A DNA stretch of 62,381 bases, the filler included, from Asterionella formosa (lineage: Eukaryota): assembly GCA_002256025.1 (NCBI GenBank). It is 19 parts of 19 records of this genome, joined end to end, with 100 filler letters (N's around TTAATTAATTAA, not from the genome) between each part and the next. Parts side by side here need not be neighbours in the genome. Positions count along the whole stretch, not along the records: positions 19,769 to 22,962 come from NKIB01014372.1; 18 more parts are not named here. One strand, given 5' to 3'. The position numbers and the translations under genes were made by a program. The notes beneath the pieces were generated by a model that had not been told where the DNA came from, searched no databases, and saw only the letters and a list, made by a program, of their open reading frames with translations. This document shows, one piece after another, positions 1 through 62,381 of the stretch. The first letter of the stretch is position 1; every line of letters begins with the position of its first letter.

Positions 1-1261
1 AATTTTATTCATGTACCGGTTTATCTGAACGAATATTGCAGTGCAGTGTGGGCGCGTGGATGAACGTACCGTGTCATACGGTACAGGGGACTAACTAGTC
101 GTTAGAGTGTTTTAGCGATAGTACAGCGTGCAGGCTTGGAGCAGCGAATGCGCTAGAACGGCGTAGGTTTATATATCTTTAAGTCTATCTTTTCAACCTT
201 TATCTTTCTTTCCTTGTGCACCATGTAAGTTGTTCTGAAGCCAACACTTTTATTTGCTTTGTTGGGTAGTGAATGGATGGGATACATTGTCCTCCTATCT
301 TGTGGCTGAAAGAGCATGTGCATTTTCAGTTGAGATTGGATTTGAGCAAGTCTTCAGGTGTTTGTCCAGGTATATCTTGAATGTTGTACTAGGGCTTAGC
401 ATGTTGTTGTTTGGTGATTGGCCAGTGTGTTTTGGAAACATGGACTCCCATTTATGACATATAAAAATTGAAACTTGACTAATCCGCCTGTTGAATCCTG
501 TCTTTTTGATTATTGAACATCTGAATATCCATTGGTTTCCCACAAACTTTCCTGCCTGTGTGCAACATGACACAGGTCATGTTTTGGAATCGCATTTACC
601 ATTGTTCTTACTACAACAAATGTCATTTTTAGACTCTTGTCTACCATTTTTTGTCAATCTTCTGAACTTTGTGATCTTTGTATCAAACATGGCTCAAGTC
701 CCAAATGCACATGTGGCATATTAGTGAACAAATGCAACAACAATTGCAACTTTATCAGGTGCTATGAGGCAAACAAAGTAGAGAACAATGACCTGAGGAC
801 CATCAACTTCATTGAATTTATTCACTCTATTGAGCTCTGTTTGGAAGTCAGTTCTTCTTCTATAGATGGAATGGGCCAAAACCTAGGAAAGAAAGGATTG
901 CGCTCATGATATGCAGCAAGATGATCATTAAAAGACGTACTACATTGTCTACAACGCCAATTACTGGTACAGCTGCCAGAAAAAAAACGCTAGTATGATC
1001 ACCCAAATTACTTTTTTGGGTGACCCAATATGGCAAATTTAGCTATGTACATAATTTAAGGGTATGACATCACATAAAAAATATGATGCATCATACACTA
1101 TATATATGAACGGAGGACTACACTTTTTAGCTAAGTTTAAAGGCGAGTTTATAAAACTCTATTGTAGTACTACAGCAGCAATCTTCCAGAATTGTAGTAC
1201 AGCGGCTACGGTCACTTCCGGGTCCCGATAGTTAATTATCACCCAAAACAACACCTTCACC

Positions 1262-2948
1262 ATGACGAAAGCGGCGACAAAACCGGAGAAATGCAGTGGT
1301 GGAGAGCGCATTAGGAATGCACCACAACAAGCAGCAACTGTACCAGTGAAAGAGAGAAAAAGAATCCAAAGGGCTGCAGATTTCATGGAGCTAGAGAAAC
1401 AGCTGACACTGTCTACTACCAAACCGGCCGAGGATCCATTGAGGTCTGAAAAATTGGTGGCCAAGAACGTTAATCTGACAGGTCTAGCCACAAGAAAGCA
1501 AAGCATCAACCAAGGAACATCGATGGCAAACAAGACGGTGATGGAGCTCATGGATGACCTTTCAAACTCCATGGAAAGAGCAGAAGCAGCATCAGTGGAC
1601 ATCAGAGACAAAAAGCGCAAGCAGCAAACAATCCAATTCACACAGACATCAAAGAAGACGACCAACAACACCTCAGCAGACCAGGCGAAAAAGGACAACG
1701 AAAGCGATACACAGTGTGCAGAGAAATGAATACAGCTCTCATAAACAATGAAGGGAAAGACGACGAGGCAACTGGACATGGAAACCGGCTCCGGCAAGGC
1801 TACAAAGATGAGCAAAGAAGATAAAAAGAACTAGAGGAAGAAGCGGCATTATGTATTGTATATTCTGACGCAGCGGACGAGAGACTAGAAGAAATGGAGA
1901 CAGAGGATTTCCCCCTCTTCCACCAAAGAAAAAGGAAGACAGCTGGAGCAAGACAGCAACTCCGGGAAACCCAGCATCGGATCAAGCAAGCTTCAACCAT
2001 CCTCAGATTGCGAAGTCAGCAAGCAAGGCAACGAAGCAGTTGGATTACCAGTCCTGGCATGAAAATGCAAGGTTCGAGGGATCATCCCACAGATCTCAGA
2101 CTTCAAACTCCAGTCGGAGCAGTTCTTGGAAAAACTTGAAACACTTCTTCAACTAATGGTTAAAGAAGACAGCTCCATCAAGTTACTTCCAGTACCGGGG
2201 AAATGTCACCAAAGGCGGTTCTAAAGCTAGAAAAACAGGAGCAAACCCGATTTATCATATTGTCTTAAGGTACAAGGAAGACATACATCGATGCATACCT
2301 CACATCAAGTCCCTCTCTTCATACCAAAAGATAAAAAAGAGAGTTCTAAAACACTTACAGGAACAATAAATGTATGTAGACGCATATAAAATGCAAAGCC
2401 TTGATGAAGTGGTTTGTTTGGGAAAAGCAGCTTTCTAGTCTCAGCGGAGGGCACCAAACGCTGGCTGGAGGCATTCATGGGACAGGAACTGGCACAGACA
2501 TTGGATTTTCAGGTGCGAAGCCAGGTATAAAGTTCTCCCAGTTTGGTATAGAAAAAAAACATATGCATATGTGATTAGTGCAAGCCAAGCAACATCAAAG
2601 GACACCTATGAAGCTCTAACCAAAATTCTACCCATTCCAACAGACTACACAGTAGAATTTGTGGGCTATCAAGTACAAAACTTTGCAGCTATCCAGGCTG
2701 TTGAGGGCGTAAATCAATACTATATCCAACAGAAATGGTTGACAACAACATCAAGAACTAAACTAATGTCAGAGTTCATGGACATTTACACAAAGATTGT
2801 GCTGAAAGGAGAATCAACCACTTTTTGTCACTTCATGATGAGAGCTACAGACGCAACAGGAAATCGCCTACTTTGTGATGCAGACTTTACTTCGACGGGA
2901 GTACCAATCATAATCTATCCCACACCACATGAAGTATTAGCACTCTAA
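1262..2948 (+). pseudogene. Fragmented coding remnant, possibly ORF1-like region of a non-LTR retrotransposon
   Basis: Purine-rich + strand with successive short ORFs (1262-1729 K/T/E-rich, 1894-2139, 2571-2948) broken by stops and frameshifts. No diagnostic motif recognised. Confidence 0.25.
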
Positions 2949-2988
2949 CAAGCACAGGAATTCAACAATCTGATTCTACAGTAGGTCG

Positions 2989-3199
2989 AATGCTATCTAT
3001 TAATCTACATGCAAGCGACCCAAAGTTTCTCTCTCTACTTGGCTCAATGTATATTTTTTGTGTCTCGCCCTTCTCTTCCTCTTTTTTGAATCTTGTGCCA
3101 AGCCTTGTGCAAAACAATGCCTTACTAATGTTGCATCTCTCTCCCTGCTCTCAGTGTCATTCTGAACTCGCCGACTATTCCGTTTGATCTGTTCTATTG
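2989..3199. repeat. Repeat family A, partial copy (left portion)
   Basis: aatgctatctattaatctacatgc...gccgactattccgttt aligns by eye with 53714-53905. Confidence 0.85.
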
Positions 3200-3299
3200 N
3201 NNNNNNNNNNNNNNNNNNNNNNNNNNNNNNNNNNNNNNNNNNNTTAATTAATTAANNNNNNNNNNNNNNNNNNNNNNNNNNNNNNNNNNNNNNNNNNNN
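3200..3299. other. Artificial contig linker (44 N + TTAATTAATTAA + 44 N), one of 18
   Basis: The same 100-bp block, with stops in all six frames, starts at 3200, 6499, 9794, 13087, 16379, 19669, 22963, 26253, 29542, 32831, 36120, 39404, 42688, 45971, 49254, 52537, 55819 and 59101. The intervening contigs are 3181-3199 bp. Confidence 0.99.
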
Positions 3300-4391
3300 G
3301 CAACCTATGCAGTTACAGAAACAATGAGAAGGAATGATTTGTTAGCAAGTAGTCATGTTACATTGAAACAACGACACGCAATTCCATCGTATCCTCTTGC
3401 TTCACTTACCACAAATCAATGCAACTGATGCATAAGTCTGTAATAGTAACTTGTCAGTAAGCCAAATTCTTGAATAAGTAAGTTTCGGGTATCCAATGTT
3501 GTTGAATAAACTTACCGGTACATTTTTGTCATCTTAACTTTGAGAGAAGGTAAACGTTTTGTCAGCTTTGTTCCAACAGAAGTGAATAGGTCCAACGAGC
3601 GACAAGAGCACTTACGCAATTTGGTTTGGTTTTGTTTTACATTGGTGCTCCCCAACAAGCAAATCGAGCTGTTGAATCAACTGAGAAAAAAGGAAATGTG
3701 GCTGCGTTTAGTTAACAATTTGTTGTTGTGCTGCCTGTCTCCCAACGATTGTCATCCAAGTAGCTACCACATTGATGGCTTCATTATATTACCTTAAACA
3801 TTCTCCATCCTTCGAAGGCGCAATGTGTCGAAGTCACAATGTTTTTCGTTATGTATTGCGAAAATTTTCTTTTCTTTTAATGTGCTTTACTACGACGTAT
3901 CTTTTCATGAAGCAGCAGGCATTGTTTGTTAACATGACAGAACGATTTCAAAAATATATATGCCATGGATATAGTAATAAAATTTGTAAATATATATATA
4001 TATTAAGCGTTGCACATTTATAAAATTCAAAAGCGCTCTCGATATGGAACATCTGATATGGTTGAGATGGCCATACTCGCATATACATAATTCGAAAATA
4101 CTCAATGCACTATATGTCCATTTTTTCCACGACTACGTGTACCGGAATTGTTTCTGAAATTGTTTGCATCGATATTTTCTACATCCGTTGAAACTAATTT
4201 TTTAGACCGTTCAAATGCAGCAAGGGTTTTGGTAGCAAATTGTTTAAGCCCCTTTTTTGGGCGGAAGCTCTTCATGTGTACCGGTACATCATATGACAAT
4301 AACAATGTATCATTTATACATACAGGGTACCAGTAGCAGGTAGTAAGTGATATACTGGGGGTAGTCGGAGTAGTACCGGTAAACTAGCAAC

Positions 4392-4706
4392 AGAACACCA
4401 TATGTTCAGGACTGTTGCTACTGCAGTGGGACAGTAAATCATCATAGTTTTAGGATCGTATGATCGTAAGCCTAAAAACCAATAGAACACAAAATTTCTA
4501 TGACTGCTGCTACTGCAGCGGGACAGTAAATCATCATAATTTTAGGATTGTATGATCGTAAAACTGAAAACTAATGGAATACCATATATTCAGGACTGTT
4601 GCTACTACCGTGGGACAATAAATCATCATAGTTCTAGGATTGTATGATCGTAAAACTAATAACCAATAGTCGGAATAATAAGCGAGCAACAGAACACCAT
4701 ATGTTC
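4392..4706. repeat. Tandem array of ~92-bp units with hairpin core AGTTTTAGGAT-n6-ATCGTAAAACT
   Basis: Units start at 4392, 4484 and 4576, with a partial unit at 4691. Homologous arrays lie at 40850-41165 and 54995-55531. Confidence 0.9.
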
Positions 4707-5514
4707 TGGCATACCTACCCGGTAGTTATCATAATATTGCTTTTATGAATTTAACTGGCGCGATAATTAGCCAGGCTGACAAGTTACTACCGGTACCAAG
4801 TAGTACGTCTACATCTTTTATCAGCACCTTTAAGTAGCACCTACAGTTATGGTGGTACTATGTTTTTCCCTATTATTTTCTGTCGCAGCTCTGTAGAGAG
4901 GCTGTGAAAGTCAAAGCGCTGCCCCCCGCCCCCCTCTATTACCGGTATACCGGAAAAATTTGGTACATCACCCATTATCGTGCGTTGCAACGGCCCGTGA
5001 CAGGGTGGCTGTGGTTATGGAGCAGGGGGTAGAACGCCACAACATGACGAAGTCCCAAGGATCATGAATGGAAAGAAAACTTTGCTGCATTCTGGTGGTA
5101 CCATTGGACTTGGAAAACAGCGAGGAAGGTTGTATCCCACCGTATCAAACGGTTTCGAATAAGAGGAGTTGGAACGATGAGATGTGACAAGAACCGACCT
5201 GACACTTCTGTCCAACTTGGTCGATGGATGTCTCCCGCTTATTTGTGACTTCCTGCGCAACAAAACTTGCCACAACGACGAATCAAACGGTTTCGAATAT
5301 GAGGAGTGGTTGGAACGAAGAGACTTGTCATAAACATGACACTTCTGTCCGAGTCGGTCGATGGAGCAAAAGAAACGACACCAGCGTCCGGTTATTTGCT
5401 AATGGCTGTACTTGATTAAAAACAAATAACCATTTTGTTAGTAACTATTTATGAGTAAATAAAAATTCTTACTTCCATCTTTCCCCATAGGAATCAAGCA
5501 AAAACGAAACTAGT

Positions 5515-5616
5515 CCTGACGAGGAATACTGTGTCGTCGATCCGGAAAGTGGGGAACTCATTCGTCTCACAGTAGCCGAAAAGCAGCGTATCTTTCTGGA
5601 CGCGCTTCAGTCCTAC
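5515..5616 (+). pseudogene. PGRL1: Captured PGRL1 (PGR5-like 1) gene fragment
   Basis: Translates as PDEEYCVVDPESGELIRLTVAEKQRIFLDALQSY, the same segment as 41890-42072 and 55541-55818. It is preceded in frame by an acceptor-like ttccccatAG ending at 5490. Confidence 0.7.
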
Positions 5617-5784
5617 CGCTAATCAGGTTTGAGGCAACGGACAGTGGTTCCAACGAGCGAATGACGATACCATGAGTACCAATTTTTCCAGTGGCAAACC
5701 ACAATGATGAAGGACACTTGTCCCTCTATTGATGATGGCATGGACACCCACTTTTCCAGGAGCAGACAACAATGAAGAGAGCCA

Positions 5785-6270
5785 CGTGTCGCTCTATTGA
5801 TGGTAACAAAGATGCGGACAAGTTCAACAGTGAATACAAGAACAACATACCATTGAAAACCAGTCGACAGTGTGTGCACGCACACGGCAAGCAAGTTTGA
5901 GGCAACGGACCATTCCAACAAGCAAATGACGATACAGATATCAAATTCTTCCTACGAGCAAACAACAATGAAAAGAGCCACTTGCTTTCGCTCTGTTAAT
6001 GGTATCAAAGATGCGGACAAGTTCAATAGTTAATTCAAGTACAGTATGCCAAATGCAGAAACGAGCGAGCGATATGAAAATGAAATGCGTTCTAATCAGA
6101 ATCATTCTATAACTATAGCTATGTGGACAGTAGTCTGTTACGCACATTTTCGTATCTCCTTCTATGCTGAATCTCAATAGTAGATGTAGTATCATGTGAG
6201 AATTGAAAATGTCAAGGAGAACAAGTAGAATGTGTTTGTTTACGGGTTGATTGGCGAGATTGTCATGCTG
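5785..6270. repeat. Repeat family B, with internal duplicated blocks
   Basis: Near-identical to 6599-7090. The blocks gtttgaggcaacggac and gatgcggacaagttcaa each occur twice within 5627-6030. Confidence 0.85.
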
Positions 6271-6598
6271 AAGTGGACGAAACGGATATACTTTGTGCGC
6301 TGTGTGCGGAAACATTACGAGTTCGAATGGTTTCTTCTCTCCTGTAAACTCTTAATTGAATGATTATGAACGGGTTGCCTACCACTGGCTAGTAGTACAT
6401 TTACCTAGTACCGGTAATAACCTACATAACATGAAAACTGGGAAGAGGGAGCTTTTTTACCGGTAAGTGTGAGTTCTTCATGTGATGTGTACAACCGTNN
6501 NNNNNNNNNNNNNNNNNNNNNNNNNNNNNNNNNNNNNNNNNNTTAATTAATTAANNNNNNNNNNNNNNNNNNNNNNNNNNNNNNNNNNNNNNNNNNNN

Positions 6599-7090
6599 CA
6601 CTTGTCGCTCTATTGATGGTAACAGAGATGCGGACAAGTTCAACAGTGAATACAAGAACAACATACCAATGAAAACAAGTCTACAGTGTGTGTACGCACA
6701 CGCCAAGCAGGTTTGAGGCAACGGACAGTTCCAACAAGCAAATGACGATATGGATATCAAATTTTTCCTACAAGCAAACAACAATGAAGAGAGCCACTTG
6801 CTTTCGCTCTCTTGATGGTATCAAAGATGCGGACAAGTTCAATACTAGTAAATACAAGTACAGCATGCCAAATTCAGAAACAAGCGATGATATGAAAAAG
6901 AAATTGTAATCAGAATCATTCTATAACTATAGCTAGCTATGTGGACAGTAATCTGTTACGCACATTTTCGTATCTCCTTCTATGCTGAATCTCAATAGTA
7001 GATGTAGTATCATGTGAGAATTGAAAATGTGAACGAGAACAATTAGAATGTGTTTGTTTACGGGTTGATTGGCGAGATCATTGTAATGCT
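6599..7090. repeat. Repeat family B, second copy
   Basis: Aligns with 5785-6270. Confidence 0.85.
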
Positions 7091-8863
7091 GTTCACTGCA
7101 CATGACAATTACTCAAAGATATAATGATCACTTGACCAACAATTGAAGATGTTATTGCAAACAATCATTCCACTTGTCATCGCTAGTATTTCGTTGTTGT
7201 TTCAAAAATCGGAGTGATAACGGATGGAAATGACGAGCCAAATTACATTACTTTAGCTGGTACATTATCCTATCAAGAAATTCGAATACAGGAATCCAAT
7301 AGAAACAATACATATAATAATTAAATATATGTATTAAAAAGGGTTACTTTTTAAATTACAAGGGCATTTATCAAAATTATTAGATGATATAACGAAAAAT
7401 TATGATCAGATGATCACAATCCTATGATGCATCATGGAAATATGATAGTTTTTATTTGCAGACGGATGCCATGATTTTCCCCTTGGTTTTCCAGCCCTGG
7501 GATAGCCGAAATTGACAAGGGGTCTACTTAAGGAACCATTTTATATACTATCCAGATTTTAATAATTCATATCTAGAATTCACCTCGTTTTTGTTCGTCT
7601 CCTGAAAAAGTGACTCCTGCATTCACCTTTCACCATGGCAATCGTCGTCCATCATGACCGGTTTAAAGCGAAATCAGTTCCGCAATGACGCCAGTAGCGA
7701 TTTGTTGTCTAACGGATGCGGTTGGTTGTGGGATTGCTTGTCATCTCGAGGCATTTATGTAGTCGCATTGTCCGTATTTCGTCGGACAAACAAGGATATC
7801 GATACATCTGATGTTGGTGGCAAGGTTTTGCTCCGGTCATGCATGTGATGATGCTCAACTGATATTCTACCGGTACTGGCAGTCATCTGGTCTACTTACG
7901 TACGTGGTACTAAAAACAACCATGCATGGTTTAAGCTATACTTTAATGCTTACTTTGAACATGTTATAATATTATCTCTGTAGACTCGGTATTATTTTTA
8001 CGAGACCCGAATGTTAAATTATATCGTTCACATATTCATTGATTTTATGTACAGTATGCCCGATTTCGTCCTCACAATTAGTATAGTAGTTCTCGCTCTA
8101 TCTTGCCTGCCTTTGTTCTATTCGGGCTTGCAATAGGCAATGTTCATCTTTCTTTGATCCCATCGTCTGCTGCTTGTTATGATAGTTGAAGCGGATCGGT
8201 GAGTACAACAGTGAAACACTGAATGTGGATTGTAGATCGTATTTATCATATCGACTTTCCGATTTGATTGCTTCCGTGGTTTGTTTTGATCACTTCCGTC
8301 GTTGTTTGTCGTTCCGCACTGTCGTTTTGTTTCGATCGTATATATCTACATAAGAACCAATGCATTTATCAATGACTACTCATTGAAGATGTGGTATTGT
8401 GCCGTTGTTGATCGTATTTGTTGATTTGTATAGTCGTTGACAATGATGTCAATATTGCCGCCAAGCAATGCTTTTCTTGTACTAACGCGCTTTGCTACAT
8501 TTCTACTACGCGTTCGTATCAGAAGCTACATGAATACTCAGCTAGAGAGAGTCAAAAGTGCTGGAGCAGCATGGCGATCATGCTTGCTCAGAATGGAATG
8601 ATCAGGGTTGCTTGTTTGGTGGGAGGAGAGGAATGACTGTGGCGGAAATAGTGCTACTGGTGTCAGGCTACTACAGCGATGCGCATGGTTGCACCAACAA
8701 GACCATTTACGCTATATAATGATGCAGGTCTAAATTGGGTTTAGCTTTTTTCTTTTTCTTCTTTCGGTCTTCGATTGTGTGGTGCTGATGGAAAGTCAAT
8801 TTTGCCTGTTTAAGTACCAATACAATGATTCACAATGTACACATCTCCATTGAAACTCTTATT

Positions 8864-9368
8864 ATTTACTTCATTTCTAACCCAAAACAATTTTTTCTAT
8901 TTCTTATTTGATGCAACTTATTACATCGCATTTCATACTTTGGTTGCTCCAAACATCTTGTTCCATTGATGTTGCATGTTACAATCATTCTCGTGTGTTT
9001 TACGCTTGTTGTACCATCTCTATGCATTTTACTGTTATTCTGGTTATTATGCTAAAATCGGCAATTTTATTGCCGAAAAATTCGATGTGCCCTATATTGC
9101 CCTTAAATAAAAATTACTTGAGAAATTACTTCGAGCCTAAAAATTACCTAGAAGGTGGGGAATTTTAGGTTAAATCAATTGCCCCTGAGGGTCATTTTAG
9201 GTTATTCCGCACCTAAAATTCAGGAAATGATTGAGAATATCTTCTTGTCCTACAGACAAATGTTGGTGCAAGGCTACAGACGAAGTTAAACTTCCTTTTC
9301 AGTTTTTGGAAATTTAGGTGCGGGAAAACCTAATAATGACTCCCTGCATTCAATACTTTTTTACAGTG
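8864..9368. mobile_element. Terminal region of a putative CMC/EnSpm-type DNA transposon (repeat family C)
   Basis: 8864-9155 matches 47420-47705. There is an inverted repeat at 9191-9221 / 9310-9340. The segment ends in ttttttaCAGTG at 9368 (reverse complement CACTGTAAAAAA), followed by TA. Confidence 0.45.
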
Positions 9369-9893
9369 TAAAACGGATGACGGATTCTGATGGTTCATAC
9401 CGTACTTAGCTTGAGGTCGGTACGTGATGCATTGGATGTACCGGTACCAGGTACCAGGTACCTGGCCGATACGCACCTGACATGGAGCATTGATGTACAC
9501 CAGTAGATAAATAGAGAATTATATTGGACGGTAGTTATGACTTACTATGATATTATGGAGTATGTACTAAAACCGGTACGAGGTACCAGGTACCTGGTAC
9601 CTGATGGATGCGCGTACATACATGTCAGTACGTACCTGTGTGTTGTAGAATCTTGTCGGCATGAACTTTTCTTTGTCCTTGTCATTAAATATTGCGAAAC
9701 CATATGGTCGGTTTACAGTTTGCCACGGCTCACCTTTGTCATTGCTAGCTACGGATGTGCTCATTTGTACTATGAGGCGACGATCGATTATCGNNNNNNN
9801 NNNNNNNNNNNNNNNNNNNNNNNNNNNNNNNNNNNNNTTAATTAATTAANNNNNNNNNNNNNNNNNNNNNNNNNNNNNNNNNNNNNNNNNNNN

Positions 9894-9927
9894 CATCATC
9901 ATCATCATCATCATCATCCTCATCATC

Positions 9928-10004
<77 letters not shown>
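9894..10004. repeat. (CAT)n microsatellite
   Basis: About 37 near-perfect CAT units at a contig start. Confidence 0.98.
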
Positions 10005-10127
10005 AGAAGGCATAATTGTTGTAATTTCTTCTATAGTCAAGTCAGTATTGACCTAGTGAAAACAGTTCTTGTTTAGATTAACAAGTCCCTCAAATTTTGT
10101 TAATAAATTATCATTATGAATTGTATT

Positions 10128-10478
10128 TCACCTGACAAAAAGTGAAATCCAGACTTTATGGTCCTTGAGTGTCTCAGCTATGATGGCCTTGGTACCCTCA
10201 TTACCAATTGAATTACCATTGAGATATAGTAGCATACTGAGATCAAGTGCAGTCAAGATGGTATAGACCGTGAGGAGGGCCTCTGCAATGGCCTTGGCAT
10301 GATGAACAACAATAGATTTACCTCCAAGATAAAAAAGTGTGGTCAAGACAGCATTGACCAAGATGGCCAGCAATGCAATTTCCTTGGCGCCATCATCACC
10401 AATTGAATTATAACTGAGACTAAGAAGTTCAGTCAAACTTGGATCATTTTCTTTCAACCATTTGACATATCTTTCCAA
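10128..10478 (-). pseudogene. Degenerate RNI-like (NLRC3-type) leucine-rich-repeat gene
   Basis: Motifs LKENDPSLTEL, YNSIGDDGAKEIA and YLNGNSIGNEGTKAI, with irregular repeat spacing from indels. Confidence 0.75.
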
Positions 10479-11367
10479 TTCCTCTGTTACTGTTTTCCCT
10501 CCAGATGATAGTCAAACCATTGTCAATCTCATCTTGAATGAAATTGAAGTTGTTTATCATTTTTTTAGCAACTTGCTCCCCATCCCTGTATAAAAGTGTC
10601 CAGTGTTTCTGACTTGGTATATAAGAACCAGGTTATAAATACTGCCTCACTAAAATAATGCATAACTGTGGTTATTTGTCATCAAGTCTGACTTGGTGGC
10701 ATCAGACTTTGGACTCAAGTCCAGACTTGGAATAAATAACTCAGTCTATTCATTTACAAGTAAATATATATACTATGAATAATATACATGTACAGCCGAA
10801 TGTTGGCACAAGGCAACCTGCTACACAGAAAGAATCAAACGTCGAGTAATTAAGATAGCCAAATGTACGGAAAACCGACTCGCTGTTGCTTTCCATCTTT
10901 TTGTGTTCCATAAAGATAAAGTCCTGGTTCTTCGAATGATACGGGATGATGCACTACCGGTAGCTATTGACACTGACACTGAAGCACGAGACGACTCTTT
11001 GCAGTGACGGATGAGCGATTCCGGCTATTGAGACAGGAAAGTAACATCAGATCCATCTTGGCTCGACCTACCAGCATACACGTAAAGGAGGCATCATTCA
11101 TGATACAACTCCTGCTGATGCTGCAGTAAAACATGAAGAAGGAGCAAAAATACGCCGTAGTCGTCATGTTCATGTTCATGATCATGGTGAACAAAAGGGT
11201 ACTACTCGACGAGAACTGACATTGCAACATGCCGGAAGGGAGAAAGCTGTTGCTACTACAGCAACAACAACAACAACAACTACTACTTTCAATGAGGCAT
11301 GTAATATCAATGCAGTTATATCTTAATCAATTTTTATCATGACTACATCAAGAAAACAGATAACATA

Positions 11368-13086
11368 TCACTTAATGTTCTTCCTCCGAAGTATTGAGCG
11401 TTTTGGCTGTTTTTCCATCGTTGTGCCATCATCTTCCTGCTGGTTTGCTATCATATTCTTAAGTGCGGAAATTTCTTCACAATGCAATGTTGTTTGGTCC
11501 TTCAGCTCATACATGTCCTGAGTAATCCTACAAACTTCATCCTTGTAAGCTTCACGATGATCTGCATACATTAGACCACCATCACTTTGTAGAGGGGCCT
11601 TCATCTTGGCCAAATCTTTTTTAACCGCATCTAATTCATGCTCAAGTTTGGCTCTATCTGCAAGAGAATCATTCAACTCCTTATTCAACTCATTCAACCT
11701 CTTGGAATGTTGCTTTTGAGAATCTCTCCACCTCTTCGCTTCTTCAGCATGGGAAACTTTCAAGTTTTCCAGTTCCTTGAGAAGAAAACCCACATCAACT
11801 CCTCTAGATCCTGGGATGATCAAGGCATCTTTATCACTAACCACTTTCGTTTTGTCAGTTACGCAGTATTTGATGTCTTGATTCAAAACAGAACTATTAT
11901 TTCCATTCATGGTAGTGACTGTATTCGGAAGTTGAATCTTTGGTAGTTTCTTAACTTCATCAATGGTCATGTTCAAGGTATTTGCAGCAAGACATTCATG
12001 CAGGTTTATCTCGAAATTGAAACTATCAAAAAGATTGTAGAGAGGAGTATCTACTCCTGGCTTCATTATGTGAGCAAGAGCACAGTCAGCAACTGCACAT
12101 CCTTTGTCCCTTGCTGGTGTGTTTGCTTTCTCGGCCAGCAACTGCAGCATGCGTGTCTTGAATTCCCCAAACTTGTCATCAATAGAGCCAAATGTTTTGT
12201 GAGCATGCAATGCCCGTACCATTATTCTAGCAAAGCACTCTACATCATATTTGTATGATACATAATTGTTTCTCTTCAGGGAAGCTAGGGTGGCAAATTC
12301 TGCAACATTAGCAACACCCAGCCAGTGATCTCGACTCTCTTTGAGTTGAACAATCATCTGAAAGAAAGAACCAATTGTATGCGCACCAGGTAATTGTATT
12401 TCATTCTTAACAACTCCGATGGCATTAGCAACAAGTGCACCAATTTTGGTATTCTTGATCTGCTCAACTTTATTATTTCTAAGAAGTTGGATGATATAAG
12501 AACGTACAGAACCATTGCTACCAGCTGCCAGCATGTTTGAGGAAAGACCCTCACAAGCTCCAATCATACAGTTTAGTTTGCCAAAAAGTTCTAGATAGAA
12601 CTCACTGTATTTCTTACAAGAAAGGATTGCCTTTTGTTCCTCCTGATCGTCAGAATCCTGGCTTGTTTTTTCAAGTAATTTATTCAATATTTTCTGATGC
12701 TTGGTTGTGACTTGAAAACTAAATGCTTGATTTGACTTCTCTTCTTCAAAAGATTCAATGAGAATCTTAATAAGTTCATTGTCTTCTTGCGTCTTTGACA
12801 CTAACTTGACTAGATTCTCATGTACAATGTGCTCATTGTCTCCTTTTGTATTGGTGCCTTCCTGTTGTTGATTAGTTAAAAACCTATCTTCGACAATGGG
12901 ATCAGTTGGATTGTTACTGCTTGGCGTTGGAGTTGCTGGGGAAAAAGATTGTGCTGCATTTGTTGTTGTTGTTGATGACATTGGCTGAGTTGTGTTGGCT
13001 ACTGTTGGTTTGCGGTTCTTGTTTGCATCAATGAGTTTGTTTATATCATTTAGTAAATCGTCACCAATTGAATTAAATCCGAGATA
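11368..13086 (-). CDS. 5'-truncated LRR protein with an unrecognised central domain and C-terminal coiled coil
   Basis: The 537-aa ORF stays open upstream to the contig edge, adding YLGFNSIGDDLLNDINKLIDANK (last LRR plus cap) and then a T/P-rich linker. The C-terminus is heptad-rich (LNELNKELNDSLADRAKLEHELDAVKKDL). Confidence 0.75.
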   Translation of the reverse strand, partial: YLGFNSIGDDLLNDINKLIDANKNRKPTVANTTQPMSSTTTTNAAQSFSPATPTPSSNNPTDPIVEDRFLTNQQQEGTNTKGDNEHIVHENLVKLVSKTQEDNELIKILIESFEEEKSNQAFSFQVTTKHQKILNKLLEKTSQDSDDQEEQKAILSCKKYSEFYLELFGKLNCMIGACEGLSSNMLAAGSNGSVRSYIIQLLRNNKVEQIKNTKIGALVANAIGVVKNEIQLPGAHTIGSFFQMIVQLKESRDHWLGVANVAEFATLASLKRNNYVSYKYDVECFARIMVRALHAHKTFGSIDDKFGEFKTRMLQLLAEKANTPARDKGCAVADCALAHIMKPGVDTPLYNLFDSFNFEINLHECLAANTLNMTIDEVKKLPKIQLPNTVTTMNGNNSSVLNQDIKYCVTDKTKVVSDKDALIIPGSRGVDVGFLLKELENLKVSHAEEAKRWRDSQKQHSKRLNELNKELNDSLADRAKLEHELDAVKKDLAKMKAPLQSDGGLMYADHREAYKDEVCRITQDMYELKDQTTLHCEEISALKNMIANQQEDDGTTMEKQPKRSILRRKNIK

Positions 13087-13344
13087 NNNNNNNNNNNNNN
13101 NNNNNNNNNNNNNNNNNNNNNNNNNNNNNNTTAATTAATTAANNNNNNNNNNNNNNNNNNNNNNNNNNNNNNNNNNNNNNNNNNNNTCACCACAGGGGCA
13201 GTACATTTCATTATCAATGATTGCCCCCTCGTGCCTCCTTCCAAAACAGTACTTTCGAGTAGCACATCCTTTGCCAGGGATAAAAAATACTCAAAACACA
13301 CCAGCAGGACATTGAATCAACAATATAATTGCATTTCTGTGTGA

Positions 13345-14856
13345 GGCCATTGCTATCGGTGGACCAAAACGCAAACCAAACAGTGTTTTGGTTTCGCTAA
13401 CCCTAAAAAACGATGCTAACAGGAGTGAAAAACCCAACGCAAACGCATTAAATTTAGGGGATTCCGTGCCCATATCCCAATAAGTTACCCAAACGCATTA
13501 CGTTTAGGTTTTTTTCTCCCAAAGTTACCTAAACGGAGGATTCCATATTGACTACTTTGAATGTAGTCACTAGAAACCCAATTATTATCATTGTCAAGAA
13601 CAACAACAACAACAAATCATCTCGGATTTCACCACAATCAACATGTCATCAAACCCACATTTCACCAACATGGCACACATATGTACCATATCAACGATAT
13701 TGTGGAACTTGTCCAACCAACTCGCCAAGATCATCTACTCCAAGGCAAGTGCCCTATGTTCCATGGTTTTACTCCATCTGCCTGGCGTACCAAGGTTTTA
13801 CTCCATCTGCCTGGCGTACCAAGGTTTTATATCTCTGCCTGGCGTACCAAGGTTTGATATTCAATTGCTACTTTTTATATAGAAACTTCCTTTATTTAAA
13901 CTCCTTCCATTTGCACTTCGTACTTGTAACTGTATCGGGCGTCATCACTTATCAAGAAACCAACTCAATCCACCAGATAATCAATTTACTTGTCATCACA
14001 GTCCGCAGGTCCTGTCCAGCCGCTTGTAGCTACTACCTGTCGTCGCTCGCTTCTTGGAATGCAACAGCTCCACGTCATATGACTCAATCCAGACTTCAAA
14101 CACATTATCTTCCTCTCTTGCATGAGTTATCACGCGGGTCTCAACGAACACTTGCTTCCCAAACTTTCCTGTCAGCGCTAGAGTAATCTTTTCTGCGATC
14201 TCCAGATCGGAATCGTCACCGGTACAAGCCACAACGATATGGCCACGAAACTGCTCTTCGAACTCCGGATCATGATCGTAGTCACACTTAATTTCCTTGC
14301 CAAGCATCTCTCTGTAATCCCTTTAGTCTTCTGACAACTCATCGTCTTCTCCAATTCCATTTTCACGATCCATTTCCATATTCCAGCGGCGAACATCCTC
14401 CAATGCATCTTGAATCAATGGTTTGTCTGGATGAAGCGGCATTTCAAAGCTATTTGAAAAGACACATCTTCATCTTTGATATCATCGTCGTCAAAGTCCA
14501 CCCATGGCTGCTCTTCCGACAGAGAATCCGCGTTCTTCTCTAGGCATGTCGTTGATCATGTAATCAATGGGATCAAAGTTGTTGACAACAAGACAGCAGC
14601 ATCGCTCAAATTGCGGGAAAAACTAACTAATTCTCAAATAGGAATAATAATATTTCATTTATAAAAGTAGTCTAATAGAAATATTTTACTTTTTTTATAA
14701 TGGTTTTGTCATCCTACGTCACAGTAGATGGGTGGTTGACAGCATTTAGGATTTCCCAAAAACCGATAGCATCGTTTTTTCGTCAGTTGACCAAAACCAA
14801 AACCAATCCAAAAAAAGTTTTTGGGTTTTGGTTTGGGTCAACGGTTAGCAACGGCC
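13345..14856. mobile_element. Non-autonomous PIF/Harbinger-like DNA transposon (~1.5 kb)
   Basis: Imperfect TIRs: GGCCATTGCTATCGGTGGACC on the left and GGCCGTTGCTAACCGTTGACC (reverse complement) on the right, sharing subterminal AAAAAACGATGCTA. TGA flanks both ends (13342-44 and 14857-59). Another copy of the end lies at 42788-42835. Confidence 0.65.
13765..13855. repeat. Three ~29-bp tandem repeats (ggttttactccatctgcctggcgtaccaa)
   Basis: Units start at 13765, 13794 and 13823. Confidence 0.9.
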
Positions 14857-16478
14857 TGACTATGTAAAAAAACCTCACCGCCAAGCAAACAGCAATTATT
14901 ATTTGTTCTGCCTTGCTCATGTGCTGACCACAACCAGCTGCCAGCTTTCCCTGCTGTCCACATCCCCCAAACAAAGCACTTGATTGATGTATATATATCT
15001 ACACCATAGTCATCATGATGGCAGAGCTAAAAAATATTTATGCAAAGATCCCTAATTGATTTACTCACTACTACTATCAAAATAGTCCGGTGTGAAATGC
15101 ACATGTTGTCAATCACTAGCCTGCTGCTGTCGCTATTTTAGATCTCTGATACATGCAAGTGAAAAAGTATTTTAAATCTTGAGAATGGGGTAGCTTTGGT
15201 GTGAATTAAGTAGCTGTTGCTTGATGCCTTCCAAAAGAAATGATACACTCTCAACACAAAATGATAAGAACCAGAGCTGGTAATATAAGATGTATCAGTA
15301 TCATGATAGTATTGTCATGGTTGGGGAAAATAGCAGATGCTTACACGTACTAGTACCAGGTAGATGAGACTCATTCCTGGTACTCTGGGAAAAAGTTGCC
15401 ATAAAAACGGTTTACACTGCCAACTGCAAGGAAAAGCGACCAAGATGATTCAGATACATCCATGACTTATTGAGAAAGCCCAGGGGTGGCTGGCTGGTGT
15501 TGACTGCTAGATAGGTTTTTCCTTGTTTAGCTGTAAGCAAATGATTTTGCACTTCAAACTTTCTTGTTAGCACCATTGGAGCCTGCAAGCCCCAAAGATA
15601 ATGGTTCAACATGCATCTTCAATTGGAGTGGACACTGGATAACTAGAACTAGTTATTCTTCATAGCAGTGGTCCTCCATTGGCCAATTAATTATCGCATC
15701 ATTTTCATCATGATCCAGATTTTCTAGATATGAGACAAAGTACTTACATGAGGTTGTCCTGGTCACCTTCATTCCCACCTTCATTATCAATGCCACAAGT
15801 AACATCATCATCATCAGCCAGTTTGCTGGCACCATTTCTGGTGGTTGATGTAACAGTGTATTTATAATAGTAATGGAAGCTCAAAATGATTAAAATCCAG
15901 TTTCAGCTGCCAATTTTTACAGTCAGGCATATGTTTCTGCATTGGAAGCAAGAATATGATATGTAGGATATCTGGCTGAGAATAAGTTGTAGATTGTTGT
16001 CCTCAATAGAAGAATGAAATCACTTGCTTTTTTGTCATCATGCTGGTGTGAAAGTCATTGTGATTATAGTTTTGGACAGTATCAGGTCCATAAAAGAGTA
16101 TCCCAAATTTTGGAGGTTTGTAACAGAAATGGCATATTTTTGTCCAAGTTGCTTTAAACAAATATTCATACTGGCATCATAAATCATGACCATCACTCCT
16201 TTGTAGGATGAATGAATAAATCCAGTATCATGTACATCATTTCGTGTAGGTCTTATAGATTTACTTGACAAACCATCAAAGCCACGACCGTTTATAGTGA
16301 GCTCTTAGTGAGTAAAATAACTACCAGGTACTGCGGAGTAGTACCAGGTACCGGTGTATTAAGTACAGCAGGACTTCGNNNNNNNNNNNNNNNNNNNNNN
16401 NNNNNNNNNNNNNNNNNNNNNNTTAATTAATTAANNNNNNNNNNNNNNNNNNNNNNNNNNNNNNNNNNNNNNNNNNNN

Positions 16479-18557
16479 AATACCTTGACAGCGTAGAAAT
16501 CATATCCGTCTGATTCCATTGACTCCATTAGTCTAAGTGCTTTCAGGGGTTGACGAGTCCTTTCATATGCCGCAACTGTTGTGGTATAGAGATCAACGTC
16601 AGGAGTAAATCCAGCTTGCTGCATCACGCGAAGCAGTGCCTCAGCTCCTTCAGGTTGCAGGCGGTCAGCGAGACCACGAATCAGGAGGTGGTAAGTTTGG
16701 CGATTGGGTTGAGCCTTGGACGACGCACGCATAAGTTTGAATGCAAGAATAGCCCTATTCATATCAGATTGCTTGCGACCTTCAAGCTGGGCAATTATGA
16801 CAGTGTTCATTGTGGCAACATTTGGCTCCAAACCATCCCGAAGCATCTTGCGTAGGAGCAACATAGCCCGTTCCGGATCTCCAGTTTTTCGGCAAGTACT
16901 AATAGCGGCTCCAAAAATGATCTCGTTGGGTGCAATGTTGGCCTCCCGCATCATTGAAAATACTTTAGAGACACCATCAATAGAACCAACTCTTTCGCAA
17001 GCAGTGACCAGTGACCCATAAGTGTAAATGGTGGGTTTCAAACCCTCAATAATGACCAAGTCTTTTGCGAGGTCAAATGCCCTTTCCACGTCCAAGGCTT
17101 CGGCACATGTTCGAATGGCTGCATTGTAAACAATAATGGTGGGCTTAACAACTGATGGATCATTCTGCATAATTCTCAACAATTGAAGGGCCTTTCTTTT
17201 GGGAAGATCATCTTTGTCTTGCTCACTGTCCCTTGACTTTGCCAACGCTGTTGCACACGCACCGATGACAGCCGCCATAGTCACTTCATTTGGCTCGACC
17301 CCTTGCTTTCTCATATCTTCGAGCAAGGCAAACGCCCTTCGCCATTCACCGGCTCTTTCCAACCCAGTTATTGCCGATGTGTATGAGACTACATCAACAG
17401 CAACAGACTCGCTTTGCATCTCCTGCAGCAGTTCAATTCCTCGCTCCCATTTTCCTCCTCGAGCACAGGCTGAAATTGCGAGATTGTAGGCAACTGCATC
17501 AGGGCCCTTCAAAGGTGATCGGACACCCGATCGTTGCCATCCCGCTGTCTTGCGCTCCACATTTTGAAGAGAAACCTTCATCAAATCCAAATATTTGACA
17601 GCCTCATCGGCCAAGCCCATTTGTTGGCATGCATGCAAGGTGGCAGTAGCCGATATTCCATCTAAAAGAAGCCCCTTCTCCTTCATTTTTTCTGCATACT
17701 TCAAAATGAGATCCCACTGTTCTCCTCGTTCACATGCACTCAATACTGTCCCATAGGTAATAGCATCGGGCAATCCAGCTTCTTCCATTCTTTCTAGTAG
17801 TTCAATTGCAGGTCTCCATTGACCAGCTTGTGCGCACGCTGACAACGCGGCGTTATAGCCGACAACACTCATTGGCATTTTCTCCTGCACAGTGCACTCG
17901 TTTAATAGGCTCAAGGCGTGTCGATAGTCCGGAGGATTAGTTCGTCCCAGGGCTGAAATTGCCGACGAGTATACGATAGCATTCGGTTTGACGCCATACT
18001 CGCTCTGGAGATTCAAGTTGAGAAATTAAATAGTTCAACAACAAAATAATATAACGGTGTTTCATTCCAGATAATCTCACCTGCATAGTCCTTAGCAACT
18101 TGACCGCTCGGTCAGCCCGTCTCGCCCGATTACAGGCACTCATAATTGCCCCAAAAGTAAAAACATTGGGAGTAAGTCCTTTCGTTTTAATTCCTTGATC
18201 CAAAAGTTCAAATGCTAAATCAAGTCTCGTCGGTATTGCTCTGGCACAAGCGTCAATCGCAGCGTTCAGAATACGGATATTTGGATTCTCAATGCTCTCA
18301 TAGCGCTCAATCGCATCTTCGGTGGCCCCTCGTCGACCGAGAGAGACTATCTCACTCTCCAATTCATTCAGCTTTCTTTGCTTGCTTTCAATTGTCTGAG
18401 ACACCATAAACAGGGATGTCGCCGACGGCTGCCTTATCGATATTCGAACTGCCAATCCCATCGGGCGAAGTCGTATTCGCTGGACATTGAAGGCTTCAAG
18501 CTGCAATAGGACGAGGCAGGATATCAGAAAGAATTGTGTCCTTGATATTCGATACAT
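16479..18557 (-). CDS. Pentatricopeptide-repeat (PPR) protein, probably plastid-targeted; 2 exons, 3'-truncated
   Basis: Many 35-aa PPR motifs (e.g. VSYTSAITGLERAGEWRRAFALLEDMRKQGVEPN). A GT-AG intron at 18080-18005 joins TMQ|SEY in frame. The signal peptide ends in LEA-F. Confidence 0.92.
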
Positions 18558-19768
18558 TGCTGAAGAGTAACGGAACTGCACCGGTTGCATCTTCGAGCTG
18601 TTATCTCCTATTTCTGTAGTATGTAGGACGCTATTTATTCTTTCTTTCAGTCAAATTGTCGAGCTTAATTAAGGAGGTATGTGGATGGAAGCGAAAATAG
18701 TATTGCTTCCTTCTGCTATTTTCTGATGCATGATTGTTATCCGGTATGGCAAACAACGATGTTTGATTGATTCAACTTCCGGGTTGTTTCAGAATTTGTT
18801 CCTCGTCAAAATCGAGTTGCCTGTGCTTTCGAAATAATCTTCCTCCCAATCTAGCCTTCCTCGCCTTCACTATCTTGAGTGAAGGTGGTGTGAGTTTGAT
18901 GCTTCCATCTGTGACACAGTGATGTGTTGCAGAATTAGTTCAAATTCTTAGCAGTGATAAGTTGGTAATCATCTTCTAGATGAAGACCGAACCACCAACC
19001 CTACCTTGGGTACGACTTACGGTTTAACCAATTGAGCGCACCCACAAATCCCATGAAAAGCCCTGAATCAGTATGCTACTACTGGTATATTCACTGTGCC
19101 CAACACACTTCCTCACATTTTTGTTTCCATTTTCCTGCCTTCCCAATGAAGTAGTTTTCTTCCAGCAAATGCCAATACTTACAATTTTCAGTTTTGATTA
19201 GTAACTGCTGGTAAAGGAATAAACCCATAGTTTTAAAACACAAATAGAATCAAATCTAATAACACTGGAAGATTAAGTGCAATAATTGCACTCCCTATGA
19301 TAGTAGGATGATACTGGATGAGAAATGAACTCCTAATGTGAAAATGGATTGTCCTAATTTCTCAGAGGTGGGAAAATATGATAAAGCAAACCACCCCAAT
19401 TTGCTAGAAGTTGACAGAGGAATTAATTACTGAATGCTTGGCTTTAGAGATTGATCCATTGTCTCGCCTGCTAAATGAACATGGCATGTGCAATTTCAAG
19501 TCCAGAAGAGATAATATTGGTGTGGGAAATATGTCACAATGCAATTCAAAAAGCAATACTAGTGCATGTTAAATTTTCATCCCTTTTGTTTGACTTCATT
19601 GTTTCTCTCAATCAAAAAATGACAACAATTGTCATGTATATATTGGACATAGTAAGGCAGATATCTCANNNNNNNNNNNNNNNNNNNNNNNNNNNNNNNN
19701 NNNNNNNNNNNNTTAATTAATTAANNNNNNNNNNNNNNNNNNNNNNNNNNNNNNNNNNNNNNNNNNNN

Positions 19769-20086
19769 CATTTCAGTCGGGTAGTTCGTTGCGTCGTTAT
19801 TCATGAGCCATGTCATCCGCGCTCCACAAGTGATGCCATCTGCGTATTTGTTCCAGCCTTGTTCCGTACAGTATAGACAGTTGCAGTGCCGAGGAGCTGT
19901 TGGCTGCTTGGTGGGTTGCTTCGTCGGCGTTGCAAGGCGTCGTGTTGAGAAATGCGATTTTTCTGCCGCCACGAGTCTGCTTTCAATTTGTTTATCCTCC
20001 CTTTCCATGGAAGATCCAGACAGATTCCCAGCAGCAATAATGGAAGGAAGGACAATGTACCAGATAACGTAAAGCAGGAGCTTCAT
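19769..20086 (-). CDS. Secreted protein with PT-rich linker and a diatom-type Cys-rich module; 3'-truncated
   Basis: Hydrophobic signal peptide, PTKQPTKQPTAP linker, then CNCLYCTEQGWNKYADGITCGARMTWLM. Confidence 0.7.
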
Positions 20087-21371
20087 GATGGTGTGAATCG
20101 TTCAATGGTAAAATCAGAATTATTGACTTGATGTGAAGATCTCGCTAAGGTGATGGGCAACGAAAACGATTACAAAAGGAGTAACAAGATGAAGACGATG
20201 ATGAAAAGAAATAGTGAAAGATGTAAAAATTATGAAGTTGACAACAGAAAGGAATCAAGGTTGCAGCCCCGGTTTAATCCTAGTTAGCAAAGAAATCGCT
20301 AGGGTAGTAAAATTGGCGTGGAACAGGGAATTGTTTGTTTCTTTGTATTCCCATGTAGCAAGGATCTGTTTGAAAGTTTAAACCAAGTTGAAAATGGCAC
20401 CACATTGATAGAATTCCATTTCAAAAAGAATGAACCTAGGTTGACACTAAAGTATACAATAGGTGTTAGTCGAACTCTCTCCTGATAGAGTTCTGATATG
20501 ATCTATGCTTTCCCTCAATCAAACACACTCGACTAAGAAGTCTCAAGAAATCAAGGATAGTGGCACTGCACTCGAAGGGTATGCATGTTGGCCTCCACGC
20601 ATGCGAGACATGCTTCACAGCGCTTGCTTGGTTGCATCAGATTGCTGAACATCCAAGACTGGAAGAGATTTGTAACATTATTCATTTGCAAATTGAGGAG
20701 TTCATTGGAAGCAACTCGACAAAAGAATCAAAAACAAATGCAAGAAACTTACATACAACATCGACTGGAGAGATTCGATCTGGCTCAGCAGTGCATATTG
20801 CTATTCGAACGTTTTCGCTTCGTCCCTTGTGCACACAGTCAAGAACGCAGTCCTTGAGTCCATTCCCATTGCTGTCTGGACATGCTGACCACACAAAGGT
20901 CCAAAATAAATTTATTTAAGAAAGGCCTTAGTTCAACCCTACTAGTTTTGACAAAACAATTGTACTCTCATCACCTTGTGGTAGTCGAAACAAGTTCATT
21001 TTGCCACGATACCCGCTACTGAGTCAATGGACGAGTATGGATGAACAAACCAGATGTTCGAAGTTCACATACTTTGCTGTTTGATGAACATCTAGTTTCA
21101 AGAAAAGCAGCTAGACTAAAACAATAAATATTCAAACCTTGAAGAGGTGACCACATATTCTAGGAGTAAAATAGTGTTGATGTGTTTGATTGATACTTAA
21201 TACATGTTGGACTCTCCATTACAAACCTACCCCAAGTATCAAGAAAATCATGCTTTATAGTGGTTCTGGTTCTAGCAGACTGTTCCCTGGGTTGTCACGA
21301 CAAGCACAGATTATCTGGATGAAACCGCCATGACACTGAAAACTTGCCTTGTCCACCAGGAGCTCTATAAT

Positions 21372-21770
21372 CTACTCCACAATCTTAATATTTTCATACG
21401 GCGCATGACCCAAATCCAGCATGGGAGACCAAATACCCTGAATAGATGGTGTCGCTGTTATAACAGGCTGATCCAACTTTTTGATCTTGCGTCCCGACGA
21501 ATTGAATAGCATGTTCATGGCCTTTCGGAGCCACGAAATATCTTCATTCTTGACTCCGATTTGTTTGGAAGGTCCCGTGAGGTATTCTCCTTGAACATAC
21601 GGGTGTTTCCCGTTTCTCACCAATACGTCAACTTGCACCGAAGGATGGGCTGCCGCCCATTCAAGAACCTTTCCAGAGGTGAGAAATTCTCGAACGTGTT
21701 TTGAGGAACCTCCGTGCTCGCAGTAAACGATTTTGAGCTTCGTGAGTTGAAAGACGCCGCGAGTTGCCAT
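21372..21770 (-). CDS. MRPL43: Mitochondrial ribosomal protein mL43 (L51/S25/CI-B8 domain)
   Basis: MATRGVFQLTKLKIVYCEHGGSSKHVREF...RNGKHPYVQGEY...TPSIQGIWSP. The likely start is the ATG at 21770, not the longer ORF call. Confidence 0.9.
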   Translation of the reverse strand: MATRGVFQLTKLKIVYCEHGGSSKHVREFLTSGKVLEWAAAHPSVQVDVLVRNGKHPYVQGEYLTGPSKQIGVKNEDISWLRKAMNMLFNSSGRKIKKLDQPVITATPSIQGIWSPMLDLGHAPYENIKIVE

Positions 21771-22100
21771 TCTTGAGAAGTTGTGTTTATAAAGGAACAA
21801 ATAAAGAGCTGAATAATAAGAGCGGACAATGAAAAGCGGAAGAAAGCAAACTGATGATGGCTGTATGATGTAAAATGAACTCAAGACGATGATCGAGTGA
21901 CGGGATATCAAATGATAGTGTGTACAGTATACGGTTGTAAATACGGTATGATATTCATACCGGAATATGCGGTGATCATCTTCTAAATATTGTGTGTATT
22001 TTGTACAGGGATTGTCAGTGATTACAATTAGAACCCGGAGGTTTTTATCATGGTTTGCTATTTATTTACTGGTACTAATAGACTGGTACTGCCTCTGCAG

Positions 22101-22163
22101 GTTGCGGTAAAAACTAGCTTTAGCTTTGTTTTCCTCAAAGTAAAAACCGTCTTTTACCGCAAC
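22101..22163. repeat. Small inverted repeat (possible MITE remnant)
   Basis: GTTGCGGTAAAA ... TTTTACCGCAAC, perfect 12-bp arms. Confidence 0.5.
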
Positions 22164-22408
22164 TCCATTGGTATAGATGCACACTAAATGTACTTAGTAC
22201 ATACTATGTACCGGTATATCACAATTACCTATACCAGCGGGCCCCTTGGGAAAATCCGATAAAACACGTTTTTAACTTAAAAAACGATTCAGCTAAATAT
22301 CTCGACTATCGGACCTTCCTTGGTATAGTCCGGACGTACATCCTCTTAGAAATCATGAATAAAGATACCAGGTACCGGTACTATACTACCGGAATGTAGC
22401 ATAGTGAG

Positions 22409-22962
22409 TGTCAAGAATATAGCATCAATGGCTATAATGAGTCACAAGGACTGTGGACTCGACTAAAGTCCAATGAGTCAAATGGTGCGTTCCCATGTCA
22501 AGAAGCTTGCTAACGAGATTGATGTCTTAGATCAATCAGAAGAAGGTTTACATCAACGAAAAGGGAACACGAAGAACAGGTTCTCGAAGTGTGATGAATG
22601 GGATTGAAACTTAGTTTTAGTTTAATCTTATAATTAAGAAACAGTGAGAATTGACAGAGTAAGGTCAATAGCGAAAACTAGCACGAAGGCTAGCAGCAGA
22701 AAGAAGATAACAATACTAGTGGTATAACAGGTAAGTTCTACGTAAGAGGAACCCGTCAGACGGGAAGGAGTACGAGACCTTTCAACACGCTTTAAAGCGA
22801 TCACTTTTAAGGCCACAGGCTACTCAGGAACCATGGGAAGTGACGAAGACACGTCAGTGAGGTTGCCGACATTCGATGGGCAAGATGCTAAATGGCACAT
22901 GTGGAAAGCGAAGTTTCTCGCATACGCCGCGTGCTACAAGAACTTTCAAGGAATACTTAACG
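22409..22962 (+). mobile_element. Ty1/Copia element 1: 5' LTR (22409-22787), palindrome (22788-22799) and start of gag (22833-)
   Basis: TGTCAAGA...TTTCAACA LTR-like ends. The gag N-terminus RLPTFDGQDAKWHMWKAKFLAYA is homologous to the gag starts at 25221 and 59718. Confidence 0.8.
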
Positions 22963-23062
22963 NNNNNNNNNNNNNNNNNNNNNNNNNNNNNNNNNNNNNN
23001 NNNNNNTTAATTAATTAANNNNNNNNNNNNNNNNNNNNNNNNNNNNNNNNNNNNNNNNNNNN

Positions 23063-25677
23063 TTCGAGTTAGCGACAGAGTTCGTTAGTCGCGTGTGCAT
23101 GTGGACACTCTCGGCCCACAGTAGCCCCTGGTATTCGTCTGACAGTTTTGCACTGAACATGGAGGCACATGCTCGGTCTCGTATCGTCACAAATTTTCGT
23201 TCCACGACTCCGTTCTGTTGAGGAGTATGGGGGGCAGTATACTCAATCTGAATACCCTGCGTGGTGCAGACGATACTTAGACTGGTCATATTTTCACCGG
23301 CGTTGTCGCAGCGTAGGAAGCGTACTACATAGCCCGCTGACTTGAGTGTAGTCAGTAGGGCATCCGCGATGCTCGCCAAAAGACTCTTCTTGTTAACAAA
23401 ATAACTCCATGCCTTGCCTGTGTACTGATCCACAAATAGAATCCAGTAGTTGCTTCCAATTAGAGATTTCTTGTAGGGACCTGAAATGTCCACGTACAAT
23501 CGTTCAGCAGGAGTAGAGGCCTTGAGGGTCGTGACTTTAGGTACCGCTTTGGCCTTTGCCTAAGCTAGTGCGCAGCCTTCACACGACTGAATCTTGCCCG
23601 TAGGTTCAATACCGAGGGACTTAAGCGTTTCGCGAAGGGATGCCTTGCTGATGTGGCCATATTTGTCGTGGGTCTCGTTGATGTCAATTTGCGTTGGTTT
23701 CTTGGTAGATTTTGCCGTAGGAAGTTGCGTCACTGACTTGGTATTCGTTGGAGTAGGATCAGGTGTATGGTTTGTTGTCGAGTCGTGGATAGACAAGACC
23801 GTTTCGGATTGTAGGGTACGTTTTCCCTTGAAGTAGTAAAGGACGCCTTGATCCTCACAAGAAAAGGTTAGTTCGTTGTCGTACCCTTCCTTATGTAGAC
23901 TCAACTCAGAACCCTTCATGCGTGCCTCGCACCCTCCGTTCTTGAAAAATTGCCCGATGCTGACGATGTTCTTGTGGAAGTGTGGAGTGTAGAGTACCTT
24001 GCGTAGTAACATGGAGCACGTCTTGTTGGTAATCAGAATATCACCTCGTTTCGTGCATACCACCTCTTTACCGTCACCGACAACGACCGAGACGTTGACA
24101 TTTTCGACGTTTGTCATGTATTCGTCAGTCATAGTGATGTGCGTGGTAGCCCCAGTGTCCGCGAGCCAGCGCTCCGTTCCGTTGCTTGATGCACAGTACT
24201 GGTCTTCGTACCACTCGTCTTCCATTGTAGGGACGAAACACACGCGTAGGAGTTCTTCAGCAGGAGTCTCTGTAGTTTTCTGCGTGACGTCCATGGTACC
24301 AGGGATAGCATCCGTCGCCTCCATACCGGTAATCTCCTCGCCGGTTTCTTTCTTCTTCTCGCCACGTGGTGCGCGTTTTGGTTCCGGGCAGTCTCTTGCA
24401 ATATGCCCGACATATTTATTGCAATTATAGCACTTTATCTCATTTTTTTCGTTCGTACCGTTTGCATTCGTTCCGCTTGTGTTCGTATTAGATCGGCACA
24501 CGTCGGCCTTGTGCCCTTGTTTGCCGCAGTTCTTGCAGATACATTTGTATTTCTGCGTGAATAGGGTGATCTCCTTTGTGCTCTTCGTGCCCTTTAGCTT
24601 TCGTTTGTAGAATGCTCGGATCTTTCCTTTCAATTCGTTGAGGCTGATTGTTGTCATGCCCTCGACGACTGTAACAACCTCGCTGTACTCCACTGGAAGC
24701 TTGTCGATAACGTTCGCAATCACTTCCATTTCTTTCTTCTCAAATGACGGGTCGATCGCCATCATCTTGCTTTGTATTAGATCGAGCTCAATGAACCATT
24801 CGTCTGGATCAGAGGAGCTATTGTTCAGCTTGCATTTGTTGAAATCGCTTGCCAGCTGGATCAGGTCCGACACAGAATGGGGGGCATACCTCGCTTCGAG
24901 GTTCTTCCACGCCATGTATGCATCGCCATCGATCAACGTTTTCGTTTTGGCTTGGTTTACGAGTCCGAAGGCGATTCCGGTGCAGCTCATGATGAGCAAC
25001 TGGTACGCCTTGTCGTTGGCCTCGTAGATAGCCCTGACTCCTTTGTCTGTCTCGACTTCGTACTCTTCGTCAGAACATGGGTTGTGGTTCTTGGAGTACA
25101 TCGTTCGGAATCCTCTTGCCTTCGCCAGAGCGAGCGTTTTAACGCTCCACTGGTACCAGTTCGTTTCGTTGCCATCAAACTTGATGAGCCTCATGCTCTC
25201 TTCAGACATTTCTGTAGACATGTTAAAACACTTAAGTCCGTTTATAAACGTGTTAAAGTATTACCTTTTGTATAGATCTATATCGTTAGACAAAGAAGAC
25301 TATAGATAGAGACGTTCGTTTCTCTTTCCGTTTCTATATTCTTATTGTGAGTTTACTAATCTAGTTTAGGTTGTTCTGTTTGAACAAACAAACGAACTAT
25401 TCTCCAAATGCTGTTTGCATTTCTAGAAACATACAATCATAGATAGACCCATGTCTATCTCACACTTACTGATCATAAGTTTTTAACCATGATCATTCAT
25501 TTTCAAACTATCGGTCTTCCGAAATAGCTTACATTGTCCGGCTCATTATAGTCGGAGTAACAAGGTATAATGTGTGGTTGATGAGAGCTTGGTACATCAA
25601 AGTGGACTCATTCGAATCGTTTGACTCGTTTGACTCCGAGTCCTAACTACGTACCGGTAGATGAGCTCACTTTAACA
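23063..25677 (-). mobile_element. Ty1/Copia element 2: 5' LTR (25251-25677) and gag-protease-integrase; truncated at contig end
   Basis: LTR has perfect 9-bp terminal IR TGTTAAAGT/ACTTTAACA. Two CCHC knuckles, protease WLADTGAT, H-H-C-C motif, and integrase (VDISGP, LRCDNAGE, PQQNGVVER). One in-frame TAG at 23560-62 where element 3 has Lys. Confidence 0.95.
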
Positions 25678-25723
25678 ACATGATACCGACCATAATATCA
25701 AATTTCATACCCGGTCATTTGTA

Positions 25724-26128
25724 CAAATCTACAAAGGTCAAAATACGGGACTGCAAGTATACTGAAAAAAAACTTTCTTTTCTGTCTACGGAGTACATGC
25801 TACCTGATAGAACAACGAGGTAAGAGGTACCACGTACCAATAAGGCCAAATATTACTCCGTGCCTGTGAATAAACAGATGTCCTGGTACTAGACCACAGA
25901 TACCAGGTACTAACCAATTACACGTATGTACGGATACATAAAAAAAATCATAAGAATATACCGATCGTCATTTGAAATCAGTACAGGTCACCAGTTCAAA
26001 TCTACAAAGGTACAAGATACAACTACATTATACTGTACAGTGAAAAAAGGCTCTCTTCTCTGTCTACCGAGGACATCCTACCAGGTACCAGGTACCTGGT
26101 ACCGGATAGAACGACGAGGTACCTGGTG
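25724..26128. repeat. Diverged local direct duplication (~25724-25825 vs ~25997-26128)
   Basis: caaatctacaaagg...ctgtctac...gatagaac.acgaggta occurs twice. The second copy has extra CCWGGTA units. Confidence 0.75.
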
Positions 26129-26929
26129 AGCGATCTTGCGCATCAATACAGATGTATATAGGGTTAGTGTTATATCATGTATGTATAAGAACTCAATAAT
26201 GAGAGAACTCGACTAACCCTCATTGTATAGTTTGGTGTCGACTTGGAGAACGNNNNNNNNNNNNNNNNNNNNNNNNNNNNNNNNNNNNNNNNNNNNTTAA
26301 TTAATTAANNNNNNNNNNNNNNNNNNNNNNNNNNNNNNNNNNNNNNNNNNNNATACAAATATTACGACGACGCAGCACAAGTGTTTGTTCAGACGACCCT
26401 GCTTGCTTCTTCACTTTCGTCACTCTCCTGCTCATCCTTACCAGTATGGTGCAAATCTATTGATAATATAACGGTATGTAGAGGGGCCGCATACCTGATA
26501 CTCCACCATTTGCTTACCAGTTCACACTCGGAGTACCGGTACCATCATTAGTTACTGTCAGACAACTTGTAATGCGTACCATGTGATTTGAAAAGTTGTA
26601 AGCATGCCGATACTACCAGGTACCCCGGCACCGGTCTACCAAGATTTACCGGTATTTCATTGGACCGGTATTCGTAGCTATCGGTACGAAAATCGTCGAG
26701 AATGTTATGTCACAAAGCAAGGAGGGGTGGCGGCGTTGGCGAGCCGCCGGCATGATCGGCAGGCGGCCGACCTTGAAATGACCGACAAGGGGGTCTGGTA
26801 ATCGAGCCTATGCTGTACAGCAGCAGGCCCCACAGCCATCGCCATACTGAACGATCACACAATATATAGTGTACCGTAATTGCTAAATAAATGGGCTCCA
26901 ACACTGCTGTTTGTAACTTACAAATACTG

Positions 26930-27860
26930 TTTGTCTACCATTATCCTGAAAGAAGCAACACATATGCATGTGTCAGTTTTTCTAACAGTTGTAGATTGAT
27001 CCAAAGATGGCTGATAGCACTTACCGATTTCTTTTGTCCACATTGATGGTTGGCCAGCCACCAAATCGAGAAGGAGCTATTGAATCACTGAAAGGGGACG
27101 AGTCATTGCTTCCGTATTTGTTAATCCCAGCAATTGATCATCTTGGCATTTGCTCTTGACAAACCGTGATGCTACTAGTATGCACAGCTTGTTGATTCCG
27201 CCCTTCTCCATCATATTCACTCATTCTTATCGTCCTGTATTGTCACTTCAGTTTTTCGCATCATGTGTTGCTTGAGATCCTTCATTTGAGGAAGTGGATG
27301 CATGACAAGCAAGGAACATGAAAGGCATTTGCTCTTGTTGACTTCTTACCATCAATTGATTCCGCCCTTCTCTTCTAAGCCGCAAGTATCATTGTGCTGT
27401 ATTATCACTTTCGTTTTCCGCGTCATCATCTGGGCGTGTGTTAATCCTTCAATTCAGGAGCAAAGTGTATGCATGACAAGGAACATGAAAACATGATTTC
27501 AAATGTTTCAGCCATGAATATATATATAAAGATTTGTAAGATGTATACATAGTTGAACATTTGCATAGTTTTAAACCGCTCATTATACGGCACATCCAGT
27601 GTATACTAATATCAATTTTGATTATACATAATTCAAATATATACAATGCATGGTGCTGATGAGTTCATAGTTTTCCACGACCTGTCGAATTTTTTCAATT
27701 TGTTTTGTGTCAATTCTTGTACCAACAAGTCAGTGGCTGATTTAATTAAGCCCCTTAATAAACAGGAGTCATCACCAATTTTTCAAATGCCTGGTCGAAA
27801 TCATACATTTATGTATATAGACATATTGACCAAAATTCATATGGCCTACCGGTAGTACTG
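26930..27860. repeat. Distant relative of repeat family A
   Basis: Collinear blocks gcacttac, gagct.ttgaatca.ctga, gatttcaaa, tatacataattc, ttttccacgac and ttaagcccctt match 3600-4260. Confidence 0.55.
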
Positions 27861-29641
27861 TATACTTGCTGGGAATTATTTCTATCATGGAAATGCCACA
27901 ATAGGAGTGCAGCGGAAAACTGAATATGCTCATGTGTTTAGGATCATTTGATCATATTTTTAAGATCAATTTATCCTGATTCCTGAAAATAAATTTTGAT
28001 CTTTCATTTTCTCATCAACAACACCGTTTATCATATGATCAATATGTTATGATCAAAGGTATAGGACAAACGAATCAAAATTCATTGATTGAGGATCATA
28101 GTTTATAGCGGAGAAGTTGCTCATGCAGCCATGCAACCCCTTCCCTCTCCCCCTCTATACAGTGCGGAAGTGATAACCCCCAAGCTACCAAATTTTTATG
28201 TCTTGTAAGAATTATCGCAGCATGCATGCATGCATACATGACTCCTACTGGTATAAACAATGCGGAAATGATGACCACCAGACTACCAATCCTACTATAG
28301 GTCCTGTAGATTTATCGCAACATGGCTGCATATCTGATGAAAGGGCGGAAAGAGTCATCCATGCTGCACCTGTATAGTATGAAATATGGAAATGATCAAA
28401 TATAGCTAGTCTACACAAGGAGCAGTGCATAATATATGTCCTGTTCTTGTTATTTTAATTCCTATGAAATTTCTTGATCTGTTCTGCGCTTTTTCGCCAC
28501 CACAATTGTTTTCATTGGCTGTATCACTGGACAGCATTCGAATTGAATGTGCTTCGAACGAAGCAATGATCAAATTCCACCCCATTGCAGAATGGTGAGT
28601 CTCAAAACTATGTATCAGCCAGTCGATTAAAATTAGACTGTCTTTTGTGCACCCTTGCTTGTTGTGTGTGCACATTGACTTGGCAACTGTCAGCCAAGAG
28701 CAGCCATGGTATGCCACCATATATTGTCTAATCGAATTTTCGAATGTGTTCAGCTATGATAACAACTTTTACTCCAAGACACTATCTCACCACCCTTGTC
28801 ATAGATTTTTCTTTATCCTTTGGCTGCACAGGCCCAGGTTACTCAATGCCTTCATCTGCAAGTTCAGCCAAGCAAGTTGGCGTCAAGAAAACCTCAACCC
28901 CAATATTCTTCACATGTTCCACCCATCGACTTCTTCATTGATGAAGTCGAGGTAGCTATATTGATGTCAGGTGGCACAGGCTTGTGTATAGATTGATGAT
29001 GCCAAAATCATTTCTTCTTCCTTTTCCGGTAGCTAGTAGGTACCTATTTGTCAACATTGTTTGGGTCAATCCATTCTTGTTCCCGCAAGACCAGAAGCAG
29101 TTATCCCTTTACTTCTCCTCCTAAAAACCTTCATTTCTCTTTCACAATTGTCCTGATGTTTGCAGAGCATTTTCACTTTGTTACTATAAATAGATAGTCT
29201 CATGCTTCTTTGTGAATATCGCCTGCTATGCTGCGTTTCAATTCTAGATGTATTACGTTCTTGTTAGAAAGACGATGTTACAGAGAAGTAGATTGTGCTG
29301 TTTTATAATGGATGTTGTTTAGCTATGATTGAGGTTGTAACACTGATTGATGCTCTGGTGACAGACCGGCCGGAAATATTCGTGTTGTGTGATAAGCCAT
29401 TTAGTTTTCATTGAATTTCTTTTCAAGCTCTTAACAGATTGCACACGAACATACTGTGCAATGTAGATAATGATTCATCGAAGACATAGTATGATGACTT
29501 GAACGACAAATGAAGACTTTATCACAAACACTTGTTCCTCTNNNNNNNNNNNNNNNNNNNNNNNNNNNNNNNNNNNNNNNNNNNNTTAATTAATTAANNN
29601 NNNNNNNNNNNNNNNNNNNNNNNNNNNNNNNNNNNNNNNNN

Positions 29642-31385
29642 GTTGCGTCAAGTGGATCAAAGTCGAACTGAACATCATCGGTGTTGGATGGTGGATTTTT
29701 TGATATGTTGTTGTCTACTTCTGTTGTAGTGCATTGCTTGTTGTCTACTTCTGTTGTAGTGCATTGCTCCTCTTGCCCCCCCTGCTCCTCTAGACCCTTT
29801 GATGTTTCAATGATCTGAGGAGTAGGAGCAAAATGAACTAGACAAATAGGATCGTGATCCTCTGGTTCATCTAGAGGTTCAGGAATAGGACTGGTGGGAG
29901 CGTTCCTTTTGTGTTTACGATCCTTCATTTTTGTTATTCTGGCCTTGAGCGTAAGGTCACCATAAGGTACCTCATCACTGTAAGGCTCAGCTGAAGTTTC
30001 CTTTCGTGGTCGAACAATATTACAAATGAGTTCAACACCTTTTTCCCAGTTACCATCAGGACATGTCCAAATGCGATAAGTTAATGCATCTCCATGGTTC
30101 CATGCGATACCAACAAACCTTCCTAGAAGAAAGTTTGGGTTGGGGTACTTGGCGGTTGGCTCATAGTAATAGATTGCTTGCCAGAAGGAAAATCGAAACA
30201 CAGAAATGTCTGGAGTTCTTCCGTAAAGTCTCTCAATGGGAGTCCTCCAATCCAGTCCCTTATGTGCTGAATGATTTAGGCAATCAATAACCCACATCAT
30301 GCAATAGCACCAGAACGTAAGTGCTGGAGCTTTTGCCAAGCGTAGAGATAAAATAGTTCAAGATTTAATGTCTCGGATCTTGAGCTCTGCCTGGTTCTGG
30401 TTTTGGTTGTGTGTGGGACAGAATGGATTTGTTTTGTGATGTTTTCCCAGCTTGTTTTAGTCCACAATATGCCAGACTGAGTTTGAGAGTTATCAGTCAA
30501 CAAAATGTTGGGAGCTCCAACCTCACGTACAAAATCCTGGTATGCTCCATGTGAATGTGCCTCTCTAAACATACAACGTGCAAACAGAAATTGCGATGGA
30601 ATATGAATGAAGAGTTGCACACATGAGTAGTTCCGGATGGACTTGATAGATGAGAAAAATGTATCCGAATCTGTCCTGCCATCGAGTCGATTAGGATGAA
30701 GAGGAATTAGACGCTTCTTTCGATGCTGTCTGGGTGCTTCTCTATTCTCCATTTCAACTGTCTGGGTGCAGAGCTGTGTTGTTGCTTCGAGTGTCTTCTT
30801 GGTTACAATCTCAGTTGAATTTCCAAGACGTTTCTCCCATAGAGTTGGCTCCTCTTCAACAATGCTTCCGCGTCCCCTCCTAGATGACTGCTTCAACAAC
30901 TCAGATGAGTTGCTGGGAATTCGTGGTGTCAACCAATGAATTGTGTGGGAGTTTGCTTCTTCGATTGTAGGTAGGCAAACATTGAATGTAAGAAGTTTTT
31001 CATCATCAGTGAACAATAGTTTAATCTGAATGTTGTCAACCTCAATGCATTGCAAACCGCTATCCCGTTCAGAAATGTCATGAACAATAACATTATTGTG
31101 CCTCATCACATGAGTGTTGATCAGCAGCGCTTAAAGGCTGCTCCCCCCAACCCAAGTAAATAAGTTTCTTTTGTTTCTGGATGTTCATAAGCAGTGACTG
31201 CATTGACAATTGGAAGAGTAGGTCCATCCATATTGGCCCCCCAACCATACAGTTTTGCGCTCTTGCTCACTTTTTCCAGAACTCTCCATCCAACTCCGCC
31301 AATGACCTCAAATTCAGTTCCTCCATCAAGCACAACCCTTGCTGCTTCCCCCGGAATGCGTCCACGTCGGAGTACTGGGTTGCGA
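29642..31385 (-). mobile_element. CoDi-like Copia fragment (protease-integrase), frameshifted
   Basis: Protease-like VVLDGGTEFEV and integrase TDSDTFFS...LLTDNSQ. 29642-31007 is near-identical to 55919-57280. Confidence 0.9.
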
Positions 31386-32335
31386 CGTATACTATACTTC
31401 GAACAAAGTGCTAGATATATCAATAGTCATTTGGAAAGGTAAAGCGATCGTGATATTCCAAAATTGTCAAAATACTACAGATCTGGGATGACAGCTTTGT
31501 CGAAAATGTCAGGGCAAGATGGGTTCAGAGAACATGCACCTAGAAAAGGATTTCACATTGCTGTTATGGTTATGTATATCTATCAATGACACTTTATTCA
31601 TACCACAGTATACATCAACATGTGTTGATATTTTAGAGGAAAGGGTAAAGAGAGGATTTATGTCAGTTACTAAGATTATGATTTGTCCCCAATGGGAAAT
31701 GATATCTCAAATTGGGTTACGAATGGCAAAATGTCACAGAATGAAACATTACCCTCATCTGATTAGGAAGTTCGGATCTCCTTTTAATTTCTTTGGTGGA
31801 TATTTGGAGTCTTTTTTGAAAGACAAATTGAAACGACCCAGTAAGCGTGTCAACGGACAATTACATCGATTAAAGCATGACATTTTAACAAGGTCATCTG
31901 AAACAAGGCAGTCTGCCTTGGCACGAAAAATTGTTTTTGTAAGTGATTCATTACATACAGAAAACAAACAAAAGAAGATGAGTAGAGAAAATACCATCAA
32001 TGTAACTGAGGGTATTTCAACAGAAATTGATTTCGAAGGAATGATTCCGGATACAATGATGTTGCCTAGTAGGTCACCTGATAATTTGGGAATGTTGCCT
32101 ACTAACAAGATCCATTCCCAAGCCCTTCCTGTTAAAGTTCAAGTCTCTGCTTTATCATCAAATGGTCTATGGACTATATCAGGTGTCCCTAATAAGATTG
32201 GGCATGTATCACAGAGTAAGGATTCACCTTTGTCTTTATTGATTCATCCTGATTTACCGAAGGGGGCCAACTACGTAAAGAGCATTGCGAATTCAGCAAT
32301 AGAAATAGCAAGAATCTTTGGAGTGTTTTTGGCGG
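31386..32335 (+). mobile_element. Degenerate CMC/Plavaka-like DNA transposase, C-terminal fragment
   Basis: GLRMAKCHRMKHYPHLIRKFGSPFNFFGGYLESFLKDKLKRPSKR fits the K-x-H-x3-HY...FG...N...E motif pattern. Confidence 0.6.
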
Positions 32336-32340
32336 ACGGT

Positions 32341-32530
32341 TTAATTGGCAATGCCACTGGCAGTGCTATTATCGGTGACAATACGGGTAGAAGGTTGGGG
32401 ATGACCAAGCTCAACAAGAATGTTGCGAATAGCATATGCCTCTTTGCCATGATTGTGGAACAAAGCAGCTAATTCGTCCTCAGCAGCACTTGATAAAACC
32501 TCCTTAAGAATTTGACAGTGTACAAATTGT
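32341..32530 (-). mobile_element. Copia-type RNase H fragment
   Basis: ILKEVLSSAAEDELAALFHN.GKEA..IRNILVELGHPQPSTRIVTDNSTASGIAN. Confidence 0.8.
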
Positions 32531-32930
32531 TTGATTGCAATCTGCCCTGAATTGATTGAGAAAAACAGAACGAAATGGATCTCGAGAAATATCGCGACAT
32601 GATTCGTGAGGATGCAAGCAACAACCAACCCTAATGAGGACAAAATAGGTACGGAACAAAACATTTAATATTAAATTTGAAATGCTAAACTAAATATCTA
32701 TTCGAATTAGTGTGTGTTATCGACTGCAAATCTTCGGAGTGCTATTGGGCATGAATTGATGGAGAAAATCGAAGCGATGTGGTTGTTGGCAAGTGGGTGC
32801 ATGAAGCATATCAACAATCATCCTTACCATNNNNNNNNNNNNNNNNNNNNNNNNNNNNNNNNNNNNNNNNNNNNTTAATTAATTAANNNNNNNNNNNNNN
32901 NNNNNNNNNNNNNNNNNNNNNNNNNNNNNN

Positions 32931-35900
32931 CGAAAGTGTCAATGTCTACGAAGTCATTCCAGAAGACTACAAGAAACACCATCAAGATGCCGAACCGCAA
33001 ATGCATTATCTCAAGCAAGTTGATGAAGAGGAGAGCTTGTCCACGCTGATCACGGCTGCCTTGCAAGACATTCGATTGCATCAAGCAAGGATCAAGGCAA
33101 GCTTACTCAATGACACCACCTGGCTGCAGACATATTCATTTGCCTATGACGACGCATACCAAGAGCGGGTCGCTCGGCGGGAGGCTCGGTTGGCATACCT
33201 GAACAAACTACAAAGAGATGCAACGCTTATTTTGAGAGAGCTTGAAGATGACAAAAAAGTGCTGCTGACACAAGGAGAGAGAGTGCAAGTCAAGTTGGCG
33301 CGATGGCAACGGGCCTTGGAATTGTTTGTGTACTCACCAAGGCAGATGAATTTGGACTTGCTTGGATTGCTGGAAAAGCTATTGGAAGGCACAAGTGAAG
33401 TAAGTTATTTGTTTACGAACAACATCGCATATCGATTGTGTCGCGGCTTTATCCTTCGATTGCACTCACTCACACGCATGTTACATTGCTATTTCACTCA
33501 CAATGCACAGGAAGAAGAATTGTCACAAATCTTGTCGCAAGCATCTCACATGTGTCAAACCCTGGTGGAAACCACACACGCATCTATGCGGGACGCGACG
33601 GAAGATGCCGCTGAAGCCGAAGATGCATACCAAATTAGATTGGAAGCTCATGCCATGTTTGCACGAGCTGCATTTTCTAGTTGTGAAGAAATTCAATCCC
33701 AATTCAGGACCAATGGACGTGCGGCATTGCAAATCGGACATCAATTGGAATTTGCTGAAGCCAAGCGTGGACATTGTGAGGCAGCATCCATATTGATTCG
33801 ACGATGGTGGATGATGGAAAATTTGGCGGAACAGGAAGAAAATCAAGGACCCTTGCGAGTCCAAGAAGAAGTCAGGGGGCTCATTCCGGTTGCATCTTGT
33901 CGGATGGATCCACTCTTTACACTGCCTTCGCAGTCGTTGGAAGCATCCAAGGCTCTCAAGCAGCTGAGAGCCGTCATCAAGTCCAGAGGAAACGCCGCCA
34001 CGGCCGCCGCGACAGCCAGTGAAGGGTATGGGGCCGATCCAAACAACAAACGAAGATTCGATTTGACGGCAAATCTCATTCATCGGACGTCGCTGGCATT
34101 AGAACAACGATTATTGAACGCCTTTTCGGAAATTTATTCCAGAGGCGGCATCTATGACTTTTCTGACAATCCTCGAGGAGGATCGATTGATTGGATACAA
34201 TTGCGTGAATTGGCCCACGCCCTGCTTTTATTTGACTCGGGACGTAATTTGCACAAGCGCTATGTAGAAATGGTCATTTCCTCAAGATTTCCAGAACTTT
34301 TTCAACCGAAAAAAAATATTATCGACGAGGAAGATGGGGATGCCATGGAATTCGATATGGATGCGACCCGGTCGGAACTATCATCCTTGTTTCATCGGGT
34401 TAGTGATGTCTGCACGGCCGAATTCGAGTTGATTGCCCACGTTTTCGGGTCGGCTGCGAAAAACACCACGGGAAGTAACGAGGAAATGACTCTGACGGTG
34501 GCGAGAGCCTTGTTGCAGCGTGTCATTTCGGATCAGAAAAACGGCTTGCAAGCGAGAATCTCTGAATTGTTGGACTCGATTGACCGCAGAGGGGATTTTG
34601 AAGCCGGGGCCAAGAAATTAGATACTTTTGTCGTCATTCATGAAAAGGCCGCTGGCTTATTCATGCTGTTGAAGGACTCAGCCGAAAAGATGTTGACGCA
34701 TGATGAGCAGAAGAATGAAGAAGGGCCTGCTGAGACTACTGTTTCTGCTGTGACAGCCTTGAAGCAGTTCCTCGCATCACAAGAAACTGCTCTGTCTAGT
34801 GGCCATCGCAAGTCATACCTCAATCTAGAACTGCGATTGCTTCACAATGACTGCTGCACGACGTTGGATAATATTGGTTGTGTCCTCGATAGGCCAGCCA
34901 CCCGTTACATTGATCTCTCTCGTGCCGAACAGGGTATTCTTGATGACTACGTGGCGCCAGTGTTGGCTATCAACAAGAAATACTTGTTGAGTCCTCAATG
35001 CGATCTCTTGAGTGGACCGCTCAAGTCTTCGGTCCTTCGTCAACCTCTCATTTGCGCAACCGACTCGCTGGCCCGTGCACGACTTATGTTTGGGGCAGGG
35101 AAAAAGGGTGGTCAGACCACTGCTCGAGTAATTTCTTCGTTGTATAGTCAAATGTGCAACTTTTACGGTCAAGCTTACTTGTATCCCATCATTGAAGCCT
35201 TAGGCGAGCGTCTTTCTCCACAAGCTCTAAGCTCCCCTCCTCAACTCCCGTTCGACGAAAACGACCAAGCACCCGACATGGGTGTCAGCACCTTTTTCTG
35301 GGTTGCACTGGAATACATTCACACGGCGGCCAAATCATTTGACCGTGAATTGTGGGCAGAAAACCGTCCAGGAAGCGCTCGAGTCTGGGAAACGTTGACG
35401 GAAACTGGGGATCATGTTTCCTTGGCACAAGCCCGAAAAAACCGCTTTCACTTTTTTGCTGAATTGGAAGCCCGTGGTGAAGTGACAATCGGTCGAGCTC
35501 TCCGAACGTTGAGTGAGCATATTCGTTGGATCCTTGTGGCTGGAGGAGAATCCATGTTTGCCACTGGAGGAAATCGCTTCTTTTCCACTCAAGGCAACGG
35601 TCCTTATGCAATTGCCCCTGGCTCATCATTGGAAGCCCCCAATAGTCCTGCGGTCAAGTCGCTAACATTTTGCTTGAGATCACAATTTGTCAATATCCAA
35701 GCGGCCTTGACGCCACAGTCACTGTCAGCCTTTTGGACTGCTTTGTCTATGCGACTCTACGATATCTTTGTGCCTCGCCTGCTTCAGCATTACAATGTTA
35801 CGACTGTGGGAGCCGTCATTTTGTCTCGTGACGTGGAAGCCCTGCGATCCGTGTCCATGTTGGCTGGAAGCAACCATCAGCATTGGGACAATTTACGAGA

Positions 35901-36119
35901 ACTGGTAACCTTGTATATGACACCACCCATTGCTCTCAAGGGTATGTTGGTAGGGCCGGAAGGGGATATCAATTCTGGCAAGGGTTTGTTCAAGCGAGTT
36001 GGACGCTACCAATCATTGGTGTTTTTGAGCCGGCGAGGAGATTACCGTGTCAAGACTGCCCAAGGCCCTCGCAAGAGCACATGGGTGGTGGAATTGTTGG
36101 AAGAGTTGGGAGTTCAAGA
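32931..36119 (+). CDS. SEC10: Exocyst subunit Sec10/EXOC5-like protein, truncated at both contig ends
   Basis: Long helical ORF with an N-terminal coiled coil. C-terminal GAVILSRDV...HWDNLRELVTLYMTPP...FLSRRGDY resembles the Sec10 C-terminus. A probable 111-bp in-frame GTAAGT...CAG intron lies at 33400-33510. Confidence 0.7.
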
Positions 36120-36790
36120 NNNNNNNNNNNNNNNNNNNNNNNNNNNNNNNNNNNNNNNNNNNNTTAATTAATTAANNNNNNNNNNNNNNNNNNNNNNNNN
36201 NNNNNNNNNNNNNNNNNNNATGTATAAACATATGTAAATCAGATATCAACAATGTATGTATGTATCTTCAGAAAGAATGCCGGTGGTCAGTCAAATAACA
36301 GAGTTAATAACGGTCATATGTAGTTGATCTTATACAACGCTGAATACAATATTAATTTAAACATTTAACGATATTAATATCTACGAGTGTAAAATGCTTT
36401 GTTCTTACGTATGATGACCTGTACATAAAGGTTGCTGGGGTTAAATGCGTGTATGTGTATGGGATCAACATGCTTGCTTGTATTTATTCCTCAGTGCAGG
36501 GGGCTGGACAGACAATGACAAATGCAATGACGAATAAAATTTATATAATTCAGGGAGTACTAGGGTACCGCTCACCCATGAGCCCAGCCAAACATACAAT
36601 TAATGGTGTTCTCCCAGTATGTATAACGGTTTGCTGCTTGCTGTGCTGGTACCTGGTCTCCCAACCTGATATAATCCATCACGAATGTTTAGGAAGAAAT
36701 TAGAATTCGTGTATGGCGGGATTAGAAGGCAAATAACATTTTCAAACGATCTACACTCCTTCATCCCCTGCAACAGCTGACTCTGTCACC

Positions 36791-37783
36791 ATGGCTGAAC
36801 CTTCAGAAGAAGAACTAAAGGATATGATACGCAAGCTGGTTCAAACCGTTGACTTGGAAACGACTGGAGTCAAAAAGTTCACCAAGCTTCTCTCGCAGAA
36901 ATATGGAGACATTGATTTTGCTCCTCGGGCAAAATTCATCAAGAGGACTTTGACAGAAATCATCAATGAAGATGAGTCTGATAAAGGTGAATGGGAAGAA
37001 GAGTTAGAATTAGAGAAGCCCAAGAAGGGCAAGGGTGCAACAGGTGGTTTGGCGGCGGAAAAGGAGATTTCTGATGAATTGGCTGCGTTTTTGGGAAGAG
37101 GCAAGCAAATGGCTCGAACCGAAATTGTTAAGGATCTTTGGGTATATATCCGCGACAACAGCTTACAAAATCCCGACAACAAGCGAGAGATATTTTTGGA
37201 CAGGAGGATGAAAGCTGTTTTTGGATGTGACTCTTTTTCAATGGTGAGTATTAAGTATTGTCGACTCCTTCCGTTCGGCGCGTGATGTCGAACACTTGTA
37301 GGAACTAAACTGACATGTTTAAAGTTCACAATGAATAAATATGTAGGTGCCCATGTTTATCCATTTAAACCAGTGGACTTGACAACCAACTCAACCGCTC
37401 CAAAGAAGCGAAAAACAAAAGCCGAAAAAGATGAAGCGAAGAAGAAACGCAAGACAAGTGGCGGTCTTTCTACCCCCTATCAACTATCACCCGAGCTTGC
37501 GAGAGTTGTTGGGAGGCAAATCTTGCCTCGTCCCATGGTCACAAAGTTCCTCTGGGTATATATTCGCGAGCACAATCTACAGAATCCAAAGGACAAGCGG
37601 GAGATTTTATGCGACGCCAAGCTCAAGTTAGTTATGGGAGGCGAGGAACGTGTTACCATGTTCAGCATGAATAAGTATATTTCGGCTCATTTATTAGAGA
37701 AATTGGACTCAAGTTATTACACACCTTCCGATGCGGAGGAGCAAGGAAGTGATAAGGAGCACTTTCTCATCAAATCTCTGTAG
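36791..37783 (+). CDS. DEK-C plus two SWIB/MDM2 domains (UAF30/TRI1-like); 2 exons
   Basis: Two SWIB motifs (LWVYIRDNSLQNPDNKREI and LWVYIREHNLQNPKDKREILCD). A GTGAGT...AAG intron at 37244-37324 joins FSM|FTMNKY. Confidence 0.92.
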
Positions 37784-37941
37784 GTCCTTACTATTGACGA
37801 TGTGCATGACCAACTCAGTTAAATATTTAAGGTTGTGCCATAGAGTAATCAAAGTCTAACTTGTTGCTAAGTGATCCCTTGGCATATGAATAAGCGTGAT
37901 CCTAATTTGCATGCAACTACTTACGTATCATTGTGCTCTGC

Positions 37942-39069
37942 CTAGCTTACCTCATCTGGATCAAAGACAAGACCGATTTTTTCCAGATTGGCTATGCTTC
38001 CAGGACTCAAATCTCTCCGTCGCCCTTGTATGGATTTGACCCACGCGCCTAGGCCAGGAACATCTCCATAGTCCGACGGAACCACACAGTGACCATTTGC
38101 TCGCCTGAATTCTTTCAATTGTGATACTCGACTTGCGAAACGAACTTCTTTTACCTTGGCACCATCTAAAACCACTTTTGTTTTGTTGATCGGACTAACA
38201 ATTGCCACGTCCTTCCAATTCCAATCAAAAGATATAGAGTCAAGTTTTTCGCGTCGTCGTTGAGGCATGTCCCATCGAATCGAGCGCTGCTGAGCAGTCC
38301 ATGTCCCCAGCCCATCCTCATTCGCCAGAGGTACGTTTGTATGTCCATGCTCCTTCTTCCATTTGACTAGGCTCTCAAATATTGGACTCCAAATCCAATC
38401 TTTATACTTGGTCCGAACCCCACTTTGAAAATCAGCTGAATAAACAACATCGTTGGTAAGTGATGTTGGTTGAAGGTGTCCCCAGTGGAAGCCAGCTTGA
38501 TCCAAACGCTCCTTTTGCGCTAGAGGCAAATACTCAGTTCCCCAGTTCGCCTTGTCGGCAAGATTGAGTACTCCAAGTGTCTTCATGAATGCTTTGCGTT
38601 GGTTCGCCATCCAATTTCGGAGCAATGCCTCTTCAATCGGATCCGAAGGGCCTTCATCGTTCCATCTATTTTTATACCGCAATTGAAGCCGTTGATAGAA
38701 CCATTCCCATTCTTCTTTGGGGTCGTCTGGCACCATGTTTGGTTTGGTTCTCCCATTCTTTAGTTGATTCAGGCGCCTACGTTTGAGTGTTGACCTTTCC
38801 TTGGGTGCCACCGTGGGTAAGGGAAGAGGCCGGGGTTCAGGATCATCGTATGGATTGAATTCGGTATCTGAGTCTATGTTGGCGCATCCATTGGTAGTTG
38901 CAGAGGCAGTGATACGAGGGCCTTGTCGATGATGACAACGTTGTTGAGATGATGCGTATCCAAGATTGGTTGCTACGATCGTTTTCGGTCGTCTCGTCAA
39001 ACCCAAGGCTCCAGTCAATGGTAAAATAGAAAACATACAAAGTAATGATAGCAGTGCAGATGCCTTCAT
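37942..39069 (-). CDS. Helicase-associated (HA) domain repeat protein with N-terminal targeting peptide
   Basis: HA motifs WKKEHGHTNVP...LGTWTAQQR...REKLDSISFDW and FRRANGHCVVP...LGAWVKSIQ. The likely start is MKASALLSLLC at 39069. Confidence 0.85.
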   Translation of the reverse strand: MKASALLSLLCMFSILPLTGALGLTRRPKTIVATNLGYASSQQRCHHRQGPRITASATTNGCANIDSDTEFNPYDDPEPRPLPLPTVAPKERSTLKRRRLNQLKNGRTKPNMVPDDPKEEWEWFYQRLQLRYKNRWNDEGPSDPIEEALLRNWMANQRKAFMKTLGVLNLADKANWGTEYLPLAQKERLDQAGFHWGHLQPTSLTNDVVYSADFQSGVRTKYKDWIWSPIFESLVKWKKEHGHTNVPLANEDGLGTWTAQQRSIRWDMPQRRREKLDSISFDWNWKDVAIVSPINKTKVVLDGAKVKEVRFASRVSQLKEFRRANGHCVVPSDYGDVPGLGAWVKSIQGRRRDLSPGSIANLEKIGLVFDPDEVS

Positions 39070-39627
39070 CACGGAGTCGGAAGCAACCGCCGCTATGTCA
39101 TCTATAAATAATGAACTCAAAGCAAGTACATCACTGTCATATAATATAGAAGATAGGGTAGAAGATTCTGACGAAGGATGGACGAAAGTACAAGGAAGAA
39201 AGGAAGAAGAAAGCTGCCACGTCAACTGGTGGTACCAGTAGAGTTACGTGGCTGGTGAAGTACGGTATGTATTATACGTTCATGACATGCGCTTTGCTCA
39301 CGCTCATTCTTTATTAACAATCTGGTTTACATTGAAAAACCTCCCCTGTAGACTGTCCTCTGGCCGTTGTTGTCAAATTGGCACAACTGACGACAGCTTT
39401 AGCNNNNNNNNNNNNNNNNNNNNNNNNNNNNNNNNNNNNNNNNNNNNTTAATTAATTAANNNNNNNNNNNNNNNNNNNNNNNNNNNNNNNNNNNNNNNNN
39501 NNNGTTGCTCATATAGCCGTCAAAATAGCGCAGTAATCTTACCAGAACAACTTCCATTCCGGACCTCATTGTCCCTGCCTGTTGTCAACAACAATGCGTG
39601 AGCTGACAAGCCATACTAGCATTTTTC

Positions 39628-42072
39628 GCCAACTATTCCGTTGTTTGATTGGTTTTATGGTCCTATGCAGTTACAGAAACAATGAGAAGGAATGATTTGT
39701 TAGCTAGTAGTCATGTTACATTGAAACAACGACACGCAATTCCATCGTATCCTCTTGCTTCACTTACCACAAATCAATGCAACTGAGGATGCATAAGTCT
39801 GTTATAGTAACTTTTCAGTAAGCCAAATTCTTGAATAAGTAAGTTTCGGGTATCCAATGTTGTCGAATAAAACTTACCGGTTCATTTTTGTCATCTTCAC
39901 TTTGAGAGAAGGTAAACGTTTTGTCAGCTTTGTTCCAACAGAAGTGAATAGGTCCAACGAGCGACAAGAGCACTTACGCAATTTGGTTCGGTTTTGTTTT
40001 ACATTGGTGCTCCCCAAGTCAGCTTTGTTCCAACAGAAGTGAATAGGTCCAACGAGCGACAAGAGCACTTACGCAATTTGGTTCGGTTTTGTTTTACATT
40101 GGTGCTCCCCAACAAGCGAAACGAGCTGTTGAATCAACTGAGAAAAAAGGAAATGTGGCTGCGTTTAGTTAACAATTTGATGTTGTGCTGCCTGTCTCCC
40201 AACGATTGTCATCCTAGTACCACATTGATGGCTTCATTACCTTAAACATTCTCCATCCTTCGAAGGCACAATGTGTCGAAGTCACAATGTTTTTTTCGTT
40301 ATGTATTGCGTAAACTTACTTTGCTTTTCATGTGATTTACTACGACATATCTTTTCATGAAGCAGCAGGCATTGTTTGTTAACATGACAGAACGATTTCA
40401 AAAATAAATATGCCATGAATACAGTAATAGAATTTGTAAATATATGTATATATATATATTAAGTAATATACATTTATAAAATTCAAAGGCGCTCTCGATA
40501 TGGAACATCTGATATGGTTGAGATGGCCATACTCGCATATACATAATTCGAAAATACTCAATGCACTATATGTCCATTGTTTTCCACAACTACGTGTACC
40601 GGAATTGTTTCTGAAATTTGTTTGCATCGATATTTTCTACGTCCGTTGAAACTAATTATTTAGACCGTTCAAATGCCGCAAGGGTTTTGGTAGCAAATTG
40701 TTTAATCCCCTTTTTTGGGCGGGAGCTCTTCATGTGTACCGGTACATCATATGACAATAACAATGTATCATTTATACATACAGAGTACCAGTAGCAGGTA
40801 GTAACTGATATACTGGGGGTAGTCGGAGTAGTACCGGTAAACTAGCAACAGAACACCATTTGTTCAGGACTGTTGCTACTGCAGTGGGACAGTAAATCAT
40901 CATAGTTTTAGGATTGTATGATCGTAAAATTATGATCCAAAAGAACACCATATGTTCATGACTGCTGCTATTGCAGCGGGACAGTAAATCATCATAGTTT
41001 TAGGATCGTATGATCGTAAAAGTAAAAACCAATGGAATACCATATATTCAGGACTGTTGCTACTACCGTGGGACAATAAATCATCATAGTTCTAGGATTT
41101 TATGATCGTAAAACTAAAAACCAATAGTCGGAGTAATAAGCGAGCAACAGAACACCATATGTTCTGGCATACCTACCCGGTAGTTATCATAAAATTGCTT
41201 TTATGAATTTAACTGGCGCGATAATTAGCCATGCTGACGAGTTACTACCGGTACCAGGTAGAACGTCTACATCTTTTATCAGCACCTACAGTTATGGTGG
41301 TACAATGTTTTTCCCTATTATTTTCTGTCGCAGCTTGTAGAGAGGCTGTGAAAGTCAAAGCGCTGCCCCCCGCCCCCCCCCTCTATTATACCGGAAAATT
41401 TTGGTACATCACCCATTATCGTGCGTTGCAACGGCCCACGACAGGGTGGCTGTGGTTATGGAGCAGGGGGTAGAACGCCACAACATGACGAAGTCCCAAG
41501 GATCATGAATGGGTGGTACCATTGGACTTAGGAAACAGCGAGGAAGGTTGTATCCCGCCGTATCAAATGGTTTCGAATAAAAGGAGTTGGAACGAAGAGA
41601 TGAGACAAGAACTGACCTGACACTTCTGTCCGACTTGGTTGATGGATGTCTCCCGCCTATTTGTGACTTCCTGCGCAACAAAACAAAACTTGCCACAACG
41701 ACGAATCAAACGGGTTTCGAATATGAGGAGTGGTTGGAACGAAGAGACTTGTCATAAACATGACACTTCTGTCCGACTCGGTCGATGGAGCAAAAGAAAC
41801 GACACCATTTTGTTAGTAACTATTTATGAGTAAATAAAAATTCTTACTTCCATCTTTCCCCATAGGAATCAAGCAAAAACGAAACTAGTCCTGACAAGGA
41901 ATACTGTGTTGTCGATCCGGAAAGTGGGGAACTCATTCGTCTCACAGTAGCCGAAAAGGAGCGTATCTTTCTGGACGCGCTTCAGTCCTATGATGCAGCT
42001 GGAAGGCAAATGCTCAAGGATGACGAATTTTACCTATTGAAGGAAGATTTGCAATGGAAGAACGGATCTGAG
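39628..42072. mobile_element. Repeat family A copy with an internal ~95-bp tandem duplication
   Basis: Collinear with 3300-5616. 39923-40016 is repeated at 40018-40111. The array lies at 40850-41165. Confidence 0.85.
41890..42072 (+). pseudogene. PGRL1: Captured PGRL1 fragment (longest 3' extent)
   Basis: PDKEYCVVDPESGELIRLTVAEKERIFLDALQSYDAAGRQMLKDDEFYLLKEDLQWKNGSE matches the PGRL1 pattern E..FL.ALQS.Y..G...M..EEF..LKE.L.W.GS. Confidence 0.8.
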
Positions 42073-42787
42073 CATATATATAGCTAAAACAAGGAAAGAC
42101 GACACAACAATGAACGTGATGGCTGGTTGTTGAGGATACCGGTATGTGATATGCATCAATCCATGTCACAAATCATATTATAGTGATGTACATATCAATG
42201 CATCTGTATACTTAGATCCTATCCACTGTATAATACTATCATATTAAGTGTTGACTTTAAGTGTATACATTAAACGACAAACATATATAATAATTAACAT
42301 ACTTTATGATTGCTTGATTTATATTCTATGATGTCTTGGTAACACTTGCGTACATATTTTATCGTATTTTATGGTCATTGTATTATTTTAACATGATCAA
42401 AATTATATCATAAACATTTCATAAAATCATCATAATTTTATGATCAATGAATCATAGCTATGTGATGTGCTTTATTCAATATTACGTATCATACTTTGGT
42501 GATGTATGCATCGATGTAACCCTATCATGATATCGCAGTATCATCTTATCAATCATGATGAGATGATTGGGAAGCAAATGTATTCTGCAACGTGCTACAG
42601 GGTATATTATTATATCACGCAATTTAGTAGCTAACAAGTCACTCCGCCTGTAATGTACTAAAGTCAACAGTGCACATACCGTTACTCNNNNNNNNNNNNN
42701 NNNNNNNNNNNNNNNNNNNNNNNNNNNNNNNTTAATTAATTAANNNNNNNNNNNNNNNNNNNNNNNNNNNNNNNNNNNNNNNNNNNN

Positions 42788-42835
42788 ACCAAAACACTGT
42801 TTGCTTTGCGTTTTGGTCCACCGTTAGCAACAGCC
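42788..42835. mobile_element. Terminus of the Harbinger-like family seen at 13345
   Basis: Reverse complement GGCTGTTGCTAACGGTGGACCAAAACGCAAAGCAAACAGTGTTTTGGT is nearly identical to 13345-13392. Confidence 0.75.
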
Positions 42836-45800
42836 TTGGTTTCAGTTGAAAAAGACAAAAAGGGAGTCACACTGGCAGTCACAGCTAGTCTTCTTTCTTC
42901 ACAACTTCTCCCACCATTCATCATTGATACTGGATCATTTGGAGCAGATCTGATGACCTCTTGGAGCAACTACACAAAGTCAACAGTTATTTTCAACAAA
43001 TCAAATTTATGACTCAATAATCTATTTTAATTGGAAGAGACAAGAGAAGTGACACAGTAGAGTGTGTGATAGACCTACCACAGCTATGACAGGTACAATA
43101 TATTTCACCCACTGCCTGGTTACCTTGATAGTAATTCTGGTTTCTTTAACAATTGTAAATGAATGCTGACAATCAAAGTATATCTCCACTTCAAATTTTA
43201 CCAGGTTGCTTAGACAAGTCGTGAGGTTGCTTGAGGCCCCTGCTTGTTTACTGAGTTGTTTAATATAAACAATTCTGGGACAGCTCTCTTTTAATTCAGC
43301 ATCGATAGTACGAAGAATCTTCATTATTTGTGGCATTTAAGCTTTCAAATAAGAGAACATGGCCTGGCCTTGTTGATTTAGTTGTGTCACTTCAGTTTTT
43401 AAATCTTGCACTCCAAGATTTATTTGTTTCACTTCAGTTGGCAAACCTTGCAAACCCTGAACTCCATGATTTATTTGTTTGACTTCAGTTGGCAGACCTT
43501 GCACTCCACGATTTATTTGTTTCACTTCAGTTGCAATCACTTGCATTGAGGTTAAATTTTTTTTATTAATATCACCTTCTTCACCTTTACTAAAATTATC
43601 AATTCAACAGTGATAGCCTTTTCCTGGATCTCTCTCAAGCTTACTAATAATATTCCCCCACCAATGATAGCGCTCGTTTGGATCCCTCTTCAGCAATCCT
43701 TTAAGCAGAGTTTTCAAAAAAGTCCAGTCTTTAATTTTTGGCAAAAATGTTTCAACCTTTTCTTCACAAACTTGGTCACTCCAATCTTATATTTTCTTAA
43801 GCTCATCCAGCAATACTTCTTCACGCGTATCCACTTCAAAAAGTTGACGACCAGTGCAGAGATTATATAGAAGGGCTCCAAAGCACCACATGTCATATTA
43901 GGGACTGGCTTTAACGACTACAGCACCCCTGCTCCTTCTTTTGCATCTGGTACTCAACAGCAGCCTGTTCGGGAAGCATGGGACTGGTTTTAACTCCCTT
44001 TGCAGCAACCTGCTCTATTCGAATATGGTACTCAACAGTAGCCTGTTCGGGAGGCATGTATCCAGAGCTTGTTCGCTTCTGACCAGCATTTTCTTTGTCA
44101 ATTAATGCCGCATTGTCAAGATCAATTGCAGCATATCCAACACCCTCGCTACCAGACACAAAATTTCGAGCCTTCACATCTCCGTGCATAACCTTACACT
44201 CTTCATTTAGAAACTGAAGGCACTTTGCAATTTGGATTGCAATGAAACGCACCATGAAAATGGCTTTGCCTGCAATTTTTTTATGCGATATAACATCACT
44301 GAGGTCATTCTTGTTCCCGCACTCCATGACTAGGAGATGATTGAATTCAATGTCTCCTTTTGCCATTTGACTGTCAGGTTAAGTTGAATCTCAATACCCA
44401 GATGAATTCATCCAACCCTTCCATGCTGTCAGTGTATGCAGCCCTCACGGCAATTAAAAAAAAAACTGCACCATGAATGCTCATGATTTTTTTCCGCTTT
44501 GCCAATTCGCGCAGGAATGCAGGCCTTTCTGTAAAGAGCTTGAATGCTACACCGGTCAATTGCGTTGCCCCAGGTACAACGATCAATTCAGTGCCAAACA
44601 TAACCATACATGTACCTGAGAAATGCTTCTCCTCCTCAAATTGATATTTTCCAAGAAACCTTCCGTATTTATCACCCCACTCTTTGAGCTTGGGAAGCTT
44701 GGACAACTTTGCCCTATTGGCAACCTTTTGCCATGTCTCTTTTTTAACTGAAATGACGCTACTTCCGTTGCGCTATGATTATAAATGGAGATTTCCAGCT
44801 GATCCTATTCTTCGGACCCTCTCAGCTGTTCCTTTATCTGGAAGAATATATTGGCCGCATCAGCTGTTCCAAGATCCACCAAGATTTCCAAAACGGTCCA
44901 GTTAGGTATTGGTTCTTGATTCAAATCGAGGCATGGGAGAGTCCTGCTTCGATCAAATTCATTGGTGGCGAGCACCCAAAAGAAAAAGCCCAGCCGCTCT
45001 GGAACAAAGAAAATTCTCCGCCTCTCTGGAACTTTCTCAGCTTGGGGTGCGTTTAGCATGCACAATTGCTCAAAAGCCGCAAAACCTTATACCAAATTAC
45101 AATAGGATTTGACAGATCCTTTTGTACCTCATACTGTTTGGAAGACCGCTGGCCATCTCCAACATCAAGGGTTGCATATTTCTTTATCGATTGAAGGAGC
45201 CTCGAAACACAATATTCAAATGGATTATAGCTCGTTTCATTATCAAGAGTGTTAGTCGCATCTGGGTGTTTCTTGATCAAAATATGGACAACATCAAAAT
45301 CAGGATAATCTCCTAGTTGCAACGCGAGGAGAAGAGGTGACTGAGGTTTGGAGTGCCATAGTTTGCAACTGAATTTGGGTTGTCCTTTATGATTTGCTTG
45401 ATCTCTGGAGCTTTTTCACCTCGAAAAATTGCCAAATGAAGTGGAATAAAGGGCATTTTCATGGACTTAATGGCATAAGGACATTTGTCCACAAAAGCTT
45501 GGATGGATACAAGTGATACTGGCTTTTCCCCTCCTAGACCACAGTCAAGAGGAGCAGGCATCCAAAAGGGCATTTATAATTTCCACTGGAGCCCGGACTT
45601 TCATGCCAAGGTGCAGTGGAGTGTTGCCCTTGTTGTCTTTCATCATCATGACATCAGGACAGGCATCCAAAAGGACCTTGATAACCACCACACTGGCCCC
45701 TCCTTCGATTCCAAGGTGCAACAGAGTGTTTCCATGGCGATCTTGCACCTTTGCAGCTTCAGGACAAGCTTTCAACAGGGGGTTCAATATCATCCACCCT

Positions 45801-45970
45801 GACATGGGGTGTTTCCCCCCAGATCAGGGATAATTAAAAACAATATCATCAATGTTCTCCGGTTTGAGAAAGTTCTTGCTTCTTATCTCAACTGTTCTTT
45901 GGATTTTATTAAGTAAGCGATCATCAATTGAATTATACCGGAGACCAAGTTCAGTCAAGACAGTATTGAC
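42836..45970 (-). pseudogene. LRR-ankyrin-protein kinase-coiled-coil multidomain pseudogene
   Basis: From the contig end: LRR end (VNTVLTELGLRYNSIDDRLLNKIQ), ankyrin repeats (DRHGNTLLHL, DNKGNTPLHL), kinase (VAFK, HGDVKARN, IDLDNA, SSGYMPPEQ, YDMWCFG in another frame), then 14-aa repeats TEVKQINxGVQGL. Many frameshifts. Confidence 0.8.
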
Positions 45971-46070
45971 NNNNNNNNNNNNNNNNNNNNNNNNNNNNNN
46001 NNNNNNNNNNNNNNTTAATTAATTAANNNNNNNNNNNNNNNNNNNNNNNNNNNNNNNNNNNNNNNNNNNN

Positions 46071-47410
46071 TGACGATGTGGCAACATCGTTGGTGCGTCC
46101 ACTGCCGAGACGGCGCTATTGATACACTGTGATAATAGTCAAGAAATAGCAATAATTCATCTACACATAAGGAACAAATATATTTCGAAGGACTCCACAT
46201 GCGTTTGCTGCGTTCTTGGGGCAACAACTACATTGCAAATCGCAGCCTACCTTTCCTGTAGTAAGATTTAAAATGTCACAGAGATCACTTGGAACATCGC
46301 CCCTGACGAGATTTCCAGAAACATCTAATTCAACAAGATTCGTCAAAAATTGAGACTAGCTGGCAAAGAGCCTGTCAGACTGTTGTTGGCGACATTCAGA
46401 ATTTGAAGTAGAACGAGAGATCCAAGCTCAAAAGGGAGTGATCCAGAATACTTGTTGTTTTCAAGTTCCACCTCACTAAGTAGCCTTAAACCCCCAACGC
46501 ACGAGGGGATGGACCCAGGAAAACTGTTGTTATTCAAGCTCAAATGCTCAAGCCGTGTCAACACTTGAAGGCTGTCGAGAATTGGTCCAGTCAAACTGCA
46601 ATTTATGAGATGCACCTCACGAAGGGACCCAAGATCATTGAATAAACTGCTGACACTACCTCCAAGAGGATTGCTGCTCAAGGATAAAAATTCAAGATTA
46701 GTAAAATCACTGTGGAACTTGAGAGGTATTCTTCCCATTAAATGGTTGTTTGACAAGTCCAGGGAAGTCAGAGCCGGTTGCTCCGAAAAATTGGAGTGAC
46801 CTCCAACCAGGAATTGTCCCTAGTCTAGAAAAGGAATTCCCAGATAATGCAACATAGCGGAAGCTAGGAATTAATGCAACATATGCTGGGATAGTGCCTG
46901 ACATCAGGTTGAAAGAAATATCAACTCGTTCAATAGTAAAATCGGTGCCTCTGAATTTGGAAACATTGACGCTTGAAATAGAGACCAAAATGTGATAGTG
47001 AAAAATGGTATTATTTTTTTGACGAAAACTAATCTCTTCGCAAAAGCTTGGTAGGGGCCCAGAAAACTGGTTGGAATCAAGCTGAATAAACTGGAGCTTG
47101 CTTGATCCGGAGAAAGACAGAACTTGCTTATTCAGATTGTTGTTCTTAAAGTTCAAAATACTGAGTCTCTGCAACTTGGTGATATTTCGGGAGAAAGTCC
47201 CTGACAAACTGTTCATAGTGAGATAAAATATCTTGAGAGTTTCAAGATCGTAAGTTGAAAATGGGATAGTTCCAGTCAGTGTCATACAATGAAAGAATGA
47301 GCAAATCTTGAAGGCTTCCGATTTGACTGGGTAGTGGCCCACTGAGCTGGTTGCCCCCTAAATCAAGAAGAGTTAGCAAAGTCAATTGGGCCAACTGACC
47401 AGGAATTGAA
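46071..47410 (-). pseudogene. Extracellular/receptor-like LRR gene, frameshifted
   Basis: Plant-type LxLxxNxLxGxIP repeats spread over three ORFs (46707-47342, 46343-46756, 46161-46346), ending in the C-cap CDLQCSCC. Confidence 0.85.
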
Positions 47411-47419
47411 ACTCGTATG

Positions 47420-47705
47420 TTTTACTTCATTTCTAACCGAAAACAATTTTTTCTATTTCTCATTTGATGCTACTTATTACATCACATTTCATACTTTGGT
47501 TGCTCCAAACATCATGTTCAATTTTCATTGATTTTGCATGGTACAATCATTCTTGTGTGTTTTACGCTTGTTGTACCCTTTCTATGTATTTTACCATTAT
47601 TCTGGCTGTCATGCTAAAATTGGCAATTTTAATGCAAAAAAATCGATGTGCCCCATATTGCCCCTAAATAAAAATTACCTAGAGCCTAAAAATTACTTAG
47701 AAGTA
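47420..47705. repeat. Repeat family C copy
   Basis: Aligns with 8864-9155 and abuts the broken 5' end of the LRR pseudogene. Confidence 0.85.
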
Positions 47706-48605
47706 CCCGAATGGCAAGACAATAGCTAGGGTGGGGATTGCCATAAAAAAGGTATGATTTTTACATAGGCTAGTGTATGCATACCAGACATCGCGCTCCC
47801 ACAATACATAGTCTGTTACAATGTATCCCCGTGGGACTGAGAAACCTTGTACAAAATGACACCAATTCTGAGCTCGACTTAGTAGCTATCAATACTGCAC
47901 CAATGCATGAATTATATTGTGTCAAATCATCAGCACCACTGCCAGGCATTCACTATTGGTCGTTTTATTAAGCAATGGCACCAAGTAGGAAGAGGATTTG
48001 CATGTGGGATCAACAGGTGTGAAGGAGACAGTTAACCATAGGAATATCAGGAGGAGCAGCATGGGCGGAAATCGCCATGGTCAAGGTTGGTTGAAGCAGC
48101 AGCAGCAGCGCTGTGTAAATGGCCATAGGCTGTGTATACCATAGAGTTCTATAATTATTGGAGGGCTAGTAACCCAAAAAGTTCAAAGTTCTTTTGTTGA
48201 AAAAGTAAATGGATGCTATCAAATAGTAAACATAAGTATAGGGATATAATAGCCACTGAAGCAATAGTCTGATAATTGGATGAATTGTGTACCATCATCT
48301 ACCAGCACTTTGATTGATAATCAGTGTATACTATGATCCATGATGATCCATAATGATCCATGATGATCCATGACTTGCCAATATTAAACAAATTTTATTG
48401 ATGCAGCCAGGGAATCAATCTATGCATACAGTCTAGTGGATTTGCCATTTAATCAAGTCAATTCCGTCACTACTAATTGCGACATATTGAGTTGATTCAC
48501 TCTTTAAGACACAAACAATTAGTGTCGGTAGTTTTGTATGTTCATTGCACCCTCGCAAACAATTTTTTTCATTTGGTTCTGCATTGTGAATCGAGTGGCG
48601 ATACA

Positions 48606-49250
48606 CTATTTTTTTCGTTCTCCCTTGACGGCTCGTTTTCTTCTATCTTCTTTTATCTTTAATTTGTCAAGTTTTGCCTGCTTCGTTTCCATTTGTGCGT
48701 CCTTCTTGGACGAAGTATTTTGCTTGCGAAGCTCCTTGGCCTTTTCCATGTTCAACTGCGCTGCCACATCCTTGTTGGTCACGACGGTTTCCGAATTGGC
48801 CTTGTCCGGCACCAAGTTTCCGTCCTTGTCGTATACTTCCGATTCATCGTAGGCGTACTTGTCTACAATGGCTCGTTGAGCGTCGGTAAGAGCCGGTTTC
48901 TTCTTGCAATCGGTGGACGGTGCTTGTTGCGCCAGTTCAATTTCTTTTCCCAACCTTTCCTTTTCGTGCAGTGCCTTTTGTTGCAAAGCCTGTTCCTTCT
49001 CCGCCACTTCCTTGGCCGTATGGATACGTTGTTGCTGCATAATATCGTTCTTCAAGTCACTCCAAACGGCGTCCGTCTCGTCCGAGTGCGAGTCGCTGCT
49101 GGCTGCCAAAAGCTCAACTATGCTGTCCCAATCGCCATCGTTGTCTTCGTCATCGACCAAGCCAATAATGTAGGCGCCGTATGTTTCATAGTCTAGTCCC
49201 AAGGCAGGAAGATGGTCCTTTAGGTAGGTCGACAGGTAGTGTTCGTCCAT
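48606..49250 (-). CDS. CCDC43: CCDC43-like coiled-coil protein
   Basis: N-terminal YLKDHLPALGLDYETYGAYIIGLV and C-terminal RRKRAVKGERKK. Confidence 0.75.
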   Translation of the reverse strand: MDEHYLSTYLKDHLPALGLDYETYGAYIIGLVDDEDNDGDWDSIVELLAASSDSHSDETDAVWSDLKNDIMQQQRIHTAKEVAEKEQALQQKALHEKERLGKEIELAQQAPSTDCKKKPALTDAQRAIVDKYAYDESEVYDKDGNLVPDKANSETVVTNKDVAAQLNMEKAKELRKQNTSSKKDAQMETKQAKLDKLKIKEDRRKRAVKGERKK

Positions 49251-50307
49251 CGTNNNNNNNNNNNNNNNNNNNNNNNNNNNNNNNNNNNNNNNNNNNNTTA
49301 ATTAATTAANNNNNNNNNNNNNNNNNNNNNNNNNNNNNNNNNNNNNNNNNNNNTATCTGCATTGCATATATACCTTTCCTTCATTGAAATATTGATTACT
49401 TAGAACATTCTCCATTCGAATATTTACCTTGGTTTGCTGATATAGTTCTTGGCAATCAATGCTGTTCAAATTCTCACAGCATTTCAAAATGGGATTTTGG
49501 CTGGAATATTATTCAAGATTGATTAGTTCGACTGAACTAATATGCACGCAGTACTAAATCTTGACATAAATGTACCGGCTCCTATTTTGGTGAGAGCAAG
49601 GCGGCATTTTGGGAATGAGCAAGCAAGTCTTGAAATTTTCCGGGAATTTATACGTTGTCACGCATGACTATAGATATTTTAACAATATCCACTGTTTTTT
49701 ATAACTGTAAACAATTTGGTCGATAATTTTGGGGTTATGAGTACAGGAATTTATGTTGTGTATGATTCACACGATATATTATTTTATCATTATCAGAGCG
49801 CGCAGAATATCATTTTTTTTATTACCAGAGCGCGCTCAGTTTCCATGTCGTCATATTATACGTACAACGGTCATACATATATACCTGTAAGTCGCTCGGT
49901 TGCATGATGTGCATTGCTTTATGGCCGGTGAAACCGTATGTAGCTGCACCACCAGATGGAAGCATTTCCTTCTACTTGTGTGGATGTGTATTTTTTCTCG
50001 ATAACAACAAATTTTCTGCATATGCATTATCGCTTCATACAATCGGCGCATACATTCAGTAGATATGGCACCCCGATCCATTACATACGTATGCACACAT
50101 GATATACGGGTAGTATTACTGGTAGACTACCAATACCGGTCGTGGGCAAATTTGATAAACAACGATCATGAGCCGATAATACTGGTAGACTAGTCTAGTA
50201 CCTGGTACCTGGTACCTGGCAGCGATAGCGGTAGAAGTCTATCCCTGTGCTGCGAACTCAGTCAAACTGATAGCTACAGTAACACTACATTCATCAATCA
50301 TTCTATC

Positions 50308-51672
50308 ATGAAAATCGTCTCTGCTGTGATTGTAGCCTCGATCGCTCTCGTGAGCTCATCAGCTTCTGGCTTTATCACGTTCAAAGATTTCTCGCTAAAG
50401 TGCCAATCATCTTCAACGTCGATCTTTGCTCTCAAGGACGAACGCAGTGATCACTTCATAACGTCGGGTGTATCACGGCGACAGTCGCTTTCAGCATTAA
50501 TAGGTACCGCCACAGCAATCGGAAATGGTCAGAATGCCGCATCCAAAGATCTGTATGTTCCTGCCATACGCCCTACTGCCTATCGAGTCGATTCGACGAT
50601 ACCTCCAACACTGATTCCATTAAATGCTCAAAAGGAGATGGCTATGCTGAATGCTCTTGGTAAAGGATCTGGCACAAGCAAAGATGCTGTCCTTGACGAC
50701 GGGATCACTCTGAACAACATTATGAACAAGGCGGTTTTTGGCACTATTAGCAATGTTGCCAGTTTATTGGGGACAAACCCTGATGACAATAAAAGGCGAG
50801 GGGTTGGGTATGCTTCGTTTTTGTTATTTGGCCTACCCAAGGAAACTACTTCTACTGATGTGGAATTGGCTGTAAGCTTATTGACTCCCATAGTGCAAGC
50901 TCGAAAGTCGAACCCTGCTACTGCCTTGGGACTCGCCTTCGCTCCTCTTAGCACTCAATCGGCACTTGACGCATATCGATCAAATGGAAACGAGGCAATG
51001 TTATTGGATGCCATGACTGGCGCTGGCGTATCAGCGTCTACCGTTAACCTTAACATGCCGCTGCTGAAATTCGCCCTTTCCAAAGCCTTAGATCTACTTG
51101 CAATGTCCCCTGAACTTGGAGATATCAGTACGGTCCGATCCCAAGGTTTACAAAACTTGGATGTTAACCGACGAAGCAATTATGTTGTTGATTCAGAAGG
51201 ATTCATCAATCTGACTGTCGACAAGAGATTTAGAATGTACACCGATCGATCCTTGCAGAAAGATTTTATTCCCTTGAATGCCGATGATCAACCTGGAAAT
51301 TTTTTCGCCGAAAGGATTCTGGTCCACGAAGCCGCTGCTTCTGTTGCAGCTAAATATGCTGTTACTCGACCTGATTCATTCGTCGCTATTGTGGCTCCCA
51401 CGCCTGATGTCCGTTATCTGTGTGGTATCAATGGTCGCATTCCTCGAATCTGCGCGTTCCTCCAGAAGGACGAGAACAAGGTGACCCAAGACGCTGTTAC
51501 GACCATTTTGTTGAACCCAACAGCTCAAGAGACGCTATCCTTGACGCGAAGACTTCGACTTGAGATCGGTACAGCACCAGAAAATTTGGATGTCCAGACC
51601 AAGGTGGCAGACTACTTGTGGTTCTCGAGTATTCCAAAGGTAGCTCTAATTCCTCGACTAATGAACGCCTAA
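50308..51672 (+). CDS. Plastid/thylakoid-targeted ChaN-like (haem-binding uptake, DUF399) protein
   Basis: Signal peptide ending ASG-F, a twin-arginine SRRQSL plus hydrophobic stretch, and C-terminal GINGRIPR...TTILLNP...ADYLWFS. Confidence 0.6.
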   Translation: MKIVSAVIVASIALVSSSASGFITFKDFSLKCQSSSTSIFALKDERSDHFITSGVSRRQSLSALIGTATAIGNGQNAASKDLYVPAIRPTAYRVDSTIPPTLIPLNAQKEMAMLNALGKGSGTSKDAVLDDGITLNNIMNKAVFGTISNVASLLGTNPDDNKRRGVGYASFLLFGLPKETTSTDVELAVSLLTPIVQARKSNPATALGLAFAPLSTQSALDAYRSNGNEAMLLDAMTGAGVSASTVNLNMPLLKFALSKALDLLAMSPELGDISTVRSQGLQNLDVNRRSNYVVDSEGFINLTVDKRFRMYTDRSLQKDFIPLNADDQPGNFFAERILVHEAAASVAAKYAVTRPDSFVAIVAPTPDVRYLCGINGRIPRICAFLQKDENKVTQDAVTTILLNPTAQETLSLTRRLRLEIGTAPENLDVQTKVADYLWFSSIPKVALIPRLMNA

Positions 51673-51729
51673 TTGCCAAATGTTTTGAAAATTTGAATCG
51701 GAAACACTCAACTAATATTCTAGGTCATT

Positions 51730-52518
51730 CTAACGTCTTTCAGTCACGGCCATTTTGGTTATTGAGTGTGGCCCTGGCCTGACAAGGCCCTTCTTATAGA
51801 GCGCAGCCACAGCCTTTTTAAAGGCAGCCTTGCTCACTCCAGGAAACTGCCGCGCTATGTCTTCTGGTGAAGATTTGTCCCCAAGTGGAATCGAACGGCT
51901 CCACAAGAATTGATCCATAATTTGCTTGCTAACCTCTACGGCCTTGGCCTTGCCACCAGCAGGCCGAAGTGACACGTCTATCTTGCCGTCGTCTCTTTGT
52001 TTTTCGATGTACGCAGGTAAGATTTCTCCGGCAACAACATCGACACCTTTCCGGCCTTCTCGAAAGTAATGAATTTCACGTTGTAAGATGAGACCAACAC
52101 CAAGAGGGGGATCGTTGTCACCAATCAAATCGTCGGAGTCATGTCCGACACCCACAATGTCCACAGTAGCGCCCATTGGACCAAACGAAACGACTTCTAC
52201 TTGGATTGTATCGCCCATCCTGAATTTTAGTTTGGGGGAATTGTCCTCCACATCTTCTACTTCCGAAGTAGTCATCCACCTTGTGGAAAATGCTGATTGA
52301 TGTGCAATCTGGGTTTCGATTACCTTATGGTTGCTAAATCTGGTGGAGGCTGGAATTGTGGTCCATGCACAGGTGCTTTTTCTCATCAGGCTTGCAGCCA
52401 AAACGGCCGTAGTACTCGTTCTCATGGCTTGTGTGCGCACGATTGCTTCTCGTGAATATCGAACAAGGTTATTTGAAGCCAACAGCGTCTTAGAACGATT
52501 GACTAGCCGTTGGTTCAT
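51730..52518 (-). CDS. CvfB-like S1 plus winged-helix RNA-binding protein
   Basis: S1-like AYIEKQRDDGKIDVSLRP and winged-helix IPLGDKSSPEDIARQFPGVSKAAFKKAVAALYKKG. There is an N-terminal targeting-like extension and the start is uncertain. Confidence 0.8.
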   Translation of the reverse strand: MNQRLVNRSKTLLASNNLVRYSREAIVRTQAMRTSTTAVLAASLMRKSTCAWTTIPASTRFSNHKVIETQIAHQSAFSTRWMTTSEVEDVEDNSPKLKFRMGDTIQVEVVSFGPMGATVDIVGVGHDSDDLIGDNDPPLGVGLILQREIHYFREGRKGVDVVAGEILPAYIEKQRDDGKIDVSLRPAGGKAKAVEVSKQIMDQFLWSRSIPLGDKSSPEDIARQFPGVSKAAFKKAVAALYKKGLVRPGPHSITKMAVTERR

Positions 52519-52636
52519 TCAGGATGATTGGACTACNNNNNNNNNNNNNNNNNNNNNNNNNNNNNNNNNNNNNNNNNNNNTTAATTAATTAANNNNNNNN
52601 NNNNNNNNNNNNNNNNNNNNNNNNNNNNNNNNNNNN

Positions 52637-52965
52637 CAGGACATGGTCTTATTTACGAAGTCAATAGTTAAACCAACTTGACGGAGGAAATCACGTCCTA
52701 AAATAACATCAAATGTGCATAGACCATTAAAGACTTGACACTTTTGTTGTAAAATATGAGCGGATCGATTAAATTCCGGTAAAATCAGGTCATATAGCAT
52801 GACACTGGCATGAGATGAATAAGTACCAGCTATGGTATGTATTAATTGTGAAGTCTTGTCAGACAAAGAAATACCTTGAGGCATAACCCGTTCATGTATT
52901 AAGGATAACGATCCTCCACTATCGAATAATACTCGTAGTATTTTATACAGAGTACCAAGTACCTG
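52637..52965 (-). mobile_element. Ty3/Gypsy aspartic protease fragment
   Basis: RVLFDSGGSLSLI...FDVILGRDFLRQVGLTIDF. Confidence 0.8.
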
Positions 52966-53713
52966 AATTTGTAGTTCACTTGGTTGGTTGGTGGTGGTTG
53001 TTGCTGCTGCTTTCTTGATGATGCTCCTGGTAGCAGGTGGAGCACTGATAAGCAGCAACTCTGTTCCACTTGTCTTCCAGCTGAAATTCTCGGAAAGTAT
53101 ACACATTGCATGCCAAGTCTCTCTGCAAAGTCTTCTTAAAAAGCCACATTTTGTTCCCCGAACTTGGAGTTCGAGTAGGCATACCATGGCGAAGACAACA
53201 TTGACTTTCCTAGAAAGGTCAAGGCGAAACGTAAAAGTAAAAGTAGATTCATTTTATTCGTTTCTGTTGAGTACGGAAACGGAAACGGAAACGTCTGTAA
53301 ATAAAAAATATCATGAAAATATGATCAAGGGTATCGTTAAGTGGCACAGGATTTTCGTATATATGATAATTTTTGGATCAAAAATATGATCAAAGTATCT
53401 TGTATCTATGATGATTTATTAATATGTTACTGACCTTGAAGTATAATGATAATAAGAACATTATCATCACACAATTTATATAAACTGATCAACAACATTT
53501 CCCATCAATATCATAAACCTTCTCATATTATTTTCACTTCTCGTGATCGCCCGATGTAAATTATAACTACAACGTATCCTAAAACCAGCTCAACTCTATG
53601 CTATCATGTGAATTGTTTCATCGTAAATTTATCATAAACATGATCATAATTCTAATCACAAGCATTGTTCAAAATAGATTAAAATGGATCGTAATTTAAC
53701 TATCAAGTTAAGC

Positions 53714-55818
53714 AATGCTATCTATTAATCTACATGCCAGCGACCCAACGTTTCTCTCTCCACTCGGCTCAATGTATATTCCTTTCTTGCTCTTTCTTCC
53801 TCTGATCTGAATCGTGTGCGAGGCAGTGCCTTACTGATGCTGCGTCTCTTTCCCTGCTGTAAGTGTCATTCTTAACTTGCCGACTATTCCGTTGTTTGAT
53901 TGTTTTCATTGTCCTATGCATGCAATTACAGTTACAATGAGAAGGAATGGTTTGTTAGCTAGTCATGTTACATTGACACAAGAACACGCAATTCCATCGT
54001 ATCCTCTTGCTTCACGTACCACAAATCAATGCAACTGATGCATAAGTCTGTAATAGTAACCTGTCAGTAAATTCTTGAATAAGTAAGTTTCGGGTATCCA
54101 ATGTTGTGGAATAAAACTTACCGGTTCATTTTTGTCATCTTAACTTTGAGAGAATATAAACGTTTTGTTAGTTTTGTTCCAACAGAAGTGAATAGGTCCA
54201 ACGAGCGACAAGAGCACTTACGTAATTTGGTTTTGTTTTACATTGGTGCTCCCCAACAAGCGAAACGAGCTGTTGAATCATCTGAGAAAAAAGGAAATGT
54301 GGCTGCGTTTAGTTAACAATTTGTTGTTGTACTGCCTGCCTCCCAATGATTGTCATCCAAGTACCACATTGATGGCTTCATTACCTTAAACATTCTCCAT
54401 CCTTCGAAGGCGCAATGTATCGAAGTCACAATGTTTTTCGTGATGTATTGCGAAAACTTTCTTTTCTTGTCATGTGCTTTACTACGACGTATCTTTTCAT
54501 GAAGCAGCAGGCATTGTTTGTTAACATGACAGAACGATTTCAAAAAAATATATGCCATGTATATAGTAATATAATTTGTAAATATATATATATAAATTAA
54601 GTGTTATACATTTATAAAATTCAAAGGCGCTCTCGATATGGAACATCTGATATGGTTGGGATGATCATACTCGCATATACATAATTCGAAAATACTCAAT
54701 GCACTATATGTCCATTGTTTTCCACGACTACCGGTACATGTACCGGTATTATCTCTGAAATTTGTTTGCATCGATATTTTCTACGTCCGTTGAGACTAAT
54801 TATTTAGACCGTTCAAATGCCGCAAGGGTTTTGGTAGCGAATTGTTTAAGCCCCTTTTTTGGGCGGGAGCTCTTCATGTGTACCGTTACATCATATGACA
54901 ATGACAATATATCATATATATACACGGAGTACCAGTAGCAGGTAGTAAGTGATATAGCTACTGGGGGTAGTCGGAGTAGTAAACTAGTAGCAACAGAACA
55001 CCATATGTTCAGGACTGTTGCTACTGCAGTGGGACAGTAAATCATCATAGTTTTAGGATAGTATGATTGTAAAACTAAAACCCAATAGAACACCATATGT
55101 TCATGACTGTTGCAATTACAGTGGGACAGTAAATCATCATGATTTTAGGATTGTATGATTGTAAAACTAAAAACAAATCGAAAACTATATGTTCAGAACT
55201 GTTGCTACCATAGCACACTGCAGTGGGACAGTAAATCATCATAGTTTTAGGATTGTATGATCGTAAAACTAAAAAGCAGTAGTCGGAGTAATAAGCAAGC
55301 AATAGAACACCATAGTAAATCATCATAGTTTTAGGATTGTATGATCGTGAAACTGAAAAGCGGTACTGGTAGTTGGAGTAATAAGCAAGCAATAGAACAC
55401 CATAGTAAATCATCATAGTTTTAGGATTGTATGATCGTGAAACTGAAAAGCGGTACCGGTAGTCGGAGTAATAAGCAAGCAATAGAACACCATATGTCTA
55501 TGACTGCTGCTACTACAGCGGGACAGTAAATGAATTTAAGATCATCGAACTTTAAGGAAGACAACGACAACAGCTGGTCGTGTTGCTGGTCCACTTTTAA
55601 TGGCCGAAGAAGGAAGCGACGAAAAGATCACCATTTTGAGCGGAACAAGAGAAATCGCTTACGACGCCAAGTCTGGACGATTCTTTGAGACTAACTTGCA
55701 GGAAGAAGAATGCATTCCTGACGAGGAATACTGTGTCGTCGATCCGGAAAGTGGGGAACTCATTCGTCTCACAGTAGCCGAAAAGGAGCGTATCTTTCCG
55801 GAAGCGCTTCAGTACTAC
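53714..55818. mobile_element. Repeat family A copy with expanded tandem array and a longer 5' PGRL1 fragment
   Basis: Collinear with 2989-3199 and 3300-4700. The array at 54995-55531 has five hairpin cores. Confidence 0.85.
55541..55818 (+). pseudogene. PGRL1: PGRL1 N-terminal fragment (end of transit peptide plus start of mature protein)
   Basis: ...AGRVAGPLLMAEEGSDEK...ECIPDEEYCVVDPESGELIRLTVAEKERIFPEALQYY. There is no signal peptide upstream, and FLD has become FPE. Confidence 0.7.
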
Positions 55819-55918
55819 NNNNNNNNNNNNNNNNNNNNNNNNNNNNNNNNNNNNNNNNNNNNTTAATTAATTAANNNNNNNNNNNNNNNNNNNNNNNNNN
55901 NNNNNNNNNNNNNNNNNN

Positions 55919-58900
55919 ATGATGAAAAACTTCTTACATTCAATGTTCGCCTACCTACAATCGAAGAAGCAAACTCCCACACAATTCATTGGTTGACACC
56001 ACGAATTCCCAGCAACTCATCTGAGTTGTTGAAGCAGTCATCTAGGAGGGGACGCGGAAGCATTGTTGAAGAGGAGCCAACTCTATGGGAGAAACGTCTT
56101 GGAAATTCAACTGAGATTGTAACCAAGAAGACACTCGAAGCAACAACACAGCTCTGCACCCAGACAGTTGAAATGGAGAATAGAGAAGCACCCAGACAGC
56201 ATCGAAAGAAGCGTCTAATTCCTCTTCATCCTAATCGACTTGATGGCAGGACAGATTCGGATACGTTTTTCTCATCTATCAAGTCCATCCGGAACTACTC
56301 ATGTGTGCAACTCTTCATTCATATTCCATCGCAATTTCTGTTCGCACGTTGTATGTTTAGAGAGGCACATTCACATGGAGCATACCAGGATTTTGTACGT
56401 GAGGTTGGAGCTCCCAACATTTTGTTGACTGATAACTCTCAAACTCAGTCAGGCACATTGTGGACCAAAACAAGCCAGGAAAACATCACAAAACAAATCC
56501 ATTCTGTCCCACACAACCAAAACCAGAACCAGGCAGAGCTCAAGATCCGGGACATTAAATCTCGAACTATTTTATCTCTACGCTTGGCAAAAGCTCCACT
56601 GACATTCTGGTGCTATTGCATGATGTGGGTTATTGATTGCCTAAATCATTCAGCACATAAGGGACTGGATTGGAGGACTCCCATTGAGAGACTTTACGGA
56701 AGAACTCCAGACATTTCTGTGTTTCGATTTTCCTTCTGGCAAGCAATCTATTACTATGAGCCAACAGCCAAGTACCCCAACCCAAACTTTCTTCTAGGAA
56801 AGTTTGTTGGTATCGCATGGAACCATGGAGATGCATTAACTTATCGCATTTGGACATGTCCTGATGGTAACTGGGAAAAAGGTGTTGAACTCATTCGTAA
56901 TATTGTTCGACCACGAAAGGAAACTTCAGATGAGCCTTACAGTGATGAGGTACCTTATGGTGACCTTACGCTCAAGTCCAGAATAACAAAAATGAAGGAT
57001 CGTAAACGCAAAAGGAACGCTCCCACCAGTCCTATTCCTGAACCTCTAGATGAACCAGAGGATCACGATCTTATTCGTCTAGTTCATTTTGCTCCTACTC
57101 CTCAGATCATTGAAACATCAAAGGGTCTAGAGGAGCAGGGGGGGAAAGAGGAGCAATTCACTACAACAGAAGTAGACAACAAGCAATGCACTACAACAGA
57201 AGTAGACAACAACAACATATCAAAAAATCCACCATCCAACACCGATGATCTTCAGTTCGACTTCGATCCACTTGATGCAACACACGACATTGAAATGTGT
57301 GATGAGATCAATAATGAGCTAGCTGAAGAGCATACAGAGGCAACAAAGATGAGTGGTTCCAGGGTAACTGATATTCGAGCGCATCGCTGGAAGGCCGGGC
57401 AACTTGAGTTGGAGGTGCACTGGGATACTGAAAATGTCTCCTGGGAATAATTTCAGGACTTGAAGCTTGACCATCCAAACATGACAGCACAATACATTGT
57501 AGACAATAATGTCAGTCGTTCCAAACGCCTGGATAGAGTCATGCAATGGGCAAAGAAAACAGTTCGAGACATCAAACGAGCTGTCCGAAGAATTGCAAGG
57601 TTATATGAGCATCATTTTGATGGATGTGATCAGGTGTACACAGTGAGGCGTGCCGACATAAGGAAGAAGAAGCATCCTAAGATTAGGAAGCAAATTCTCA
57701 AGTATGGCGTTGAAGTCCCACGAAATGTCACCCATGCAATGGAATTGGACAAGCAAAGTGGAAACACATTCTGGCAAGAGGCAATCAAACGCAAAATCTC
57801 CTCACTTGTCGAAATGGAATGTTTTGATTTTAAGAAGCCAGATTTTAACCCTGGAGTCGGATATCAATGGACAACACTGACAGTGATCTTTGACGTCAAA
57901 CAAGATCTACGGCGCAAGGCAAGACTTGTGGCTGGCGGACATCTAGTTGATGCACTTGACAACAATATTTACTCTTCAACTGTGAAAGGCATAAGTGTTA
58001 GAATGCTACATGTAATTGCACACAAGCAGAACTTGAAGCTGCTTTGTGGCGATGTTGGAAATGCTTACGTCAATGCATACACTAATGAGCTAGTATACTC
58101 CCGTGCTGGACCAGAATTTGGAGAGGAGTTGAGGTGATCAATCATTCTGATCCGAAAAGCACTATATGGTTTGAGATCAAGCTCTGAGCGTTGGTGGACG
58201 CATTTTGCGGACACGATCCGGGGAATGGGGTTCCAGCCAACTAGGTACGACAAAGATGTGTGGTACAAGATGAGCAATGATACTTCACACTATGAATATA
58301 TCTGCACCCACTCAGATGACTTCATGATAGTGTCAAAAACTCCTGAAGTAATTATGGAAGGACTCAAGCAGGTCTATACGATCAAGTCTGAAGGTCCTCC
58401 AGAATATTATCTTGGGAACGACTTCAAGAAGGACAAGAAGGGCAGGTGGTGTTTTGGATGCAAGAAATACATACAAGAGTCGATTGCAAGAATTGAGGTG
58501 ATGTTTGGTGTGCAACCCAAAAGTACAATTCCAATGAGTGCAAATGATCATCCAGAACTCGATGACACCACACTACTTAGTGATGACGAACATCGAAAGT
58601 TTCAGATGTTAATTGGCATGTTGAATTGGGTAGTAACAATTGGGAGATTTGATGTCGCACACGCCACAATGTCATTGTCAAGATTCTCTGCATGTCCAAG
58701 AAAAGGACACCTTGAGCGGGTATTGAAAGTGTTTGGCTACCTCAAGAGGAGGCCAAATAGGCGAATTGTCGTGGATTCTAGGTCGCCTGACTTCTCAGGA
58801 TTTGAGGAAGATTTTTCTAAAGACTACGCAAGTATTCTTGGTGAAGACTACCCTGAAGCATCTGAGGAGGTTGACTGCAACCTACCAAAGCCATTGGTCA

Positions 58901-59100
58901 ATGAGTTGGACATAACTGTGTTTGTTGACTCAGATCATGCCCATGACAAGATCACACGCAGGTCAGTGACCGGTTTGATTATATTCGTTGGAAGAACACC
59001 AGTATTCTTTATGAGTAGGCGACAAGGAGCAGTGGAGACATCAACATACGGCGCTGAGTTTTGTGCTATGCGCATTGCAGTTGAAGAAACCATAGCTATT
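55919..59100 (+). mobile_element. CoDi-like Copia pol (integrase, chromo-like module, RT, RNase H), inactivated
   Basis: Integrase, then RT (RKARLVAGGH, GDVGNAYVNA, ALYGLRSS, THSDD) and RNase H (VDSDHAHD, ETSTYGAEF). Stop at 57448-50 and a frameshift near 58137. Confidence 0.95.
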
Positions 59101-59360
59101 NNNNNNNNNNNNNNNNNNNNNNNNNNNNNNNNNNNNNNNNNNNNTTAATTAATTAANNNNNNNNNNNNNNNNNNNNNNNNNNNNNNNNNNNNNNNNNNNN
59201 CCAATGCAGCAGAGCAATGTCATGCCAAGACCTCCTTCAGCATTGGCACTTGTTGCCACCAGCATCATCAAGTTGTTCCAATAGAGCATCAGGATATGCC
59301 TTGGCTTCAGCACTTTAATTCCGCTTGCAAATTAACAGGCAGTGAACATACGTACCGGTA

Positions 59361-62250
59361 TGACAAATAGTGAAGGGATCATTTGAGTCGAGTCACAAAA
59401 GTGACTGCAACTATGATTAAGCTCCAACTATGTGTTATAGTAAATGTGGCTCCCAGGGACCACAGATGACGAGATGATTGAAGTAGAAGTTGAAAGATCG
59501 AAAATGGATCTTAGGAAGGAGCTTATTCTAAGAAGTAGAAAGCTCACAATAAAGTAAAGCAGAAAGTGAGTTTCTGACGTTTACTAAAGATCTAGAAGTA
59601 GATCACGAGAAATAGCTAGCTGAGAGTGAAGTATAGACGTATACTACTCAAGAGTACTAGATACTTTAACACGTTTATAAACGGACCTTTGTATCTACAA
59701 AGCAAAAGATAAGTAGCATGACTACAGCAGAAGAGAAAGTCGGAACCATCAAGTTTGATGGAGACGAAAACCATTGGCATGAGTGGAGCGTGAAGGCGCT
59801 CGCTCTGGCCAAAAGCAAGGGGTTTCGCCATGTCTATGCCAACGACACAAAACCATGCTCAGATGTGGTCTATTTGACTTCGACGCACAACGAAGAGAAG
59901 AAAAAGTATGAGGATAACGATAAAGCTTACCAGTTTTTAATCCTCAGCTGCACTGGAATCGCTTTTGGGTTAGTGAATCATGCAAAGACGAAGGACCTAA
60001 TCGATGGCGATGCTTTCTTAGGATGGAAGAACCTTAACGACAGGTATGCGCCCAACGAAGCATTAAATTGATTCAGCTTGCTGGAGAATTCAACAAGTGC
60101 AACCTCAAGGATACGAAACCCTGATGAATGGTTCATTAAGTTAGACAACATCAGGAACAGGATGATACATATTGATATCGACTTCGAGAAAAAGGACGCC
60201 GAAGTCATCGCGCATATCATTGACAAACTTCCAGGAGAGTACAGCGAAGTGATTAATATGGTTGAAGGAGTAAAAAACGTGACGCTTACGGAGATCAAGG
60301 CTAAGATCAGGGCGTTCTACAAGCGCAAGTTCAAGACAACAGACAAGAATGAAGACGAATCGGCTTTGTTTGTCGGAGGAAAGTTTAAAGGGAACTGTCA
60401 CAACTGTGGAAAGCAGGGACACAAGGCAGCGGAATGCCGATCAAAAGCGAACACTGCTGGTGGTGGGAACAAGAAACGAGCAAAAGACGATGAATCCGTC
60501 GGCAAAGGAGTCAAATGTTTCAATTGTAATAAGTATGCTGGACACATTGCGAAAGATTGCCCTGAGAAAAATAAGAAAGACGAAAAGGACAAAGACAAAG
60601 AAACCGGAATGTATGTCGGGGTGAGGATTGCGATCGATGACGACGAAGAAACTGCGAAAGAAGTCGTCGAACTCATCAAGAAGACGAACAACAATGAGTT
60701 CAAAAACAAAATCGAAAATAACGAATTTTGTGGAGTGAGTGATGATGTCAAGACTGAAGAATGGTTAGCGGATACAGGAGCTACATGTCATATCACTACG
60801 TGCGATGTTGGTATGACAAATATCGAAACAGTCAAGACTCGAGTCATCGTTGGCAATGGAGAGGAAATTTTATGTACCAAACGTGGTGACATCCTCCTCA
60901 CTGATACTGCTACACAGAAGGTCCTACTCCTGAAGAAGGTCCTATATACACCTACCTTCCACAAGAATATACTAAGTGTCAGTATGTTTGTGCGAAATGG
61001 GAGTTTCGAGGTTGGTATTCTCAAGGACAAGATGACCCTACGCAAGGAAGGGGAGCAAAACGGACTAACTTTCAAGACCAAGGCCAACGGTGTGCTCTAC
61101 TATATGCATGGCACTAGAAAGTACGGCAACAAAACAGCATTGTCCACAGAGGACAAAAACGAGGAAGCTGCGCCGATGACCGGCAAACCTAGTACCGGTA
61201 AGCAAACACCTAAGAAAAGTATGGACATCAATGTCGCACATGACAAATTTGGGCACACTAGCAAGGCAGCTCTGCGTGCTACATTGAAGTCGATTGGTAT
61301 TGAGACCAGTGGAGCCCTACAGCCATGTGAGGGATGTGCTTTGGCTAAAGCAAAATCAAAGGCTGTACCTAAAGTTGCAAATAACAAAGCGACTATGGTA
61401 GGTGAGCGTTTAGGTGCAGATATAAGTGGCCCTTACAAGAAGTCCATTGTCGGGAGTACTTACCGGTACTGGATTTTGGTCGTTGATGAATATAGTGGAA
61501 AATCCTGGAGTTTCTTTGTCAAGAAAAAGTCGCAGATGGCGGCTACAGTGGAACCACTATTGCTTAAATTTCGTTATGCTAACTACATCATTCGGTACCT
61601 GCGATGTGACAATGCTGGGGAAAATATCAAGGGACTTTCTGCAATGTGTGACAGGCTTAATATCACTATCGAATTTACTGCCCCACATACTACCCCACAG
61701 CAAAACGGTATGGTGGAACGCAAATTTGTGACTATTAGAGACAGAAGCGTTGCTGCAATGTTAAAGGCTAAATTTTCTGATGAGTCACAAGGACTCTTAT
61801 GGGCAGAAAGTATCAACACACACACACGCCTCACAAATAGTGTATGCAACACAAATGACATGGAGAAAAGCTTGGATTGGATTTTCTATGGGAAGTGTCC
61901 CGAGATATATGATAATCTTGTTGAATTTGGAAGAATTGGTTGGGTAAAAATACCAGGAAAAATACCTAAACTTGAGGCAGGGGACACATACAGAATGTAC
62001 CAACCAGACACCAAGAAAGTGATCAATACTAGGAACATTAAGTGGGGAGAGTGGCATGGGAAGTCCAATATCACAACAGATATGACCGTTTATGACATCA
62101 CAGAAAATACATTGGATATATTCAACATCATTAGCATCTGATCCCGGAGAACCAAAAGGGTACAAACAAGCAATGACTGATCCTGAACGTGATAAGTGGA
62201 TTGAGGCAATGAAAGTGGAAATTAACAATTTCTACAAACGCAACATCTAA
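59361..62250 (+). mobile_element. Ty1/Copia element 3: 5' LTR ending at 59671, palindrome (59672-83), gag-protease-integrase and start of RT; degenerate
   Basis: Homologous to element 2 (IKFDGDENHWHEWSVKALALAK, two CCHC knuckles, WLADTGAT, LRCDNAGE). Frameshifts near 60070-60120. The LTR 5' boundary is uncertain. Confidence 0.93.
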
Positions 62251-62381
62251 GCCGCAAAATACGCCACTTTTCGAAATTTCGTCTACGTATGAGTGTTAAT
62301 TATGTGGTACTTCACATGCATTAATGCCACTCTTCACGTAAAAAAGATTACTTTTAACGGTTTCATGTGAAGTTTTAACTG

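Follow-up and report, generated by a model that had tools for sequence, protein, structure and literature searches.

What primes reverse transcription in a retrotransposon whose primer-binding-site position is occupied by a sequence that is its own complement? This question is raised by a Copia element of Asterionella formosa (GenBank assembly GCA_002256025.1) in a stretch of 62,381 nucleotides, hereafter the window, that is composed of 19 contigs of ~3.2 kb each with N spacers between them. Minus-strand synthesis must begin at the base after the LTR. In this element, which belongs to a family designated A1, a perfect 12-bp palindrome (CGCTTTAAAGCG) begins at that base (Table 1). An earlier note on this DNA pointed out this palindrome and its relation to CGTTTATAAACG, which follows the LTR of two further window elements (families B1 and B2). 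We confirm both observations: the two sequences differ at positions 3, 6, 7 and 10, which make up two symmetric pairs. From composition, ~17 12-bp palindromes are expected in the window; a lone 12-bp palindrome therefore means little, and the signal lies in position and recurrence. Unrelated to the palindrome is a repeat family built of 92-bp tandem units, which occurs three times in the window (3304-5615, 39662-41990 and 53914-55817).

Table 1. Post-LTR palindromes in the window and the element features that adjoin them.
Feature	Position	Strand	Remarks
5' LTR, Copia family A1, 379 bp, TG...CA	22409..22787	+	Ends match other copies exactly
Perfect 12-bp palindrome CGCTTTAAAGCG, primer-binding-site position	22788..22799	+	Zero spacer from LTR
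Short leader, 33 nt	22800..22832	+	Copies diverge from first base past palindrome
gag start (MGSDEDTSVRLPTFDG...), 43 codons	22833..22962	+	Ended by contig end
Gag-protease-integrase, family B1	23063..25221	-	One in-frame stop; ended by contig end
Palindrome CGTTTATAAACG, family B1	25239..25250	-	After 5' LTR (about 25677-25251), 17 nt before gag ATG at 25221
Palindrome CGTTTATAAACG, family B2	59672..59683	+	After 5' LTR (about 59361-59671), 34 nt before gag ATG at 59718

The position of the palindrome is well anchored by comparison with other copies. The earlier note took AACA to be the LTR end, and this is indeed the true end: other copies align over 22409-22787 and stop there. The last 18 bases of the LTR have 121 matches in the genome. 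At the 30 of these loci that we examined, the palindrome comes next in 7, unrelated sequence in 19 and the contig end in 4. Solo LTRs of family A1 end at AACA within 6-bp target-site duplications in 5/5 cases (L068, L071, L072, L077 and L081). Neumann et al. (2019) report that Copia target duplications are usually 5 bp, with 6 bp found in 0.4% of their plant survey (PMC6317226). The junction of LTR and CGCTTTAAAGCG is present in 77 exact genome copies (family A1 and its sister family A2 pooled), and the junction of LTR and CGTTTATAAACG in 49 exact copies spread over families B1-B3. As the earlier note described, the A1 element is divergent. Its LTR does not significantly match that of either other window element (best E 0.18), and its gag is 29-31% identical to theirs (a figure from sister family A2; the window fragment itself gives 12/27 identities).

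The window copy of A1 is a fragment that breaks off inside gag. We identified the full 1547-aa gag-PR-IN-RT-RH frame of this family in a metagenome contig (L088). Copia identity is indicated by gag (Pfam accession PF14223), zinc knuckle (PF00098), protease (PF22936) and integrase (PF00665) domains, with PF07727 present on the closest homologues. In both full frames (L088 and L090), integrase precedes RT, and the TG...CA LTR of 379 bp with its target-site duplication conforms to Ty1/copia. The A1 pol frame in L088 (253-4896) reads past the polypurine tract and ends ~150 bases inside the 3' LTR. Two CCHC motifs occur in L088, in L090 and in both window gag frames. These resemble the tandem CCHC zinc fingers of CoDi6, diatom Copia-lineage elements (Maumus et al., 2009, PMC2806351), in a comparison with the published description. 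The main text of that paper contains no description of CoDi6 primer sites; 'PBS' occurs there only as a buffer, and 'tRNA' and 'palindrom' do not occur. For the RT of a sister family, the nearest named homologues come from the diatoms Fragilaria crotonensis and Fistulifera solaris (45-47% identity), suggesting that the host of this Copia lineage is probably a diatom.

We sought additional lineages by gag searches of the genome and of metagenomes, which retrieved 60 junction regions, and by RT alignment on prokaryote assemblies, which led to eukaryotic contigs binned there. In the A. formosa genome, family B4 has CGCTTGCAAGCG, family B5 has CGTTTTAAAACG and family D has TACTTCGAAGTA (13 exact copies); the three best copies of family C are each one end base off a 14-mer. 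The eukaryotic contigs in prokaryote assemblies contain CGTTTTAAAACG, CGTTTTTAAAAACG, CGCTAATTAGCG, CGCTATATAGCG, CGTTATATAACG, CGATAATTATCG, CGATTATAATCG, CGTTTATAAACG, TACTTCGAAGTA, TACCAATTGGTA and TACTTTAAAGTA. A further protein search yielded no named close relatives for these elements. The two sources together thus yield 13 distinct perfect post-LTR palindromes: twelve 12-mers and one 14-mer, which has one added base per arm (L305 and L424). A perfect palindrome is lacking in a third A-type family, represented by three decayed copies (L105, L109 and L112). No family in this genome was found to have a CG-type 12-mer with a purine at position 3 (23 matches, below the reversed-pattern control), and no further locus came from a sample of 301 prokaryote genomes.

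Several of the prokaryote reference assemblies (L304-L337 and L359-L424) hold many eukaryotic Copia contigs, one of them with 59 matches. L307, L310, L336 and L405 form one subclade with leaders of 1-1.8 kb from palindrome to gag and extra open frames. In L419 (1-51) and L416, an LTR end of the 14-mer family is inserted, inverted, inside an LTR of the same family, which fixes the LTR end of that family at AACA. We rejected a frequent repeat, TTCAACA-TGTTTATAATCG, which is unrelated and has no gag downstream. An abundant repeat containing TTCAACATGTTTATAATCG (L156-L162) likewise has no Copia gag after it. Viral contigs served as a degenerate-motif control: their 57 pattern matches, 5 of them palindromic with about 7 expected, are due to chance. 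Gag alignment found nothing in these contigs, and RT alignment found one locus, without a 5' junction. This locus (L338, 627-2174) is a relative of the Copia lineage on a 120-kb viral contig, and the fetched stretch stops short of the 5' junction.

CA followed by a perfect palindrome of at least 12 bases is present in 27 of 32 leader intervals, versus 0.6 expected from shuffles. For the own-genome families in this count, the representative copy was picked after inspection, and a pattern search supplied two of the foreign loci; foreign loci found through protein homology alone were positive in 17/20 cases, some of them redundant. The count covers loci with a leader interval and a complete LTR end, which places RT-only contigs and L405, L409, L408, L414, L387, L416, L419, L333, L362, L370, L378 and L338 outside it, along with the outgroups L325 and L327. 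The five misses comprise two decayed copies (B6 and C), the imperfect L406, L423, which is probably a 3' LTR with host DNA behind it, and L366, which probably falls short of the LTR.

These palindromes span a broad clade. In a quick RT-RNase H tree (SH-aLRT), palindrome families fall on both sides of the clade's deepest split, and a branch of support 100 lies between this clade and the plant and oomycete elements together with two elements of the GGTTATG type. The most distant palindrome families share about 31% RT-RH identity with A1, close to the level of the outgroups. Two outgroup elements have GGTTATG, of the half-tRNA-Met type, in place of the palindrome.

The earlier note proposed that selection acts on self-complementarity rather than on complementarity to a fixed external primer, and that covariation should be visible across a larger set of elements. 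We aligned 21 family-level junctions without gaps, excluding both 14-mer families, near-duplicates and the three decayed A-type copies and keeping two imperfect rows. The 12-mer begins at the base after the LTR's CA in 21/21 rows, and 123 of the 126 paired cells (97.6%) are complementary. Changes are both-sided at 6/6 pairs and one-sided at none (38 cells). The covariation score is 0.82 vs 0.25 ± 0.04 in shuffles. Because the shuffle ignores relatedness, we also counted changes on a tree of the 18 perfect-palindrome families, which requires at least 21 paired changes; the minima for pairs 1/12 to 6/7 are 2, 2, 6, 1, 3 and 7. The central pair 6/7, with four pair types, is the most variable. Pairing falls to 36-46% when slid by 1-3 columns, and one column off register it stands at 38%, the shuffle level. 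The edge of the symmetry is sharp, with the next pair outward forming in 6/21 rows and the one beyond in 2/21. The outer bases are partly conserved (CG in 16/21 rows), and outer CG-to-TA changes could owe something to CpG deamination. In 18 collapsed contigs, a purine tract and a TG start lie upstream. This start resembles the inverted LTR end in most, matching at least 8/10 bases in 9/18, where the best-scoring candidate is not always the true start. With 13 palindromes and all six pairs covarying, the expectation of the earlier note is borne out and its proposal of selection on self-complementarity is strongly supported. The covariation also defines the selected feature: perfect symmetry including the centre, exact register and sharp edges.

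Folding predictions indicate what kind of pairing may be under selection. Predicted dimers range from −11 to −21 kcal/mol vs 0 to −2.6 for hairpins, and pairs 5/8 and 6/7 are unable to form in a hairpin. That a pair impossible in the hairpin changes most points to a selected pairing between two strands, in a duplex of two molecules. Single-strand folds of the junction regions are no more stable than shuffles (z −0.4 to −1.3). A U5-leader stem around the site reaches p<0.05 in 7/25 rows and beats every swapped partner in 9/25 (mean z −1.3); for the window A1 element this enclosing stem is not significant (p 0.53).

We also searched for other primers. In Ty1/copia elements, the primer site normally pairs with the 3' end of a tRNA or with a half tRNA. 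In the present elements we found no TGG or GGTTATG start, and the best exact tRNA complement is 6-10 nt, at shuffle level, in a weak, low-power test against 60 distinct genes with 29 anticodons, many of them probably organellar. In the positive controls of this test, L325 reached only 8 nt and L327 failed to single out tRNA-Met. A complement of the Tf1/TAR type (at least 10 nt) is absent from the LTR in 7/7 families, where the longest exact match is 5-7 nt, and the best LTR duplex energy is at shuffle level in 21/21 families; the site is therefore not Tf1-type. A second arm downstream, of the GalEa type, appears in 2/22 rows at p<0.05, and the site is thus not a fungal CHS hairpin.

Any primer that pairs with a palindromic site must repeat the sequence of that site, so that the element's own RNA could supply it. 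By the same geometry, base 12 pairs with base 1, which would place the 3' OH next to the LTR's terminal A. With roughly even confidence, we propose that the palindrome replaces the tRNA primer-binding site and acts as a self-primer in trans across a broad Copia lineage. Two genomic RNAs packaged together would pair through the palindrome. A cut in one of them, immediately after base 12, would leave a 3' end that primes minus-strand synthesis on the other RNA, starting precisely at the LTR end and extending into U5. By analogy with Tf1, the enzyme responsible for the cut may be the element's RNase H, acting where the RNA duplex ends; RNase H cleavage of an RNA duplex was reportedly described for Tf1 by Levin in 1996. 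What the sequences show is a site that abuts the LTR, is perfectly symmetric in 13 versions, has changed in pairs at all six positions and loses its symmetry abruptly at its edges. Trans self-priming would explain why there is no spacer, why the edges are sharp, why the centre covaries and why a tRNA is missing. The persistence of self-complementarity across 13 sequences suggests that, in these elements, copying is likely initiated from a second RNA copy of the element itself.

Full symmetry, centre included, would also arise if the palindrome were only a dimer-initiation site that joins two genomic RNAs for packaging, as retroviral sites and Ty1 PAL1-PAL2 do, with something else responsible for priming. 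In several families the palindrome is displayed in the loop of a predicted U5-leader stem, and palindromes in the Ty1 5' UTR are described as required for dimers and mobility (PMC6844567). This explanation is nevertheless unlikely: a dimer-initiation site has no reason to adjoin the LTR end in every family, in the known elements covered by PMC5445492 it comes in addition to a primer site, and the tRNA and LTR-complement searches found no other primer site. Alternatively, an RNA cut after base 12 could fold back on itself (4-bp stem, 4-nt loop) so that RT copies its own U5-R, with full symmetry enforced by the need for the copies of primer and site to match at the second strand transfer. Such snap-back priming in cis has the same geometry, with a 3' end at the LTR edge, and explains the register; strand transfer would explain the central covariation, and single-strand predictions do fold the palindrome as a hairpin with a 4-bp stem. 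These hairpins, however, are barely stable when compared with the dimers, and the mirror-variant signature is absent, making priming in cis quite unlikely.

Dyad symmetry and partly conserved outer bases would fit a site on double-stranded DNA for a dimeric protein, such as a host factor, Gag or integrase. We consider this improbable, as no position is constant, distant families can have the same palindrome and close ones different palindromes, and a protein-binding role would leave the element without a primer site. It is more improbable still that each family uses a host RNA primer, a tRNA fragment or small RNA, whose complement happens to be palindromic: the tested tRNA set is incomplete and leaves out modified bases, but 13 different host palindromes would be needed and no match rises above shuffle level. 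Anticodon arms, moreover, are symmetric around a 7-nt loop, not around a point.

Several observations count against trans self-priming itself. Read-through junctions of LTR, palindrome and inverted U5 number 0 in the genome, and mirror-image variants, expected from a copied-back primer, are not enriched. By hand counts, the copies with A at position 12 include ~11 that also have T at position 1 and ~7 that have A at position 2, a ratio like that in the wider sample. Two A1 copies with different flanks (L100 and L101) both have the broken CACTATAAAGCA, so on one or more occasions an element with a broken site may have replicated. Trans self-priming would also require a stop that keeps plus-strand synthesis out of the primer. 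Decay of inserted copies is nearly as rapid in the palindrome as in the flanks, at 17/662 vs 729/18,962 for non-CpG positions and 55/329 vs 175/1,183 for CpG positions. Decay of the palindrome is mostly at CpG and mostly on one side. This pattern fits, without proving, selection that acts only during replication.

RNA-run contigs from three studies span LTR, palindrome and gag and contain no strand-switch joint, in data where contigs cannot reveal ends, strand or level. In a lake metatranscriptome (X2), R-U5 contigs corresponding to window positions 22645-22790 are ~thousandfold deeper than U3 or gag, in contigs that cannot show ends or level. This depth begins ~25 nt after a TATA-like run (22629-22638) and drops near the LTR end. 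A short RNA or strong-stop DNA may lie behind this signal, or it may be an artefact.

The earlier note further suggested that family-specific palindromes could limit dimerisation to like elements. Part of this stands, in that unlike pairs are predicted to be weak (mean −2.7 vs −14.7 kcal/mol for like pairs). Strict family specificity does not, since coexisting families of this genome share palindromes: one is common to A1 and A2 and another to B1, B2 and B3, whose RT-RH sequences are 59-62% identical. The same palindrome also recurs in distant lineages and differs in close ones. Given this sharing and reuse, any barrier between families would be only partial.

A comparable site has been described in fungal GalEa elements, which have a palindrome directly after the 5' LTR and no tRNA primer site (Donnart et al., 2017, PMC5445492). 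The GalEa palindrome has two main variants, CTGATCAGT and CTAATTAGT, that differ at a symmetric pair. It was proposed as a stand-in for the primer site; no mechanism accompanies the proposal, and according to the authors no model fits (PMC5445492). The present elements share with GalEa the missing tRNA primer site and the position of the palindrome, but differ in its length (12-14 nt vs 8-10 nt in GalEa), in lacking the second complementary arm that GalEa has 12-41 nt downstream (CHSeq2), and in having the RT/RNase H motifs KARLVV/KARVVV, YVDD and RTKHID where GalEa has KSRLVI, QTDD and CQPEA (PMC5445492). GalEa sits in Copia branch 1 (PMC5445492), which suggests that the two are probably of independent origins.

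Other known systems share some features with the present elements. Tf1/sushi elements (Ty3/gypsy) and the predicted self-priming TAR Copia are also tRNA-independent, and in them, as in the mode proposed here, the primer would be cleaved out of their own transcript (PMC4600332, PMC6317226). In Tf1, the mRNA 5' end pairs with a non-palindromic site (PMC4600332), whereas the present elements have no LTR complement and a site that is its own complement. Ty1 PAL1-PAL2 and retroviral dimer-initiation palindromes are likewise self-complementary leader sequences that join two genomic RNAs, but these coexist with a tRNA primer site (PMC6844567, PMC8096270). In MMTV, short palindromes inside the primer site are described as dispensable for dimers (PMC8096270). 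Neumann et al. (2019) distinguish three primer types among LTR retrotransposons (PMC6317226).

The literature we searched, to which subscription journals, Repbase and GyDB did not belong, contained no description of palindromic primer sites in diatom Copia elements or of dimer priming. The present site, in a probable diatom Copia lineage, is represented by 13 palindromes from several source assemblies; its published parallel in fungal GalEa belongs to another clade. Modes of starting LTR reverse transcription against which the proposed one can be set are priming by a whole tRNA, by a half tRNA and by Tf1-type 5'-end self-priming. We suggest tentatively, with slightly less than even confidence, that the palindrome represents a fourth mode, in which the dimer contact would be the primer site and one genomic RNA would be sacrificed to prime the other. 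This mode would go back to the common ancestor of a large and old Copia clade, with a separate origin in fungal GalEa that would explain the palindrome there.

LTR finders that rely on tRNAs will rate a large group of algal elements as having no primer site. If priming by a partner RNA is true, it would constitute a new priming mode. Elements that use it would need no host tRNA and would escape control by tRNA fragments directed at the primer site, and dimerisation of their genomes would be tied to initiation.

Follow-up and report, generated by a model that had tools for sequence, protein, structure and literature searches.

We find that a lineage of diatom Ty1/copia retrotransposons carries a perfect palindrome of 10-12 nt at the position of the primer-binding site (PBS), which reverse transcription defines as the site directly after the long terminal repeat (LTR). 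Selection for self-complementarity at this presumed priming position is well supported by sequence comparison, because relatives stay palindromic, the LTR end is confirmed and a Tf1-type complement is absent. We propose, with a confidence that falls a little short of even, that minus-strand synthesis in this lineage is primed at the 12-mer and that this site would act by self-complementarity instead of by pairing with a tRNA. The start of DNA synthesis is a defining trait of LTR retroelements. To our knowledge, nearly all of them use a host tRNA for this step, and the exception known to us is Tf1-type priming, which was uncovered by dedicated biochemistry.

The window (the whole 62,381-nucleotide stretch of Asterionella formosa DNA that was analysed) is put together from individual contigs (about 3.2 kb) with artificial spacers of the form N44-TTAATTAATTAA-N44 between them. 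Element 2 lies on the piece at 23063-26252, which is bounded by one of the 18 spacers in the window at 22963..23062 and by another at 26253..26352 that closes the contig as filler between joined contigs. Its gag-protease-integrase part occupies 23063..25221 on the minus strand, up to the contig edge (Pfam; tblastn). Within it, an ORF at 23560-25221 contains Retrotran_gag_2, zf-CCHC and Pol_BBD domains with rve next (Pfam), and residues 1-745 of full-length relatives are matched over 25221-23065 (tblastn). Element 2 is a minus-strand Ty1/copia element. Its description as a 3'-truncated copy beside a mitochondrial ribosomal gene was ruled out, since the spacers show that its end is the contig edge.

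The 5' LTR of element 2 (25251..25677, minus strand) is 427 nt long, has TG...CA ends and carries a 9-nt terminal inverted repeat (TGTTAAAGT/ACTTTAACA). Read in minus orientation, the LTR ends in ...ACTTTAACA and is followed immediately by the 12-nt perfect palindrome CGTTTATAAACG (25239..25250, minus strand), by GAC and 14 nt, and by the gag ATG at 25221-25219, which places the ATG 17 nt beyond the palindrome. The coordinates and sequence that an earlier note had given for this palindrome, its clean LTR with a 9-bp terminal inverted repeat and the nearby ATG were all confirmed. The same note had placed the LTR end here, with no canonical PBS beside it, and the comparisons with related contigs agree with that placement. 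At the 5' edge, homology to the metagenome contig L049, whose gag N-terminus is 100% identical to that of element 2, starts exactly at 25677, and a polypurine tract (...GGAACAAGGAGAG) directly precedes the LTR start TGTTAAAGT in L049. At the 3' edge, four contigs of run X17 part from the window at 25250/25251. In the complete related element L053, the 3' LTR copy reads ...CAATTTAACA followed by CATACTG, whereas the 5' copy reads ...CAATTTAACA followed by CGTTTTAAAACG. The L053 LTR copies and the X17 divergence fix the LTR edge to within 1 nt. A second copy of the 12-mer was not found inside the element 2 LTR, as the earlier reading had also held. Element 2 occurs in 20 metagenome runs from 16 studies, and no variant letters were reported at 25239..25250 across the four runs compared with the window; the compared material consists of assembled contigs, for which presence in RNA libraries is no proof of transcription.

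Two further palindromes in the window occupy the same position. An exact second copy lies at 59672..59683 (plus strand) in element 3, inside a 24-nt block (ACTTTAACACGTTTATAAACGGAC, 59663-59686) that is identical between elements 3 and 2. Outside this block the two elements are well separated: their gag-protease regions are 46% identical, which places them in different Copia families, and blastn gives no alignment of their LTR bodies. The putative 5' LTR of element 3 (59433..59671, plus strand) has its end firmly assigned by analogy and its start tentatively from TGTTATAGT, one mismatch away from the inverted repeat, a single LTR being present in the window. Its gag-pol runs towards the window end (59718..62247, plus strand) with a frameshift near 60060. 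A suggested neighbourhood of element 3 with an upstream Copia reverse transcriptase was withdrawn, a spacer separating the contigs. The third Copia element carries the palindrome CGCTTTAAAGCG at 22788..22799 (plus strand), directly 3' of ...CTTTCAACA, with its gag ATG at 22833 and its contig ending at 22962; the 43-aa gag start that remains is 44% identical to that of element 2 over 27 aa (E = 2e-7). Since CGCTTTAAAGCG differs in sequence from CGTTTATAAACG, two variants are present in one stitched assembly. The joined window may mix organisms, so the two variants need not share one host.

A 12-nt palindrome by itself is not rare in this window, where 56 are observed against 16.8 +/- 4.2 in Markov-1 simulations; 18 of the 56 are contributed by the artificial spacer and eight by (AT)n. 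The position and conservation of the junction palindromes are beyond chance. The exact 12-mer CGTTTATAAACG occurs twice (0.07 expected), and the pattern ACACGYTTNNAARCG occurs three times (0.17 expected), in every case at an LTR/gag junction.

Relatives in metagenomes extend the pattern. The palindrome is present in seven of eight metagenome families and, when window elements and metagenome loci are taken together, in nine of the ten distinct families examined; one related family, L058, has no such palindrome. The carriers comprise the three window elements and the metagenome loci L049-L057, L059 and L061-L063. Five sequences were found, every one a perfect palindrome starting right after ...AACA, and in each of the nine palindrome-carrying families ...AACA runs straight into CG... 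at the junction, with zero spacing. The consensus is CG(Y)TT..AA(R)CG, 10-12 nt long and beginning after the LTR, in a register known to within 1 nt; the 10-nt version, CGTTTAAACG, is likewise palindromic. The full-length relatives L053, L050 and L061 have the gag-PR-IN-RT order, with Pfam domains running Retrotran_gag_2, zf-CCHC (L053 and L050 only), Pol_BBD, rve or rve_3, SH3_retrovirus and RVT_2. Ty1/copia membership is borne out by this domain order, by LTRs of the form TG...CA and by the polypurine tract ahead of the 3' LTR. When ten polyproteins were scanned for the motifs of the GalEa clade, YVDD was found in four, a KARLVA-like motif in three, ADxxTK in one and TRPDI in none. A further 48 loci in viral_contigs that match the 15-mer were taken as chance matches, none having an upstream TTTAACA LTR end by eye, and of 76 pattern matches to the gag alignment among viral_contigs proteins, none was confirmed. 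A second, family-specific palindrome lies just downstream of the first in some families (ACTTAAGT in element 2, CTTTGTA..TACAAAG in element 3 and CAGGCCTG in L056); it was left out of the feature because it is absent in four of eight families.

Alignment of ten junctions shows that the bases of the palindrome change in pairs. Complementary cells make up 58 of 60, the two unpaired cells falling in decayed copies, while slid controls reach 25-48% paired. Two pair positions covary, with changes that include transversions: pair 3/10 is U:A in seven rows and C:G in three, and pair 6/7 is A:U in five rows, U:A in three and G:C in two. None of 500 shuffles equalled the observed percentage paired, the number of cells changed on both sides or the covariation score. 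The pair-count and pair-type measures were not significant, being reached by 311 and 449 of the 500 shuffles, respectively. A nine-row alignment gave the same covariation outcome as the ten-row one. In the gag tree, AT, GC and TA centres all fall within one group (support 92/99), and C:G at pair 3/10 is found both inside and outside that group. The tree, which is weakly resolved, implies that independent double changes probably occurred repeatedly. The check among relatives that the earlier note had proposed thereby came out in favour of palindromy, with compensatory changes and nine of ten families retaining it.

This covariation bears on the possibility that the palindrome is a double-stranded DNA site for a dimeric protein of the host or element, acting for example in transcription control or integration. 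Perfect even palindromes are typical of the sites of dimeric DNA-binding proteins as a matter of general knowledge. Sequence-specific binding, however, predicts fixed bases and not covarying pairs with transversions, and the element would be left with no priming site at all. We regard such a role as very improbable, and marginally the least probable of the alternatives considered here.

Variation among the five sequences also bears on a host RNA primer, be it a tRNA half, a tRNA fragment or a small RNA, with palindromy incidental. Half-tRNA priming is established for several Copia lineages, and passages of one source (PMC6317226) describe PBSs with no TGG start in Drosophila copia, Osser, Bryco and Bianca. 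The diatom site shares the missing TGG, which is found at the junction in none of the five variants, but a half-tRNA PBS corresponds to an internal part of a tRNA and lacks self-complementarity. Five differing sequences, each perfectly palindromic, and two variants in one assembly are hard to reconcile with a palindromy that is incidental. By textbook structure, the anticodon, D and T arms of a tRNA are interrupted repeats with an odd 7-nt loop and not perfect even palindromes, and hand placement of the 15-mer complement on these arms, an exercise in reasoning only, gave no fit. With ARAGORN, neither the window nor L049-L063 yielded a tRNA, and Rfam searches gave nothing at gathering scores. 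A host RNA primer seems to us quite unlikely, and the earlier description of the 12-mer as unlike a tRNA-type PBS appears to hold across the variants.

The energies of the site point to pairing between molecules. Homodimers are predicted at -12.4, -21.1, -11.8 and -10.0 kcal/mol, and the corresponding hairpins, at -0.1, -2.5, -0.1 and 0 kcal/mol, are unstable; the site as a homoduplex would form a stable helix of 10-12 bp (-10 to -21 kcal/mol). The earlier note had reasoned that a self-complementary PBS would let either two co-packaged RNAs pair or one RNA fold back. Self-complementarity does appear to be selected, but the fold-back half of that proposal is disfavoured, with hairpins reaching only 0 to -2.5 kcal/mol. 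A fold-back in which the palindrome is one arm and a partner elsewhere in the same RNA yields the primer has precedents in fungal CHSeq1/CHSeq2 (the GalEa hairpin site) and in Tf1, and the downstream inverted repeats of some families might be taken for such partners. Those repeats, missing in half of the eight families, are not complementary to the palindrome, and a partner at a conserved position (at least 10 of 12 pairs) was not found in the LTR or leader of any family examined. In F1/L049, L050 and L053, the three families whose LTR is complete, the LTR contains no Tf1-type complement. Because the LTR holds no complement, the site itself would be the only partner. An intramolecular fold-back also has no need of self-complementary central bases, and we consider it very unlikely.

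An intermolecular duplex could also serve dimerisation or packaging only, as at the retroviral dimer initiation site (DIS) or Ty1 PAL, while another primer pairs with a few bases at the LTR edge. Full-length palindromy and a covarying centre would suit this reading, the diatom site resembles the short 5'-leader palindromes with which DIS and PAL pair two genomic RNAs, and Ty1 palindromes are described as known dimerisation determinants in the title and abstract of PMC6844567. DIS and PAL are nevertheless present besides a tRNA PBS, and known dimer initiation sites, the retroviral ones, lie in hairpin loops (PMC5445492), whereas the diatom palindrome is at the exact PBS position with zero spacing, no flanking stem surrounds it and no separate PBS accompanies it. 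The leaders of three families are 17, 20 and 19 nt long and have no other sequence in common, and whatever primer is used must pair with the bases of the palindrome. A function in dimerisation alone is unlikely in our judgement, if less so than a host RNA primer.

Priming by the palindrome itself could proceed as follows. The 12-mers of two co-packaged genomic RNAs would pair with each other, one strand would be cut at the 3' edge of the duplex, and the new 3'-OH would be extended through U5-R of the partner RNA. In Tf1, it is the cutting of an RNA-RNA duplex that makes the primer, and the likely cutter here would be the element's own RNase H, acting in a Tf1-like manner. Plus-strand strong-stop synthesis would then write the primer end back into progeny. 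Only with a palindrome would the copies of primer and template carry one and the same sequence, and this would account for lasting palindromy. The model leaves unsolved how plus-strand strong-stop synthesis would stop on a long RNA primer (R-U5-PBS). More tentatively, dimerisation and priming may be one act, in which the cut PBS of one packaged RNA primes the other, palindromy maintains itself and the arrangement is shared by, or convergent between, diatom Copia and fungal GalEa elements; we hold this wider reading to be possible but distinctly doubtful.

A palindrome at the PBS position is already known in fungal GalEa Copia elements, where it stands in place of the PBS with the mechanism not given (Donnart et al. 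2017, PMC5445492). As in the diatom lineage, the GalEa elements with CHSeq1/CHSeq2 are Ty1/copia elements with no tRNA-type PBS, and a short, conserved palindrome marks the border between LTR and internal region. In both, the palindrome is conserved above the level of the LTR and paired substitutions preserve it (PMC5445492). The two differ in host (fungi and diatoms) and in several features of the site. The GalEa sequence, CTGATCAGT or CTAATTAGT, makes a 10-nt palindrome only together with the final A of the LTR, and the diatom sequences differ from it. In most GalEa families an inverse-complementary CHSeq2 follows 2-41 nt further on and forms a hairpin with it, whereas the diatom leaders have none. 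The GalEa change from G:C to A:T is of the transition type, as RIP would presumably also yield, whereas the diatom changes include transversions. Tf1 offers a second comparison, being tRNA-independent, as the diatom priming would be, with its own RNA pairing with an 11-nt PBS. However, this PBS is not palindromic and pairs with the opening 11 nt of the transcript, within the same LTR (PMC5445492), in contrast to the diatom elements, which have no LTR complement. Passages of PMC6317226 predict self-priming of the Tf1/Tf2 type for a plant Copia lineage, TAR/Houba, as well.

The occurrence in diatom elements is undescribed in the literature that we searched, and none of the papers found there gives these 12-mers in connection with a retroelement. 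In Maumus et al. 2009 (PMC2806351), the main text has no instance of 'primer binding', 'tRNA', 'palindrom' or 'priming'. Compared with GalEa, the diatom lineage offers a cleaner case, with no hairpin partner, a perfect 10-12-nt palindrome, transversion compensations that include the centre and very short leaders. Taken together, the missing partner, the perfect palindrome, the central compensations and the short leaders narrow the options to pairing in trans. If true, priming by such pairing would be a third general way to start LTR reverse transcription, beside tRNA priming and Tf1-type self-priming in cis. These elements occur in many aquatic metagenomes, and LTR annotation tools that seek a tRNA-type PBS will miss or mis-score them.

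Across the junction between its LTR and its coding region, the minus-strand Ty1/copia element 2 reads ...GGTAATACTTTAACA|CGTTTATAAACG|GACTTAAGTGTTTTAAC|ATG. The 427-nt LTR (25677-25251, minus strand) is bounded by a 9-nt inverted repeat (TGTTAAAGT/ACTTTAACA) and is followed directly by the perfect 12-nt palindrome CGTTTATAAACG (25239-25250, minus strand), with the gag ATG (25221, minus strand) 17 nt further on, all of which agrees with the earlier note's reading of this element. The ORF that begins there (25221-23560, minus strand) encodes Retrotran_gag_2, zf-CCHC and Pol_BBD domains, and an rve fragment comes next.

The earlier note had considered that the true LTR end might lie elsewhere, and both edges are upheld by related contigs. 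Homology between the window and L049, a metagenome contig whose gag N-terminus is 100% identical to that of element 2, starts exactly at 25677, and a polypurine tract (...GGAACAAGGAGAG) in L049 lies directly before this point. At the 3' LTR edge, the complete related element L053, which includes genomic flank and a pair of LTR ends (repeat 1-103 = 5021-5123), reads ...CAATTTAACA|CGTTTTAAAACG in its 5' copy, whereas its 3' LTR copy reads ...CAATTTAACA|CATACTG. Four contigs from one public sequencing run (X17) likewise depart from the window sequence at 25250/25251. To within one base, the LTR of element 2 ends in ...ACA, which is where the palindrome begins. During reverse transcription the U5 end is fixed by the point of primer extension, so that a palindrome at the LTR end should mark the priming site, whatever the primer. 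Judged from sequence, this position appears to be the palindromic priming site of a diatom Copia lineage.

The exact 12-mer CGTTTATAAACG recurs at 59672-59683 (plus strand; 0.07 occurrences expected in the window) in element 3, a second Copia family, as part of a 24-nt stretch that element 2 shares without a mismatch. Gag-PR identity between the two elements is only 46%, and their LTRs are not alignable. A generalised pattern (ACACGYTTNNAARCG) has three matches in the window against 0.17 expected, the third being ...CTTTCAACA|CGCTTTAAAGCG at 22788-22799 (plus strand). This match belongs to a third Copia element, whose gag is homologous to that of element 2 and starts 33 nt past the palindrome (ATG at 22833). 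The LTR of this element perhaps starts at ~22409 (TGTCAAGAA...), a tentative placement. Upstream of it, at 22264-22286 (plus strand), lies AACA|CGTTTTTAACTTAAAAAACG, an imperfect 20-nt palindrome with 7-bp arms, which may be a chance occurrence or else what is left of another family's LTR end and priming site.

Alignment of the gag N-terminus retrieved 15 related metagenome contigs (L049-L063), 14 of which include sequence upstream of gag (L060 begins within gag). A palindrome directly follows ...AACA in 13 of these 14. It is CGTTTATAAACG in L049, L051 and L061-L063 and, with one decayed base, in L059; CGCTTGCAAGCG in L050, alongside a second, decayed tandem copy (TACTTGCAAGCG); CGTTTTAAAACG in L052-L055 and L056; and the 10-mer CGTTTAAACG in L057. 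The sole exception, L058, has no 10-12-nt palindrome in its 25 nt of available upstream sequence. By eye, L058:18-45 contains ATTCAACA, then five bases, then a 7+1+7 inverted repeat (TCTGAAT-A-ATTCAGA). Counted by family, a palindrome is present in nine of ten, in five different sequences, and the check for palindromy among relatives that the earlier note had proposed comes out in its favor.

A second, family-specific palindrome or inverted repeat begins 1-3 nt past the priming site in element 2 (25230-25237, minus strand; ACTTAAGT), element 3 (59687-59702, plus strand; CTTTGTA-tc-TACAAAG) and L056 (CAGGCCTG). Four of eight families have no second repeat of at least 4 bp after the priming site.

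L049, L061 and L062 have the same sequence at both contig ends, and in L050 the entire ~4.96-kb unit is repeated in tandem. Such contigs are the usual assembler output from multi-copy LTR elements, in which the LTR and internal region collapse into a circle. Because its ends repeat, L049 is a "circular" assembly unit (LTR plus internal region), and these four contigs behave as family-level assemblies, not single insertions.

Covariation was counted over ten aligned junctions, with decayed copies kept in. Complementary bases occupy 58 of the 60 pair cells. At pair 3/10, seven rows have U:A and three have C:G; at the central pair, five have A:U, three have U:A and two have G:C. The observed percent paired, cells changed on both sides and covariation score were matched by none of 500 shuffles, and sliding the partner by 1-3 columns gave 25-48% paired. 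A nine-row version of the alignment had the same outcome. Against selection for palindromy, pair-count and pair-type measures are not above shuffles (311 and 449 of 500, respectively, reach the observed value), and only two of the six pair positions are variable. On the gag tree, families with AT, GC and TA centers fall within one group (support 92/99), and C:G at pair 3/10 occurs both inside and outside it, a spread which implies that both bases of a pair changed together on several separate occasions; elsewhere this tree is weak, with no starred branches and two short rows. The palindromic site is a real feature with strong conservation, and it almost certainly has a function.

The earlier note had proposed that two genomic RNAs pair at this site or that one folds back. 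The first arrangement is favored by stable predicted homodimers (-12.4, -21.1, -11.8 and -10.0 kcal/mol), whereas the hairpin is weak: predicted folding energies of the 12-mer alone lie between -0.1 and -2.5 kcal/mol, and no fold was obtained for the 10-mer. The central four bases are self-complementary throughout (TATA, TGCA, TTAA), something not required of a hairpin loop. Each element has a single exact 12-mer, with no second copy inside the LTR, as previously noted, and a search of the LTRs and leaders for a partner 12-mer with at least 10 of 12 pairs to the site gave none at a conserved position. Tf1-type pairing with the transcript 5' end is thus ruled out, as is a fungal-type CHSeq2 partner, for which the leader holds no complementary 12-mer. 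The remaining options are that the site pairs with itself in trans or has a DNA-level role. No case to date argues more clearly for pairing in trans than this diatom lineage.

From these features we infer a four-step model. To pair with the site, a primer would need ...AAACG-3' (or ...AAGCG-3') as its terminus, and the sole RNA known with such a sequence is the copy of the site on the other packaged genome. A host RNA might act as primer, but this reading sits poorly with the five palindromic variants, of which two occur within one assembly. If the site instead pairs with itself, a 12-bp dimer duplex would form, one of its strands would be cleaved at the 3' edge, the new end would be extended through the partner's U5-R, and the primer end would be copied back by plus-strand strong-stop synthesis. 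Cutting has a precedent in Tf1, where RNase H cuts an RNA-RNA duplex. Copy-back would make the palindrome the only stable state in this model and would account for lost palindromy in decayed genomic copies (L059 and L050 copy A).

The principle of a palindromic site has been reported once before, in fungi, and the diatom site is not a new category. Fungal GalEa Copia elements, as described by Donnart et al. (2017; PMC5445492), have no PBS and carry CTGATCAGT or CTAATTAGT, which are palindromic if the last LTR A is counted; a second inverse-complementary sequence is usually found downstream, and according to that study none of the known models fits. Set against that account, the diatom elements share the use of a palindrome in place of the PBS, but their site differs in sequence, length, register and type of covariation and has no downstream partner. 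Of the motifs of the GalEa clade, ten polyproteins scanned contained YVDD in four cases, a KARLVA-like motif in three, ADxxTK in one and TRPDI in none. Plant Copia lineages with half-tRNA or predicted self-priming have been described in a study whose priming passages do not mention palindromes (Neumann et al., 2019; PMC6317226), and a bivalve TRIM paper, where it touches on the subject, only cites the fungal case (PMC6934838). Priming is absent from the main-text discussion of diatom CoDi elements by Maumus et al. (2009), and a full-text literature search found no description of a palindromic site in diatoms.

The palindrome count also returned TTAATTAATTAA, found 18 times in the window with ~3.28-3.30 kb between copies (3244, 6543, 9838, 13131, 16423, 19713, 23007, 26297, 29586, 32875, 36164, 39448, 42732, 46015, 49298, 52581, 55863 and 59145). 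It is central in N44...N44 in all three copies read, making a 100-nt spacer, and the lengths of the pieces drop monotonically from first to last. Spacers and falling lengths together indicate that the window consists of size-sorted ~3.2-kb contigs of a fragmented assembly, so that gene neighborhoods across spacers are meaningless and any apparent "truncation" at a spacer only marks where a contig stops. Element 2 lies wholly inside one piece (23063-26252), and biological truncation of it was rejected because the element stops at the contig edge. The palindrome finding is unaffected by this structure.

Another piece holds a Sec10-like ORF (33001-36090) whose best named matches are from diatoms (Nitzschia, Epithemia, Fistulifera, Seminavis, Cyclotella and Thalassiosira; 53-57% identity), and Fistulifera solaris proteins are among the members of a cluster of related Copia polyproteins. 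Public sequencing data contain element 2 in 20 runs (16 studies); these metagenomes are of freshwater, riverine, estuarine or "algae" origin, and six of the runs are RNA libraries. Each of the four RNA libraries examined had the element in its contigs, a presence that is no proof of transcription.

Elsewhere in the window, a ~2.3-kb repeat with 92-nt tandem units is common to three contigs (3304-5615, 39662-41990 and 53914-55817). A separate contig carries an RT/RNase H segment (57538-59100, plus strand) of a distant Copia-like element that is 21-25% identical to the relatives used and whose ends lie outside the piece.
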